A stretch of DNA of 64,000 nucleotides from Planctomycetota bacterium (GTDB taxonomy: Bacteria > Planctomycetota > UBA1135 > UBA2386), in the NCBI GenBank assembly GCA_965223545.1, contig OZ245006.1:7616001-7680000 (forward strand). Reading direction: 5' to 3'. The translations under genes and the position numbers were made by a program. Below the pieces are notes generated by a model that worked only from the letters and a program-made list of their open reading frames with translations, ran no database searches and was not told the origin of the DNA. Shown piece by piece: positions 1-64,000 of this stretch (position 1 is the first letter of the stretch; each line of letters begins with the position of its first letter).

Positions 1-1022
1 CGTAGCCAGGAGACGAAGTGCTTCTCGGTCGGGAAAGCTTCGAGGTCGTAGCCGACCTCGGTGAGCACGATCATGGCCGTGCTCGGGCTGATACCGTCGA
101 TTCGCGTGAGATCACACCCGACGAGCCGGCAGAGGGCATCGCGAAGCTCCCGGCCGCCCTTCGTTCGGATGCTCCTCTCCTTGCGGGGGTCTGGATGCTC
201 GGGGACGTCGGCCGTCTTGGCTTCCTCCGGTTGCAGGTCCTCGATCATCGCCATCAATCGCTTCTCGACCGACTCGATCTCGTGGTCGGTGTGCTCGAGC
301 ATCCGCAAGCCCGAAGCGAGAGTGAAGATGTGCTCCTCGATCCAGGTCCCTTGCAAGTGATCCGCGAGCTCCTTCTCGGAGATCTTGCAGCGCGGATCAC
401 GCAGTCTGGCGAGCGCTCGAGGGTCGCGTTCACCAGCGAGAATCGCGCGGATGATCGCGAGGCCGGTCTTGCCGGTGATGTCCGTTACCGCGCGATGGAT
501 CGCCACGTTCATCTGATCCAGTGACCGCTGCATCAACTGCGTGTGGCGCGTGCGCTGCGCGATCAAAGACGCGGCATGGCGTTGCAGGGTCCGCAACGCA
601 CAGATGTCCTTCGGAGGCCGGAACGAAGCGCGAATGAGGCCATAGGTGTGTAGCTTCTGCAGCCAACTGCAATCGCTGGCATCGGACTTGGAGCGGCCCG
701 GCACGTTCTTCACCTCGCGGGCATTCGCGAGGATGACCTCGAAGCCTCTCGACTCGAGTAGCTCGTAGACGGGAATCCAGTAGACATAGGTGCTCTCCAT
801 CGCGACGGATCGCACTCCGAGCTCCTCCAGCCAGTCCGCGAGCGCCTCTAGCTGGGGCGTCGTCGTTCCGAATCGCTTGATCGGACGACTGCCGTCGGGT
901 GCTGCTGCGCACACCCAGTGCTCGCGGCTGCCGATGTCGATTCCGGCGGCGTTGGGCTTCACGACTGGCAATACTTCCGCTGCGGGCTTCTTGCCCTTCC
1001 TCGTTCTGCTCTTCCCAGCCAT
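1..1022 (-). CDS. IS110 family transposase/recombinase, copy 1 (C-terminal end lies outside the window)
   Basis: Matches 36180..37201 (offset 36179); the only difference noticed is at position 39 (D->E). Contains the DEDD RuvC-like motifs GIDIGS, AMEST and KSDASD. Confidence 0.93.
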   Translation of the reverse strand, partial: MAGKSRTRKGKKPAAEVLPVVKPNAAGIDIGSREHWVCAAAPDGSRPIKRFGTTTPQLEALADWLEELGVRSVAMESTYVYWIPVYELLESRGFEVILANAREVKNVPGRSKSDASDCSWLQKLHTYGLIRASFRPPKDICALRTLQRHAASLIAQRTRHTQLMQRSLDQMNVAIHRAVTDITGKTGLAIIRAILAGERDPRALARLRDPRCKISEKELADHLQGTWIEEHIFTLASGLRMLEHTDHEIESVEKRLMAMIEDLQPEEAKTADVPEHPDPRKERSIRTKGGRELRDALCRLVGCDLTRIDGISPSTAMIVLTEVGYDLEAFPTEKHFVSWL

Positions 1023-1044
1023 ACTTCATCCTCATTGTTGTGGT

Positions 1045-1197
1045 GGGCCCGGCCCGAGGCGGCGATCAAACGAATCTGACCTGCGGGAGTGGGCACGGCG
1101 ACGTGCCCCTCACCAGTGAAGGATGGCCAACTCGGACCCAGACTGGCTCTGGGGCAAACGTGCTCCAGTGGCTATTGGGGGCGTAGCTGCCGGGCCC
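1045..1197 (-). ncRNA. Candidate IS110 bridge/seek RNA (copy 1)
   Basis: Non-coding segment upstream of the recombinase, closed by the inverted repeat GGGCCCGGC (1045..1053) / GCCGGGCCC (1189..1197). It has internal hairpins and matches to the donor junction (CTGACCTG, 1076..1083) and target (CTGGCTC, 1143..1149). Boundaries are approximate. Confidence 0.6.
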
Positions 1198-1286
1198 CTC
1201 ACACGTTCCCCTCCCCCTTCCTCAGCGGCTAGTTTCCTGCCCTGAAGGGCCGACAAATCTGCCGGGGCAGGACTGGCTCCGTACGT

Positions 1287-3032
1287 TCAGGTGCCGAGGA
1301 GGGCCAGGGCTGCGGCGGGGCTCATCAGGGGGTGCAGGTGGAGCGCGCGGAGGTCGACCTTGTGCAGGCGGGCGCGCAGCTCCGCGCGCACGGTCTCGGC
1401 TTGGGCGTCGCTGCCCAGTGCGCGCAGGACGCGCGCGAGGGCGGCGCGGGGGAGCGGTGCTTCGGTGCCGACGTAGAGTTGCATGCGCTGGTTGAGCTCG
1501 TCGAGCAGCTCGCCGCGGCGCTGGTGCGCGGCGGCGCGCAGCGCGCCGCGCCAGACCGTGTGGCCGGTGCGCTGCAGGTGGGCTTCGGCGGCGGTCGCCG
1601 GCTGGTCGGTGCGCGCGATTTCACACAGGCCGTTGAGGTAGATCAGCGCGGCGCTGAGCACCGGTGCGCCGTCGTGGAGGGCTTCGAAGGCGGACAGCCG
1701 GACGGCCAAGTCCTCGTGCCGCCCGATCCAGACCAGGACCTCGCCGGCTTCGACCAGCTCCAAGGCGCGCGCGGAAAACTCGGATGGACGCCGGCGCAGC
1801 CACTCGAGGTCGGCGAGCAACGCGTCGGCGGCGCGATCGCCGCGGTCGGTGAGCAGGGCGTGGGCGGCGCGCATGCGGTACAGCTCGTGGCCGCCGGCGC
1901 CGTCGCCGGCGCGCGCCAGCCAGCGGTCGAGCAACCGGTCGAGCTCGTCGTGGCGGCCGGCGGCGTGCAGGGTGAGGGCGGTCGGCACCAGCGACAGATG
2001 CGGCGGGACGGTGCGCGCGGCGTCGCGGGCGGCGTCGACCGCCGCCTCTGCGTCGCCGGCGCAGAGCTCGGCGAAGGCCGCGTGGTAGGCGATCTCCGCG
2101 CTGCGCGGCCAGCGTGCGCGGAGCGTGCGCAGGGCGGGAAGAGACTCTTCGTAGCGTTGCAGCAGGTTGAGCGCGATCGCGCGCGTGCGCATCACGTGTG
2201 GGTCGTGCGGCCGCTCGCGGCTGGCGACGGTACCGAGGGTCAGCAGCTCCTCGTCGGCGGCGCGCGGATCGCCGGTGCGCGATGCGGCGACCAGGGCGGT
2301 GTGCGCCAAGCGGTGGCGGGTGGTGGGCGCGGTGCGGGAGGCGAGCTGTAGCGCCTGGGTCGCGCCGCGGCGCGCCTCTTCGACCGCCGCGCTGTCACCG
2401 CGCTCGCTGCCGCGCGCCAACAGGGCCTGCGCCAGCAGCGCCAGGGTGATGGTGCAGCCCGGGTCGAGCGTGCGCGCGCGGCGCAGGCGTTGGATGGCCG
2501 CCTCGGTGCGGCCGGCGGCGAGCTGACGCCAGCCGTCCTCGGTCTGTCGCACACAGTGGGCGTTGGCGCTGTAGATCGCCGCGCTCGCCAGCGGCAGCGC
2601 GCGCACCTCCTCGCCCAGCGCCTGGCGCGTGGCCAGCGCCAGCGCGTCGATCGCGACCGGGTCGTCGCCCCGCACGCCGGCGAGCGGTAGCGGAGGCTGA
2701 CCGGGGCGCCGCAGCGTCGAGCTCAGCGCCGGCGCCCGTGGGTCGCAGAACAGCTCGATCGTGTGTTCTGCCGCCTCGAGATCTTCGACCCCGCTGGCGA
2801 CGTCGAACCGGGGGCTCTGGCGCAGTGCTTCTCGCCAGAGCCCGTCGAAGAACGCCGCGGGCACCTCGGCTGTGGCCTCCACCGGCGCAAGCCGGAGCAG
2901 GGTACCGGCCGCCAGCGCGATCTGCTGCGGTGCCGGCGCTGGCATCGGCCGTTCGGGAGTCGATGCGGGGCCCGAGCAACCGGCGACGGCCAGCGGCACC
3001 AGGGCGAACGGAGCGCGAAGGACGAATTGCAA
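1287..3032 (-). CDS. TPR-like helical repeat lipoprotein
   Basis: 581-aa ORF with an N-terminal lipobox-like LAVAGC and Ala/Leu-rich TPR-like helices (AAIQRLRRARTLDP). The TTG start is uncertain. Confidence 0.65.
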   Translation of the reverse strand: MQFVLRAPFALVPLAVAGCSGPASTPERPMPAPAPQQIALAAGTLLRLAPVEATAEVPAAFFDGLWREALRQSPRFDVASGVEDLEAAEHTIELFCDPRAPALSSTLRRPGQPPLPLAGVRGDDPVAIDALALATRQALGEEVRALPLASAAIYSANAHCVRQTEDGWRQLAAGRTEAAIQRLRRARTLDPGCTITLALLAQALLARGSERGDSAAVEEARRGATQALQLASRTAPTTRHRLAHTALVAASRTGDPRAADEELLTLGTVASRERPHDPHVMRTRAIALNLLQRYEESLPALRTLRARWPRSAEIAYHAAFAELCAGDAEAAVDAARDAARTVPPHLSLVPTALTLHAAGRHDELDRLLDRWLARAGDGAGGHELYRMRAAHALLTDRGDRAADALLADLEWLRRRPSEFSARALELVEAGEVLVWIGRHEDLAVRLSAFEALHDGAPVLSAALIYLNGLCEIARTDQPATAAEAHLQRTGHTVWRGALRAAAHQRRGELLDELNQRMQLYVGTEAPLPRAALARVLRALGSDAQAETVRAELRARLHKVDLRALHLHPLMSPAAALALLGT

Positions 3033-3116
3033 AGCGGGGTCAGTCTACGCCCTCTCGTGGCGGTCGCTGAGGATCCGAGGTTGGCGTCTGCAGGGCCAAA
3101 TGTCGAAGGAAGGGAC

Positions 3117-3929
3117 ATGTTGTCGATGCTGATGCTGGGGTTGGCCGCCTGCCCGCAGTCGCCGGTCTCGCCGCCGAACCCACCGGCCGCCGACGCGGCG
3201 CCGTTGAGCGGCGATCGGCTGGGCTCGCCGCTCGCCGACGTGTGGCAGGCGGTGGGCAACCCGTCCAGCCTGCACGATCAGCGTTGCGTCCAGGCGCAGA
3301 TCCTGGTCCAGGTGTTCGGCCACGACGGCCGCGTGCTGGCGACCTTCAATGCGCTGCACCAGGCGGATCTGTCGGAGCCCGACCGCGACCGCCTCGTGCT
3401 CCGTGGCGGCGAGCTGGTGCACGGCCGGGCCGAGCGCAGCGCGCCGTGGACCGAGGTCGACGGCGTGCCCCGCAAGCAGCCCGCACCGGACGCCGTCGCG
3501 CAGCTCGACCTGTTCGGTTTGCTGCTGCGCGCGCCCTGGGTGTTCGCCGAGCCCGGTTTCGCGGTGAGTCCGCCGCGCCGTGTGCGGCGCGAAGAAACCG
3601 ACTACGAGGTCATCGATATCGTCAACGAGCGGCCGGCGGCGGCCGAGGGCGAGGGCGGTGCGCGCGACGTGTTCGAGCTGTGGTGCGAGCCGGAGACCAT
3701 GCTGCCGCTCGAGCTGCGCTACGCGCTCGCCGGCCGCACTTGGCGCCGGGTCCGGTTCTCGCAGTACCAAACCCTCGGCTGGCTGCGGTTCCCGGTGCGG
3801 CGCACCGTGCTCAGTGACAACGGCGTGCCGCTGATCGACCTCGAGGTGAAGCGGATGAGCTGCCAGCAGCAGATCCCGCTGGAGAAGTTCCGCGCCGTCC
3901 AGCTCGACACCCCGGCGGCGCCGCGCTAA
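3117..3929 (+). CDS. Hypothetical lipoprotein (possible LolA-like beta fold)
   Basis: ATG at 3117 after purine-rich GAAGGAAGGG; lipobox LAAC; C-terminus VRFSQYQTLGWLRFPVRRTV resembles outer-membrane lipoprotein-sorting-like proteins. Confidence 0.55.
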   Translation: MLSMLMLGLAACPQSPVSPPNPPAADAAPLSGDRLGSPLADVWQAVGNPSSLHDQRCVQAQILVQVFGHDGRVLATFNALHQADLSEPDRDRLVLRGGELVHGRAERSAPWTEVDGVPRKQPAPDAVAQLDLFGLLLRAPWVFAEPGFAVSPPRRVRREETDYEVIDIVNERPAAAEGEGGARDVFELWCEPETMLPLELRYALAGRTWRRVRFSQYQTLGWLRFPVRRTVLSDNGVPLIDLEVKRMSCQQQIPLEKFRAVQLDTPAAPR

Positions 3930-3939
3930 CGATGGCGCC

Positions 3940-5610
3940 ATGGCGCGCTACTCGGTCGGGTTGGACTTCGGCACGTCCGCGGTCCGCTGTGTCGTCGTCG
4001 ACTTGGACTCGGCCGCCGAGGTCGGGGTCGGGAGCCACGCCTACCGCCGCGGCGAGCACGGCGTGGTGTTGGACGCCGCCGACCCCAACCTCGCCCGGCA
4101 GTGGCCAGGCGACTATCGGCACGGCCTGCGGGCATCGCTGGGCGCGGCGTTGGGCGCCGCGCGGCGCGCGGTCGGGCTGACGCCGGAGCAGGTCGTCGGC
4201 ATCGGCGTGGACACCACCGGCAGCACGCCGTTGCCGGTCGACGCGCACGGCGTGCCGTTGGCGGAGCGCGCGGAGTTCGCGGCGGAGCCAGCGGCGATGG
4301 CTTGGCTGTGGAAGGACCACACCGCGGCGGCCGAGGCCGAGGAGATCACCGCGCTCGCCGGCCGGATGCGGCCGGAGTACCTGGCGCGCTGCGGCGGCAC
4401 CTACAGCTCGGAGTGGTTCTGGGCCAAGGTGCTGCGTTGCGCGCGCACTGCGCCTTCGGTGTTCGAGGCGGCGCATTCGTTCGTCGAGCTCTGCGACCAC
4501 GTGCCGGGGTTGCTGGTCGGCGCGGCCGCACCCGAGCAGCTGCGGCGCAGCGTCTGCGCGGCGGGCCACAAGGCGATGTACGCCGAGGACTGGGGTGGCT
4601 TGCCGGACGAGGAGTTCCTCGCCGCGCTCGACGATCGGTTGGTGGGGCTGCGCCGCCGGCTGTACGAGCGCGCGTTCACCGCCGACCAACGCGCGGGCGG
4701 CCTGGCGGCCGGTCTGGCCGGCGAGCTCGGGCTGGCGCCGGGTACGCCGGTGGCGGTCGGGGCGTTCGACGCCCACCTCGGCGCCGTCGGCGCTGGCATC
4801 CGTCCTGGTGAGCTGGTCAAGGTGATGGGCACCTCGACCTGTGACATGGCGGTGGCGCCCCTGACCGAGCTGCCGCCCATCGACGGGCTGTGTGGCATCG
4901 TGCGGGGCTCGATCTTGCCCGACCACGCCGGCTTCGAGGCCGGCCAGTCGGCGGTCGGTGACATCTTCGAGTGGTGTGCGGCGCACCTCGGCGGGGACCA
5001 TGCGACGCTGAGCCAGGGGGCGGCGGCGCTGCGCGCCGGCGAGAGCGGTCTGCTGGCGCTCGACTGGCACAACGGCAACCGCTGTGTCCTGGTCGACCCC
5101 GCGTTGAGTGGCGCCGTGCTCGGCCTGAGTCTGGCGACGACCGGCGCCGAGCTGTACCGCGCCTACATCGAGGCGACCGCGTTCGGTGCGCGCGTCATCG
5201 CCGACCGCTTGGTCGCGCACGGCGTCGCCGTCGACGCGGTCGTCGCCTGCGGTGGAATCGCCGCCAAGAGCGATCTCGTGCTGCAGATCTACGCCGACGT
5301 CCTGAACCGCCGCGTCGAGGTCTGCGGCTCACAGGAGACCTGTGCGCTGGGTGCTGCGATCATGGCGGCGGTGGCAGGCGGTGCGTTCGCGGACGTCGGT
5401 GCGGCACAGCACGCGTTGGTCCCGAAACGAGACCGCGCGTTCGCGCCGCGCGCGGACGAAGCCGCGGTGTACGACAGACTGTTCGACTGCTATCTGCGCA
5501 TCCACGACGCTTTCGGGGGCGTTGGCCACCCGGACCTGGGTGCAGTGATGAAGCGTTTGCTCGAAGAGCGACGCCGGGCGCGTTGCGGCCGTGGCCGTGC
5601 TGAGACGTGA
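3940..5610 (+). CDS. araB: Ribulokinase (FGGY family)
   Basis: Motifs GLDFGTSAVR, GIGVDTTGSTP, WKDHTA, YSSEWFWAK, GAFDAH, MGTSTC, ALDWHNGNR. Confidence 0.92.
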   Translation: MARYSVGLDFGTSAVRCVVVDLDSAAEVGVGSHAYRRGEHGVVLDAADPNLARQWPGDYRHGLRASLGAALGAARRAVGLTPEQVVGIGVDTTGSTPLPVDAHGVPLAERAEFAAEPAAMAWLWKDHTAAAEAEEITALAGRMRPEYLARCGGTYSSEWFWAKVLRCARTAPSVFEAAHSFVELCDHVPGLLVGAAAPEQLRRSVCAAGHKAMYAEDWGGLPDEEFLAALDDRLVGLRRRLYERAFTADQRAGGLAAGLAGELGLAPGTPVAVGAFDAHLGAVGAGIRPGELVKVMGTSTCDMAVAPLTELPPIDGLCGIVRGSILPDHAGFEAGQSAVGDIFEWCAAHLGGDHATLSQGAAALRAGESGLLALDWHNGNRCVLVDPALSGAVLGLSLATTGAELYRAYIEATAFGARVIADRLVAHGVAVDAVVACGGIAAKSDLVLQIYADVLNRRVEVCGSQETCALGAAIMAAVAGGAFADVGAAQHALVPKRDRAFAPRADEAAVYDRLFDCYLRIHDAFGGVGHPDLGAVMKRLLEERRRARCGRGRAET

Positions 5611-5976
5611 GGTTTTTCCGAGTTCCGTGGCTCCCTTGCCGGCGGCGTCATGCGCGTGCCTTCAAGTTTGGCCGGGCGGCGCAGCCGATAGAGCGGGTGC
5701 GGGTGACTTCGGTCGTCCGTGGTCGCCGGTCAGCCGCCGTGGGGGGGCGGAGCCGGGGGCCGCGAAGGTCGTGCGGGAGACAGGGGACCTTCGCAACCTG
5801 CTCTTCTCTGTGTGGGGACCGGAGGGGAGGAGGGCCGGAGCCGCGAACCGGTGCCTGGGGGGGGGCCGACGCGGCCGGGCGCCCGCGGTGCCTACTCGCG
5901 CCACCGCGGGATTGCCTTTTAATCCGCACCCAACGCGGTCTTGCCAACGGCGCGCCGAGCACGAAGATCAGCGCCG

Positions 5977-8226
5977 ATGCGTTGGGTGGTTGGGCTCCTG
6001 CTCTTGGCTGGCTGCGGTGCGACCGGCAGCCTGCTCCTGCCGGCGATGCTGCGCGAGCCGTCGGCCCACGATGGCGCGGACGGTGTCTGGATGGCGCGGC
6101 GCTTGTTCGAACGCGGGGAGCCGCGGCGCGCGCTCGCGGCGGTCGGCGAGGTCCTCGAGCGACATCCCGACGCGGTCGACGCCGCGCGGCTGCGGCAGGA
6201 CATCCTGCGGGCGCGGGGTCGGTTCGGGCTGGTGCGTTGGGAGGCCGAGCAACGGCTCGCCGCGGCACCGGCCTCGGCGGCGGCGCACTACCTCTCCGGC
6301 CGGCTGCAGCCGGCGGACTCGGCCAAGCGCGCCGCCTTCGCCCGCGCCACCGCATTGGATCCGCATTCGTTCTGGGGTTGGCTCGGCAGTGCGTACTCCC
6401 TGCGTGGCGAAGATCTGTCGGCGGCGCTGACGACCTATTCGTGGTTGTGGCATCGCTCCGAGCAGCACCCGCTCGCTGCGGTCGCCTTCGCCGCCGCCCT
6501 GCGCGAGGGCAATCAGCTCGACGATGCGGTCGCGGTCTACACCGCGCTCTGCGGCGATGACCGCAACCCCGGCGTCGGCGAGCTCGGCTTGGCCGAGGTC
6601 TACACCGCGCGCGATCAGCTCGACCTGGCTTGGCCGATGCTGTTGTCGGCGATCGAGCTGCGGCCGTTCGACGGCGGCGTCGGTCGCCTGTTGTCGCAGT
6701 ACGTCAGCCGTGGCTTGCCCGAGCACCGGCTCGAAGAGCTGGTCTCCACGGTCCGGCGCGAGCCCGCACGGCAGGCGGCGCTGAGCCGGGGCGGGGGAGC
6801 GTTGCCGGTGGCGCAGCTGTTCGCCGCGGCCGGCGACCCGCCAGCGGCGCTGGAGGTGCTCGGTGGCGATCCGCACAGCCGGTCGGTGCCGGGCGCGCGG
6901 CGGTTGTGGTGGCAGCTGTTGCTGGCGCGCGGCGACGTCGCCGGCTACCTGCAAGACCTGCGCGACTGGTTGCCCTTGTGGTTGATCGACGACGAGCGCA
7001 ACCAGCTGCGCGGTCGCTGGCGGGCGCTGCTCGACGGCGCGTGGATGACGGCGGAGGCACCGCTCGGCGACGCCAGCGAGGCTGCGCGGCTGGTGCGTGC
7101 TCTCCTCGACGTGGGCCTGCTGGAGGCGGCCGAGCGGATCGGCACGCTGGCGATCGCCGCCCACAGCAGCGCTTCGCGCGGCGCGCGGGCGACTCTCGAG
7201 CAGGTTCGCGCCGAAGCCAGCCGCGAACGCGCGTTCGAGGGCGCCGTCCGGCGCACCCTGTACCGCGGCTACGCGGCGGTGGAGCCGCGCGGCCTCGACG
7301 CCGTTCTGCAGGAGCTCCGCCGGCACAGCCAAAAGATCCTCGGCGTCGACGTGGTCGGCCGACCAGAGCGCTTCGAGTTGCCGTTCGTCGGCGAGCTGCT
7401 CGACCCGTTCGCCGAGGGACTGTGCGCGCACTTTGCCAAGTACAACCGTCACCTGGTGCTCGGCGAGCGCCAAGGGCGCTCCGCCGAGGGCTTGATGTTG
7501 GTGCGGTTGTCGATGACCGAGCTGCCGCCGGACTCCGATCTACCGCTCGAGGGCCGCGCGCTCGAAGTCGTCGGCGAAGACCGCCGGATCCGCTCGTTGT
7601 CCGGGGCGTACGGCGGCGATCTCGCTGGCGTCGCGCTGCTCAACCACTACGTGGTCGACATGGACTCGGTCCGCGAATGGGCGGAAGAGCTCCTGGAACG
7701 CCGTCGGATTGCGCGCGCGGATCGCAGCGCCATCGCCGACGACCCGCTGCCCGACAGCGTGGACACGCTCGACCCCGTCGGCGTGCACTGGCGTCTGGGG
7801 CTGCAGTCGCCGGTCGAGGATGAAGGTCTACAGGCCGCCGTCCTCGACGTGATCCGCTGGCACGAGCGCGCGCATCTGGTGGACGTCTTCCACTACCTAC
7901 CGCTGGAGGCCAACCTGGGGCGGATCGCCGGCTTGTTGGTGGAGAACGGCTTCAGCGCGGCCTCGGTCGAGGCGGAGCTCGAGGCGCGGGCGGAGACGGC
8001 GGCGCTCGCCCTCAGCGCCCATCCACGGTTGGTGCTGGCGCACCTGGCCGTCTTCCTCGAGGGACAGTCGACGACACCGCACGGGGTCGGTTTCCGGCGC
8101 GCGTCGCGCCGGCTGGCAGAGGCGATGGCCGCCCGCGGCCTGGATTCGCGCGCCAGCCGATGGCACCGGGCAGACCCCGAGGAGATTCGCCAGATTGCGC
8201 GAGAGCTGCTGGCGCGGCAGTGGTAG
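5977..8226 (+). CDS. TPR-containing lipoprotein with C-terminal HExxH motif
   Basis: ATG at 5977 gives MRWVVGLLLLAGC (lipobox); TPR-like N-terminal half; HERAH followed by downstream Glu residues (ELEARAE). Confidence 0.65.
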   Translation: MRWVVGLLLLAGCGATGSLLLPAMLREPSAHDGADGVWMARRLFERGEPRRALAAVGEVLERHPDAVDAARLRQDILRARGRFGLVRWEAEQRLAAAPASAAAHYLSGRLQPADSAKRAAFARATALDPHSFWGWLGSAYSLRGEDLSAALTTYSWLWHRSEQHPLAAVAFAAALREGNQLDDAVAVYTALCGDDRNPGVGELGLAEVYTARDQLDLAWPMLLSAIELRPFDGGVGRLLSQYVSRGLPEHRLEELVSTVRREPARQAALSRGGGALPVAQLFAAAGDPPAALEVLGGDPHSRSVPGARRLWWQLLLARGDVAGYLQDLRDWLPLWLIDDERNQLRGRWRALLDGAWMTAEAPLGDASEAARLVRALLDVGLLEAAERIGTLAIAAHSSASRGARATLEQVRAEASRERAFEGAVRRTLYRGYAAVEPRGLDAVLQELRRHSQKILGVDVVGRPERFELPFVGELLDPFAEGLCAHFAKYNRHLVLGERQGRSAEGLMLVRLSMTELPPDSDLPLEGRALEVVGEDRRIRSLSGAYGGDLAGVALLNHYVVDMDSVREWAEELLERRRIARADRSAIADDPLPDSVDTLDPVGVHWRLGLQSPVEDEGLQAAVLDVIRWHERAHLVDVFHYLPLEANLGRIAGLLVENGFSAASVEAELEARAETAALALSAHPRLVLAHLAVFLEGQSTTPHGVGFRRASRRLAEAMAARGLDSRASRWHRADPEEIRQIARELLARQW

Positions 8227-8465
8227 GGCCGTGTGCCGGGCGCCGAGCTGCCAATGCTGTCGTGCGGTCGGGCGGCGGCGGCGGTACGATGGCGCGCGCA
8301 ACGCCGGATGTCCGGCGGAGCGGAACGGAAGTTGTAGCCGATAGGTGCAATGAAGTTCCGATCGACGGGCAGAATCGCGCCGGTCGCGGCGTCCGACGAC
8401 CCGATGGCACTTTGGTCCGGGTCGGCCGCGTCGCGCATTCGCCCTTGAGCCCACGGGATCGCGCC

Positions 8466-9254
8466 ATGAAACAACACCATCTCACCGCTGCTTCACTCGT
8501 CTGTTGGCTGACCGTTGCCGTCGCGCCGGCACAGGACAAGAAGCCCGATCCCGATCCCGATCTGCCCGGCCAGCTGAAGGAGTTCAAGGCTGCTGCCGAG
8601 GATCGCGATCGCGACAAGGACTCCGTGGCGACCGAGTTCATCGATCGCTTCCTGATCGCCTACCCCGGCATGCACAGCAAGGATCAGAAGGCCGTGCGCG
8701 GGGCACTGAAGGCGACGCTCGAGTCGGCCCGCGTGCGCCGGGATCCGGAGCAGAAGGGCATCTTCGTCGCCGCTGCCTACGCGCTGGGGCAGATGGGGGC
8801 CGACGGCGCCAAGATCCTGGCGCGCGCCTACGACCACAAGAAGTTCAAGCCGGAGCGCGACTGGGTCGAGCTGCGGGCGGTGTTCCTCAAGAACATCGGC
8901 AAGACCAAGGACCCCAAGCAGGTCGACTTCCTGCTCGAACGCGCGCTGCGCGATCACTCCGATCACATCCTGCGCGCCGCCGGCGAGGCGCTGGGCAACT
9001 ACCACGAGGCCAACGAGCGCGTCCGCAAGGAGATCGCCAAGGAGCTGATCAAGAAATACAACGAGGTGCACGGTCAGTCGCTCGCCAGCCTCGACCCCGG
9101 CGACCCGCAGGTGAAGCGGGCGAAGGAGACGCTGGCGGCGATCTCACGCGACTGGAACCAGTCGCTCCAGCAGATCACCGGACAGGACATCAAGGCCGCA
9201 GACGAGTGGCTGCACTTCTGGAACAAGAACAAGGGCGAGCGCTGGGACAAGTGA
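8466..9254 (+). CDS. Secreted HEAT-repeat protein
   Basis: Signal-peptide-like N-terminus; HEAT-like units AAAYALGQMG and RAAGEALGNY; strong GC3 codon bias. Confidence 0.7.
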   Translation: MKQHHLTAASLVCWLTVAVAPAQDKKPDPDPDLPGQLKEFKAAAEDRDRDKDSVATEFIDRFLIAYPGMHSKDQKAVRGALKATLESARVRRDPEQKGIFVAAAYALGQMGADGAKILARAYDHKKFKPERDWVELRAVFLKNIGKTKDPKQVDFLLERALRDHSDHILRAAGEALGNYHEANERVRKEIAKELIKKYNEVHGQSLASLDPGDPQVKRAKETLAAISRDWNQSLQQITGQDIKAADEWLHFWNKNKGERWDK

Positions 9255-10282
9255 GCGCCCCGCGCCGCCGCCGCGGAGTCGGCTGGTGGCCTCGCGCAGC
9301 CCTGCTGGTGGCCGCGTGCGGCGCGCTGGTCTGTGCGGTGGTCTACCGCAGCGAGGCGCGCCGGGCGGCGGTGCACCAGCGGTTCCTGGAGGAGCGGCTG
9401 GCGCGCTTGGAGTCGGAGCTCGAGGCCGCGATCCACCAGCGTGAGGCGACCACTGCCCTGCTCGCCAGCACGGCCGACGCGCGCCGCGACCGGGCGGAGG
9501 GCGAAGAGGGCCGCCGCATCCCCCACCTGCCCGAGTCGGTGCGGTTGGTGCTGGCGGCGTTCAACGAGTGCGCGCGGCTGGATGGCTTCGATTGGTTGCG
9601 CGCCCTGCACGGCGTCGAGCTTGCCGATGGCGAGGTGCGCGGCGTGGAGCTGGTCGAGCGCGCCGACGACGGGTTGGCGACCACCGTCTACCTCGCGGAG
9701 CGCATGCGCCTGGTGCTCGATCGCGAGCGGGGAGCCGTGGTCGTCTGGCTGCACGGCGGCCACCTGTGGTCGGGCGGCGAGCGCGTCGCCCTGCCCGCCG
9801 ATGGGCGAGCGATCGAGCTCTTGCCGGTGGACGGCCCGATGTGGGAGGCGCGGCTCGCGCGACTGCTGCAGGTGGAGGGCGAGTATCCGGTGCAGGCGCC
9901 CGTGACCGCGCCCGCGGCCCGCTTGGATCCGGTCGAGCGCCAGACCTGGCTGTCGCGGTTGCGGCAGCTGGTGGAGAGCGCCCGCACCGAGCAGCACTAC
10001 GCGGTGCAGTCCCTCCGCGGCCTGCAGGACGGGGAGTTCACCGAGGTGCTGCTGCTCGGCTACACACCGGAGCGCCGGCTGCAGAGCGCCATCGAATGCG
10101 ACCGCCTGGCGGTCGTCGCCGACCCGAATGCCGAGCGGGTCGAGCTGCTCGTGCGCGGTGGCATCTTGCGCCGAGCGGGGGGGGAGACCACGATTCCCGA
10201 CGGCGGCTACCGCATCGTCCTGCCGGGCGTGAGCAGCGGGGACGCCTCGCGCATCATGCTTGGAATGGTCTCTTCCCAGTGA
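9251..10282 (+). CDS. Hypothetical membrane-anchored protein with a duplicated beta-rich domain
   Basis: GTG start overlaps the upstream stop (GTGA); N-terminal TM, coiled coil, then two similar ~75-aa segments; its stop overlaps the ispA start. Confidence 0.65.
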   Translation: MSAPRRRRGVGWWPRAALLVAACGALVCAVVYRSEARRAAVHQRFLEERLARLESELEAAIHQREATTALLASTADARRDRAEGEEGRRIPHLPESVRLVLAAFNECARLDGFDWLRALHGVELADGEVRGVELVERADDGLATTVYLAERMRLVLDRERGAVVVWLHGGHLWSGGERVALPADGRAIELLPVDGPMWEARLARLLQVEGEYPVQAPVTAPAARLDPVERQTWLSRLRQLVESARTEQHYAVQSLRGLQDGEFTEVLLLGYTPERRLQSAIECDRLAVVADPNAERVELLVRGGILRRAGGETTIPDGGYRIVLPGVSSGDASRIMLGMVSSQ

Positions 10283-11199
10283 GCTCGAACGGCTCTCCGT
10301 TCGCCGCCTTTGCCGCCGCGCAGCAGCCGCACATCGAGGCGGCGCTGCAGTCGATGCTGCCCGCGGCCGACGCGGTCCCGGCCCAGCTGCACGAGGCGAT
10401 GCGCTACGTGATGTTCCCGGGCGGCAAGCGGCTGCGGCCCCTGCTCGCGCTGCTCGGCTGTCGGGTCACCGGCGGCGCTCTGCAGCGGGCGCTGCGGCCG
10501 GCCGCGGCGCTCGAGTGCGCGCACACGTATTCCCTGGTGCACGACGATCTGCCGTGCATGGACGACGATCCACTGCGGCGCGGCCGGCCGACCTGTCACG
10601 TCGTCTACGGCGAGGCGATGGCGGTGCTGGTCGGAGACGCTCTGCAGGCGCTTGCGCTGGAGGTGGCCGCCGAGGCCGGCGGTCCGGCCGTGCGCGCCTT
10701 TGCACGGGCGTTGGGCAGCCTCGGCATGGTCGGTGGCCAGGTGATGGACTTGGCGGCCGAGGGGGCGCCCGCGGCGAAGCAGACCGTGGACTCGGTCGCG
10801 GCGATCCACGACCGCAAGACCGGAGCGCTGATCGCCGCCAGCCTCGAAGTCGGTGCGCTCGCCGGAAGCGGCCCGGGGTGCACGCCGGAGGCCCTGGCGG
10901 CGCTGCGGCGCTACGGCGAACTCCTGGGGCGGGCGTTCCAGGTCGCGGACGACTGTCTGGACCTCACCGGCACCGCCGAGGAGATCGGCAAGCAGCCGGG
11001 TCAGGACGTCGCCGCGGGCAAGCTCACCTACCCGGCGCTGATCGGCTTGCCGGCCAGTCGCGAGCTGCTGCACGCGCTGGCGTCGGAGGCGGCGGCCCTG
11101 GCCGGCGAGATCGCGGTCGACTCGGCCGGAACAGGGGTGGACGAGCGTCGGGCGCTGCTGGAAGATACGCCGTTCTTTCTCGCTGCCCGCACCCGCTGA
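10279..11199 (+). CDS. ispA: Polyprenyl (farnesyl/geranylgeranyl) diphosphate synthase
   Basis: GGKRLRP, SLVHDDLPCMDDDPLRRGRPTCH, KTGALI, AFQVADD; lies directly upstream of dxs. Confidence 0.92.
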   Translation: MSSNGSPFAAFAAAQQPHIEAALQSMLPAADAVPAQLHEAMRYVMFPGGKRLRPLLALLGCRVTGGALQRALRPAAALECAHTYSLVHDDLPCMDDDPLRRGRPTCHVVYGEAMAVLVGDALQALALEVAAEAGGPAVRAFARALGSLGMVGGQVMDLAAEGAPAAKQTVDSVAAIHDRKTGALIAASLEVGALAGSGPGCTPEALAALRRYGELLGRAFQVADDCLDLTGTAEEIGKQPGQDVAAGKLTYPALIGLPASRELLHALASEAAALAGEIAVDSAGTGVDERRALLEDTPFFLAARTR

Positions 11200-11208
11200 G
11201 CAGAGCCT

Positions 11209-13140
11209 TTGAAGTATTCGCAAGCCCCGACCCCGCTGCTGGATAGGATCGACTCTCCGGCGGATCTCAAGCGCCTCGACCGCGCCCAGCTGCCGGCGCT
11301 CGCCGACGAGCTGCGCCAGGTCATTCTCAACACCGTCCAAGTGACGGGGGGCCACCTGGGCTCGGGGATGGGGGTGGTCGACCTGACCATCGCCCTGCAC
11401 TACCTGTTCGACTTCCGCAGCGACCGGCTGGTCTTCGACGTCGGCCACCAGTGCTACCCCCACAAGCTGCTGACCGAGCGCAAGGAGCGGTTCCACACCA
11501 TGCGCCAGCGCGGCGGGCTGTCCGGCTTCAGCAATCGGTTCGAGTCGCCGTACGACGTCTACCTGATGGGGCACGCCGGCACCGCGATGTCGGCGGCGCT
11601 CGGCATCAGCGTGGGCGACCGCATCCGCGGGGTCGACCGGCACAGCGTGGCCTTGGTCGGCGATGCGGCGATGGGCTGTGGGGTGGCGTTCGAGGCGCTC
11701 AACTTCGGCGGTTCGCTGGAGAAGGACCGCCTCTTGGTGATCCTCAACGACAACCGTTGGTCGATCGCGCAGACCGTCGGTGCGCTGTCGCGCTACCTCA
11801 ACCGGGTGCGTACCGGGCCGTTCTACAACCAGGCCAAGAAGAAGCTACACCACCTGATCCAGTCGATTCCGGTGATCGGCCGCGATCTCGACGATCGCAT
11901 CGAGAACAGCGTTCAGATGCTGCGCAGCATCGTGCATCCGGGCCACATCTTCGAGGAGCTGGGCTTCCAGTACTACGGACCGGTGGACGGGCACGACTTC
12001 GAGGCGCTGCTGCCGGTGCTCGAGGGCATCAAGGGTCGCGATGGCGTCGTGCTGCTGCACGTCAAGACGGAGAAGGGCCACGGCGTTCCCGGCTCCGAAG
12101 AGCGCTACGACCGCGCCCACGCCGCCAAGCCCAAGCCGGTCCCGGTGGAGCCGCAGGTGGTGATCCCGGCGGTCAAGGCCGGGCGCAAGGGGCGCAGCTG
12201 GACGCAGTGGTTCTCGGACGGTATCGATGAGCTGGCGGAGAAGGACGACCGCGTGGTCGCGATCACCGCGGCGATGCCGGATGGCACCGGGCTGATGGAG
12301 TTCCGCGACAAGTTCCCCGAGCGGTTCTTCGACGCGGGCATCGCGGAACAGCACGCGGTGGCGTTCGCCTCGGGCTTGGCGACGGCCGGCCTGCGGCCGG
12401 TCGCCGCGATCTACTCGACGTTCTTGCAGCGCGGCTACGACCAGGTGTTCCAGGAGGTGCTGCTGCAGGGTGTGCCGGTGTTGTTCGCCATGGACCGCGC
12501 CGGATTGGTCGGCGAGGACGGGGCTACCCACAATGGGCTCTACGACATCGCCTATTTGCGCACGATGCCCGGCATCGTGCTCATGGCGCCGAAGGACGGC
12601 CCCGAGCTGATCGAGATGATGCACTTGGGCCTGACCTTGGATTGTTCGAGCGGCATCCGTTACGCGCGCGGCACCGCGCCCGAGGCCGAGCAGCTGCCCG
12701 GGTGGGACGGCCGGCGCCAGCCGGTCGCGCTCGGCGAGATGGAGGTGTTGCGCGCCGGCGACGACGGCGCCGTGTTGGCCTACGGCCACATGGTGCAGGT
12801 GGCATTGGAGGCGGCGGCGCTGCTCGACAAGCGCGGGGTGCACATCGAGGTGGTCAACGCGCGGTTCGCCAAGCCGTTGGACGAGCAGGGCATCTTGGGG
12901 TTGGCCGAACGGCACGACCGGGTGGTCACGCTCGAGGACCACGCGGTGATGGGGGGCTTCGGCTCGGCGGTGCTCGAGCTGATCGCGCAGCGCGGTCCGG
13001 TGCGCGCGCACTTCGACATCATGGGGGTGCCCGATCGTTACCTCGAGCACCAGAGTCGGCGCGAGGTGCTGGAAGAGATCGGCCTGGATGCCGGCGCGGT
13101 CGCCGGCCGCTTCCTGTCCAATCAGGCCGCCCCGGTTTGA
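11209..13140 (+). CDS. dxs: 1-deoxy-D-xylulose-5-phosphate synthase
   Basis: GGHLGSG, DVGHQCYPHK, GIAEQHAV, YSTFLQRGYDQ, DRAGLVGEDGATH. Confidence 0.97.
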   Translation: MKYSQAPTPLLDRIDSPADLKRLDRAQLPALADELRQVILNTVQVTGGHLGSGMGVVDLTIALHYLFDFRSDRLVFDVGHQCYPHKLLTERKERFHTMRQRGGLSGFSNRFESPYDVYLMGHAGTAMSAALGISVGDRIRGVDRHSVALVGDAAMGCGVAFEALNFGGSLEKDRLLVILNDNRWSIAQTVGALSRYLNRVRTGPFYNQAKKKLHHLIQSIPVIGRDLDDRIENSVQMLRSIVHPGHIFEELGFQYYGPVDGHDFEALLPVLEGIKGRDGVVLLHVKTEKGHGVPGSEERYDRAHAAKPKPVPVEPQVVIPAVKAGRKGRSWTQWFSDGIDELAEKDDRVVAITAAMPDGTGLMEFRDKFPERFFDAGIAEQHAVAFASGLATAGLRPVAAIYSTFLQRGYDQVFQEVLLQGVPVLFAMDRAGLVGEDGATHNGLYDIAYLRTMPGIVLMAPKDGPELIEMMHLGLTLDCSSGIRYARGTAPEAEQLPGWDGRRQPVALGEMEVLRAGDDGAVLAYGHMVQVALEAAALLDKRGVHIEVVNARFAKPLDEQGILGLAERHDRVVTLEDHAVMGGFGSAVLELIAQRGPVRAHFDIMGVPDRYLEHQSRREVLEEIGLDAGAVAGRFLSNQAAPV

Positions 13141-13173
13141 GCCGCGGGGCGGGCCAGGCGCCAAGCCTATTCG

Positions 13174-14034
13174 ATGCAGCGAGTCCTACTGGTCGGTGAC
13201 GAGCGCAAGGGCAGCACCATGGAGCTGCTCGAACCCTTCGCTACGTGGCTGCGGCAGCGGTTCGCCGAAGTGCAAGTCGTCACCGACCGCGAAGTTCCGC
13301 TATCGGACCGCGACGCGGACCTGGTCGTGGTGTTGGGCGGCGACGGCTCGATCCTCGGCGCCGCGCGGCGCATGGGCGACCACCAGATGCCGACGCTCGG
13401 GATCAACCTCGGACGACTCGGGTTTCTGACCGCGTTCGGCGACGACGAAGCGCGCCACGCCGTCGAGCTTGCCATGCGCGGTGAGCTGGTCGAGGAGCGG
13501 CGGCTGATGCTGCGCGTGAGCCTGCTGCGCGACGGCGCCGAGATCGGCGGCACGTTGTGCCTCAACGACGCGGTCCTGGCGCGCGCACCGACGGCGGGCA
13601 TGGTGACGGTGACCGTGACGCGGGACGGCGCGTCGCTGGCGACGCACACTGGCGATGGTGTGATCGTCGCGACCCCGGTCGGCTCGACCGCTTACTCGCT
13701 GGCGGCGGGCGGCCCCATCGTCGCGCCCTCGATGGATGCGCTGCTGTTGACCCCGCTGGCGTCGCACACCCTGTCGGCGCGCTCGCTGGTGGTCGAGGTC
13801 GACGGCGGCGTCGAGCTGCGATTGTTGCCCGATTCGGGCACCGACAACGGCCAGCTGGTGGTCGACGGCCAGGTCTCTTTCGACGTGGAAGCGTGCGACG
13901 CGGTGCGACTGCAGCGGGCCGAGGTCGAGTTTCGGCACCTGACCCGTGGACCGGCGAGCTTCTTCGGTGTGCTGCGCGACAAGTTCGGCTGGTCGGTGTC
14001 GCCGCGCCACCGGGTGACCGCGTCGGATGCGTGA
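13174..14034 (+). CDS. nadK: NAD(+) kinase
   Basis: GGDGS, GINLGRLGFL, LND, GDGVIVATPVGSTAYSLAAGGP. Confidence 0.95.
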   Translation: MQRVLLVGDERKGSTMELLEPFATWLRQRFAEVQVVTDREVPLSDRDADLVVVLGGDGSILGAARRMGDHQMPTLGINLGRLGFLTAFGDDEARHAVELAMRGELVEERRLMLRVSLLRDGAEIGGTLCLNDAVLARAPTAGMVTVTVTRDGASLATHTGDGVIVATPVGSTAYSLAAGGPIVAPSMDALLLTPLASHTLSARSLVVEVDGGVELRLLPDSGTDNGQLVVDGQVSFDVEACDAVRLQRAEVEFRHLTRGPASFFGVLRDKFGWSVSPRHRVTASDA

Positions 14035-14040
14035 CTGCCG

Positions 14041-15411
14041 TCAGCGCTCCGCCGCGGAGCGCAACAGCCCGAGCATGACTTCGCTCAGGGTGGGGTGGTA
14101 CCAGGGCATCTTCAGCAGGGTGTCGACATGGGCGCCGGCTTGCATGGCGGCGGCGACGACGTGGACCAGGTCGTCGGCGCGGGGGCCGAGGATCTGGCTG
14201 CCCAGCAGGCGGCCGCTCGCGTCGGTGACCAAGACCCACGCGCCGTGGGCGACGTCTTGGGTGATGGCGCGGCCGGTCTCGGCGAATCGCGCGTGCGATC
14301 GGCGCGGCGACAGGCCGGCGGCCTCCGCAGCGGCCGCGGTGTAGCCCACGGTCGCGTACGGGGGGTCGGTGAACACCACGGACATCGGCAGCCGGTCGTC
14401 GAGATGATGGTCGCCGGGAACCTGCGCGGCGCCATTGCCGGCGACCTCGCCTTCCCAGTTCGCGGTGTGCAGCAGCAGCTCGACGCCGCGCGCGTCGCCG
14501 GCGACGAAGATGCGGGAATTGGTGGTGCGCAGGTTGCGGTCGGCGACCACCACGCCGCGCGCGGCCTCGACCCCGGCGGCCTCGAGGCCCAGCTCGTCGA
14601 GCGCGGCCCGCCGGCCGGTGGCCAGCAGCAGGATCTCGCCGTGCACGCTGCGCGTCGCGCCGTCCGCGTCGCGCAGCTCGAGGGCGACTCCGGTGTCGTC
14701 GTGCCGCGCCCGCACCGGCGTGCAGGGAGCGTGCAGGGTGAGGTTGGGCTCGGCGCGCAGCGCGGCCTCGATCTCGTCGGCGATGAGGGGATCGCTGTCG
14801 ATCAGCACCCGACGGCGGCTCACCAGTTCGACCCGCGTCCCCGCCCGCGCGAAGAACTGGGCAAGCTCGAGACCGATCGCGCCACTGCCGATGACGACCA
14901 CGCTGGTCGGTTGCGCATGGGCCCGCATCACCGTGTCGCTGGTCCAGAACGGCACCGCGTCGACGCCGTCGATCGGCGGGATCTTCTCCACCGAGCCGGT
15001 GGCGATCACCGCGCCACGGGCGAAGCGATAGGTGGTGCCGCCGGCCTCGACCGTGTTCGGTCCGGTGAAGCGAGCGCGGGCGTCGATGACCTCGTAGCCG
15101 CCGCCCTCGATGCCGCGGATCTTGGCGTTCTTGAAGCGCTGCACCTTGGCGTCCTTGTTGGCCATGACCGCGTCGTAGTCGATCGCCAGCTGCGCGTGGC
15201 CGACGCCCGGCGTGCGGTGGTGTGCCGCTTCGTGCGCCAAGTGTGCCGCGTGCAGAATGGTCTTGGTCGGCATGCAGCCGCGCAGAATGCACAGCCCGCC
15301 GAGCTCGCCGTCGTTGAACATCGCGGTGCGCGCCCCCGCGGCCGCGGCGGTGGCGGCGGCGCGGCTGCCGGCGGTGCCACCGCCCAGCACCAGTACGTCG
15401 TAGGTCTTCAT
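14041..15411 (-). CDS. Pyridine nucleotide-disulfide oxidoreductase (dihydrolipoamide dehydrogenase-like)
   Basis: GGGTAG FAD-binding motif; redox-active GGLCILRGCMPTK; GSGAIGLE; C-terminal HPTLSE; no MerA C-terminal Cys pair. Confidence 0.88.
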   Translation of the reverse strand: MKTYDVLVLGGGTAGSRAAATAAAAGARTAMFNDGELGGLCILRGCMPTKTILHAAHLAHEAAHHRTPGVGHAQLAIDYDAVMANKDAKVQRFKNAKIRGIEGGGYEVIDARARFTGPNTVEAGGTTYRFARGAVIATGSVEKIPPIDGVDAVPFWTSDTVMRAHAQPTSVVVIGSGAIGLELAQFFARAGTRVELVSRRRVLIDSDPLIADEIEAALRAEPNLTLHAPCTPVRARHDDTGVALELRDADGATRSVHGEILLLATGRRAALDELGLEAAGVEAARGVVVADRNLRTTNSRIFVAGDARGVELLLHTANWEGEVAGNGAAQVPGDHHLDDRLPMSVVFTDPPYATVGYTAAAAEAAGLSPRRSHARFAETGRAITQDVAHGAWVLVTDASGRLLGSQILGPRADDLVHVVAAAMQAGAHVDTLLKMPWYHPTLSEVMLGLLRSAAER

Positions 15412-15478
15412 GTCGGTCGGCCGACGATAGGTCCGGCCCGGCGCCGGGGCCGCGCAAAAAACGCGAGGAGGAGGCGAC

Positions 15479-16846
15479 TCAGCCGCTGCGCCACGCCCGG
15501 CAGCCGCGCACCGCCGCCGCGACCGCGGCGGCCATCACCCGGGTGCCGGCCGGGCTGGCGTGAATCGGGTCGGGAAGCAGCACCAGCTCGGGCCAGGGGC
15601 AGGCGTTCGGCGCCGCCAGGCGGAGGGCGGGTGTGCTCCGTGGTCCGGGCTGCTGTAGGTGGACGCCGTTGAGGAGCGCGGTCGGGTCGGCCATCTCCGG
15701 GAGCTGGGCGGCGAAGCCGGGGATCCAGACGCCGAATTCGGGCCGGTCCCCGCGGCCGACGTCCCAGCGACACGACCAGACGCCGTCGCCGGCGCGGTCG
15801 TCGCCGGCGGTGCCGGCGTCGTTCATCGGCAGCAGGCGCCAGCGCGGCCGTTGGTCGCTGCTGTCGAGCAGCACGAGGGCGCACGTCGGCTGCCCCGCGG
15901 GAGCTGCCGGGATGGCAATCCCGTGGGTCGGCACCGAGACGGTCAGCGGGCCGCCGTCGGGCCAGGCGCCGCCGGCGCCGATGCCGCGGTGGGCGGCGAA
16001 CGCCGAGCGGAACGCCAGCCACGGCAGGTCGCGTTCGGTAGCGATCGCCTGCACCGCGCCGCGCGCGAAGGTGTGCGGCAACGACGCGTCGATCAAGACC
16101 AGCTCGATGCCGGCGCGCGCGGCGCCGTCGGCCACCGCCGCCAGGTTGGCCCGGACCTCTGCCGCGGGCACGCGCACCGCGGTCGCCGCCGGCGGTGGCC
16201 CACTCCACAGCCAGGCGCAGAACGCGCTGTGCTCGGCGAGCCAGCCGCGGGTTCGACCCAACCAAGTCTCGCGCCGCCGGCGCTCGCTGATGCGCGTCTG
16301 CGCGTCGGTTTGGTCGCGCAGGTAGCCGTCGTTGAAGCCGAAGGCGAAGACCACGATGTGCGGTGCGAACTCGCCGTCGAGCACGCGCCGCTCGAACAAC
16401 AGCCGGCCCTGCGCAGTGCTGTAGCCGGGCACGGCGAGGTTGCGCACCTGGACCGCGCGGCCGTCGGCGGCCAACAGACCCGCCAAGTGGTGCGGCCAGG
16501 TCTCGGCGTCGTCGACGCCGAAGCCGAAGCTGACCGAGTCACCGAGCACCGCGATGCGCACGGCGTCCTCGTCGGCGGGCGCGAAGGCGCCGCCGCGGAA
16601 GCCCTCGGCGTTGGTGGTGACGCGTCCGGCCAAGTCCGGCCGCACCGTGGTGTAGTCGGTGTCCAGGAGCGGGCGCAGCCGGACCACGAGGTCGGGATCG
16701 GGCTCGTAGAACTCGCGGTTGAAGGCCGCCGTGCGCGCTTCCGCGCCGGTGGGGGTGTGGTGCAGGAGGCGGCCAACCCCTTCCAGCGCGGCGAGCAGCG
16801 CGAGGGTCAGGCCCCCGGCGCAGCCGATCTTCGCCGCCCGGCGCAT
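15479..16846 (-). CDS. SGNH/GDSL hydrolase family protein, membrane-anchored, with an inserted Asp/Gly-rich domain
   Basis: LGDSVSFG, NLAVPGY, GFND and DPIH catalytic blocks; insert MNDAGTAGDDRAGDGVWS resembles choice-of-anchor-X. Confidence 0.82.
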   Translation of the reverse strand: MRRAAKIGCAGGLTLALLAALEGVGRLLHHTPTGAEARTAAFNREFYEPDPDLVVRLRPLLDTDYTTVRPDLAGRVTTNAEGFRGGAFAPADEDAVRIAVLGDSVSFGFGVDDAETWPHHLAGLLAADGRAVQVRNLAVPGYSTAQGRLLFERRVLDGEFAPHIVVFAFGFNDGYLRDQTDAQTRISERRRRETWLGRTRGWLAEHSAFCAWLWSGPPPAATAVRVPAAEVRANLAAVADGAARAGIELVLIDASLPHTFARGAVQAIATERDLPWLAFRSAFAAHRGIGAGGAWPDGGPLTVSVPTHGIAIPAAPAGQPTCALVLLDSSDQRPRWRLLPMNDAGTAGDDRAGDGVWSCRWDVGRGDRPEFGVWIPGFAAQLPEMADPTALLNGVHLQQPGPRSTPALRLAAPNACPWPELVLLPDPIHASPAGTRVMAAAVAAAVRGCRAWRSG

Positions 16847-18861
16847 CAGCCAAGCTCGAACTGTCGCTTGGCGTCGACCGCGTCGCGGTTGATGCAGACC
16901 ACCGCCTCGGCGATGCGGTCGGCCAAGGCATAGTCCTCGCTGAGCGCGCCTCGCAGCTGGCGCAGCATCTGGATCGCCATGCGCATCGTGCGCACCAGAT
17001 CACCGCCGTCGTTGCCGGCACGCTTTTGGATCTCGTGCAGGTCGGCTCCCCGACTCCACGCGTCGACCAGCGGCACGATGTCGTAGCACGGCAGCTTGAT
17101 CGTGTCGCGGAAGCCGTGCATCAGCTCGACTGCGGCAAAGCGCCGGACGGCCGCGTCGATCTTCGCTGTGTGCTCGCCGAGCAGTCGCTCGCCGGCGGCT
17201 GGCCCGTCGCCACCGCGGCGTTCTTCGTGCACCAGTGCTGCCATCACCGACGACAGCTGGTGGATGTCGAGGTCGTCGAGCGCGCCGTGGAACAAGAGCT
17301 CGGTGACCTGGATCTCGTAGCCGTTGATCTGCTGCGCGATCCGACCGCGCGGCAGGAGCTCGCGCTCGCCCAGGTAGCCGGCGTCTTGCAGCACGCCGAT
17401 CCGCGCCCGCAGCGCGGCCCGTGCCTGCGCGCGCTTGCGCTCGCGCACCCGCTGGCTGCCGGTGCGCGCCTGGAACGCGGCGAACGACTTGTCGTAGGCG
17501 TCGAGCAGGCCGAACCCGAGACGCTCGTACAGATTGAGAATCGTCGAGTACGACAGGTTGAAGCGGGACACGATCGGCTCGACCTTGCCGCCGAACAGAC
17601 CGGCCAAGGGGGCGTCTTGCAGGTCGTCGTCGTCGAGGATCGAGATCACCAGGCCTTCGCGGTCGATGCCCTGGCGGCCGGCGCGGCCGGCCATCTGCAT
17701 GTAGTCGCGCGCCCGCATGTAGTCGAAGGAGACGCCGTCGAACTTGCGCAGTGAATCGAACACCACGGTGCGCGCCGGCATGTTGATGCCGAGCGCGAAG
17801 GTCTCGGTGGTGAACAGGAGCTTGAGCAGACCCGAGGTGAACAGCCGCTCGACCACTTCCTTGTGGATCGGCAGCATGCCGGCGTGGTGGTAGCCGACCC
17901 CGCGCAGCGCGCGTTCCCGAATGCCGCGCAGGCCCGCGTCGCTGTCCGGCTCGAGCTCGAACGCGGCGCAGATGTCGGCAAACAACGCTGCGCACGCCTT
18001 GCGGTCGCGGGGCGAGAGCAGGCGCCGGTGCTGGTTGCGGTCGGCCTTGACCTCGCACTCGCGGCGGCTGAAGCAGAAGAACAGCACCGGCGTCAGGCGG
18101 TCGCGCTGGAGTTCGTCGAGCACCATCGGTGCGGCGCGAAACGGCGGCGCACTGCGGCCCCGGCCGCCCCGGCCGCGCGGGTTGCGGTCGCCGCGATCGC
18201 GCCGCGAGCCGCGGTGCCGCCGAGCCGTCTGGATCGCCCGCTTGCGCTGCGCCAGGTTGAAGGGGCCGGTGGCGGCGTGGAACAGCTGATGGCGGAGTGG
18301 GACCGGGCGCTTCTCGCTGCGGATCACCACCAGATCCTGGCTGCGGATCGAGCGCAGCCAGCGGCCGAACTGCTCGAGGTTGGCGATCGTCGCCGACAGG
18401 CCGACGAAGCGGACGTGCGGCGGCGCGAAGATCAAGCTCTCCTCCCACACCGTGCCGCGCTCGGGATCGTCGAGGTAGTGGATCTCGTCGAAGATGGCGA
18501 AGTCGACGTCGTCGAAGCGCTCGGGGTCTTCGAATACCGCGTTGCGAAAGATCTCGGTGGTCATGATGACCACCGGTGCGCCCGGGTTCAGGGTGAGGTC
18601 GCCGGTCATCAAGCCGACATCGACGCCGTCCGCCTTGAAGTCGCGGAACTTCTGGTTGCTGAGCGCCTTGATCGGACTGGTGTAGATCGCGCGCCGGCGC
18701 TCGGCGAACGCCGCTTCGATCGCCAGCTCGGCGACCAGCGTCTTGCCCGCACCGGTCGGAGCCGACAACAACACGTTGTGGCCCGCGTCGATCGCGTGCG
18801 CCGCCCGGACCTGAAACGCGTTGAGCTCGAGGCCCTTGAAGTGCGTTGGCGACTGCACCAT
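16846..18861 (-). CDS. Ski2/HelY-like DEAD/DEAH-box RNA helicase
   Basis: APTGAGKT, SPIKALSNQK, DEIH, LSAT, HHAGMLP, TETFALGINMPA, QMAGRAGR. Start taken at ATG 18861. Confidence 0.9.
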   Translation of the reverse strand: MVQSPTHFKGLELNAFQVRAAHAIDAGHNVLLSAPTGAGKTLVAELAIEAAFAERRRAIYTSPIKALSNQKFRDFKADGVDVGLMTGDLTLNPGAPVVIMTTEIFRNAVFEDPERFDDVDFAIFDEIHYLDDPERGTVWEESLIFAPPHVRFVGLSATIANLEQFGRWLRSIRSQDLVVIRSEKRPVPLRHQLFHAATGPFNLAQRKRAIQTARRHRGSRRDRGDRNPRGRGGRGRSAPPFRAAPMVLDELQRDRLTPVLFFCFSRRECEVKADRNQHRRLLSPRDRKACAALFADICAAFELEPDSDAGLRGIRERALRGVGYHHAGMLPIHKEVVERLFTSGLLKLLFTTETFALGINMPARTVVFDSLRKFDGVSFDYMRARDYMQMAGRAGRQGIDREGLVISILDDDDLQDAPLAGLFGGKVEPIVSRFNLSYSTILNLYERLGFGLLDAYDKSFAAFQARTGSQRVRERKRAQARAALRARIGVLQDAGYLGERELLPRGRIAQQINGYEIQVTELLFHGALDDLDIHQLSSVMAALVHEERRGGDGPAAGERLLGEHTAKIDAAVRRFAAVELMHGFRDTIKLPCYDIVPLVDAWSRGADLHEIQKRAGNDGGDLVRTMRMAIQMLRQLRGALSEDYALADRIAEAVVCINRDAVDAKRQFELG

Positions 18862-18960
18862 CGCGGGGATCTTAGGTGCTCGCCGACAAACTTCTGCCCC
18901 GCTGTGTCGGCTGCCGTGGAAAGATGCGGTCAACTACCACAGGTTGTGTTTTGCGAATCA

Positions 18961-18988
18961 TTGCATCCCATGGGATGGGTGCTATGCT
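18961..18988 (+). promoter_or_regulatory. Putative sigma70 promoter with a palindromic operator in the spacer
   Basis: TTGCAT-16 bp-TATGCT with a TG extended -10; perfect 14-bp palindrome CATCCCATGGGATG at 18964..18977. Confidence 0.45.
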
Positions 18989-19113
18989 CCCGAACTCGCC
19001 CTCTCCCAAGGCTCGCGCAACGGTGTCGCGGGCGGGGTTGGGGCCCAGATTCGGTCGTTCACACCCCACGGGCGCGACGGTGCCCCAAACCCAACCCGAA
19101 ACGGGAGGTGGTC

Positions 19114-19377
19114 ATGAGAAGGCAGGCGGAACAGGGTTCGGATTCGTACATCCAGCGGCATCTCTCACAGCTCAAGGTGATGGCTCGCCTGATGGAGTAC
19201 GAGCTGGCCGCAGCAAAGCAGGGCCCGACCCTGACGTTCGATCGCGAGCTGGTGGAGAACTGGCTCGACCTGATCGAGATCTTCGTCGACGACCTCGACG
19301 AGGCTCCGGCGCCGCGCAAGGAGCGCGAGGTGAAGTCGACGGCCGACGGCAAGCCCACCGTCACCCGTCTCAACTGA
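19114..19377 (+). CDS. Small hypothetical protein (87 aa)
   Basis: Strong SD GGGAGGTG before ATG 19114; host-like codon usage; downstream hairpin. Confidence 0.7.
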   Translation: MRRQAEQGSDSYIQRHLSQLKVMARLMEYELAAAKQGPTLTFDRELVENWLDLIEIFVDDLDEAPAPRKEREVKSTADGKPTVTRLN

Positions 19378-19395
19378 GCCTGAACGCCGTTGGCT

Positions 19396-19427
19396 GAGAG
19401 GCACCCGGTGATCCGGGTGTCGCTCTC
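19396..19427 (+). terminator. Stem-loop downstream of the small ORF (possible terminator or stability hairpin)
   Basis: GAGAG-GCACCCGG-TGAT-CCGGGTGT-CG-CTCTC; no U tract. Confidence 0.3.
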
Positions 19428-19442
19428 GGCGCGGCGCCCGCG

Positions 19443-20333
19443 GTGGCCCAGCGCATGACGAAAGCCCAAGTGTGGATCCTCCGTGCTGGCGTGCTCGGTG
19501 CCTTTGCCGCCACGCTTTGGTTGGCCGGTCCGCGCGCTTGGCGCGTCGTCGGCGGTCAGCTGCAGAAGCCGGTGCACGCGTCGGCCGCGGTCGAGCTCGG
19601 CCGCGTCGGTTTTCTCCGCAAGCCGGAGTGGGCCGTGGGCGCGCTGTTCCTCTCGATGCTACGCGACCTGCAGCCGCGGCTCGAAGGCAGACTCGACCTG
19701 CTCGACAACGATGCCGCGCAGCGGCTGGCCGAGCAGCTGCGCGCCTCGCCGTGGGTTGCCGCAGTCGACCTGCAGCGCGCGTTCCCCGACAAGCTCGGAC
19801 TCGAGCTCTCGCTGCGGCGCCCGGTGCTCGAGGTGTTGGCCCCCGACGGTGGCAGTGCCGAGTCGTTGGTCGATGCCACCGGCATCTGTTTGCCCTGGGT
19901 CGCGGGCACCGGCCTGCCCGTCACCGAGCGGGTGGTCGGGACCGAGGCCGGCCGCGCCGGCGAGCCGCATCCCGACGAGGTCGTGCGGGCCGCGGCGGGA
20001 GTCGCGGCCGAGTGGGGCACCGTGATCGCCCCACAGGTCGAAGGGGCCCCCGACCTGGTGTTGGTAGATGCGCGCAACCTGCATTACCGCTACACCCGGG
20101 ACCCCTACGCCGCCGAGGTGCGCGTCGGCCTGCGCCGTGGCGATGGCGAGACCGCCTTCTTCGCCTACGGCCGGCCACCGGGTGCCGTCGCTCCGCGCGT
20201 CGACGCCGCGGTCAAGGTCACGGTGCTGCGCTCGATCCTCGCGGAGTTCCCCGGCCTCGCCGGCCTGCAGTCGGGCGAGCTGCGGCTGATCAACCGTTGG
20301 CGCACCTACCTCCAACCCCGCCCCACCAACTAA
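19443..20333 (+). CDS. FtsQ/DivIB-like POTRA-domain membrane protein
   Basis: N-terminal TM, then ASPWVAAVDLQRAFPDKLGLELSLRRPV and LVDATG, typical of the FtsQ POTRA/beta domain. The start may be ATG 19455. Confidence 0.6.
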   Translation: MAQRMTKAQVWILRAGVLGAFAATLWLAGPRAWRVVGGQLQKPVHASAAVELGRVGFLRKPEWAVGALFLSMLRDLQPRLEGRLDLLDNDAAQRLAEQLRASPWVAAVDLQRAFPDKLGLELSLRRPVLEVLAPDGGSAESLVDATGICLPWVAGTGLPVTERVVGTEAGRAGEPHPDEVVRAAAGVAAEWGTVIAPQVEGAPDLVLVDARNLHYRYTRDPYAAEVRVGLRRGDGETAFFAYGRPPGAVAPRVDAAVKVTVLRSILAEFPGLAGLQSGELRLINRWRTYLQPRPTN

Positions 20334-20860
20334 TACGAGCTGCGGGCGGCGACCCCGGAATCCCGTGTTTCGTCGTGGAGTGGCGCGCCCTCGGCCTCTG
20401 GACCGAGAGCTGCGGGCGGCGGTCCTGGTCGTGATGCGTGGATGCGCCGCTTGCGCTGAAGGTCGCGGAATCAAGAGCGCGCGTAGGAGTGCGCGTTTCG
20501 TCACGGAGTGGTGCGCACTCGCCTCAGCTCCGTCACCGTCGGCGGCGGTCGCACCCCGTGCCTCGTCTTGGACCGCTGTCGTCGGTGATGGTGGTGAGGC
20601 GAGCCTTCAGCTCTGGAGCTGGAGGTGGTGGGAGCTCTGGGGGCGCGCCTGCGCGGTCCCTCGGCCTCTGGATCGAGAGCTGCGGGCGGCGGTCCCGGTC
20701 GTGATGCGTGGGTGCGCCGCTTGCGCTGAAGGTCGCCGAATCAAGAGCGCGCGTAGGAGTGCGCGTTTCGTCACGGAGTGGTGCGCACTCGCCTCAGCTC
20801 CGTCACCGTCGGCGGCGGTCGCACCCCGTGCCTCGTCTTGGACCGCTGTCGTCGGTGATG

Positions 20861-22893
20861 TTGCGCCTGGCATGGGCGCAGAGTTGAAGATGAAAGTTCT
20901 TTATGGATCCGTACTGGAGGAAACCATGAGTCGAAGGCAGCTGCACGAGGCAGAAAGGGGAGCCGTGTGCCGTCCGAGAGGGCGGTGCGCGGTGTTGATC
21001 CGGGATGCCAGAACAGGACGGACACCGTGCCGTGCTGTTCCCGCGAGGTCGTGTGGGATGGAAGCCCTAGACGCAGCGCAGCACCGAGCGAAAGCGAAGT
21101 TCCGTAAGGCTCTCGAGGTCTGGGTCAGCGTGCCATCCAACGTGACGCCCGATATCCAGTCGCGACCTCGGAGTACTGGAACCGGCGGCGGCGCGAAACT
21201 CTGCGTTCTTACCCAGGGAGATCTCTGTGTGTCCGCTTCGAGCGGTAGGTGGGGAGGAGGCAACGACGACCCACCAAGGCATGCAGCGAAGTCGGATCAC
21301 CCCGTAGTAGTGATGAAGCCGGGTAATGCCGGTGGAGCGAAGGGGGTGACAGGATGAGAAAGCCGAAACCACGGCAACTGCAGTTCGCTTTCGCCGAGAG
21401 CCCGCAAGGGGACGGCGTGGCCGGAAGGGCAGACGAATCTGCCACGAAGTCCACGTCGGTGCCTACGACGGATTGCAGCCATCGATCGGAATCGGCTCCA
21501 CCGCCAGCGGACGGCTACTGCCATCTGCTGGAGCTGGTCGCGGAGCAGGGCAACCTGCGAAGCGCACTGGCACATGTCGTAAGCAAGAAGGGCGCCCCGG
21601 GCGTCGACGGACAGACGGTGTCAGAGGTCAAGCGTCATGCGAAACACCTGCTCCCGAAACTCCGCGATGCTCTGCTCATGGAGACCTACGCGCCCGGCGA
21701 TATTCGTCGGGTGTGGATCCCGAAGCCCAGTGGTGGGCAGCGGGGTCTCGGGATTCCAACCGTGATCGACCGCTGGGTCCAACAGGCCGTGCGCCAGATT
21801 CTGGAGCCGATCTACGACCCGACGTTCCACGACAGCAGCCACGGCTTCCGGCCGAGGCGGGGAGCCCACACAGCGATCGCCGAAGCAGCGGGTTACGTGA
21901 AGCAGGGTCGGCGGTACACGGTGGACATCGATTTGGAGAAGTTCTTCGACCGTGTCCATCACCAACGCCTCCTGGACCGGCTGGCTCAGAAGGTGAAGGA
22001 CCGTCGGGTGCTGCGGATCATCCGCCTGATGCTGAAAGCGAACGTGGTTCTTCCAGATGGCACCCGCGTCATCACGGAAGAAGGAACGCCCCAGGGCGGC
22101 CCGCTATCACCTCTGCTGTCCAACATCGTCCTGGACGAACTGGACTGGGAGTTGGAACGACGCGGGTTGCGTTTTGTGCGCTACGCCGACGACTGCAATA
22201 TCTACGTCGGTAGCGAGCGCTCAGGACACCGGGTCATGGCTTCGATTCGCAGGTTCATCGAACGTCGCGTGCGACTGAAAGTGAACGAAGCGAAGAGTTC
22301 CGTCGACCTGGCCCATCGCCGGCACTTCCTCGGGTTTCGCGTAGGCGCAACTCGAAAGGGCTGGCTGACGGTGCAGTTGTCCCGTCGCACTCTGGATCGC
22401 ATCGACGCCCGAATCCGTGAGCTTACGCCGCGGTCCTGGGGTGGTCGGCTGTCCTGGTGCATCGAACGACTGAACCGTTACCTCCGTGGTTGGATCGGCT
22501 ACTTCAAGCTGATCACGAAGGCCGCGTGGCGGACCTTGCGGAATCTCGATGGCCATATTCGACGACGCCTGCGGGCGATCATCATTCGGCAGAAGAAGAG
22601 ACCGCGATACCTCTTCCGAGACCTTGTCGCCCGTGGGTGCAGCTGGCAGTCGGCTGCACGCACCGCGTTTGGCCGGCGTGGCACGTGGTGGCAGAGCAAC
22701 TCGGGAGCGATCAAACGCGCTTATCCCAATCAGTGGTTTGCTGAGCGGCTGGTGTCGCTTTCCAAGCTCTGGGACGAGCGCCGTTACGACTGGCGGCCCC
22801 TTTGGGGGATACCGTCCTGAAGAGCCGGATGTGTGACCCACAAGTCCGGTTCTGTGAGAGCTGCGGGGGGGCAACCCCCCGCGGCTACTCGGC
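20861..22893 (+). mobile_element. Group II intron (IIC-like), 2033 nt
   Basis: Boundaries are fixed by comparison with the uninterrupted unit 1 (GTCGGTGATG|GTGGTGAGG). 5' end TTGCGCCTGGCATGGG; domain V at 22822..22852 (AGC triad); domain VI at 22856..22890 with bulged A at 22887, 7 nt from the 3' end. Confidence 0.92.
21354..22820 (+). CDS. ltrA: Group II intron reverse transcriptase/maturase without an endonuclease domain
   Basis: GAPGVDG, IPKPSGGQRGLGIPTVIDR, DLEKFFD, GTPQGGPLSPLLSNI, RYADD, LNRYLRGWIGYF; no HNH tail. Confidence 0.95.
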   Translation: MRKPKPRQLQFAFAESPQGDGVAGRADESATKSTSVPTTDCSHRSESAPPPADGYCHLLELVAEQGNLRSALAHVVSKKGAPGVDGQTVSEVKRHAKHLLPKLRDALLMETYAPGDIRRVWIPKPSGGQRGLGIPTVIDRWVQQAVRQILEPIYDPTFHDSSHGFRPRRGAHTAIAEAAGYVKQGRRYTVDIDLEKFFDRVHHQRLLDRLAQKVKDRRVLRIIRLMLKANVVLPDGTRVITEEGTPQGGPLSPLLSNIVLDELDWELERRGLRFVRYADDCNIYVGSERSGHRVMASIRRFIERRVRLKVNEAKSSVDLAHRRHFLGFRVGATRKGWLTVQLSRRTLDRIDARIRELTPRSWGGRLSWCIERLNRYLRGWIGYFKLITKAAWRTLRNLDGHIRRRLRAIIIRQKKRPRYLFRDLVARGCSWQSAARTAFGRRGTWWQSNSGAIKRAYPNQWFAERLVSLSKLWDERRYDWRPLWGIPS

Positions 22894-23230
22894 GTGGTGA
22901 GGCGAGCCTTCAGCTCTGGAGTTGGAGGTGGTGGGAGCTCTGGCGGCACGCCTGCGCGGTCCCTCGGCCTCTGGATCGAGAGCTGCGGGGGCCTCCCGCA
23001 GCTCCATCACCATCAGCGCCGGTCCAAGACGAGGCACAGGGTGCGACCGACGCCGATGGTGACGGAGCTGCGGGCGGCGGTCCCGGTCGTGATGCGTGGA
23101 TGCGCCGCTTGCGCTGAAGGTCGCCGAATCAAGAGCGCGCGTAGGAGTGCGCGTTTCGTCACGGAGTGGTGCGCACTCGCCTCAGCTCCGTCACCGTCAG
23201 CGAGTGCCCAAGATTACTTTGTGCGGGTTC

Positions 23231-23259
23231 TTGCATCTCCACGACCATTCTAGTAAGGT
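23231..23259 (+). promoter_or_regulatory. Putative sigma70 promoter of the Y1 transposase
   Basis: TTGCAT-17 bp-TAAGGT in an AT-richer patch, 11 nt upstream of ATG 23271. Confidence 0.4.
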
Positions 23260-23270
23260 CGCTAATTCAA

Positions 23271-23969
23271 ATGACGAGCAAGACGGTTCATGCGCGGCGC
23301 GGGGGACGGCGCCGTGGGGCGGGGCAGGGCGAGCTGCCGTTTCGGCAGTGGGGTGGGGCTCGGGAGGGGGCTGGTCGTCCCAAGGTGAGTGATGAGACGG
23401 TGCCGCACTTGGCGCGGGGGGCGTTGGTGGCGCGGTATCCCTTGCACTTGACGGTGCGGTTGTGCCGGGGGTTGCCCGGTTTGCGCAATGCGCGGACGTA
23501 CTGGATGTTGGTGGAGCGGATCCGGGCGGGGTGTGGGCGGTTCGGGTTTCGGTTGGTGGAGTTCTCGGTGCAGCGCGATCACTTGCACCTCTTGGTGGAG
23601 GCGAAGGACCGGGAGGCGTTGACGCGGGGGATGACCGGGCTGTTGGTGCGGATGGCGCGGGGGTTGAACAAGCTTTGGGGGCGCTCGGGGCGGGTGTTTG
23701 CCGAGCGGTTTCACGAGCGGGTGCTGCGCTCGCCGACGGAGGTGCGGCGGGCGTTGGTGTATGTGCTGCAGAACGCTTGGCATCACCGGCAGCGGCCGCG
23801 GCAGCCGATCGACGTCTACTCGTCGGGGCCGTGGTTTGACGGGTGGCGCGAGGAAGTGGAGCTATCGGAGCCGGTGATGCGGCCGACGGTGCGGCCGCGG
23901 ACGTGGCTGCTGAAGGGGGGGTGGCGGCGGTCGCGGGGGCGGTTGGACTTCCGCGAGCGGCCCGCGTGA
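23271..23969 (+). CDS. Y1/HUH tyrosine transposase (RAYT-like, IS200 superfamily)
   Basis: HLTVR, HUH motif DHLHLLVE, GRVFAERFH, catalytic YVLQN, DVYSS; adjacent to the palindromic repeat array. Confidence 0.85.
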   Translation: MTSKTVHARRGGRRRGAGQGELPFRQWGGAREGAGRPKVSDETVPHLARGALVARYPLHLTVRLCRGLPGLRNARTYWMLVERIRAGCGRFGFRLVEFSVQRDHLHLLVEAKDREALTRGMTGLLVRMARGLNKLWGRSGRVFAERFHERVLRSPTEVRRALVYVLQNAWHHRQRPRQPIDVYSSGPWFDGWREEVELSEPVMRPTVRPRTWLLKGGWRRSRGRLDFRERPA

Positions 23970-24201
23970 GCCGTCGGACCTGGCGGTGGTCGAATGCGAC
24001 GAGATCGCCGGTCGCGGCGTCGGATTCTGCCCTCGGATTCTGCCCTCGGAATTGCCGAAGACACCGAGTGTCCGCCATTTGGGTCATCTTGGGCGATAAT
24101 CGCGACGGCCGGCTTCGCGCCGTTCCGATGCCTGTCCGCGGCCATCCCATGCGACCCCGACACGCGCCCAACACCCACTCCGCAGCGCGGCTTGCAGCCC
24201 G

Positions 24202-28385
<4,184 letters not shown>

Positions 28386-28389
<4 letters not shown>

Positions 28390-29492
28390 GGACGGCGATG
28401 CTCGGCATGCGTCGTGCGGTCCGCGGGCTCGTCTTGGCGCTCGCCCTGGGCGCGGTCGCGGGCTGCCGCAGCGCGGGGCCGGCGGACCTGGCCGATCTCG
28501 CGGCGCAGCCGCCGCTGCCGTACTCGGTGCTGGTCAGTGGAGGTGCCTTCGTCGATTCGGCCTCGGTGTCGGATCCGGCGCCGTGGCTGGCACGCACCTA
28601 CCGGCCGCAGGGCGAAGGCGACGAGGTGCTCTCGCTGGAGGAGTTGATCGGTGTGCTGCGACGCGGCCGCGTGTTCGTGCAGGCGGACCAGCACCGCGCC
28701 GGCCGCGCCGTGCGCCAGCGGCTGGCCGCGCTCGCCGGACCCGTGCCGCTGCGCGACAGCGAGCTGCAAGCGGTGCTGGAGCAGGCCCGCCGCGCCGGCT
28801 ATGACCTGCTGTTGGTGGTCGAGCGGCTGCGCGACGGACCGGTGGAGGCGCGCGGCGTCAACGGTCAGTGGCCGATCACGCTGTCGGTGTGGCTGCTGAT
28901 CGGGCTCGGCATGGTGATTCCGGACCATACCTATGAGTCCCGCGCCCAGCTGCACGTGACCCTGCGCGAAGTGCAGACCGGACGCCAGCTGTACAGCGGC
29001 TTGGCCGACGGCGGTGCCGTCGACCTGGCGCTGGTCGAGCGCACCGATTGGTTGGGTCTGCTGCAGTCGGTCGTGGTGCCGCCGTTCTGGGTCGGGGACG
29101 ATCCCGCCGCGGTCGAGGCCGAGGTGCGCGCAGCGGCGTCCAGCCGGCTGCTGGAGTCGATGGCGCGCGAGCTCAAGTCCGCCGACGTGCAGACTCGCGT
29201 CGAGCAGCAGCTGCCCGCCCAGGTGCGCTTGTCGCTCGCCGACGGAGGGGTGACCGTGGTCGTCGATTCGCGCGAGCGGCTGGCGGCGGTCCGCTTGCGG
29301 CGCGACTCGGTTCCGCAGGACGACCCGGGTGCCGCGGCGTTCGAGCGGCAGCTGCTCGCTTCCGAAGTCGAGGACGCGGCGGTCTATCGATACCGAGCCT
29401 CGTTGCCGCGGCCGGCCGGCACGCGCTTTCTTCAGGTCCTCGTGCAAACCGTGACCGCGCAAGCCGCATCGGCGACGCTCTCGATGCAATGA
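28386..29492 (+). CDS. Hypothetical lipoprotein
   Basis: ATGA overlap with the kinase stop; lipobox VAGC; internal hydrophobic segment. Confidence 0.65.
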
Positions 29493-29514
29493 AGAAACCC
29501 GAGTCCTGTACGCG

Positions 29515-30405
29515 ATGAGGGTGCCGGCGCGATTCGCGGTGGGGGCGGCGACCCACACCGGGCGGGTGCGTCGCACCAACGAGGACGACTTCATCCTGCT
29601 GATGCCGGTGGAGAGCGACACCGGCATCGCGGCGGTCGCCGATGGAATGGGCGGCAGCACCGGCGGCGCGGAGGCGAGCCGGACGGCGATTCGCGCGCTG
29701 TGCGAAGTCTTCATGGCGGCGCCGAGCAACGGTGCGGCGCTCGGCGATTCGATGCGCCAGGGCTTCGCGGCGGCGTGTCAGCGCGTGTTCCAGACTTCGC
29801 TGGAGAGCCCGTCGCTGCGCGGCATGGGCACGACGTTGACCGCGGTGGCGGTGGCGGGCGACGAGGTCGCGTTGGGACACATTGGAGACTCGCGCTGCTA
29901 CCGCCTGCGCGACGGCGTTCTCGAGCAGCTGACCACCGACCACGTGGTCGCCGGAGACAGCCAACTGACGCGCTGCGTCGGCGGCGGCAAGGGCGTCGAG
30001 CAGGCCGATGTGCGGGTGGTGGCCGTGCGCGCCGGGGACCGCTTCCTGTTGGCCACCGACGGCCTGTGGAGCGCTCTGCACCTCGAGGAGCTGTCGCGCG
30101 CGATCACGGCGCAGGCGCCGCAGCCGGCCGCCGAGGAGCTCGTGGCCACGGCGCATGCTCGTGGCGGTCGCGACAACTGCACCGCGGTGATCGTCTCGGT
30201 CGGCACGCCGACCGCCGCCGTCACCGAGGTGGCGCTGCCCGCCGAGGAGGTCCATTTGTCGCCAGCGCTGGCGGTACGCCGCGGCCTCCGGCGGGTGCGG
30301 TGGCCGTACTGGACGCTGGTGGTCAGCCTGCTGCTACTGGCCCTGGCGGTGGCCAAGGCGCGCTATGGCGTGGATCTACTCCGCGCGCTGTCGGGTGGTG
30401 AGTGA
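29515..30405 (+). CDS. PP2C/PPM family Ser/Thr phosphatase with C-terminal TM
   Basis: GRVRRTNED, VADGMGG, GMGTT, HIGDSR, ATDGL, GGRDN. Confidence 0.92.
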   Translation: MRVPARFAVGAATHTGRVRRTNEDDFILLMPVESDTGIAAVADGMGGSTGGAEASRTAIRALCEVFMAAPSNGAALGDSMRQGFAAACQRVFQTSLESPSLRGMGTTLTAVAVAGDEVALGHIGDSRCYRLRDGVLEQLTTDHVVAGDSQLTRCVGGGKGVEQADVRVVAVRAGDRFLLATDGLWSALHLEELSRAITAQAPQPAAEELVATAHARGGRDNCTAVIVSVGTPTAAVTEVALPAEEVHLSPALAVRRGLRRVRWPYWTLVVSLLLLALAVAKARYGVDLLRALSGGE

Positions 30406-30432
30406 TCGGACGCTCCCGCTCGTGGGTTCGAT

Positions 30433-31681
30433 CAGAACTGCAGCCCTTCCGTGGGCCTGGCTAGCTGAGAGACGCTGACCGAGACGTAACCGGAGCCCTC
30501 TTCCGAGTCACAGGAAGTGACGCAGGGCCAACTGCGCAAACGGTGCCCTTTTGGTCCCCCCCGCGTTGTGTCTCGGAGGTCGCCGATGTTCGTTCCCCCG
30601 CGTTGCCCCAACTCAGCTTGCCCGCACAACCGCAGCCCGCGGCCCGGCTTCTTCGTATGCCGTGGCTACTACTACCCCAAGTGCCGCGCCCAAGGCGTGC
30701 CGCGCTTCCGCTGCCGCCATTGCCGGCAGGGCTTCTCGCGGCAGACGTTCCGCATGGATTACCGCGACCACAAGCCCGACCGCAACGCCTGGATCGTCAT
30801 GTTGCTCTGCTCTGGCCTGGGCCTGCGACAGACCGCACGCCTGGCCGGGCTCACGGCGCGCAACACCGAGATGAAGTTCCGCAAGATCGGTCGTCACGTC
30901 CGCCGCCTGAACAACAACTTACGAGGCGACCTCCCGGTGGGCTCGAGCTTGCAGTTCGACGAACTCGAGAGCTACGAGGGCCGCCGCAACACGCGGCCCC
31001 TGACGCTGCCTGTCCTGATCGAGCGCGGGAGCCGCTTCATCCTCGCAGCGCGGTCGGCCCCGATCCGCCCCGGTGGCCCCAAACCGGCTGCGCGCCGGCG
31101 AGCGATAGAGGCCGACGCGCGGCGGTTTGGCCGGCGGCCGTCGCGGTCGCGCGCGGCAACGCGCAATGCGCTGTGCCGGGGCGCGCGCGCTTGCACTCGG
31201 TTGACCACCGTGTTGCTCGAAACGGACGAGAAAACGACCTACTCAGGACTCGCGAGGGGCATTTTCGGCGCGCGGCTCGAGCACCGGCGAACACCGAGCA
31301 CGCTGCCGCGCGAGACCTGGAACCCGCTGTTCGCGATCAACCATACCGAGGCAATGGCGCGCGACCTCAACGGTCGTCTGCGGCGCGAGTCCTGGCTGGT
31401 CAGCAAGAAGCGCTGTTTCCTCAACCTGCAGCTGCACATCTACATCGCGTACCGCAACTTCACGCGACCGCGCTTCAACTTCGACCGAGACACGCCGGCG
31501 ATGCTGGTTGGCTGGCTGCCCCAGAAGTTGCGGCTGAACCAGGTGCTATCCTGGCGCCAGGACTGGGGCACGCGCAGCGGCCATCCGCTGGATCGAAACG
31601 CAAGACCGATCGAGAACTTCCTGAAGAGCTCTGCCTGACTTTCTTGCGGCCGTGCCGGACCACGGAAGGGCTGCAGTTCGG
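30433..31681 (+). mobile_element. Insertion sequence (IS1-like, unclassified) with 22-bp TIRs and a 7-bp target duplication
   Basis: TIRs at 30433..30454 and 31660..31681 (1 mismatch); GTTCGAT directly repeated at 30426..30432 and 31682..31688. Confidence 0.85.
30586..31638 (+). CDS. Transposase with N-terminal Zn-finger, HTH and DDE-like domain
   Basis: SD GGAGGT; CPNSAC...RFRCRHC Zn finger; GLRQTARL HTH; QFDELES and ETDEK acidic motifs; enclosed by TIRs. Confidence 0.75.
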   Translation: MFVPPRCPNSACPHNRSPRPGFFVCRGYYYPKCRAQGVPRFRCRHCRQGFSRQTFRMDYRDHKPDRNAWIVMLLCSGLGLRQTARLAGLTARNTEMKFRKIGRHVRRLNNNLRGDLPVGSSLQFDELESYEGRRNTRPLTLPVLIERGSRFILAARSAPIRPGGPKPAARRRAIEADARRFGRRPSRSRAATRNALCRGARACTRLTTVLLETDEKTTYSGLARGIFGARLEHRRTPSTLPRETWNPLFAINHTEAMARDLNGRLRRESWLVSKKRCFLNLQLHIYIAYRNFTRPRFNFDRDTPAMLVGWLPQKLRLNQVLSWRQDWGTRSGHPLDRNARPIENFLKSSA

Positions 31682-31832
31682 GTTCGATGGATTCCTCATC
31701 TGCTGAGCAACTTCGGGCTGGTCGGAGCTAAACGGCATTGCGGGAGGTCCTCCCCCTTGATCCCCATCCGCCGACCCGGTTCGCTCTGCGCTCCGGCCGT
31801 CCCCCGCCTGGCGCGCTGCCTCGAGATCACTC

Positions 31833-32996
31833 ATGCCAAAGAAGCTCCAACGCCAAGTCAGCGTTGCCAAGGCCAAGCCCGCGGCAAAGGCGCGCGGTGG
31901 CCCCGGCGAAGGCTCCACGCTGCGCTCGATCGGCGCGATCGGCGGCCGCCGTGTCACGCCCAAGGTGCTGACCGAGTTCACCTCGCAGCTGGCGGTGTTG
32001 CTCGATGCCGGAATCCCGGTGACCAAGTGTCTCCGAATTCTCGAAGGCCAGACGCCGCAGGGACAGATGCGGCGGACGCTGGCCACCGTGCTCGAGGACG
32101 TCGAGGGCGGCACCGCACTGTCGGAGGCGATGGACAAGCACCCCGGTGTCTTCGACCGCCTCTACACCAACATGGTGCGCGCTGGCGAGGCCGGCGGTGT
32201 GCAGGAGGAGATCCTGAACCGCCTCGCCGGGTTCATGGAGAAGTCCGAGGAGATCAAGAGCCGGGTGCGCGGCGCGCTGGCGTATCCCGTCGTCGTGCTG
32301 CTCGTCGCGGCGGTGGTCTTGCTGCTGCTGTTCATCTACGTCATCCCGCAGTTCAAGGACATCTTCATCAACCAGTTCGGCGGTCTCGAGGAGATGCCGG
32401 CGCTGACTCGCTTCATCATTCGGATGGGCGAGCACCTGCAGCTGTATTGGTGGGCCTACGTCGGCGGGGTGTTGCTGCTCTACGGCATTCACCGGCTGTT
32501 GGTCGCCAAGGTGCACGGCTATCGCGCCATGCGCGACCGGCTGCTGATGCGCATCCCGGTGTTCGGCGGCATGGTCAAGCGGTCGCTGGTGGCGCGCTTC
32601 ACCCGCACGTTCGGCACGCTGATCCAGAGCGGCGTGCCCCACCTCGGCGCGCTGGAGATCGTCAACGGCTCGGTCAGCCACGTGCAGCTCAACAGCGCCG
32701 TCGACCGGATCCATGCCAGCATCCGGGAGGGCGCTGGCATTGCGGTGCCGATGGGGGAGAGCGGGATCTTCGACGACGTGGTCGTCAACATGGTCGACGT
32801 CGGCGAGCAGACCGGCGAGCTCGATCGGATGCTGGCGAAGATCGCCGACCGCTACGAGGCCGAGGTCGACCGGACCGTGGAGACCACGTTCAAGATCATC
32901 GAGCCGATCCTGCTGGTCGTGCTCGCGGTGATCGTCGGCGCGATCGTCTTGGCGCTGTTCCTGCCCCTGCTCAAGATCATGGAGAAGCTGCGGTGA
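31833..32996 (+). CDS. pilC: Type IV pilus/T2SS inner-membrane platform protein (PilC/GspF)
   Basis: FTSQLAVLLDAGIP, AGEAGG, ALAYP, GEQTGELD, IEPILLV, ALFLP. Confidence 0.9.
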   Translation: MPKKLQRQVSVAKAKPAAKARGGPGEGSTLRSIGAIGGRRVTPKVLTEFTSQLAVLLDAGIPVTKCLRILEGQTPQGQMRRTLATVLEDVEGGTALSEAMDKHPGVFDRLYTNMVRAGEAGGVQEEILNRLAGFMEKSEEIKSRVRGALAYPVVVLLVAAVVLLLLFIYVIPQFKDIFINQFGGLEEMPALTRFIIRMGEHLQLYWWAYVGGVLLLYGIHRLLVAKVHGYRAMRDRLLMRIPVFGGMVKRSLVARFTRTFGTLIQSGVPHLGALEIVNGSVSHVQLNSAVDRIHASIREGAGIAVPMGESGIFDDVVVNMVDVGEQTGELDRMLAKIADRYEAEVDRTVETTFKIIEPILLVVLAVIVGAIVLALFLPLLKIMEKLR

Positions 32997-33029
32997 CCGC
33001 GGCGGCGCGGCCCACCTGAGGCGATCGAG

Positions 33030-34520
33030 ATGTCGCTCGCCGCGCGGTTGCTGCTGCTGATCGTTCTGCTGAACGCGGCGGTGGTGGGCGCCGTGCAGCT
33101 GGTCCTGCTGTACGGCCAGCGGCAGGCCGACGTCGCGCAGCGCGAGCTCTACCGGAGCCTTTTGTTCAAGCTGCTGGAGGACGCCTACCCGTCCGAGGAC
33201 ATCGGCGTCGGTTGGGTCCGCGAGCTGCTCGGCGTCGACAGCTTTCGCGGTGTCTTCCGCGATGTGCTGGTCGTCAGCTCGGGGTTTGCCGGCACCGTCG
33301 ACCTCAATCCCATGGGGGCCGCGCACCGACGCAGCGCGGAGTTCCCGCGCGCCGACATCGAGGCCGGCATCGCCGAGGCGTTGCGCCGGCAGGCTGCCGG
33401 GCGCGTCGAGCCGGTCGAGGCGGGCGGCGGCTTCTGTCTGGCCGTGCCGACGCGGGGCGCCGAATCGGCGGCGGCGTGGTACGTCCCGCTGCAATCGCCG
33501 AGCAGTCTGCGACTGGCTTGGTTCGCCCTGCCGGTGCTGCTGGCGACGGCGTTGACCGCGCTGCTGGGCTTCTGGATGTTGCGCCGCTTCGTCGGCCGGC
33601 CGCTCGACGGACTGGGCGCTGCCGCGGCGCGAGTCGGCGCCGGCGATGCGGGGGTCCGCGTCGAGCGGGTGTCCGGCGCGCGCGAGCTCAACGCCGTGGT
33701 CGATGCGTTCAACGTCATGGCGCAGAAAGTCGCGGGCCACACCGATGAGCTCCGCCGCGAAGTGCAGCGCGCCACCGAGGAGGCGGCGCGGCGCGAGCGC
33801 GCGTTGGTGCAGTCCTCGCGCTTGGCGGCGATGGGGACGCTCGCCGCCGGGATCGCGCACGAGATCAACAACCCGATCGGCGGCATGATGAACGCGGTGC
33901 ACCGCCTGCGCCAACGCGAGGGGTTGGACGAGCGCAGCCGCGTCTACCTCGACCTGGTGCTCGAGGGGCTCGAGCGCGTCGGTGCGATCACCCGGCGCGT
34001 GCTCGATTTCTCGCCACGGCAGATCGAGGCGGCACCGTTTCCGCTGGTCGAAGCGGTCGAGGCCGCCCTCTCACTGGTCAAGCACCGGATCGACCGGCAG
34101 CAGGTGGCGGTGTCGAGCGCGGTGCCGGCGGAACTCTACGCGATCGGAGACCGGCACGAGATCCAGCAGGTCGTGCTCAACTGCTTCCTCAATTCTCTCG
34201 ACGCGCTCGGTGGCCAGAGCCCGCCGTGCACGCTCCGAGTGCGCGGTTGGAGCGAGGGTGCCAACGTCGCGCTCGAAGTCGAAGACAACGGGCCCGGGGC
34301 CGACGCCGAGACGGTCCAGCGGGTGTTCGACCCGTTCTTCTCCGCCAAGGACCGCCCGGATGCCAGCGGCCTGGGCCTGTTCATCAGCTATTCGATCATC
34401 CGCAACCACGGAGGCGAGCTGCGGGTGAACTCGCGGCCGGGCGAGGGATTCACCGTCCGCCTGGTCCTGCCGGCGGCCCCGCCGCCGGAATTGCTGGATC
34501 GGCGTGGTGGCGAGGTATAG
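33030..34520 (+). CDS. HAMP-domain sensor histidine kinase (NtrB/PilS-like)
   Basis: Two TMs, HAMP, H-box AGIAHEINNP, N-box QQVVLN, DNGPG, FDPFF, GLGL. Confidence 0.9.
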   Translation: MSLAARLLLLIVLLNAAVVGAVQLVLLYGQRQADVAQRELYRSLLFKLLEDAYPSEDIGVGWVRELLGVDSFRGVFRDVLVVSSGFAGTVDLNPMGAAHRRSAEFPRADIEAGIAEALRRQAAGRVEPVEAGGGFCLAVPTRGAESAAAWYVPLQSPSSLRLAWFALPVLLATALTALLGFWMLRRFVGRPLDGLGAAAARVGAGDAGVRVERVSGARELNAVVDAFNVMAQKVAGHTDELRREVQRATEEAARRERALVQSSRLAAMGTLAAGIAHEINNPIGGMMNAVHRLRQREGLDERSRVYLDLVLEGLERVGAITRRVLDFSPRQIEAAPFPLVEAVEAALSLVKHRIDRQQVAVSSAVPAELYAIGDRHEIQQVVLNCFLNSLDALGGQSPPCTLRVRGWSEGANVALEVEDNGPGADAETVQRVFDPFFSAKDRPDASGLGLFISYSIIRNHGGELRVNSRPGEGFTVRLVLPAAPPPELLDRRGGEV

Positions 34521-34564
34521 TGCCCGCCGCCCCGACAGCAGATTCGACCCGCGTGCACAAGACC

Positions 34565-35146
34565 ATGACTGCGACCTTCACCCACGGATTGATCGTCGGC
34601 GGCTTGATCGCCGGTGCGTTCGCCGCTGGCCTTTGCCTGGCTCCGGAGGCGGGTGTCCTCAGCGCGGCGGAGCGGCCGGCGTTGGTGCTGCCCCAGGGGC
34701 GGGGCACGCCGACGGTGTCGCCGCCGCCGACGACCTCGACTCCCATCGATCCGACCGCCGCTGCCGCCGATGCGCCGGCACCATTGGTGTACGGCGGAGA
34801 CGCGGGGCAATCGGCCGCCGCCAACGGCTTCATCGCGGTGACCGGCAGCTACGGCGTCGGCACCTCGGTGCTCTACGTCCTCGATACCGACGGGCGCCAG
34901 CTGGCGGTGTACGAGGCACGCGGCGGCTCGGCCAACACCCGGCGGTTGGTGTTCGTCGGCGCGCGGCGGATCGATCTGGACTTGCAGCTGCACGCCTACA
35001 ACGACAAGTCGGAGTACACCTACGACGACCTCGCGCGCGAGTTCGAGCGACGCGGTCGATCGGCCGATGGCAGCGGCCAGGGCGCGCCGGCGGCCGAGAC
35101 CGGCGCCGACGCCGTCAAAGCCGGCGAGACAGCCGGCGGCAAATGA
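34565..35146 (+). CDS. Hypothetical exported protein
   Basis: Hydrophobic N-terminus; conserved-looking core VLYVLDTDGRQLAVY...GARRIDLDL. Confidence 0.6.
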   Translation: MTATFTHGLIVGGLIAGAFAAGLCLAPEAGVLSAAERPALVLPQGRGTPTVSPPPTTSTPIDPTAAAADAPAPLVYGGDAGQSAAANGFIAVTGSYGVGTSVLYVLDTDGRQLAVYEARGGSANTRRLVFVGARRIDLDLQLHAYNDKSEYTYDDLAREFERRGRSADGSGQGAPAAETGADAVKAGETAGGK

Positions 35147-35212
35147 TCTACAATTCTGTCCGTCCCCTTCGTTTCCGCGGCTCGTCCCCGAGCTGACCCT
35201 GTGGAGGTATCC

Positions 35213-35701
35213 GTGCCCGACCCCAATGAGGATTTCGTCTCGTTCGAGAAGGCTCTGCGCGATCTGAAGATGCAGAGCGAGGAGCTCAAGAAGCTGGTCT
35301 CCGAAGGCGAGATCCGCGCGTTCCGCGATGGCCAGTCGATGAAGTTCAAGCGCGAGGACATCGAGTCGCTCGCCGACCGAAACGAAGACGAGTTGGTGTT
35401 CGCCGACTCCCTCGAGGACGACACCGGCATGGTGACCGAGGAGCTCTCCGACGAGGAGACCCTGCTCGCCGAGGATGACCTCGAAGAGGAAGAGCCGGTG
35501 CGCCGCACGGCCGCGGCCGCCGCGCCTGCCCGCAGCCGCGCCCGCGCCGTCGAGGTCGAAGAAGAGACCAAGGAGCCCGCTTGGGTCACCGGCATCGCGA
35601 TCGTCGGCGCGATCATCGCCCTCTACGGCTTCATCGTGATCTACTCGATCGCCGCCGAGGCGCCCCCGAGCGGACTCACGTCCCTCTTCGCCAAGAGCTA
35701 G
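35213..35701 (+). CDS. Excisionase/MerR-like HTH protein with acidic linker and C-terminal TM
   Basis: SD GGAGGT before GTG; SFEKALRDLKMQSEELKKLVSEGEIRAFRDGQSMKFKREDIE is HTH_17-like; Asp/Glu-rich middle; C-terminal TM. Confidence 0.75.
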   Translation: MPDPNEDFVSFEKALRDLKMQSEELKKLVSEGEIRAFRDGQSMKFKREDIESLADRNEDELVFADSLEDDTGMVTEELSDEETLLAEDDLEEEEPVRRTAAAAAPARSRARAVEVEEETKEPAWVTGIAIVGAIIALYGFIVIYSIAAEAPPSGLTSLFAKS

Positions 35702-35718
35702 CGCCCGCGCCCGGGAAC

Positions 35719-35809
35719 CGTACGGAGTCAGGCTCGATTTTCTCGGCGCACGTACGGAGCCAGGCTCCGATTCATCACACGGCGCCGCCGGGTGATGAAT
35801 CGGAGCCTG
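35719..35809. repeat. Left part of a REP/REPIN-like palindrome disrupted by IS110
   Basis: 35719..35763 is the exact reverse complement of 37452..37496; contains two CGTACGGAGYCAGGCTC units. Confidence 0.85.
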
Positions 35810-35818
35810 ACCTGAAAC

Positions 35819-37201
35819 TCACCCAGCCTCGGCGATCGGTATGAGCTTGTACCCGAGGGATTTAGCGTTCTGTCGGAGTCCGACGATGCGTCGCTGGGTG
35901 AAGCGCTCCTCGTAGGCCTTGGCGCCTTCGTCTACGTAGTCCTGGCCGAACTTCAGCATGCGGTAGATGAGCAGGGCCAGTTTGCGGGCGATGGCAAAGA
36001 TGGCGACGTTGCCGTCCTTCGCGCGGGCGATCTTGCGGAAGTGTGCGCCGAGAGCTGTCTGAGTACGTTGGAGGGACAGGGCGGCCATCCGGAGGACCGT
36101 GGCGATCCTGCTGACCGCGATGTTGTTGCGGTGCTTCTTGATGCGCTTTCCACCCGAGACGGCTTGACGTGGGCACAGGCGTAGCCAGGAGACGAAGTGC
36201 TTCTCGGTCGGGAAAGCATCGAGGTCGTAGCCGACCTCGGTGAGCACGATCATGGCCGTGCTCGGGCTGATACCGTCGATTCGCGTGAGATCACACCCGA
36301 CGAGCCGGCAGAGGGCATCGCGAAGCTCCCGGCCGCCCTTCGTTCGGATGCTCCTCTCCTTGCGGGGGTCTGGATGCTCGGGGACGTCGGCCGTCTTGGC
36401 TTCCTCCGGTTGCAGGTCCTCGATCATCGCCATCAATCGCTTCTCGACCGACTCGATCTCGTGGTCGGTGTGCTCGAGCATCCGCAAGCCCGAAGCGAGA
36501 GTGAAGATGTGCTCCTCGATCCAGGTCCCTTGCAAGTGATCCGCGAGCTCCTTCTCGGAGATCTTGCAGCGCGGATCACGCAGTCTGGCGAGCGCTCGAG
36601 GGTCGCGTTCACCAGCGAGAATCGCGCGGATGATCGCGAGGCCGGTCTTGCCGGTGATGTCCGTTACCGCGCGATGGATCGCCACGTTCATCTGATCCAG
36701 TGACCGCTGCATCAACTGCGTGTGGCGCGTGCGCTGCGCGATCAAAGACGCGGCATGGCGTTGCAGGGTCCGCAACGCACAGATGTCCTTCGGAGGCCGG
36801 AACGAAGCGCGAATGAGGCCATAGGTGTGTAGCTTCTGCAGCCAACTGCAATCGCTGGCATCGGACTTGGAGCGGCCCGGCACGTTCTTCACCTCGCGGG
36901 CATTCGCGAGGATGACCTCGAAGCCTCTCGACTCGAGTAGCTCGTAGACGGGAATCCAGTAGACATAGGTGCTCTCCATCGCGACGGATCGCACTCCGAG
37001 CTCCTCCAGCCAGTCCGCGAGCGCCTCTAGCTGGGGCGTCGTCGTTCCGAATCGCTTGATCGGACGACTGCCGTCGGGTGCTGCTGCGCACACCCAGTGC
37101 TCGCGGCTGCCGATGTCGATTCCGGCGGCGTTGGGCTTCACGACTGGCAATACTTCCGCTGCGGGCTTCTTGCCCTTCCTCGTTCTGCTCTTCCCAGCCA
37201 T
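35819..37201 (-). CDS. IS110 family transposase/recombinase (460 aa)
   Basis: DEDD N-terminal domain (GIDIGS, AMEST, KSDASD); C-terminal Tnp20 domain (IDGIS, FPTEKHFVSW, SGGK serine, AIARKLA). Confidence 0.96.
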   Translation of the reverse strand: MAGKSRTRKGKKPAAEVLPVVKPNAAGIDIGSREHWVCAAAPDGSRPIKRFGTTTPQLEALADWLEELGVRSVAMESTYVYWIPVYELLESRGFEVILANAREVKNVPGRSKSDASDCSWLQKLHTYGLIRASFRPPKDICALRTLQRHAASLIAQRTRHTQLMQRSLDQMNVAIHRAVTDITGKTGLAIIRAILAGERDPRALARLRDPRCKISEKELADHLQGTWIEEHIFTLASGLRMLEHTDHEIESVEKRLMAMIEDLQPEEAKTADVPEHPDPRKERSIRTKGGRELRDALCRLVGCDLTRIDGISPSTAMIVLTEVGYDLDAFPTEKHFVSWLRLCPRQAVSGGKRIKKHRNNIAVSRIATVLRMAALSLQRTQTALGAHFRKIARAKDGNVAIFAIARKLALLIYRMLKFGQDYVDEGAKAYEERFTQRRIVGLRQNAKSLGYKLIPIAEAG

Positions 37202-37223
37202 ACTTCATCCTCATTGTTGTGGT

Positions 37224-37376
37224 GGGCCCGGCCCGAGGCGGCGATCAAACGAATCTGACCTGCGGGAGTGGGCACGGCGACGTGCCCCTCACCAGTGAAG
37301 GATGGCCAACTCGGACCCAGACTGGCTCTGGGGCAAACGTGCTCCAGTGGCTATTGGGGGCGTAGCTGCCGGGCCC
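37224..37376 (-). ncRNA. Candidate IS110 bridge/seek RNA (copy 2)
   Basis: Same as 1045..1197; donor match at 37255..37262 and target match at 37322..37328. Confidence 0.6.
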
Positions 37377-37454
37377 CTCACACGTTCCCCTCCCCCTTCC
37401 TCAGCGGCTAGTTTCCTGCCCTGAAGGGCCGACAAATCTGCCGGGGCAGGACTG

Positions 37455-37496
37455 GCTCCGTACGTGCGCCGAGAAAATCGAGCCTGACTCCGTACG
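37455..37496. repeat. Right part of the REP/REPIN-like palindrome
   Basis: Reverse complement of 35719..35760. Confidence 0.85.
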
Positions 37497-37614
37497 CACT
37501 ACGTTGACGGCGCTCGGTGGTCGCGCCAGACTGGGCCCCTGCCCGCGTCGATCTCGGTCTGTCGGCCGCGGCGCGAACAGCAGCTACGTTCGACACCTTT
37601 TGCCGGAGGGGGCC

Positions 37615-38286
37615 ATGCACCGTGTGTCCATCATCGCTGTCGCGATGCTCGCCATGTCACTCCACAGCTGCGTCAGCCCGGAGGCGCACCGCCAGCTGAT
37701 CGCCGCCAACGAGGCGCTGCGGGGGCAGATCGGCGATCTCGAGGCCTACCACCGCCAACTCGAAGAGGAGAACCGCAGGTTGGGTGGCGAGGTCGACCGG
37801 CTGGGTCGCAACGCGGTCGACGCCGCGCATTTGCGGCAGCAGAAGGAGGAGCTGGCCCGCTTGATCGAGCAGTTCCAGAACGGCGGCGGCCGCAACCTAC
37901 AGGGCGTGACGGTGCGCGAGACCGCCGAGGGTGTCGTCTTCGAGTTGCAGGGCGAGGTCCTGTTCAGCTCCGGCCAGGCGACGATCACCGAGTCGGGCCA
38001 GGGCGTGCTCGGCCAGCTGGTGCCGATCCTGCGCGAGCACCGGCACGCCGTGCGGATCGATGGCCACACGGACTCCGATCCCATCCGCCGCAGCCAGTGG
38101 CGCACCAACCTGCGCCTGTCGGCCGAACGCTCGATCGCCGTCGTCGAGTACCTGATCTCCAGCGGCGTCGATCCGGCGCAGCTGCACGTCTCGGCCTTCG
38201 GCGAGCACCGCCCGGCGGTGGCCGGAACCGACGACGCGTCCAAGAGCCGCAATCGGCGCGTCGAGATCATGATGCTGCGGCAATAG
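37615..38286 (+). CDS. OmpA/MotB-family peptidoglycan-binding lipoprotein with coiled coil
   Basis: SD GGAGG; LHSC lipobox-like; LFSSG, IDGHTDSDPI, NLRLSAERS, NRRVEI. Confidence 0.88.
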   Translation: MHRVSIIAVAMLAMSLHSCVSPEAHRQLIAANEALRGQIGDLEAYHRQLEEENRRLGGEVDRLGRNAVDAAHLRQQKEELARLIEQFQNGGGRNLQGVTVRETAEGVVFELQGEVLFSSGQATITESGQGVLGQLVPILREHRHAVRIDGHTDSDPIRRSQWRTNLRLSAERSIAVVEYLISSGVDPAQLHVSAFGEHRPAVAGTDDASKSRNRRVEIMMLRQ

Positions 38287-38290
38287 CGCG

Positions 38291-39652
38291 ATGGCGCCGG
38301 CCAGCGTCGGGGCCGAGCAGGGGGGCCGGGCGCGAGGGCCGCGCTGCGCGATCGCCGCGGCGGGGTTGCTGGCCGCCGCGTGCGCGCCGGCCGAGGACGC
38401 CGTGCCGCGCTGGTCCCGCTACGGAGTGTTCCGCGACCTCGTCCGGTTCGACGGCCGGGCGCACGGGCTCGGCGTGTTCTTCCTGGACCGGTTCGAGACC
38501 ACCCGGCGCGACTGGTGGACGTTCTCCATGGCGCGCGGCGACGACGACGCGCTGCCGTCCATCGATCGGCCGTGGCAGGTCGACGACGGACTGCCCGCGA
38601 CCCAGGTCGACCTGCGCCGCGCCCGTGAGTTCGCGCGCTGGCGGTTCTGCCGGCTGCCGCGGATCGAGGAGTGGCGCTTCGCGGCGACCAGCGGCGGGCT
38701 CTACGCCTATCCGTGGGGCAACCGGTTCCGGGTCGAATGGGTGAACAGCGGCGAGCTCGGCCTGGATGGTCCGGTGCCGGTGGGCACGTTCGAGTCCGGC
38801 CGCGACGCCGACGATCGCGCTCCGTACGACCTGCTCGGCAACGTGGCGGAATGGACCGAATCGGTGGGGGGCCGCTGGTTCGGCGGCGCTGGCTCGGCGC
38901 TCGGCGCGACCGTGTGGTGGCCCCGCTACGCGCGCGGCGTGGTCTTGGTGCGGGCGGTGCCGGCGATGGCGGCGTGGGCGTTCGACGGTCTGCCGCCGCC
39001 GCGCGCCTTCATGGACCAGGGGCTCAAGCCGGTGCGGGCGTCGGAGGATCCGCGCGCGCTCGGCGTCTGGTGGCGCCGGTCGGCGGCGCTCTCCCGGGTC
39101 GCCGCTGCACGCGTCTGGCTTCCCAGCGGACTGCCCGCGCCCGCGGCCTGGATGCTGTTGGCGGCGGTGTCGCCGGAAGAGCCCGTGGTCGAGCCCGACG
39201 ACGTCCCCGGCGCCGGGGCCCTGTTGGAGTTGCAACGCCGCGTCGACCTGTGGCGCCAATTGCGGGGCACGGCGGCGGTCGAGATCTGGCGCCAGCCGGG
39301 GGTGCCGCCGCCGGCGGTGTGGGCGATGGCGAGCTGGGGCGGGGCCCTGCCGCGGCTGGTGGTCGGTGGCCACTTCCGCGCGCTGGTGCGCGATCGCCGC
39401 AGTTGGTCGGTGGAGCGCGCGCCCGGCGAGCGCGGCGACACCCTGGGCGTGCGGGTCGCGACCGATCCGCTGGCGCTGCTGTGCACCTTGCTGGCCGAGC
39501 CGGAGGCGCCGACGGCGGCCGAGGAACGCCAGCTGCGCGGTTTCCTCGCCGCGCACCGGGACGTGTTGGCGCCGCGGCTGGCGCAGGCGCTGCAACGGGT
39601 CGCGGTGCACGGGCCGCTGCGGGGCACGGTCACCGGGGTGCTCGGCGGATGA
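38291..39652 (+). CDS. FGE-sulfatase (SUMF1) domain lipoprotein
   Basis: LAAAC lipobox; RLPRIEEW, YPWGN, YDLLGNVAEW. Confidence 0.75.
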   Translation: MAPASVGAEQGGRARGPRCAIAAAGLLAAACAPAEDAVPRWSRYGVFRDLVRFDGRAHGLGVFFLDRFETTRRDWWTFSMARGDDDALPSIDRPWQVDDGLPATQVDLRRAREFARWRFCRLPRIEEWRFAATSGGLYAYPWGNRFRVEWVNSGELGLDGPVPVGTFESGRDADDRAPYDLLGNVAEWTESVGGRWFGGAGSALGATVWWPRYARGVVLVRAVPAMAAWAFDGLPPPRAFMDQGLKPVRASEDPRALGVWWRRSAALSRVAAARVWLPSGLPAPAAWMLLAAVSPEEPVVEPDDVPGAGALLELQRRVDLWRQLRGTAAVEIWRQPGVPPPAVWAMASWGGALPRLVVGGHFRALVRDRRSWSVERAPGERGDTLGVRVATDPLALLCTLLAEPEAPTAAEERQLRGFLAAHRDVLAPRLAQALQRVAVHGPLRGTVTGVLGG

Positions 39653-40545
39653 GCGAAGACGGGGCGCGGTCGCCATTTGCGCACTATCTCGAGCAGATGC
39701 GACAGCGCGGCTTCCACCCCAGCCGCCGCCTCGGCCAGAACTTCCTGCTCGACCCCAGCCTGCACGACTGCATCGCCACGCTCGCCGGGCTGTGCCGCGA
39801 TGACGTCGCGCTCGAAGTCGGCGCCGGCCTCGGCTTTCTGACGCGCGCGCTCCTGGCGCGCGCGGATCGGGTGGTCGCGGTCGAGATCGACCGCCGCCTG
39901 CTGGAGATTCTGCGGGCCGAGCGCCCGCGGATGCCCGGCGGGGGCCAAGGGCTGCACCTGGTTGCGGCCGATGCGCTGCACGGCGGGCGGATCAGCGCCG
40001 AAGTCGAAGCCGCCGTGACGGCGGCGCTGAGTGGCGGGCGCCGCTTGGTGCTCGCCGCCAACCTGCCCTACGCGATCGCCGGCCCGCTGCTCGCCGAGCT
40101 GTGCGCCCTTCCGCAGCCGCCCGCCCGCGGTGCCGTGCTGGTCCAGCTGGAGTTGGCCGAGCGCCTGTGCTCGGCGCCGGGCAGCGCCGCCTACGGCGCC
40201 CTGTCGGCGGTCGTGCAGGCGCTGTATGCGTGCCGGTTGGAGCGGCGCGTCGGCCGCAACGTGTTTCGCCCAAGGCCGCGCGTCGACTCGGCGATCTGCG
40301 AGCTGGCACCGGCGCCAGCCGCCCCGCTCGCCGGCGCGGCGGCCACCGAGCGGCGGAGCTACGCGGGCTTCGTGCGGCAGTTGTTTTCCCAGCGTCGGAA
40401 GACGCTGCGCAACGCCCTGCGCACCGCGACCGTGGCGGCCGGGCTCGAAATGCCGGCCCTGTCGGAGGATCTCGCCGCGCGCCGGGCGGTGGAGCTGGGG
40501 GCGGCCGATCTTGTGGCGTTGTGGCGCCGGGCCCGGGGCTCGTGA
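39649..40545 (+). CDS. rsmA: 16S rRNA adenine dimethyltransferase
   Basis: LGQNFL, EVGAGLG, EID, ANLPY, FRPRPRVDS, FSQRRKTLRNAL. Confidence 0.93.
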   Translation: MSEDGARSPFAHYLEQMRQRGFHPSRRLGQNFLLDPSLHDCIATLAGLCRDDVALEVGAGLGFLTRALLARADRVVAVEIDRRLLEILRAERPRMPGGGQGLHLVAADALHGGRISAEVEAAVTAALSGGRRLVLAANLPYAIAGPLLAELCALPQPPARGAVLVQLELAERLCSAPGSAAYGALSAVVQALYACRLERRVGRNVFRPRPRVDSAICELAPAPAAPLAGAAATERRSYAGFVRQLFSQRRKTLRNALRTATVAAGLEMPALSEDLAARRAVELGAADLVALWRRARGS

Positions 40546-40612
40546 GCGCCACCGCGCGGGTGGTTGCGCCCGGGGGCCCCGGGGGCCGGGCCGTCTGCGC
40601 CGTCGGATTGCC

Positions 40613-40640
40613 TTGACCAACTCCGCTGCCGGACTACACT
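40613..40640 (+). promoter_or_regulatory. Putative sigma70 promoter for dnaG-rpoD
   Basis: TTGACC-16 bp-TACACT, about 175 nt upstream of dnaG. Confidence 0.55.
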
Positions 40641-40816
40641 TGTGAGGTTTATCGGATCGTTCTGATAAACCCGTCAGCACCGACGGTCCGGCTGGGCGAA
40701 GGTCGAGGGGCGGCGCGCCACGCGCCACTCGACCGCTTCTGGCGGGCGCCGAGCACGATTCCCCACGGCTCGGAAGTCGGGCGGGCGCGCACACGGGCCC
40801 CGGTGTCCCTCCCCCG

Positions 40817-42625
40817 ATGGAACGGTTCCAAGCGATCATCCAGCAGATCAAGGCCGCCACCGACTTGGTGGCGTTGATCGAGAGCTACGTGCCGCTGCGT
40901 CCCGCCGGTCGCTACTTCAAGGGGCTGTGTCCGTTCCACCAGGAGAAGACGCCGTCGTTCACGGTCTATCCGGACTCGCAGCACTACAAGTGCTACGGCT
41001 GCGGCGCCTGGGGAGACGCGTTCAAGTTCTTGCAGGAGCGCGATGGCCTGACCTTCCGCGAGGCGGTGGAGACCCTGGCGCAGCGCACCGGCGTGTCGAT
41101 CGAGGGCATGTTCGGCGCGCAACGCGAACCGCGCCGGCGCGGCCCCGACCCGCACGCCGTGCTCGCCTTGGTGCGCGACTACTTCGCGGCGGCGCTGCGC
41201 CAGCCGGCGGGCGAGGTGGTGCGCGGCTATCTGGAGCGCCGCGGCCTGGCGGCGGCGATCGAGCCGTTCGGGCTCGGTGCGCACCCGGCCCGGCCGGGCG
41301 TGTTCGGCCAGTTCGCGAAGGCGCAGAAGCTGCCCCTCGACGTGCTGGAGCAGGCCGGTCTGTTGCGGGCCGGGCGCGAGCCCTTCGCGGGCCGGCTGAT
41401 GTTCCCGATCGAGGACGCCCGCGGCCGGGTGATCGGCTTCGGCGGCCGGGCGATGGACGACGCCAGGGCCAAGTACATCAACTCGCCGGAGTCGCCGTTC
41501 TTCCTCAAGCGGCAGACGCTGTACGGCTTGCCTTTGGTGAAGCGGGCCGGCGAGCGCCAGATCGTCGTCGTCGAGGGCTACACCGACGTCATCGCCTGCC
41601 ACCTGGCCGGCTTCCAGGGCGCGGTCGCGACCCTGGGCACCGCGCTGACGCCCGCGCACGGCGAGATCCTGCGCCGCTACGCCAACGGGGGCGTCGTGCT
41701 GCTGTTCGACGGCGACCGCGCCGGCCGCGCCGCGGCGGAGAAGGCCTACCCCGAGCTGGTCAAGACCGAGCTCGAGGTGCGCATCGGTTTGGTCGGCGAT
41801 GGCGCCGATCCCGCCGATCTGCTCTCGGCGCGGCCCGGCCGCGACGCGGGCGAGATCGACGCCGCCCGCACCTCGTTCGCCGAGCTCCTCGCCGGTGCCG
41901 AGGACGCGCTGCAGATGTGGTTTCGTCTCAAGCGGTTGCGCCTGGATCTGCGCCAGGAAGTGCACGTCGCCGCCGTGGTCGAGGACTGCAAGCAGGTGCT
42001 GGCCGGGATCGACGACCGGATGCGCCGCACGCTGCTGCTCGGTCGGATGGCCCAGCAGCTGGGGATCGACGAGGCCACCCTGCGCCGGTCGATCGGCTCC
42101 CTGAAGCCGCGGGTCGCCACCGCGACCACTTCCACCGGCGCCGTCGCCGCGGTCGGCGGTGACGCGGCGGGCGGAGAGGCGGAGCCGGCGACGCCGCTGC
42201 TGGGCGCCGACCAGGACCTGCTGGCCTGTGTCCTGGCCGCGCCGCCGCTGGCGCCGATGGCCGCCGCCGAGCACGAGCTGGCCGCGCCGGTCGAGCGGCT
42301 GGTCGCCGCCGCCGACACCGCCGTGCAGGGCGGTGCCGACGACACCAATGCGTTGCTGCGAATTTTGTTCGCGCATTGCGCCGAAGACCCCGAATCGGGC
42401 AAGATCTTGGCGGTCTGCGCCGACCTCGCCCGTAGCCTCCAGGAGCCCGAAGAGGCCTTCGACCTCGTCTGCCGCCAACGCCGCGCGTTCCTCGCGCGCC
42501 GCAACGCGCAACAGCTTCGCTTCGAGCTCCAACAAGCCCGCGCCGAGGGAAACCACGATCGCGTTCAGGAACTCACTCGACGCTACGTCGAGGAGCTGCG
42601 CGCGCGCGAGGTTTCTCCACCGTAG
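40817..42625 (+). CDS. dnaG: DNA primase
   Basis: CPFHQEKTPSF...CYGC zinc finger; FGGR, KYINSPES, EGYTD, FDGDRAG TOPRIM motifs. Confidence 0.96.
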   Translation: MERFQAIIQQIKAATDLVALIESYVPLRPAGRYFKGLCPFHQEKTPSFTVYPDSQHYKCYGCGAWGDAFKFLQERDGLTFREAVETLAQRTGVSIEGMFGAQREPRRRGPDPHAVLALVRDYFAAALRQPAGEVVRGYLERRGLAAAIEPFGLGAHPARPGVFGQFAKAQKLPLDVLEQAGLLRAGREPFAGRLMFPIEDARGRVIGFGGRAMDDARAKYINSPESPFFLKRQTLYGLPLVKRAGERQIVVVEGYTDVIACHLAGFQGAVATLGTALTPAHGEILRRYANGGVVLLFDGDRAGRAAAEKAYPELVKTELEVRIGLVGDGADPADLLSARPGRDAGEIDAARTSFAELLAGAEDALQMWFRLKRLRLDLRQEVHVAAVVEDCKQVLAGIDDRMRRTLLLGRMAQQLGIDEATLRRSIGSLKPRVATATTSTGAVAAVGGDAAGGEAEPATPLLGADQDLLACVLAAPPLAPMAAAEHELAAPVERLVAAADTAVQGGADDTNALLRILFAHCAEDPESGKILAVCADLARSLQEPEEAFDLVCRQRRAFLARRNAQQLRFELQQARAEGNHDRVQELTRRYVEELRAREVSPP

Positions 42626-42670
42626 TTGTCCGACCGGTCCTCTACCCCACCTCCCCCTTCGCCTCCTCGC

Positions 42671-44398
42671 ATGGACAAATTCGAAACGGCCATCAAGAGC
42701 CTCATCAAGCGCGCGCGCAAGAGCGCTTCGGTGACACTGGCACAGCTCAACGACGCCCTGCCGGACGACGCCTCGTCGCCGGAGAAGATCGAGGCCGCGA
42801 TGGCGATGATCGAAGATGCGGGGATCGAGATCGTCGAGCGGGTCGGGCAGAAGTCGCCGGCCGCCGAAGCGGCGAGCCGCCGCGGCAAGAAGGGCAAGGC
42901 CAGCAAGGAGCAGGACCCGTTCGAGTCGGAGGACGAGGAGACCGAGGAGAGTTCGGACGAGGCCGCCGAAGCCGAGCTCGCCGCCGCCGCCGCCGCGGAC
43001 ATGACGGAGAAGATCGACGATCCGGTCCGCATGTATCTCACCCAGATGGGTGAGATCCCGCTGCTCACCCGCGAGGAGGAGATCAGCCTCGCGCGCAAGA
43101 TCGAGCTGACCCGCAAGCAGTTCCGCAAGGAGGTGTTGAGTTCGGGGTTCGGCCTGGCCAACGCGATCGAGATCCTGGAGGACGTGGTCCGCGGCGAGCT
43201 CGCGTTCGACCGCACGCTCAAGGTCAACCAGCAGGACCCCGAGATCGGCAAGGCGGACCTGTCCGACCGGCTGCCCGGCAACATCGACACCCTGCGGCGG
43301 ATGTACGACGCCGCCCGGGCGGATTTCGAAACGGTGACGCACAACGGATGCGCGGCGAGCACGGTCACCGAGCTGCGCAAGCGGATCGTCGCCCGCAAGC
43401 GCAAGTGCGTCATCCTGATCGAGGAGCTCAACCTGCAGGGCAAGAAGGTGCGGCCGATGATCGACCTGCTGGAGAGCAGGTTGGCCGAGCTGCGTCGCCT
43501 GGAGCGCAAGCTCAACAGCTACCGGGGCGCGCAGATCAAGAACCCGATCGCCGTCGAGCTGCGCAAGCGCGTCTCCGACCTCGAGGCCGAGGGCTTGGAG
43601 ACGATCGAGAAGCTCGACCGCCGCCTGCAGCTCGTGCGCGGTGCGTATGCCGCCTACGAAGAGGCCAAGCGCAAGCTGTCGTCCGGCAACCTGCGGTTGG
43701 TGGTGTCGATCGCCAAGAAGTACCGCAACCGCGGCCTGTCCTTCCTCGACCTGATCCAGGAGGGCAACACCGGCCTGATGAAGGCCGTGGAGAAGTACGA
43801 GTACCGGCGCGGCTACAAGTTCTCGACCTACGCCACGTGGTGGATCCGGCAGGCCATCACCCGCTCGATCGCCGACCAGGCGCGCACCATCCGCATTCCG
43901 GTGCACATGATCGAGACGATGAGCAAGCTGCGCAACGTCACCAAGAAGCTGATTCAGGCCAAGGGGCGCGAGCCCTCGATCGAGGAGGTCGCGGAAGCGG
44001 CGCAGGTCTCGGTCGAGGAGGCCAAGCGCGTGATGAAGATCAGCAAGCACCCGATCTCGCTGGACCGGCCGATCGGCGAGTCGGACGACTCGTACTTCGG
44101 TGACTTCATCGAGGACGAGGCGGTGGAGTCGCCGGTGTTGGCGGCCAGCCGCGAGATGCTCAAGGAGCGCATCGACAATGTGCTGAGCACGCTGACCTTC
44201 CGCGAGCGCGAGATCATCAAGCTGCGCTACGGCATCGGCGATGGCTACACCTACACGCTGGAAGAGGTCGGTCGGATCTTCCGCGTCACCCGCGAGCGGG
44301 TCCGGCAGATCGAGGCCAAGGCGGTGCGCAAGCTGCAGCACCCGGTCCGGGCGCGGCGTCTTTCCGGCTTTCTCGACGCCAGCCACGAATCGTCGTAG
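42671..44398 (+). CDS. rpoD: RNA polymerase primary sigma factor
   Basis: [54 protein letters not shown]; follows dnaG. Confidence 0.96.
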
Positions 44399-44572
44399 CC
44401 CGGCGGCGGTGACGCCCATGGCGTGGCTTCAATCGGCGGGGCGGCCTCGGCTCGGCGCCGCTGGACCGGCGGTGGGCTAAGGGACTGTCCGGCTGTCGGC
44501 CGAAAGGTCGGGGAGTTCGAGCGCAACGGTGCTCGGACCTCGGGGGAGTCTGACTCGGGGGAGTCTGAACGG

Positions 44573-45720
44573 ATGTTGCGAGCGGAAACCCAGGGCGTGC
44601 GGGTCGCCGGTTCAGAGCAGCGGTGCGCCAAGGCCGCCGTCGGCGAGATGGCGGCGGCGCTGCGCCAGCCGGGGTTGGAGCTCGTGACCCTGCACTTCTC
44701 ACCGGACTACGACCGCGACGAGCTCGCGGCGGCGGTCGCGGCGGAGTTCGGTGACGTTCCGGTGATCGGCTGCTCGACCGCGGGGGAGCTGTCGCCCGAC
44801 GGCTACCGCGACGGCAGCATGAGCGGATTCAGCCTGGGCGGGGACGACTTCCGCGCCGCGACCGTGCTGCTCGACGAGCTGCAGAACTTCGAGTTCGAGC
44901 GCGGCGCGGCCGCGGCGCGCGCGCTGCGCGAGCAGCTCGCTGCCCGGGGCCCGGCGCCGCGCGGAGCGAACAGCTTCGGCTACCTGCTGATCGACGGGCT
45001 GTCGGTGCGCGAGGAAGCGGTCGCCAGCTCGCTGTACCAGGGCCTGGGCGACATCGAGATGTTCGGTGGCTCGGCCGGTGATGCCACGTCGTTCCAGAGC
45101 ACGTGGGTGCTGCGCGACGGCGAGCTGCAGACCGATGCCGCGGTGTTCGCCCTGGTGCAGACCACGCGGCCGTTCTGCGTGTTCCAGACCCAGCACTTCG
45201 ACCCGAGCACCGAGCGGATGATCGTCACCGAGGCCGATGTCGCCCGGCGCGTGGTCACCGAGATCAACGGCAACCCCGCAGCGGTCGAGTTCGCCCGGTT
45301 GGTCGGTCTCGAGTCCGAAGAGCTCACCCCGATGATCTTCGCCAGCCACCCGGTGGTGGTGCGGATCGGCGGCAAGCCGTTCGTCCGCTCGATCCAGAAG
45401 GCCAACGAGGACCTGAGCCTGACGTTCTTCTGCAGCATCGACGAGGGCATCGTGCTGACCGTGGCCCGGGGCGTGGACATGGCGGCGCGCCTGAGCGAGG
45501 AGCTGGCGCAAGTGCACGCGCAGATCGGTCAGCCCGACCTCGTCATCGGCTGCGATTGCATCCTGCGCAAGCTCGAGATGGAGCAGAAGTCGCTGACCGA
45601 CGAGGTGTTCGACGTGCTGCGGGGCAGCAACGTCGTCGGCTTCAGCACGTATGGGGAACAGTACAACGGAATGCACGTCAATCAGACGTTCACCGGGGTC
45701 GCGATCGGCGCGGACGAATC

Positions 45721-45724
<4 letters not shown>
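44573..45724 (+). CDS. FIST-domain sensor (NosP-like)
   Basis: [51 protein letters not shown]. Confidence 0.88.
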
Positions 45725-47928
<2,204 letters not shown>

Positions 47929-48031
47929 CCGCCTGACCCGGTCGTTCGGCCGCGCCCGACGCGTTCCCCACTGCGAAACGTTTCTCTGAGCGGCCTTGCC
48001 GTGTCGGTCGTCCCAGCTATCCTCCCCCTGG

Positions 48032-48739
48032 GTGCACCCCGACATCAAGAAGCTACTCGAGGTCCAGAGGGTCGACCGGACGCTGGCCAGCATCCGGAGG
48101 GACCTGACCTCGTTGCCGGAAGAAGAGCAGCGACGGCGTCAGCAGCTCGACAAGACGCGGCAACGCGCGGAGGCGGCGCAGGCGGAGCTGCAGCGGGCAG
48201 AAGTCGAGAGTCGGGCGCAGGAAAAGGGCATCCAGGCGGCCGACGAGGAGATCAAGAAGCTGCAAGGTCGGCTGAACACCGTCAAGAACAACGCCGAGTA
48301 CCAGGCCACACTGTTCCAGATCGAGGCGGTGAAGAAGGAGCAGAGCTCGATCGAGGAAGAGGGCGTAGAACTGCTCGACAAGCTGGAGACCATGCGCGCC
48401 GAGGTCGAACGACTGAAAGCCGCGCTGACCGACGAAGAGGCGACCTTCGCCAAGTTCCTCGAAGAGGCTTCGACCCTGCGCGCCGAGCGCGAAGGCGAGC
48501 TGGCCAAGGCGGGCGAGGGGCGGGACGCGATGCTCGCCGACATCTCGCGCGATGCCCTCGAGCGTTACAGCTCGCTGTTCGACGTGCGCGACGGCGAGGC
48601 GGTCTGCGCGGTCGAGGGCGAGGTGTGCACCGGTTGCTACACGCGGGTGACGCCCAACGACTTGGCGCGGCTGATGGGCGCATCGAGCATCGTGCAGTGC
48701 GGCTCTTGCCAGCGCATGCTCTACCTGGCTGACGGCTGA
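48032..48739 (+). CDS. Coiled-coil protein with C4-type zinc ribbon (DUF164-like)
   Basis: Long coiled coil, VKNNAEYQA, C-terminal CTGC...CGSCQRMLY. Confidence 0.85.
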   Translation: MHPDIKKLLEVQRVDRTLASIRRDLTSLPEEEQRRRQQLDKTRQRAEAAQAELQRAEVESRAQEKGIQAADEEIKKLQGRLNTVKNNAEYQATLFQIEAVKKEQSSIEEEGVELLDKLETMRAEVERLKAALTDEEATFAKFLEEASTLRAEREGELAKAGEGRDAMLADISRDALERYSSLFDVRDGEAVCAVEGEVCTGCYTRVTPNDLARLMGASSIVQCGSCQRMLYLADG

Positions 48740-48744
48740 GGGCG

Positions 48745-50712
48745 TTGGGCGTACGCGGCGCGATCCACCCGGTCATGGTCGGGACCGCCGGCCACATCGA
48801 TCACGGCAAGAGCTCCCTGGTGCGGGCGCTGACCGGCACCGATCCCGACCGCCTCAAGGAGGAGCAGGAGCGCGGCCTGACGATCGATCTGGGCTTCGCC
48901 AGCCTGAAGCTCAACGACGGCCGGCTGCTCGGGTTGATCGACGTCCCCGGCCACGAGCGCTTCGTGCGCAACATGGTCGCCGGCAGTACGGGTCTCGATC
49001 TGGCGGTGTTGGTCGTCGCCGCCGACGACGGCGTGATGCCGCAGACCGAGGAGCACCTCGACATCATCGATCTCCTCGGCGTCCGCCGCGGTGTGATCGC
49101 GCTGACCAAGATCGACCTGGTCGACGAGGAGGTGGCGCAGCTGGCCGAGGACGAGATTCGCGAGCGCGTGGCGGGGACCGTGCTGCAAGACGCGCCTCTC
49201 CTGCGGGTCAGCTCGACGACCGGCGAGGGCGTGCCGGAGTTGTCGGCGGCGATCGAGGCGTTGGCCTTGGACACGCCACCGCGGCCGGCCACCGGCTCGT
49301 TCCGGATGCCGATCCAGCGCGTGTTCCAGCTCAAGGGTATCGGCACGGTGGTCACCGGCGTGCCGGTGGCGGGCGCGATCGAGTCCGGTGGGCAGGTCGA
49401 GTTCCTGCCGGGTGCGGCGCGCTCCAAGGTCCGCGCCCTGCAGGCGTTCGGCGGCAAGGTGGCGCGCGCCGTCGCCGGCCACAGCGCTGCCCTGTCGGTA
49501 CCCGATGTGCGCGCCAGCGAGCTGTCGCGCGGCGTCGTCGCCGTCTCGCCCGGGGTGTACTCGACCGGCAACGCGGTCGACGTCGAGCTGCGGTTGCTGC
49601 CCCGCGCGCTGCCGTTCGAGCACCGCCGCGAGGTGCGCTTCCACACCGGCACGGTCGAGACGCAAGGCCTGCTGCTGCTGCTGGACCGGGATCGTCTGGG
49701 GCCCGGCGAGGAGGTGGTGGCTCGCGTGCTACTCACCGATTCGTTGTGCTGCGCCCCCGGAGATCGCTTCTTGCTGCGGCTGCAGAACCCCGTGGTGACG
49801 GTGGGCGGCGGCACCGTGCTGCGCCTGCTCGACGCGCCCCGGCGCTATCGGCGGCGCATGCTGAGCGACGAGCTCGAGCGCCTGCACGCGGCGGGCGCCT
49901 CGATCGAGAACCGCGTGCACGAAGAGCTGACCATGGCCGGCGTGCAAGGTCTGACCCCGGGCGAACTCGCCGCGACCCTCGCCATCGACACCGGTGAGGC
50001 GTTGGAGTTGATGCACGAGCTCGATGACGTGCACTTCCATGAGCGCGGCGGCCGCGCGTTCTTGACCGATGTGCTGGCCGGCGGGATCGCCGAGGTGGAG
50101 GCCTCGGTCGGCCGCATGTTGCGCGATCGGCCGCTGGCGGCATCGGTCAAGCGAGCGTCGTTCCGGCACAGCCGCGCGCTGCCGGCGGTGTTGCTCGAGG
50201 CCGCGCTCGACGAGCTCGTCGCCAAGGGCAAGGTCCGCACCGGCACGCAGGGCGTGGTGACCTTCGTCGATCGGCTGAAGCCGCTGTCGCCGGTGGATGC
50301 CGACCGCCTGCGCCGCGTGGAGGCGGTTTGCCAGCAGAGGCGCTTCCGGCCGGCGACCCCGGCCGAAATGGCGGCTGCGGTCGGTGAGTCGGCGTCGGCT
50401 CTGGAGGGGCTGCTGGCGCGCGCCGCCGACGAGGGCCGCATCGAACGCGTGGGCGATCACCTCTACGACGCTGCGACCCTGCGCCGTGCCCTGCGCCGCG
50501 TGCGGCAGAACTGCCTGCGCAACGACGACGTGCTCGACATCCCGTCGCTGCGCGACGAGTTCGACACCAGCCGCAAGTTCCTGATCCCGCTGCTCGAGTA
50601 TGTCGATGGCACCGGTCTCACCCGGTTGCGCGGCGGGGTGCGGGTCTTGCTGCCATCATCGGCAATCGCGGAGCAGCTCGCGGCCGAGGACGGCGCGGCC
50701 GGCGGCGAGTAG
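48745..50712 (+). CDS. selB: Selenocysteine-specific translation elongation factor
   Basis: GTAGHIDHGKS, DRLKEEQERGLTIDLGF, DVPGHERF; C-terminal winged helix TSRKFLIPLLEY. The start may be ATG 48775. Confidence 0.95.
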   Translation: MGVRGAIHPVMVGTAGHIDHGKSSLVRALTGTDPDRLKEEQERGLTIDLGFASLKLNDGRLLGLIDVPGHERFVRNMVAGSTGLDLAVLVVAADDGVMPQTEEHLDIIDLLGVRRGVIALTKIDLVDEEVAQLAEDEIRERVAGTVLQDAPLLRVSSTTGEGVPELSAAIEALALDTPPRPATGSFRMPIQRVFQLKGIGTVVTGVPVAGAIESGGQVEFLPGAARSKVRALQAFGGKVARAVAGHSAALSVPDVRASELSRGVVAVSPGVYSTGNAVDVELRLLPRALPFEHRREVRFHTGTVETQGLLLLLDRDRLGPGEEVVARVLLTDSLCCAPGDRFLLRLQNPVVTVGGGTVLRLLDAPRRYRRRMLSDELERLHAAGASIENRVHEELTMAGVQGLTPGELAATLAIDTGEALELMHELDDVHFHERGGRAFLTDVLAGGIAEVEASVGRMLRDRPLAASVKRASFRHSRALPAVLLEAALDELVAKGKVRTGTQGVVTFVDRLKPLSPVDADRLRRVEAVCQQRRFRPATPAEMAAAVGESASALEGLLARAADEGRIERVGDHLYDAATLRRALRRVRQNCLRNDDVLDIPSLRDEFDTSRKFLIPLLEYVDGTGLTRLRGGVRVLLPSSAIAEQLAAEDGAAGGE

Positions 50713-50924
50713 CCTCTCCGGTGCCCAAACGGCGCTGTCAAGGGGAGTTGCCGATTGCGTCGGCGGCGCTGCTGGCATCGTCTGTCGATGAGCCGGGATC
50801 CGTGCACGACGCTTCCGGCGAAGACCCGGCAGCCCGGCTCGAGTCCGGCCCCTGACGGTGCCGATAGTGAGACCGACTGGCCAGTCCGCGATTTGATACA
50901 AAGCCGTCCCCAGCAGGAGTTCCG

Positions 50925-53171
50925 ATGACCGGCGAAAACGACCCACGCGAAATCTCCGAGGAGAACGAGTTCGACGATCTCGAGGAGTCGTCGTACATCC
51001 TCGAGGATTGGGACGAGATCGACGGCGTCGTTTCGGAGATCAAGGAGGACGTCGGCAAGCAGCTGCGCGAGGCTGCGGGCCTTGACGCGGATGAGGAAAC
51101 GCTCGACGCGGACCCCTTCGGCGAGGCTGGCCTCGACGAAGACGCGGGTGACGACGTCGGCGGTGAGGTCGCGGACGCGATCGACGAAGCGCTGGCGCTG
51201 GTCGACGATCCGCCGGCGTCGGCCGAACCCGCACCCGCGGCCGCCGCGTGGCCCGCGGACGACGGGGACGAGGACGACAGCGATCTGGATGCGTGGTTGG
51301 CCTCGGCGGAGGATCCGTCGTCGGCCGGCGCGCAACCGCCGGCTGCGCCCACTCCCGAGGCGGCTGCCACCGCGCAGCCTTCGGCACCGGCCTCCGCCGC
51401 GGCGGACAGCGACGACGATCTGGGCTTGTTCGATGCTTCGGAGTTGCCCGGAGCCCCCGAGGACTTTCTGTTCGAGCCCGGCCCGACCATCGACACCGGC
51501 CGCGCGACGGCGCGGCGGTTCGACGAGGACGGTGGGACGGCTTGGGGTGGCGCGGCGCAGGACTCCGGCGACATCGGCCTGCCGGGCGGCGACGCGCCGG
51601 CGTTCGCCCCGCCGCCGGCCGGCGACGCCGCGCCGGGCGCCGCTGGCGAGGGACAGAGCTTCGACTCGTTGGAGACGTTCGAGGCCTTCGATCCGGGCGA
51701 TTCGCTGGACGACGTGACCAGCTTCGACATCGAGGAAGAGCCCGCGTTCGCCGCGCCGCCCACCCCGTCGTTTGCCGGCTCCGCGCCGGCGGACAACGTC
51801 CACAGTGTCTCTCTCGATGACGAGGCCGAGGACTGGGGCGATGAGGAGTCGGTTGCCGAGGACCAGGGCGACTGGGCGGAAGGCGACGACGACTGGCGCG
51901 ACGACAACGAGGAATACACCTCGGACTCCGACCCGATCTACGGCGAAGAAGGCGACGAGGACTACGACGGCGAGGAGGTGGCTGGCGAGTTCGACGGCGA
52001 CGACTACGCCGACGACTTCGAGGACTTCGACGACTACGCCGAGCCGGAGATCGGTGCGCAGGAGCGCCTCGACTTCGGTGAGCGCGAGCGCAGCCGCGCG
52101 CCGCTGTGGGCCGCGGCGGCCGCGGCGGTGCTGCTGCTCGGGGGAGCGGGCGGCTACTGGGCCTGGCAACAGCGGCGCGGTACGGCCGAAGACGGCGGGC
52201 AGGTCACCCTGCGGCGCGCCGAGATCGCCCGGCCGGATACGCGGCTGGCAGTGGCGGCTCCGCCGGATGCGCTGCCCGATGCAGTCGCGACGCTGACCCC
52301 GCCGGCGATCGACGTCCCGGTGCCGGAGCAGGGCGACCCGACCGAGGTCGATCCCATCGAGATCGACCCCCTGGTGGCAATTCCGCAGGGCGACCCAGAG
52401 ACCGACCCGCAGACCGACCCAGAGACCGACCCACAGGGCGATCCCGGTGCGGTGGCGCAAGCGGATCCGCCGCCAGGTGGCCAGACCGATCCGGGTGGAG
52501 AGGCGCTGCCGCAGGGCGGTGACCCGTCGGTGACGATCGCCGACCCGACGTTGCCGCCGGTCTCACCGCCCTCCCAAGCGGCGCGGCCGACCGAGGAGGC
52601 GCCGTTGGCGATCGGAGACGAGCTCGAGATCGGCGGCGAATCGGCCTTCGCCGGAATCGTCGACGCGCAGCCGCCGGCGCTCGAGGTCGATCTGGTCGCC
52701 GGCGATCACGCCTTTGCCGAGCTGAAGAACGGCAACTACTTCATCGGCAACGTCAAGGCCCTGGACGCGAACGACATCACCCTGCGGCTCGAGGCAGGCG
52801 AAGTGACGCTGCCGTTCACCGTGCTGCGTCAGGTCGGCTCCGTGGACAGCGAGGAGTTCACCCAGCTGCGCCAGCAGCGCACTGGATTCATCCGGCTCAA
52901 CAACCAGAACCGGATCCGCGGCGGCATCTCGGCGCGGGGCGATGGGCGCGACGTCGCCATCGGCCAGCACGCGCGCGTGGTGATCCCGGACACCGAGATC
53001 ATGGAGATCACGGACGAGGACCCCGCCGGCGTGCGGCTCGGCGAGGAGAGCGACGACGAGTGGGTGCGCAGCCTGGTCCGCGAGCGACTGCGCAAGCAAG
53101 CCGCTCCGCGCGCGGCCGAGCCGCCGCAGCCACCGCAGCCGCAGCCGCAGCCGCCGGCCGGCGGCAAGTGA
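50925..53171 (+). CDS. Highly acidic, low-complexity single-pass membrane protein
   Basis: SD AGGAG; Asp/Glu-rich N-terminal ~390 aa; one TM (LWAAAAAAVLLLGGAGGYW); (T/G)DP(E/Q) repeats; beta-rich C-terminal domain. Confidence 0.7.
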   Translation: MTGENDPREISEENEFDDLEESSYILEDWDEIDGVVSEIKEDVGKQLREAAGLDADEETLDADPFGEAGLDEDAGDDVGGEVADAIDEALALVDDPPASAEPAPAAAAWPADDGDEDDSDLDAWLASAEDPSSAGAQPPAAPTPEAAATAQPSAPASAAADSDDDLGLFDASELPGAPEDFLFEPGPTIDTGRATARRFDEDGGTAWGGAAQDSGDIGLPGGDAPAFAPPPAGDAAPGAAGEGQSFDSLETFEAFDPGDSLDDVTSFDIEEEPAFAAPPTPSFAGSAPADNVHSVSLDDEAEDWGDEESVAEDQGDWAEGDDDWRDDNEEYTSDSDPIYGEEGDEDYDGEEVAGEFDGDDYADDFEDFDDYAEPEIGAQERLDFGERERSRAPLWAAAAAAVLLLGGAGGYWAWQQRRGTAEDGGQVTLRRAEIARPDTRLAVAAPPDALPDAVATLTPPAIDVPVPEQGDPTEVDPIEIDPLVAIPQGDPETDPQTDPETDPQGDPGAVAQADPPPGGQTDPGGEALPQGGDPSVTIADPTLPPVSPPSQAARPTEEAPLAIGDELEIGGESAFAGIVDAQPPALEVDLVAGDHAFAELKNGNYFIGNVKALDANDITLRLEAGEVTLPFTVLRQVGSVDSEEFTQLRQQRTGFIRLNNQNRIRGGISARGDGRDVAIGQHARVVIPDTEIMEITDEDPAGVRLGEESDDEWVRSLVRERLRKQAAPRAAEPPQPPQPQPQPPAGGK

Positions 53172-53228
53172 GCGCGGCCCCGCCCGATGGCTTGCGGGCG
53201 GCGGGGTTGGTAGCGTTGCGCCCTGTCG

Positions 53229-53753
53229 ATGGCGATCTGTGACGAGTGCGGCAACGACGCCCTCGCCCGGGCGCAGATCGAGGGCCAGTCGGTGCTCGAG
53301 TGCGGACTGTGCGGGGCGATCACCGGCGACGATCCGGCCGTCACCGCGGTGCTGGCGGCGCGGCAGGCACGCGAGCGCGGCTTCGATCCGTCGATCTACG
53401 CGTTGGTGCAGACCCTGGAGCAGCTCGGCGGTCTCTCGGTGGTCGCCGCCGACCCCGGCGACCCCGACGCGCTCGTTTGGCCGTTCGTGCAGCTCGCGGT
53501 CCGCGGCGCGGAGGGCTGGCGCACGGTGGAGAGCGTCGTGCAGTCGCTCGCGCTCAGCGCTGCCGGCCAAGACGTCCACTGGGTGCTGGAGTTGGAGTAC
53601 CGCCGCCGACTGGTGCTCACTCTCAAGCCGCGATTCCACCGCCGGCCGGGCGAAGTGACGGCGACGGCGGTGCGGGACGCGCAGCGCGACCTCGGCCGCG
53701 TGCAGCGCAACCTGGCCGCGCACGCGCGGCTGTCGTGGTGGTCGGCTTCCTAG
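53229..53753 (+). CDS. Hypothetical protein with N-terminal Zn ribbon
   Basis: CDEC...CGLC; ATG start; fills the gap between neighbouring genes. Confidence 0.6.
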   Translation: MAICDECGNDALARAQIEGQSVLECGLCGAITGDDPAVTAVLAARQARERGFDPSIYALVQTLEQLGGLSVVAADPGDPDALVWPFVQLAVRGAEGWRTVESVVQSLALSAAGQDVHWVLELEYRRRLVLTLKPRFHRRPGEVTATAVRDAQRDLGRVQRNLAAHARLSWWSAS

Positions 53754-53809
53754 TCTCGCCGCGCGTCGATCGGCTACCATCGGCGACGCCCCGCGAAACC
53801 GCGACCCCG

Positions 53810-55378
53810 ATGCCGAGCATGATCCGCGCCGCGCTCACCCTGCTTCTCGCAGCCCTAACGATGCCCTTGCTGCCGGGCCAATCCGACGCCGAGCGGCGCG
53901 AGGCGGTGGCGGAGTTCCGGCGCTACTTTCCGCGCTTCAAGACGGCGGCGGAGCGGGTGGCGGCCGTGCAGACCCTGTCGGGGATGGACTGCCCGGAGGC
54001 CGTGGCGGAGCTCATGCCGCTGCTGCAGTATCCCGACCAGGAGGTCCGCAACGCGGCCCTCGAGGTCATCGGCGCCTATCGCCAAGAGGCCAGCTTCGCG
54101 CCGATGGTGGAGGAGCTCGCCGAGGTCAAGGACAACCAGCGCAAGGCCGACATGATCCGCGTGCTCGCCGCTGCCGAGCAGAAGCAGGTGGTGCCGGTGT
54201 TGTTGGAGATGGTCACGGCGTCGCGCCGGCTCGATGACACCTTGGCCTACGAGCTGGCGCGCGCGTTCGGCGCGGTGGGCGAGGGCGAGGCCTGCCGCGA
54301 GCCGTTGCGCACGCTGTTGCAGCACAAGGGCCCGCTGGTGCGCATGGCGGCGGCCGACGCGGCCGGGAGTTTGCGCGTCAAGGGGTTGTCCGAGGAGCTC
54401 GTGCCGCTGATGTCGGACGGCGCCTGGCAGGTGGAGGACGCCGCCGTGCAAGCGCTCGGCAAGATCCGCGACCCGGCGGCGGTGCCGCCGTTGATCGGCG
54501 CGCTCGAGCGCGGTGGCCGGATGATGGAGGCGGCTGCCGATGCGCTGTTCGAGATCACCTCGCTGGACTTCGGCACCGACGCGGAGATGTGGCAGCGGCA
54601 GTGGGACAACCTGCAGTCCATCGACTGGCGCATCCCGACCGACGAGGAGCTGGCCAAGGCGAGGGCGGCCCGCGCGCGCAGTGATGCGTTCTACGGCAAG
54701 CGAGAGACCAACCAGTTCGTCGGCATCAAGACCACCTCGACGCGGGTCCTGTTCATCATCGACGTCTCCGGCTCGATGGAAGACGTCGTCGTCGAGCGCG
54801 AGCGGTTCGAGCAGCACGACGACCTGACCAAGCTCGGCATCGTCAAGTCCGAGCTGCTCAGCGCCATCGACGGTCTGTCGAAGAACACGTGGTTCAACAT
54901 CGTGGCGTTTGCCACCGATCTGGATCCTTGGAAGAAGCGGTTGGTCCCCGCCAACATCGTCAACCGGGCGAGCGCGTCGAGCTGGGTCAAGCGGCTGGCG
55001 CCGATCGGCGGCTCGGCCTCGGTCGAGCTGGCCGGCGCCGGCCTCACCGGCGCCGCCAACCTCGAGGCGGGCAAGACCAACACGCTCAAGGCGCTGATGT
55101 ATCCGTTCTCGATCGACCCCGAAGATCCGCCCAAGAGCGCGGTCACCCAGGGCAAGGTGTCGATCAAGAACAAGCTCGACACCGTGTTCTTCCTCAGCGA
55201 CGGGCGCCCCAGCACGGGCGTGCTGGTCGACACCCTCGAGATCTTGGAGGAGGTGTTCAGGGTCAACGAGGTGTTCCGCATCGTGTTCCACGCGATCGCG
55301 ATCGGCGATTTCCAGAAGAACTTCCTGCGCGATCTGGCCGAGCACACCGGCGGCGCGTTCGTCGACCTCGGTCGCTGA
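53810..55378 (+). CDS. Secreted HEAT-repeat protein with C-terminal vWA domain
   Basis: Signal peptide; HEAT units; MIDAS motif DVSGSM; FLSDGRP; LAEHTGG. Confidence 0.85.
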   Translation: MPSMIRAALTLLLAALTMPLLPGQSDAERREAVAEFRRYFPRFKTAAERVAAVQTLSGMDCPEAVAELMPLLQYPDQEVRNAALEVIGAYRQEASFAPMVEELAEVKDNQRKADMIRVLAAAEQKQVVPVLLEMVTASRRLDDTLAYELARAFGAVGEGEACREPLRTLLQHKGPLVRMAAADAAGSLRVKGLSEELVPLMSDGAWQVEDAAVQALGKIRDPAAVPPLIGALERGGRMMEAAADALFEITSLDFGTDAEMWQRQWDNLQSIDWRIPTDEELAKARAARARSDAFYGKRETNQFVGIKTTSTRVLFIIDVSGSMEDVVVERERFEQHDDLTKLGIVKSELLSAIDGLSKNTWFNIVAFATDLDPWKKRLVPANIVNRASASSWVKRLAPIGGSASVELAGAGLTGAANLEAGKTNTLKALMYPFSIDPEDPPKSAVTQGKVSIKNKLDTVFFLSDGRPSTGVLVDTLEILEEVFRVNEVFRIVFHAIAIGDFQKNFLRDLAEHTGGAFVDLGR

Positions 55379-55426
55379 GCGGGCCCGCAGGGCGGCCTGT
55401 TCACCGGCGCGGCGCGTTGCTCTATC

Positions 55427-56332
55427 GTGCCGCCGATGCTGCTCGCCCTGGTCGAAGCGATGCGCCCACACCAGTGGGTCAAGAACGCCCTCGTGTTGGC
55501 GCCGCTCGCGTTCGGCCACGCCCGGTTGGCGGGGCGCGGGGGTGTCGTCGAGGCGCTGCCGGAGGCGCTCGCGGCGACCGCGGTGTTCTGCCTGCTGTCG
55601 AGCTCGATCTATCTGCTCAACGACCTGGTCGACGCCGACGCGGATGCCCGGCATCCCAGCAAGAGCCGCCGGCCGATTCCGTCCGGGCGGCTGCCGCGCG
55701 GCGTCGCCGCCGCGGTCAGCGCGGTTTGCGCCGCGGCATCGTTGGCGTGGGCGCTCGGCCTGGGCGATGGCAGCTTCTTCCGCTGGCCGTTGGCCTATCT
55801 GCTGCTCAACCTGGCCTACTCGTTCTGGCTCAAGAAGCTGGTGATCGTCGATTGTCTGTGCATCGCGCTCGGCTTCCAGCTGCGGGTCCAGGGCGGTGCC
55901 GCCGTCGTCCAGGTGCCGCCGTCGCCGTGGATCCTGCTCTGCACGTTCTTCTTTGCCCTGTTCTTGGCCTTCTGCAAGCGCCGTGAAGAAGTCGAGCGGA
56001 TGGGCGGCGAGGGCGGTACGCGCGCCACGGTGCGCGAGTACGAGCTCGGCTTCCTGGATCAGGTGATCGCGCCCTTGGCGGCACTCAGTATCCTGTGCTA
56101 CGCGCTGTACGCGGTCGACGCCGGGTCGCTGCAGATGCACGGCGAGGGGCTCAAGTACACGGTGCCGTTCGTCGTGTTCGGCGTGTTTCGCTACCTGTTC
56201 TTGGTACACCGCCGCGGCGAGGGTGCCGATCCCGCGCGGCTGCTGTTCCGCGATTCCCAGCTGATCATCAGTGGGCTGCTGTGGGCCGCCGCGGTGGTGG
56301 CCGCGATCGCGACCAGGACGCCTCCGGCATGA
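55427..56332 (+). CDS. UbiA-family prenyltransferase (decaprenyl-phosphate phosphoribosyltransferase-like)
   Basis: [39 protein letters not shown]; multiple TMs. Confidence 0.88.
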
Positions 56333-57396
56333 CCGATGGTGGAAGAGCACCGCGTCGCGTCGCCGACTTGCGCAGCGACACGGTCACGCAGCCGACCGAG
56401 GCGATGCGAGCGGCGATGGCCAGCGCCGAGGTCGGCGACGACGTGCTGGGCGAAGACCCGACCGTCGCGCGGCTCGAGGCGGAGGCCGCCGCCGTGTTCG
56501 GCACCGGTGCCGCCCTGTTCGTGCCGTCGGGCACGATGGCCAACCAGATCGCCGTGCACGTGCACTGCCGGCCCGGCGACGAGCTGATCTGCGAGCGCCG
56601 GTGTCACGTCTACCGCTACGAGGCCGGTGGGGTGGCGCGTTGGTCGGGGACGCAGGTGCGGGCCCTCGATCACGAGCGGGGCTTCCCCACGCCCGCGCAG
56701 ATCGAGGACGCGGTGTTGTCGGACGACGTCCACGACGCGCGCTCGCGGCTGTTGGTGCTGGAGAACACCCACAACATGGCGGGGGGCACGGTGCTCGACC
56801 CGGACGGCGTGCGCGATCGGGTCGCGGCGGCGGCCCGCCATGGCTTGGCCGTACACGTCGACGGTGCGCGCCTGTTCAACGCGGCGGTCGGCCTCGGCTG
56901 CCCGCCGGCGGCGCTGCTCGACGGCGTCGACTCGGCCTCGGTCTGCCTCAGCAAGGGGCTGGGGGCACCGATCGGCTCGGTGCTGCTGGGCGACGAGGAC
57001 TTCGTCGCCGCGGCGCGCCGCGTGCGCAAGGCGCTGGGCGGGGGCATGCGCCAGGTCGGCGTGCTGGCTGCCGCCGGCCTGCTCGCGCTGCGCGACGGTC
57101 CCGGCCAGTTGGCCCGCGACCATCACCGCGCGCGCCGCCTGGCGGAGGGCCTAGGCGGCCTCTCCGGTTTGCGGGTGACGCCGCCCGATAGCAACATCGT
57201 GTTGTTGGAGCTCGAGGTCGCGGCGCCGGCCGATTTGCTGTCCACTCTTGCGCGGCGCGGCGTGTTGGCCAGCGCGGTCGACCGCCGGCGGGTGCGCATG
57301 GTGACGCACCGAGACCTCACGGACGCGGACGTCGAGCGATGCTTGCAAGCCGTCGGCGATTGGCACAGCGGCGGCGGCGCCGACCGCGGCGCTTAG
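56329..57396 (+). CDS. ltaE: Low-specificity L-threonine aldolase
   Basis: [50 protein letters not shown]. Confidence 0.93.
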
Positions 57397-57420
57397 ATCT
57401 CAGAATGTAAGGATGGACCA

Positions 57421-58758
57421 GTGACGATCTTCAAGGCTTACGACATTCGTGGCACCTATCCCGATCAGATCGACGAAGCGATCGCGACCAAGATCGGCAC
57501 CGCCTTCGCCAACTTCACCGGCGCCAAACGGCTGGTCGTCGGGCGCGACATGCGCACCATGGCGCCGTCGGTGCAGGACGCGATCATCGACGGCATCCTC
57601 GCCGCCGGCTGCGACGTCATCGACGTCGGCTTGGCGTCGACCCCGATGGTCTACTACTGCATCGGCAAGCTCGAGTGCGACGGCGGGCTCTGCGTCACCG
57701 CGTCCCACAACCCCAAGCAGTTCATCGGCTTCAAGCTGTGCCGCGAGGAGGCGCGCCCGCTGTCGGGCGACTCCGGCATCGGCGACATCGCCGGCATGGT
57801 CGAGCGCGGCGAGCTGCGCACCGCGGCGACGCCGGGCCGCCGCGAGACCGTGGCGATGCGGGATGCGTTCGTCGACCACATCGTGTCGTTCGCCCGCGAC
57901 ATCCCACCGATGAAGATCGTCGTCGACTACGCCAACGGCATGGGCGCCGCCGAGGGGCCGGCGATCTTCGCCAAGATCCCGGGCCTGGAGGTGATCCCGC
58001 TGTACGAAGAGCTGGATGGGACCTTTCCCAACCACGAGGCCAACCCGCTGTACGAGCCCAACCTCGACCCGCTGCGCGCCGCCGTGCGCGAGCACGGCAC
58101 CACGCTGGGATTGGCGTTCGACGGCGACGCCGACCGCTGCGCGTTCGTCGACGAGGAGGGTCGCACGGTGCACGCCGACTTGATCACCGCGATCCTGGCG
58201 CGCGGCTTGCTCGAGCGCTCCCCCGGCGCGGGCATCATCTACGACCTGCGCTCGTCCAAGATCCTGCCCGAGGAGATCACCCGCCTCGGCGGACGGCCGG
58301 TGCGCGAGCGCGTCGGGCACTCCTTCATGAAGGAGACCATGCGGCGCGAGGACTGTGTCGGTGGCGGCGAGCTGTCGGGCCACTTCTACTTCGCCGACAA
58401 CTTCTACACCGACTGCGGCGTGCTGGCCGCGATCATGGTGCTCAACCAGCTCGGGCAGGAGAAGGTCACGCTCAAGCAGGCCGCCGACCGCCTGCGCGTC
58501 TACCACAGCTCGCCCGAGATCAACTTCAAGGTCGACGACAAGACAGCCCTGATGCGCGCCGTCGCCGAACGCTACGCCGATGGCGAGGTCGACGAGCTCG
58601 ACGGGGTCACCGTGACCTACCCGACGTGGTGGGTGAACGTGCGGGCGAGCAACACCGAGCCGTTCTTGCGGCTGCGGCTCGAGGCCGACACCGAGGAGCT
58701 GCTGGCCGAGAAGCGCGCCGAGCTGATCGGCCTGCTCGGCGAGCCGGCAGATCACTGA
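57421..58758 (+). CDS. Phosphomannomutase/phosphoglucomutase
   Basis: FKAYDIRG, TASHNP, FDGDADR, GELSGH, RASNTEP. Confidence 0.95.
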   Translation: MTIFKAYDIRGTYPDQIDEAIATKIGTAFANFTGAKRLVVGRDMRTMAPSVQDAIIDGILAAGCDVIDVGLASTPMVYYCIGKLECDGGLCVTASHNPKQFIGFKLCREEARPLSGDSGIGDIAGMVERGELRTAATPGRRETVAMRDAFVDHIVSFARDIPPMKIVVDYANGMGAAEGPAIFAKIPGLEVIPLYEELDGTFPNHEANPLYEPNLDPLRAAVREHGTTLGLAFDGDADRCAFVDEEGRTVHADLITAILARGLLERSPGAGIIYDLRSSKILPEEITRLGGRPVRERVGHSFMKETMRREDCVGGGELSGHFYFADNFYTDCGVLAAIMVLNQLGQEKVTLKQAADRLRVYHSSPEINFKVDDKTALMRAVAERYADGEVDELDGVTVTYPTWWVNVRASNTEPFLRLRLEADTEELLAEKRAELIGLLGEPADH

Positions 58759-59543
58759 TGGAGCTGCCGACGCCCTGCGGCCTGGTCACCCTGACCAGCG
58801 ATTTCGGCCTCAAAGACCCCTACGTCGGGCTGATGCACGGTGCCGTTCGGTTGCGCCACCCGCGCGCCGACGTCGTCGATCTGACGCATGGGATCGCGGC
58901 GCACGACGTGCGCGCCGGCGCGTTGGTCGTCGCCGCCGCGATCGGCCGCTTTCCCAAGGGCAGTATCCACGTCGCGGTGGTCGACCCCGGCGTCGGCAGC
59001 GACCGCCGCGCCCTGGCGGTCTGCGCGCACGACGTCTACTGGATCGGGCCGGACAACGGGCTGTTCACCCTGGTGCTCGAGCGAGCCGGCGCCCGCGCCG
59101 AGGTGCGCGCGCTCGACGTCGCCGCCCTGCGCCTGCCGGTGCCGTCGCGGACGTTCTGGGGGCGCGACGTATTCGCGCCGGTGGCGGGGCTGCTCAGCGC
59201 GCGGAAGTTCGGCTTCCGCGCGCTCGGCCCGCGGGCGCCCGCGGTCGAGCGCATCGCCATGCCGGAGCCTGGGGCGCCGGAGGTGACCCTGGTCGACGCG
59301 TTCGGCAACCTGATCACCTCGGTGACGGCGGCGCAGGCGGCGGCCGCGGGGGCCACCGCGGTGGAGATCGCCGGCCGCACCGTGCCGCTGCGCGGCACGT
59401 ATTCCGAGGCGGAGCCCGGCGCGCTGCTGGCACTGGTGAACTCGTACGACCTGCTGGAGGTAGCGGTGTGCGAGGGCCGTGCCAGTGACGTGCTCGGTGT
59501 CGGCATCGGCGAGCCGGTCGCGCTGCGTTCGGTGGACGGGTAG
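58758..59543 (+). CDS. SAM hydroxide adenosyltransferase / chlorinase-fluorinase family (DUF62)
   Basis: TLTSDFG, DLTH, VVDPGVGS, GPDNG, TFWGRDVFAP, VDAFGNLIT. Confidence 0.9.
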   Translation: MELPTPCGLVTLTSDFGLKDPYVGLMHGAVRLRHPRADVVDLTHGIAAHDVRAGALVVAAAIGRFPKGSIHVAVVDPGVGSDRRALAVCAHDVYWIGPDNGLFTLVLERAGARAEVRALDVAALRLPVPSRTFWGRDVFAPVAGLLSARKFGFRALGPRAPAVERIAMPEPGAPEVTLVDAFGNLITSVTAAQAAAAGATAVEIAGRTVPLRGTYSEAEPGALLALVNSYDLLEVAVCEGRASDVLGVGIGEPVALRSVDG

Positions 59544-59554
59544 GCTCGACCGCC

Positions 59555-60472
59555 ATGACCGAACGCGGGCGGCTGCATATCTTGGGCGTACCGATGGATT
59601 TCGGCGCCGGACGGCGCGGTGTCGACATGGGGCCGTCCGCGATCCGGGTCGCCGGCATCGGCGCGACCCTGCGCGGCCTCGGCTACGAGGTCGTCGACGA
59701 GGGCAACGTCGCGGTGCCGACGCCCGAGAGCTGCGACCCGGGCGAGCCGCACGCCAAGTACCTGCAGCCGATCTATCACGTCTGCAACCGGCTGCGCCTG
59801 CGCGTGCGGCGCATCCTGGAAGGCGGCGGCATGCCGGTGGTCCTCGGCGGCGACCACTCGATCGCGATCGGCACGGTCAGCGGCGTCGCCGAGCACTACC
59901 GCAACGAGGACGCGCGCGTCGGCCTGATCTGGGTCGATGCCCACGCCGACATGAACACGCCCGACACGAGCCCCACCGGCAACATCCACGGCATGCCGCT
60001 GGCCGCGCTCTTGGGCATGGGCGAGCGCAGCCTGGTCGAGATGGGCGGCTTCGGCCCCAAGGTGCGGCGCGAGAACGTCTGCCTGATCGGAATCCGCAAC
60101 CTCGACGAGGCCGAGAAGCAGATCGTCCGCCAATCGGGCGTACACGCCTACACCATGCGCGACCTCGACGAGCGCGGCATGGCCGCCGTCGCCGCCGAGG
60201 CGATCGCCCACGCCAGCGAGGGCTGCGCCGGCTTCCACGTCTCCTACGACCTCGACGGCATGGACCCCCGCGACGTCCCCGGCGTCGGCACCGCGGTCAA
60301 AGGCGGCATCAGCTGGCGCGAGGGCAACCTGCTGCTCGAGATGATCGCCGACTGCAAGAAGATGACCAGCCTGGAGATCACCGAGCTGAACCCGGTGCTC
60401 GACGTGCGCAATGCGTCGGGGGAGGTGGCGGTGGATCTGGCGGGGTCGGCGTTCGGCAAGCGGATCCTCTGA
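59555..60472 (+). CDS. rocF: Arginase
   Basis: GVDMGP, GGDHS, DAHADMNTP, SPTGNIHGMP, SYDLDGMDP, ELNP. Confidence 0.93.
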   Translation: MTERGRLHILGVPMDFGAGRRGVDMGPSAIRVAGIGATLRGLGYEVVDEGNVAVPTPESCDPGEPHAKYLQPIYHVCNRLRLRVRRILEGGGMPVVLGGDHSIAIGTVSGVAEHYRNEDARVGLIWVDAHADMNTPDTSPTGNIHGMPLAALLGMGERSLVEMGGFGPKVRRENVCLIGIRNLDEAEKQIVRQSGVHAYTMRDLDERGMAAVAAEAIAHASEGCAGFHVSYDLDGMDPRDVPGVGTAVKGGISWREGNLLLEMIADCKKMTSLEITELNPVLDVRNASGEVAVDLAGSAFGKRIL

Positions 60473-60539
60473 GCGGTTGAGGGAATCGGCGGCGCCGCGC
60501 TTGCGGGGCCCCTCGATCCCGCTTGTGCCGGACGACTGC

Positions 60540-61311
60540 CTAGCCCAACTTGAACAGTTGGCGCCGAATACGAGGTCCTGGCAGGCTCTGGAGGCCGAAC
60601 TCGACGAAAGTCGGCACTACATTTCTGCAACGAGTTTGAGCTGACGAAGCCGCTTCGGGAGGCGCAGCCCGAGGCGCTCGATCAGCACGGCAGTCTCCTT
60701 GTCCGGGTCGACGACGCATCGGAGCCTCATGTCCTTGCCCGTTTCGAGCGGCAGGACGACGTCCACGGTCTGGATCCGGGCCATCTCCTCCAGAATTGTG
60801 CGCGGACTCGAGCCGAGCCCGGCCTGCTTCTGCCAACCCTCGAGCGTTTTCCACATGGCATGGGCCAAGAAGCAAACGAGGATGTGCGCGCGGACGCGGT
60901 CTTCGCGCTGGTGCCAAACGGGACGGATCTTCAGGTCGGTCTTGTGGATGCGGAACGCCGCTTCAGCGTGGTGGAGCTGGATGTAGGTCTGCCACAGCTC
61001 TTCCGACGACCAGTCCGAGACATTGGAGCGCAGGATGTAGGTCCCCTCGGTGAGCGCGGCCCAGTCCCTCCAGGCGTCGTTCTCAGACCATTCGAGTCGC
61101 AGTCCGGACCCGCGTGATGCGTCGTCCTTCACCGAGACGCGATACTTTGCGGCGGCGCGGCGATTGCGCTCGAGCAAGCGACCGATCTGACGCTCCACCT
61201 GCGTGCGGTCCGCCGGTTTCTTGGCTCGCTCGAGTCGTCTACCGAGCTTCTCGAGCCCGTCGACGATGCGCGCATCGAAGCGGTCATGCATCGCCGCCTC
61301 CTTCTTCTTGC
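60540..61311 (-). pseudogene. IS1634-family transposase C-terminal fragment with terminal repeat, interrupted by another transposon
   Basis: [11 protein letters not shown]...EAAFR..K.DL.IRPVWHQ...[12 protein letters not shown] motifs; stop at 60617; IS-end-like CTAGCCCAACTT at 60540; homology breaks at about 61311. Confidence 0.8.
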
Positions 61312-61581
61312 TGTAGGGAGCCGCGTACCGCCGGTCCCAACTCGCCACCGGCGGTCACGGTCCGCCGGTGCATCGCGGTCGGGAGTCACCGGCGCAATCC
61401 GACTCGGGTAGCAGCCAACAGCTCCCGCTGAGTCGCGGCGCGGATCTGGTTCCAGCGCTCAGCGCGGCTCCTGTGGATCTGGTTCTTCCGCCTGCGGGAT
61501 GGCGGCGGGCTCAGGCTCCCGGTACGTAAGGAGACCCCACAGAGTTGGCGCTCTGAGGGGTCGATCGCGGCGCTCGACAAT

Positions 61582-62202
61582 TTGCAAACCTGCGCCGCAA
61601 GCGTGGTTACGCAGGTGCAGAAGCTACTCCGAGTCCGCGGCGGTCTCAACGCCTACGAGGCGAATCCTGACCTCCTGCTCTCCGTGGCCGAAGCGGACCG
61701 CTGCCCGTTCTGCGAGGACGGCCACCGGCTTCGACGACACGGGCTCTACCACCGGCAGCACCTCCCTCCCGGCGAGAGCGAGCCGGTGCGCATCCCGGTT
61801 CGGCGGCTGCTCTGCGCCCGATCGGGCCGGACCGTGTCGTTGCTGCCGGACTTCTGCATTCCGCGGCGCCAACACGGCCCGGAGATCCTGGGACCGTTCT
61901 TGAGCGACTACGTGTCGGGCACGCCGTTGCTCAAAGCGCTCCGTCGCGTTCGGGCCGATACGCCGGGTCACTCCGTGGCGCAGTCCCTGCGCGATGGCTT
62001 CCTGGCACGAGCTGGCCCGATCCGGACGTACCTCGCCCGGCTTCGGCACCGAGCTCTCGAGCCGCACCCTTCACTTCGTGGAATCCGACGCGACGTCGCC
62101 GCGTTGATCGCAGGTCTTTGCCACGGGTTTGCCAGCGCCGCGACGGCGTTCGTCCAACACGCTGTCGGGCTGCATCGCGTGACGCGTTCGGGCCTCGCGT
62201 AG
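61582..62202 (+). CDS. DUF6431-like Zn-finger accessory protein
   Basis: CPFC...LRRHGLYHR...IPVRRLLC...TVSLLPDFCIPRRQH. Start uncertain. Confidence 0.65.
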   Translation: MQTCAASVVTQVQKLLRVRGGLNAYEANPDLLLSVAEADRCPFCEDGHRLRRHGLYHRQHLPPGESEPVRIPVRRLLCARSGRTVSLLPDFCIPRRQHGPEILGPFLSDYVSGTPLLKALRRVRADTPGHSVAQSLRDGFLARAGPIRTYLARLRHRALEPHPSLRGIRRDVAALIAGLCHGFASAATAFVQHAVGLHRVTRSGLA

Positions 62203-62327
62203 CTCTCGGCGATCACCGGATTCGATCGGTGTTCCGCGGCCGACGTCGTGTTCGGCAACAACGCGGCCCCACGGCACACAGCGCTTCGGCTTCGCACGAT
62301 CCCCTTGTCACCGGTGACAAGGGCGCC

Positions 62328-63677
62328 ATGTCAAACGAACCCCCTTCCGACCTCGCCCTCTTCCGCTACCAGATCATCGCACCGCTGCTCTCGATCGATG
62401 GCCCGCGCGGCGCCCTCAAGCGTGAGATCCGCCGCATCGCGGCGAAGCCTCATCAGCATCCGCGACGTGGTCAGACGATCATCGGCTTCGGCACCATCGA
62501 GGACTGGCTCATGCGGTACCGCCGCGATGGCCTCGTCGGACTCGAGGACAAGCGCCGTCGCGACCAAGGTCACAGCCGCAGAATCGACGACGACCTCGCC
62601 GCCGCGATCACCGATCTCGCCGAGGCGAGACCGGCGCTCGACGGCCCGGGTCTGATCGCCGAGCTTCGAGCCGTATGAAAGGGCGGCGAGCTCCAGTCGC
62701 TCTCGACGCTGTACCGCTTTCTGCGCGCCCGTGGCCTCGATCAACGCCGTACACGCAATCGCCAGGATCACCGCGCCTTCGCCTTCGACCTCGCCGGCGA
62801 CTGCTGGCAGGGCGATGTGATGTACGGCCCAGCGCTCCCGGCCAAGGACGGGCGGCGCCGCAAGACCTACCTCATCGCCATCCTCGACGACGCCACCCGC
62901 GTCATCCCGCACGCGCAGTTCTACTTCGAGCAGCACCTGCGCAGCCTGAAAGACTGCCTCAAGCAGAGCATGCTGAAGCGCGGCGTGCCGCGTCGCTTCT
63001 ACTTCGACAACGGCCAGATCTTCCGCAGCCGCTTGCTGTTGGCGGTGTGCGCGCGGATGGGAATCCAGCTCATTCACACCAGGCCCTACCAGCCGCAGGG
63101 CCGGGCCAAGCTCGAGCGCTGGTTCCTCACCGTGCGCCGCGGGTTTCTGACTCGCATCGACGCCAATCGCCTCAGCATCGACGAGCTGAATCGGCTGCTG
63201 TTCGCCTGGATCGAGGGCGAGTATCACCAGCGTCCGCATCGGGGAATCGACGGCGAGACACCGCTCGATCGATGGCTGCGGCTGTCCGACGGGATCCGCC
63301 CCCTGCCGCGGGAGGTCGACCTCGACTTGCTGTTCATGGACGAGGTGACTCGCCGCGTAGCAAAGGACGGCACACTGACGCTGGATGGTCGCCGATTCGA
63401 GGCGGGGCCGCGGCTCATCGGCCGCAAGGTCAAGGTCCGCTTCGACCGGTACGACTTGCGCGCCGTGCTGGTGCTCACCGACTCCGGCGAGCCGGTGCGC
63501 GCGATGCCCGTCGACCTGCGCGCGAATCGGTACGTGCGACGGCTACCGGCGGATCAAGAAGCGACTCCGAAGCAGCCAAAGCCTGAGCTGAGATCGCTCG
63601 ACCAACTCGCGGATGACCTGCGCCGAGAGCATCTGGGCGAGGACGACGACGCCGAGGGAGCGTGCCATGTCTGCTGA
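62328..63677 (+). pseudogene. DDE integrase/transposase with an in-frame TGA at 62676..62678
   Basis: N-terminal ALFRYQIIAPLL + HTH; the same frame continues after TGA (KGGELQSLSTLYRFL) into WQGDVM, LDDATR, FDNG, GRAKLERWF and a Mu-like C-terminus. Confidence 0.8.
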
Positions 63678-64000
63678 TCACCCACGACTCGAGACCAAGC
63701 TGCGCAGCGTATTCGGCCTCAAGAGCATTCCGTTCGGCAAGGGGCTCGGGGCCGACGAGCTGTTCGTCACAGATGGTTTCCAGCAAGCACAGGACAGGCT
63801 GCGCTACCTGCTCGACCGACGCGGAATCGGTGCGGTCTTCGGAGCTCCCGGGACGGCAAGTCCACGGTCCTGCGCGCCTTCATCGACGAGCTCGGCAAGG
63901 CCGCCTACTCGGTCTGCTACGTCAGCCACAGCACGTGCGCCGTGCTCGATCTGTTTCGCGAGATCGCGCGCGGCTTCGCCATCGAGCCGCGCTACCGCAA
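63667..64000 (+). pseudogene. ExeA-like AAA ATPase, partial, frameshifted in Walker A
   Basis: FGLKSIPF...RLRYLLDRRGIGAVFGAPGT, then KSTVLRAF in another frame; one base is missing at about 63855..63857. Confidence 0.7.

What the first reader, a model, noticed from the sequence alone, without database searches (positions are those of the whole stretch)
1045..1197. IS110 non-coding end looks like a bridge RNA whose loops match the actual target and donor junctions
Seen: the ~250-bp non-coding end upstream of the recombinase (same in both copies; copy 2 at 37224..37376) is closed by a 9-bp stem, GGGCCCGGC/GCCGGGCCC. On the minus strand it has two hairpins (CUGGAGCA-CGUU-UGCCCCAG and GGGCACG-UCGC-CGUGCCC), each starting at or near a CACUGG motif. 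The first runs into GAGCCAG, matching the target CTGGCTC (1143..1149). The second is followed by CAGGUCAG, matching the opposite element end CTGACCTG (1076..1083 vs 35807..35814). Both matches include the CTG core, with target first and donor second. Established: IS110/IS621 recombinases use a bispecific bridge RNA from the non-coding end, with target- and donor-binding loops. Inference: this is a new RNA-guided recombinase/bridge RNA pair, with a longer (460 aa) enzyme and a 3-nt apparent core. Short matches can arise by chance, and the palindromic target makes left/right guide assignment ambiguous.
Basis: partly seen in the sequence, partly recalled or inferred. Interest (0 to 1): 0.85.

Follow-up and report, generated by a model that had tools for sequence, protein, structure and literature searches.

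The report
Bridge RNA of an active IS110 element
The non-coding stretch ahead of this jumping gene's recombinase very probably encodes a two-loop guide ("bridge") RNA that spells out both its insertion site and its own end, a mechanism known since 2024, here in a lineage with an unusual guide layout.

Summary
The window carries one full and one cut copy of a 1645-bp IS110-family element. The genome holds 23 copies, all with an intact 460-aa recombinase gene and an identical 153-nt structured region ahead of it.

A covariance model finds the same fold ahead of 46 related recombinase genes from many phyla, and 28 of its 32 base pairs show compensatory changes. In the relatives:
- The 3' strand of loop 1 changes together with the left flank.
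- The 3' strand of loop 2 changes together with the last 7 nt of the right end.

So these are a target loop and a donor loop.

- The shared core is the dinucleotide AG (CT on the other strand, as in IS621). The third shared base in this element is a coincidence.
- The long guides lie on the 3' side of each loop, opposite to IS621 and ISEc21. This is the order printed for IS1111-family seekRNAs.

New here:
- A covarying 5-7-bp subterminal inverted repeat.
- A donor-loop 5' strand that matches an internal left-end segment in the same sense. This is unexplained.

No RNA data exist. This scan has noted such bridge RNAs on other DNA before, including one with swapped guide sides (e1-7863684).

The parts
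35807..37451 (-). Full copy of the insertion sequence (1645 bp, counted with the AG core at its right end)
   Evidence: Boundaries come from 23 genomic copies whose flanks diverge exactly here.
35819..37201 (-). Recombinase gene, 460 aa (DEDD RuvC-like domain 26-171, Tnp domain 305-383)
   Evidence: Pfam PF01548 and PF02371. NCBIfam NF033542, 248 bits against a cut-off of 140. IS621 8wt6 at E 7.5e-11, with D29, E76, D114, D117 and S349 aligned to the catalytic residues. The ORF is intact in 23 of 23 copies.
37224..37376 (-). Bridge RNA core, 153 nt, closed by a 9-bp stem. The target-binding loop comes first and the donor-binding loop second.
   Evidence: Covariance model R1 scores 146.6 bits here. 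The sequence is identical in 23 of 23 copies.
37319..37330 (-). Target loop, 3' strand CAGAGCCAGUCU. GAGCCAG (37322-37328) equals the left flank plus the AG core. The next UC (37320-37321) equals the first two bases of the element (handshake-like).
   Evidence: The base after AG equals the first base of the left end in 22 of 26 relatives and the second in 13 of 26.
37346..37357 (-). Target loop, 5' strand CCAAUAGCCACU. AGCC (37349-37352) is complementary to the right flank (G of the core plus GCT). It is followed by the conserved CAYU.
   Evidence: Across 20 relatives this strand without its last 4 nt is complementary to the right flank: 54 of 120 positions against 32.8 +/- 5.1, reached in 0 of 2000 permutations. 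In this element only 3-4 nt pair.
37255..37263 (-). Donor loop, 3' strand guide GCAGGUCAG, equal to the last 8 nt of the right end including the AG core
37294..37309 (-). Donor loop, 5' strand UUGGCCAUCCUUCACU. It is not complementary to the left-end terminus. It matches segment X in the same sense.
   Evidence: No signal against the left-end terminus. Identity to X is shown.
37422..37429 (-). Segment X (GCCCTTCA) in the left end, 23-30 nt from its tip, after a small GC hairpin. It has the same sense as the donor loop's 5' strand (6 of 8 here).
   Evidence: At least 7 of 8 nt identical in 12 of 27 relatives against 12 of 640 mismatched pairs, always 20-29 nt from the left-end tip. No reverse-complement partner exists in the elements.
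37411..37415 (-). GAAAC, the left arm of a subterminal inverted repeat
   Evidence: It is conserved 33-45 nt inside the left end of relatives.
35814..35818 (-). GTTTC, the right arm of the subterminal inverted repeat, 7 nt from the right tip
   Evidence: The two bases next to the repeat covary with the left arm: 20 of 32 against 10.5 +/- 2.2, reached in 1 of 5000 permutations.
35807..35814 (-). Right-end terminal 8 nt (CAGGTCAG in element sense), read by the donor loop
37452..37463 (-). Left flank of copy 2 (GTACGGAGCCAG in element sense). The AG core is at 37452-37453.
35796..35806 (-). Right flank of copy 2 (GCTCCGATTCA in element sense)
35719..35763 (.). Left arm, in window coordinates, of the perfect 45-nt inverted repeat (partner 37452-37496) that brackets copy 2. 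With 35764-35806 it forms a long REP-like palindrome that was the insertion site.
   Evidence: Repeat I3, 100% complementary, and direct reading.
1..1272 (-). Copy 1, cut by the window start. Its bridge RNA is at 1045-1197, the target guide at 1143-1149, the donor guide at 1076-1083 and the left flank with core at 1273-1284.
   Evidence: The model match is 1042-1197.

Best explanation
**What it is.** This is an active IS110-family insertion sequence. Its 250-nt left end encodes a bridge RNA.

**Fold.** A 9-bp outer stem encloses two stem-closed internal loops. Each loop has a 5' strand ending in CAYU, a hairpin, and a 3' strand that carries a guide ending in AG.

**Target loop.**
- The 3' strand (GAGCCAG) has the sense of the left flank plus the core, so it pairs with the opposite DNA strand.
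- Its next 1-2 bases match the first bases of the element, like the handshake guides of IS621.
- The 5' strand (AGCC) pairs with the right flank on the other DNA strand.

**Donor loop.** The 3' strand (CAGGUCAG) has the sense of the element's right tip plus the core.

**Reaction.** The recombinase carries the DEDD residues plus the serine. It exchanges strands at the shared dinucleotide, AG in element sense and CT on the other strand. This inserts the circular form into a REP-like palindrome, GTACGGAGCC-A-GGCTCCG. The central A/T base pair is the only asymmetry, so it sets the orientation.

**Shown here:** the fold, the covariation of guides with flanks, the catalytic residues, and recent activity.

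**Inferred:** that the RNA is made, that it binds the enzyme, and the chemistry (by homology with IS621).
For: **Activity**
- 23 copies at 99.3% identity or more.
- 23 of 23 have an intact ORF and an identical RNA region.
- 23 of 23 left flanks end GGAGCCAG and 22 of 23 right flanks start GCTCC.
- 85 unoccupied GGAGCCAGGCTCC sites exist in the genome, against 1.5 expected.

**Structure**
- 48 model matches at E of 1 or less in the window and 75 relatives' loci, always on the recombinase strand.
- 95.2% of cells pair against 72.2% in shuffles, and 28 of 32 pairs change on both sides.
- Many G-U pairs (for example 19 at one pair) would be C-A on the other strand. This argues for an RNA of this sense.

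**Guides**
- The highest mutual-information pairs are left-flank positions -7 to -3 with the loop-1 3' strand, and right-end positions -7 to -3 with the loop-2 3' strand. Their same-sense identity is 0.76-1.0.
- The loop-1 5' strand is complementary to the right flank.
- Handshake-like positions match in 22 of 26 and 13 of 26 relatives.
- Eight plasmid relatives not used for the model show the same by eye. A shared word of 9 nt or more links the loop-1 zone and the left-flank zone in 6 of 8, against 2 of 36 cross pairs.

**Enzyme:**
Against: - There is no direct evidence that the RNA exists.
- No sigma-70-like promoter was found in the integrated copy (0 found). None was found at a consistent place across the joined ends of 18 elements.
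- In single-copy relatives the left boundary was located by the guide match itself. Independent boundaries exist only for this element and two multi-copy groups: L040/L041/L087 and L047/L048/L064.
- The alignment used for pair counts was fitted to the model.
- In this element the right-flank guide is only 3-4 nt, and the target is palindromic. The assignment of the 5' strand therefore rests on relatives. Several relatives show no such pairing (L040, L033, L042, L034, L055a, L094, L054).
- The donor loop's 5' strand does not pair with the left-end terminus as the IS621 model requires.
Confidence: 0.87

Rival explanations
1. The region is only a structured 5' leader that controls recombinase expression. 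Its 3' end lies about 20 nt before the start codon. On this reading the two matches to the junctions are chance.
For: The outer stem ends close to the ribosome-binding region. Older literature assigned regulatory roles to IS110 non-coding ends (Durrant et al., passages). No RNA ends are known here.
Against: Chance cannot explain guide segments that change with the flanks in dozens of relatives while the stems stay conserved. A leader role in addition to the guide role is not excluded.
Confidence: 0.04
2. The conserved helices act as DNA structures (cruciforms or single-strand hairpins) bound by the recombinase, with no RNA involved.
For: The element has a covarying subterminal inverted repeat and a small palindrome in the left end. 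The target is itself a palindrome.
Against: G-U pairs are frequent in the helices and would be mismatches on the complementary strand. All model matches lie on the recombinase strand. The homologous enzymes IS621 and ISCro4 are solved with a bridge RNA (one search lists the entries; passages of PMC11208158).
Confidence: 0.05
3. The element works as an IS1111-type seekRNA system rather than an IS621-type bridge RNA. The RNA selects the target, while the ends are recognised mainly through the subterminal inverted repeats.
For: The guide order (the top-strand complement 5' of the bottom-strand complement) is the one printed for IS1111-family seekRNAs (Siddiquee et al., abstract and passages). A 5-7-bp subterminal repeat is present. 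The donor loop's 5' strand does not read the left-end tip.
Against: The non-coding region lies upstream of the gene, and the right end is only 9 nt past the stop codon. The second loop's 3' strand tracks the right-end tip as strictly as a donor guide should.
Confidence: 0.1

Closest known systems
IS621 and ISCro4 bridge recombinases with bridge RNA (IS110 group; Durrant et al. 2024 PMC11208160; Hiraizumi et al. 2024 PMC11208158; PDB 8wt6, 9t56)
   Same: DEDD plus serine recombinase. The non-coding left end lies upstream of the gene. The RNA has two stem-closed internal loops, target loop first. The guides overlap a shared dinucleotide core, CT/AG. The 3' strand carries guide-AG followed by handshake-like bases. 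The target is a REP-like repeat.
   Different: Sequence relation is weak (E 7.5e-11, two stretches). The enzyme has 460 aa against 326, with a longer linker between the domains. The guides with the sense of the left flank and of the right end sit on the 3' strand of each loop. In IS621 they sit on the 5' strand (LTG 50-58, LDG 123-130). An outer stem encloses both loops. The 5'-strand guides are short and followed by a conserved CAYU. The donor loop's 5' strand does not read the left-end tip.
ISEc21 seekRNA (IS110 type; Siddiquee et al. 2024, PMC11187229)
   Same: The non-coding region lies upstream of the transposase gene. Short segments match both strands of the target.
   Different: In ISEc21 the top-strand match lies 3' of the bottom-strand match (passage). 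Here the order is the reverse.
IS1111-family seekRNAs (ISEc11, ISPa11, ISKpn4; Siddiquee et al. 2024)
   Same: The order of the two target-matching segments is the same: top-strand complement first. This assumes that their 'top strand' is the strand of transposase sense. The figures were not visible, so I could not confirm that. Subterminal inverted repeats are present.
   Different: Their RNA lies downstream of the gene, and their repeats are 11-13 bp with 7-bp and 3-bp terminal extensions (passages). Here the RNA lies upstream. The repeat is 5-7 bp, with 7 nt beyond it on the right and 33-45 nt on the left.
ISPpu10 of Pseudomonas putida (preprint 10.64898/2026.03.19.712850)
   Same: An IS110 element that inserts into a REP stem-loop. 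There, the target's own hairpin adds to base pairing (passages).
   Different: ISPpu10 was mapped with the IS621 pairing logic. Whether the palindrome matters here was not tested.

Membership tests
IS110 family RNA-guided recombinases | RuvC-like DEDD domain plus Tnp domain with the catalytic serine | tested here: met
   PF01548 and PF02371. NF033542 at 248 bits against a cut-off of 140. D29, E76, D114, D117 and S349 align with IS621 D11, E60, D102, D105 and S241 (residue roles from the passages).
IS110 group (IS621-like) | Long non-coding left end upstream of the gene and a short right end | tested here: met
   The left end is 250 nt. The right end is 12 nt counted from the stop codon.
IS110 group (IS621-like) | Two-loop bridge RNA whose loops covary with target and donor | tested here: met
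IS110 group (IS621-like) | CT core dinucleotide shared by target and donor | tested here: met
   AG in element sense equals CT on the other strand. It is nearly invariant in both loops of relatives. Exceptions are AA- or AC-like cores in a plasmid branch and in L079 and L084.
IS110 group (IS621-like) | Guides with the sense of the left flank and right end lie on the 5' strand of each loop | tested here: not met
   They lie on the 3' strand.
IS110 group (IS621-like) | Promoter rebuilt across the joined right and left ends | tested here: inconclusive
   No consistent sigma-70-like pair was found at the junction in 18 elements. Several relatives have a candidate inside the left end, near GAAAC.
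IS110 group (IS621-like) | Handshake bases after the core-pairing AG that match the other DNA | tested here: met
   In the target loop, 22 of 26 and 13 of 26 relatives match left-end bases 1 and 2. In the donor loop the signal is weak: 7 of 20 match right-flank base 1, reached in 107 of 5000 permutations.
IS1111 group | Guide RNA region downstream of the gene | tested here: not met
   Only 9 nt follow the stop codon.
IS1111 group | Subterminal inverted repeats of 7-17 bp | tested here: inconclusive
   A covarying repeat exists but is 5-7 bp and asymmetrically placed.
Bridge RNA / seekRNA as an RNA | The transcript exists and binds the recombinase | not testable with these tools
   No RNA run holds the sequence.

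The most novel reading that the evidence does not exclude
In this lineage both strands of the donor loop read the same DNA strand.
- The 3' strand pairs with the CT-bearing strand at the right tip.
- The 5' strand pairs with that same strand at segment X, 20-29 nt inside the left end.
- These two sites are bracketed by a covarying inverted repeat (GTTTC/GAAAC) and separated by a small hairpin.

This would fit a donor that is recognised as a folded single strand, for example a single-stranded top-strand circle. Two recent preprints propose such a circle for IS621 and CazIS110-1 (abstracts). On this reading the DNA fold-back replaces the missing second strand.
Probability: 0.15. Interest if true: 0.75.

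Novelty: new variant of a known kind. Interest (0 to 1): 0.42.

Why it matters
- **Standing of the finding.** Bridge RNAs are established, so this element does not open a new class.
- **A natural experiment.** The lineage is wide, from myxobacteria-like genomes to Acidobacteriota, Bacteroidota, cyanobacterial and proteobacterial plasmids. One conserved scaffold carries many different guide pairs, which amounts to natural reprogramming.
- **A mixed layout.** The RNA lies upstream as in IS110. The guide order and subterminal repeat resemble IS1111. This bears on how the two groups are related.
- **An open mechanistic question.** The donor loop's same-sense match to an internal left-end segment is not predicted by the IS621 structures. 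It bears on the current dispute over whether these elements move as double-stranded or single-stranded circles.
- **A test candidate.** With 23 identical intact copies, this element is a good ortholog to test.

Tried and rejected
- **Rfam.** A scan of 35500-37800 at E of 1 or less found no bridge-RNA family. It gave only weak microRNA-model matches on the flanking palindrome.
- **RNA evidence.** No RNA holder is listed among 24 runs.
- **Promoters.** None was found in the integrated copy. None lay at a consistent position across the joined ends.
- **Single-sequence folding.** It mis-drew hairpin 1. RNAalifold paired part of the donor guide with the loop's 5' side. I left those pairs out of the model because relatives do not support them.
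- **Donor loop 5' strand against the left-end tip.** No signal at any offset. The best results were 36 of 120 (p 0.045) and 29 of 120 (p 0.066).
- **A reverse-complement partner of that strand.** None was found at a consistent place in the elements.
- **Three-nucleotide core.** Rejected as a family feature.
- **Held-out plasmid relatives.**
  - Only 3 of 8 passed the model with default filters, so I read them by eye.
  - The longest-shared-word test for the right end was noisy. The expected word won in 4 of 8.
  - The match to segment X was not evident in them.
- **Literature on this layout.**
  - Two full-text searches were run.
  - Passages were read in PMC11208160, PMC11208158 and PMC11187229 and in two preprints: 10.64898/2026.03.19.712850 and 10.1101/2024.06.21.599552.
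  - Abstracts only were read of PMC13626964, 10.64898/2026.08.31.748434 and 10.1101/2025.10.25.684509.
  - I found no description of an upstream RNA with this guide order, nor of the internal same-sense match.
  - Figures were not visible and the supplements of Durrant et al. and Siddiquee et al. were not opened. Those lists of predicted bridge RNAs may already include this lineage.

Full report
**What is there**

The recombinase gene lies on the minus strand. Copy 2 has an ORF at 35819-37201 that encodes 460 aa. Copy 1 is cut by the window start. The protein carries the two IS110 domains. It reaches the curated cut-off of NCBIfam's 'IS110 family RNA-guided transposase'.

Its only solved relatives are IS621 and ISCro4 (E 7.5e-11 and 5.9e-9). 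D29, E76, D114, D117 and S349 align with the catalytic DEDD residues and serine of IS621 (residue roles from passages of PMC11208158).

**Copies and insertion site**

- The genome holds 23 full copies at 99.3% identity or more. All have an intact 460-aa ORF and an identical 153-nt structured region.
- Comparing the 23 pairs of flanks fixes the ends. In element sense the left flank ends GGAGCCAG in 23 of 23 copies. The element runs from TCCTGCC to GTTTCAGGTCAG. The right flank starts GCTCC in 22 of 23.
- The empty site is a REP-like palindrome, GTACGGAGCC-A-GGCTCCG. Its 13-nt centre occurs 85 further times in the genome, against 1.5 expected.
- Copy 2 sits in one arm of a long perfect palindrome (repeat I3).

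All quoted sequences are at the stated places. On base composition the 7-mer and 8-mer would fall in a 153-nt stretch about 2% and 0.2% of the time. That estimate is scaled from the shuffles.

**The RNA fold**

Upstream regions of 75 relatives from many phyla (33-78% protein identity) share a clear pattern. I aligned eleven of them and gave the alignment a hand-curated structure based on RNAalifold. I then built a covariance model.

The model finds 48 matches at E of 1 or less. Two are in the window and 46 are in the loci. All lie on the recombinase strand, just upstream of the gene.

On their alignment, 95.2% of cells pair against 72.2% in shuffles. 28 of 32 pairs change on both sides, and slid controls give 32-55%. 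This alignment was fitted to the model, which favours it.

The fold has these parts:
- An outer 9-bp stem.
- A 4-bp stem closing loop 1, with a hairpin GG(N)GC/GCCC.
- A CCGAG/CUCGG stem closing loop 2, with a hairpin GG(U)GAG plus a variable stem and CUCCC.

Frequent G-U pairs argue for an RNA of recombinase sense. They do not hold family-wide.

**Guides**

The variable segments are the two 3' strands. For the tests I kept 39 matches whose loop strings were at least 12 nt long. Eight were dropped for that reason: L043, L067-L072 and L082. That left 32 distinct elements.

- *Loop 1, 3' strand.* Its 8 nt ending in AG recur in the same sense 40-130 nt upstream of the RNA. At least 7 of 8 nt match in 18 of 32 own pairs against 34 of 990 mismatched pairs.
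- *Loop 2, 3' strand.* Its 7 nt ending in AG equal the last 7 nt of the right end in 22 of 27 own pairs against 10 of 674. Five elements had too little sequence there.
- *Mutual information.* A scan of all RNA columns against junction positions ranks exactly these positions first, with same-sense identity of 0.76-1.0 (21 elements).
- *Independent boundaries.* Multi-copy relatives confirm the boundaries. L040, L041 and L087 share the element but not the flanks beyond GCTCTAG.
- *Handshake-like bases.* The base after AG in loop 1 equals the first base of the element in 22 of 26 relatives (1 of 5000 permutations). The next base matches in 13 of 26 (36 of 5000). Neither tracks the right flank's first base. 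This behaves like the handshake guides of IS621 (passages).
- *Loop 1, 5' strand.* Without its last four bases (CAYU) it is complementary to the right flank: 54 of 120 positions against 32.8 +/- 5.1, reached in 0 of 2000 permutations. The pairing is short (3-6 nt) and absent in several relatives.

In this element the guides are GAGCCAG plus UC, AGCC, and CAGGUCAG.

**The core**

AG ends both guides in nearly all relatives. The base before it is equal in target and donor in only 11 of 20 relatives. The family core is therefore AG, which is CT on the other strand, the IS621 core. The third shared base here is incidental.

**Layout compared with known systems**

In IS621 the guides with the sense of the left flank and of the right end are LTG 50-58 and LDG 123-130. 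They lie on the 5' side of each loop, and the AG-bearing guides plus handshake bases lie on the 3' side.

Here the RNA keeps the pattern of CU-ending 5' strand and AG-plus-handshake 3' strand. The DNA arms are exchanged, however. The 3' strands read the left flank and the right end. Put another way, the RNA-and-gene cassette is inverted relative to the CT strand.

Siddiquee et al. report that the order of top- and bottom-strand matches differs between IS110-type ISEc21 and IS1111-family seekRNAs (abstract and passages). This element has the IS1111 order but the IS110 location. That reading assumes their 'top strand' is the transposase-sense strand. I could not see their figures to confirm it.

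**Further features found here**

1. *Subterminal inverted repeat.* NNGTTTC lies 7 nt from the right tip. It is the reverse complement of GAAACNN, which lies 33-45 nt inside the left end. The NN positions covary: 20 of 32 against 10.5 +/- 2.2, reached in 1 of 5000 permutations. This used 16 elements. Four had no such motif and were dropped, and L036 was kept although its right end is doubtful.
2. *Left-end leader.* The left end starts with 7-9 variable bases and a small covarying GC hairpin.
3. *Donor loop 5' strand.* It shows no complementarity to the left-end tip. It is identical in sense to segment X, which follows that hairpin. At least 7 of 8 nt match in 12 of 27 elements against 12 of 640 mismatched pairs, always 20-29 nt from the tip. 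In this element 6 of 8 match. No reverse-complement partner exists in the elements.

This strand could therefore pair only with the DNA strand that the 3' guide also reads. The IS621 structures do not predict this, and I cannot explain it. The relation is strong in the close clade. It is weak in the Acidobacteriota group. It was not evident in the plasmid relatives.

**Held-out check**

Eight plasmid-borne relatives (43-46% identity) were not used for the model.
- Only 3 pass the model with default filters.
- By eye all eight show the same modules. Their loop-1 3' strand recurs at the left boundary, and in 7 of 8 the loop-2 3' strand recurs at the right tip.
- A shared word of 9 nt or more links the loop-1 zone and the left-flank zone in 6 of 8, against 2 of 36 cross pairs.

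**What is missing**

There is no RNA evidence, because no RNA run is listed. No convincing promoter was found. Rfam has no family for this RNA.

**Verdict**

The finding is a correct reading of a known mechanism in an uncharacterised, widespread lineage. The layout is a variant, and one unexplained donor-side feature is worth a bench test. This scan holds 73 notes on IS110 bridge RNAs in other genomes. One of them reports swapped guide sides (e1-7863684).

Noticed in passing
window 35719-35806 and 37452-37496; genome-wide: The insertion site belongs to a REP-like palindrome family (TGAA-N-GTACGGAGCC-A-GGCTCCG...). It often lies right after a TGA. The 13-nt centre has 85 unoccupied copies in the genome, against 1.5 expected.
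   Followed up: partly
G000:C1:1714937-1718293; G000:C1:4826219-4829709: Two pairs of copies lie head to tail. In the first pair the second copy's left flank is the palindrome next to the first copy's right end. In the second pair both copies share the same 60-nt left flank. One of them has the only deviant right flank (CAGACACC), which suggests a rearrangement or duplication.
   Followed up: no
six genomic copies (e.g. G000:C1:1716607-1718293), left-end positions 10-20: Six of 23 copies carry a G-to-A change and an extra T in the small left-end hairpin. This makes it a perfect CCGACA/TGTCGG stem. The same six share three recombinase substitutions (G3R, S5G, A457V).
   Followed up: partly
L107, L108, L109, L112, L113 (plasmids of Agrobacterium, Sphingomonas, Ochrobactrum, Citrobacter, Providencia): These relatives have a loop-1 guide UUAAAAAAC. 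They sit in ...GACATCCTAAAAAA|GGCC..., which looks like the A-rich frameshift site of an IS3-family transposase gene (motif recalled, not tested). Their core reads AA or AC rather than AG.
   Followed up: partly
L034, L059, L055b, L110, L111: The left flank of these relatives looks like the right end of a family member (GTT(T/A)C plus 7 nt), and their target guide matches it. Some lineages therefore home next to the right end of related elements and build tandem arrays.
   Followed up: partly
L036:2870-2890: Here the sequence after the stop codon (GTTTCGGGCAAG) matches the element's target guide, not its donor guide (GGGUCAG). This may be a product of recombination between look-alike target and donor sites.
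   Followed up: no
window 20383-23251: An unrelated repeat cluster: three direct copies of about 211 nt (97% and 73% identical) and inverted arms of 69-78 nt.
   Followed up: no
one search run list: Half or more of the element's sampled words occur in contigs of 11 runs, under eight organism labels and eight studies. Near-identical copies may therefore be spread beyond this genome.
   Followed up: no
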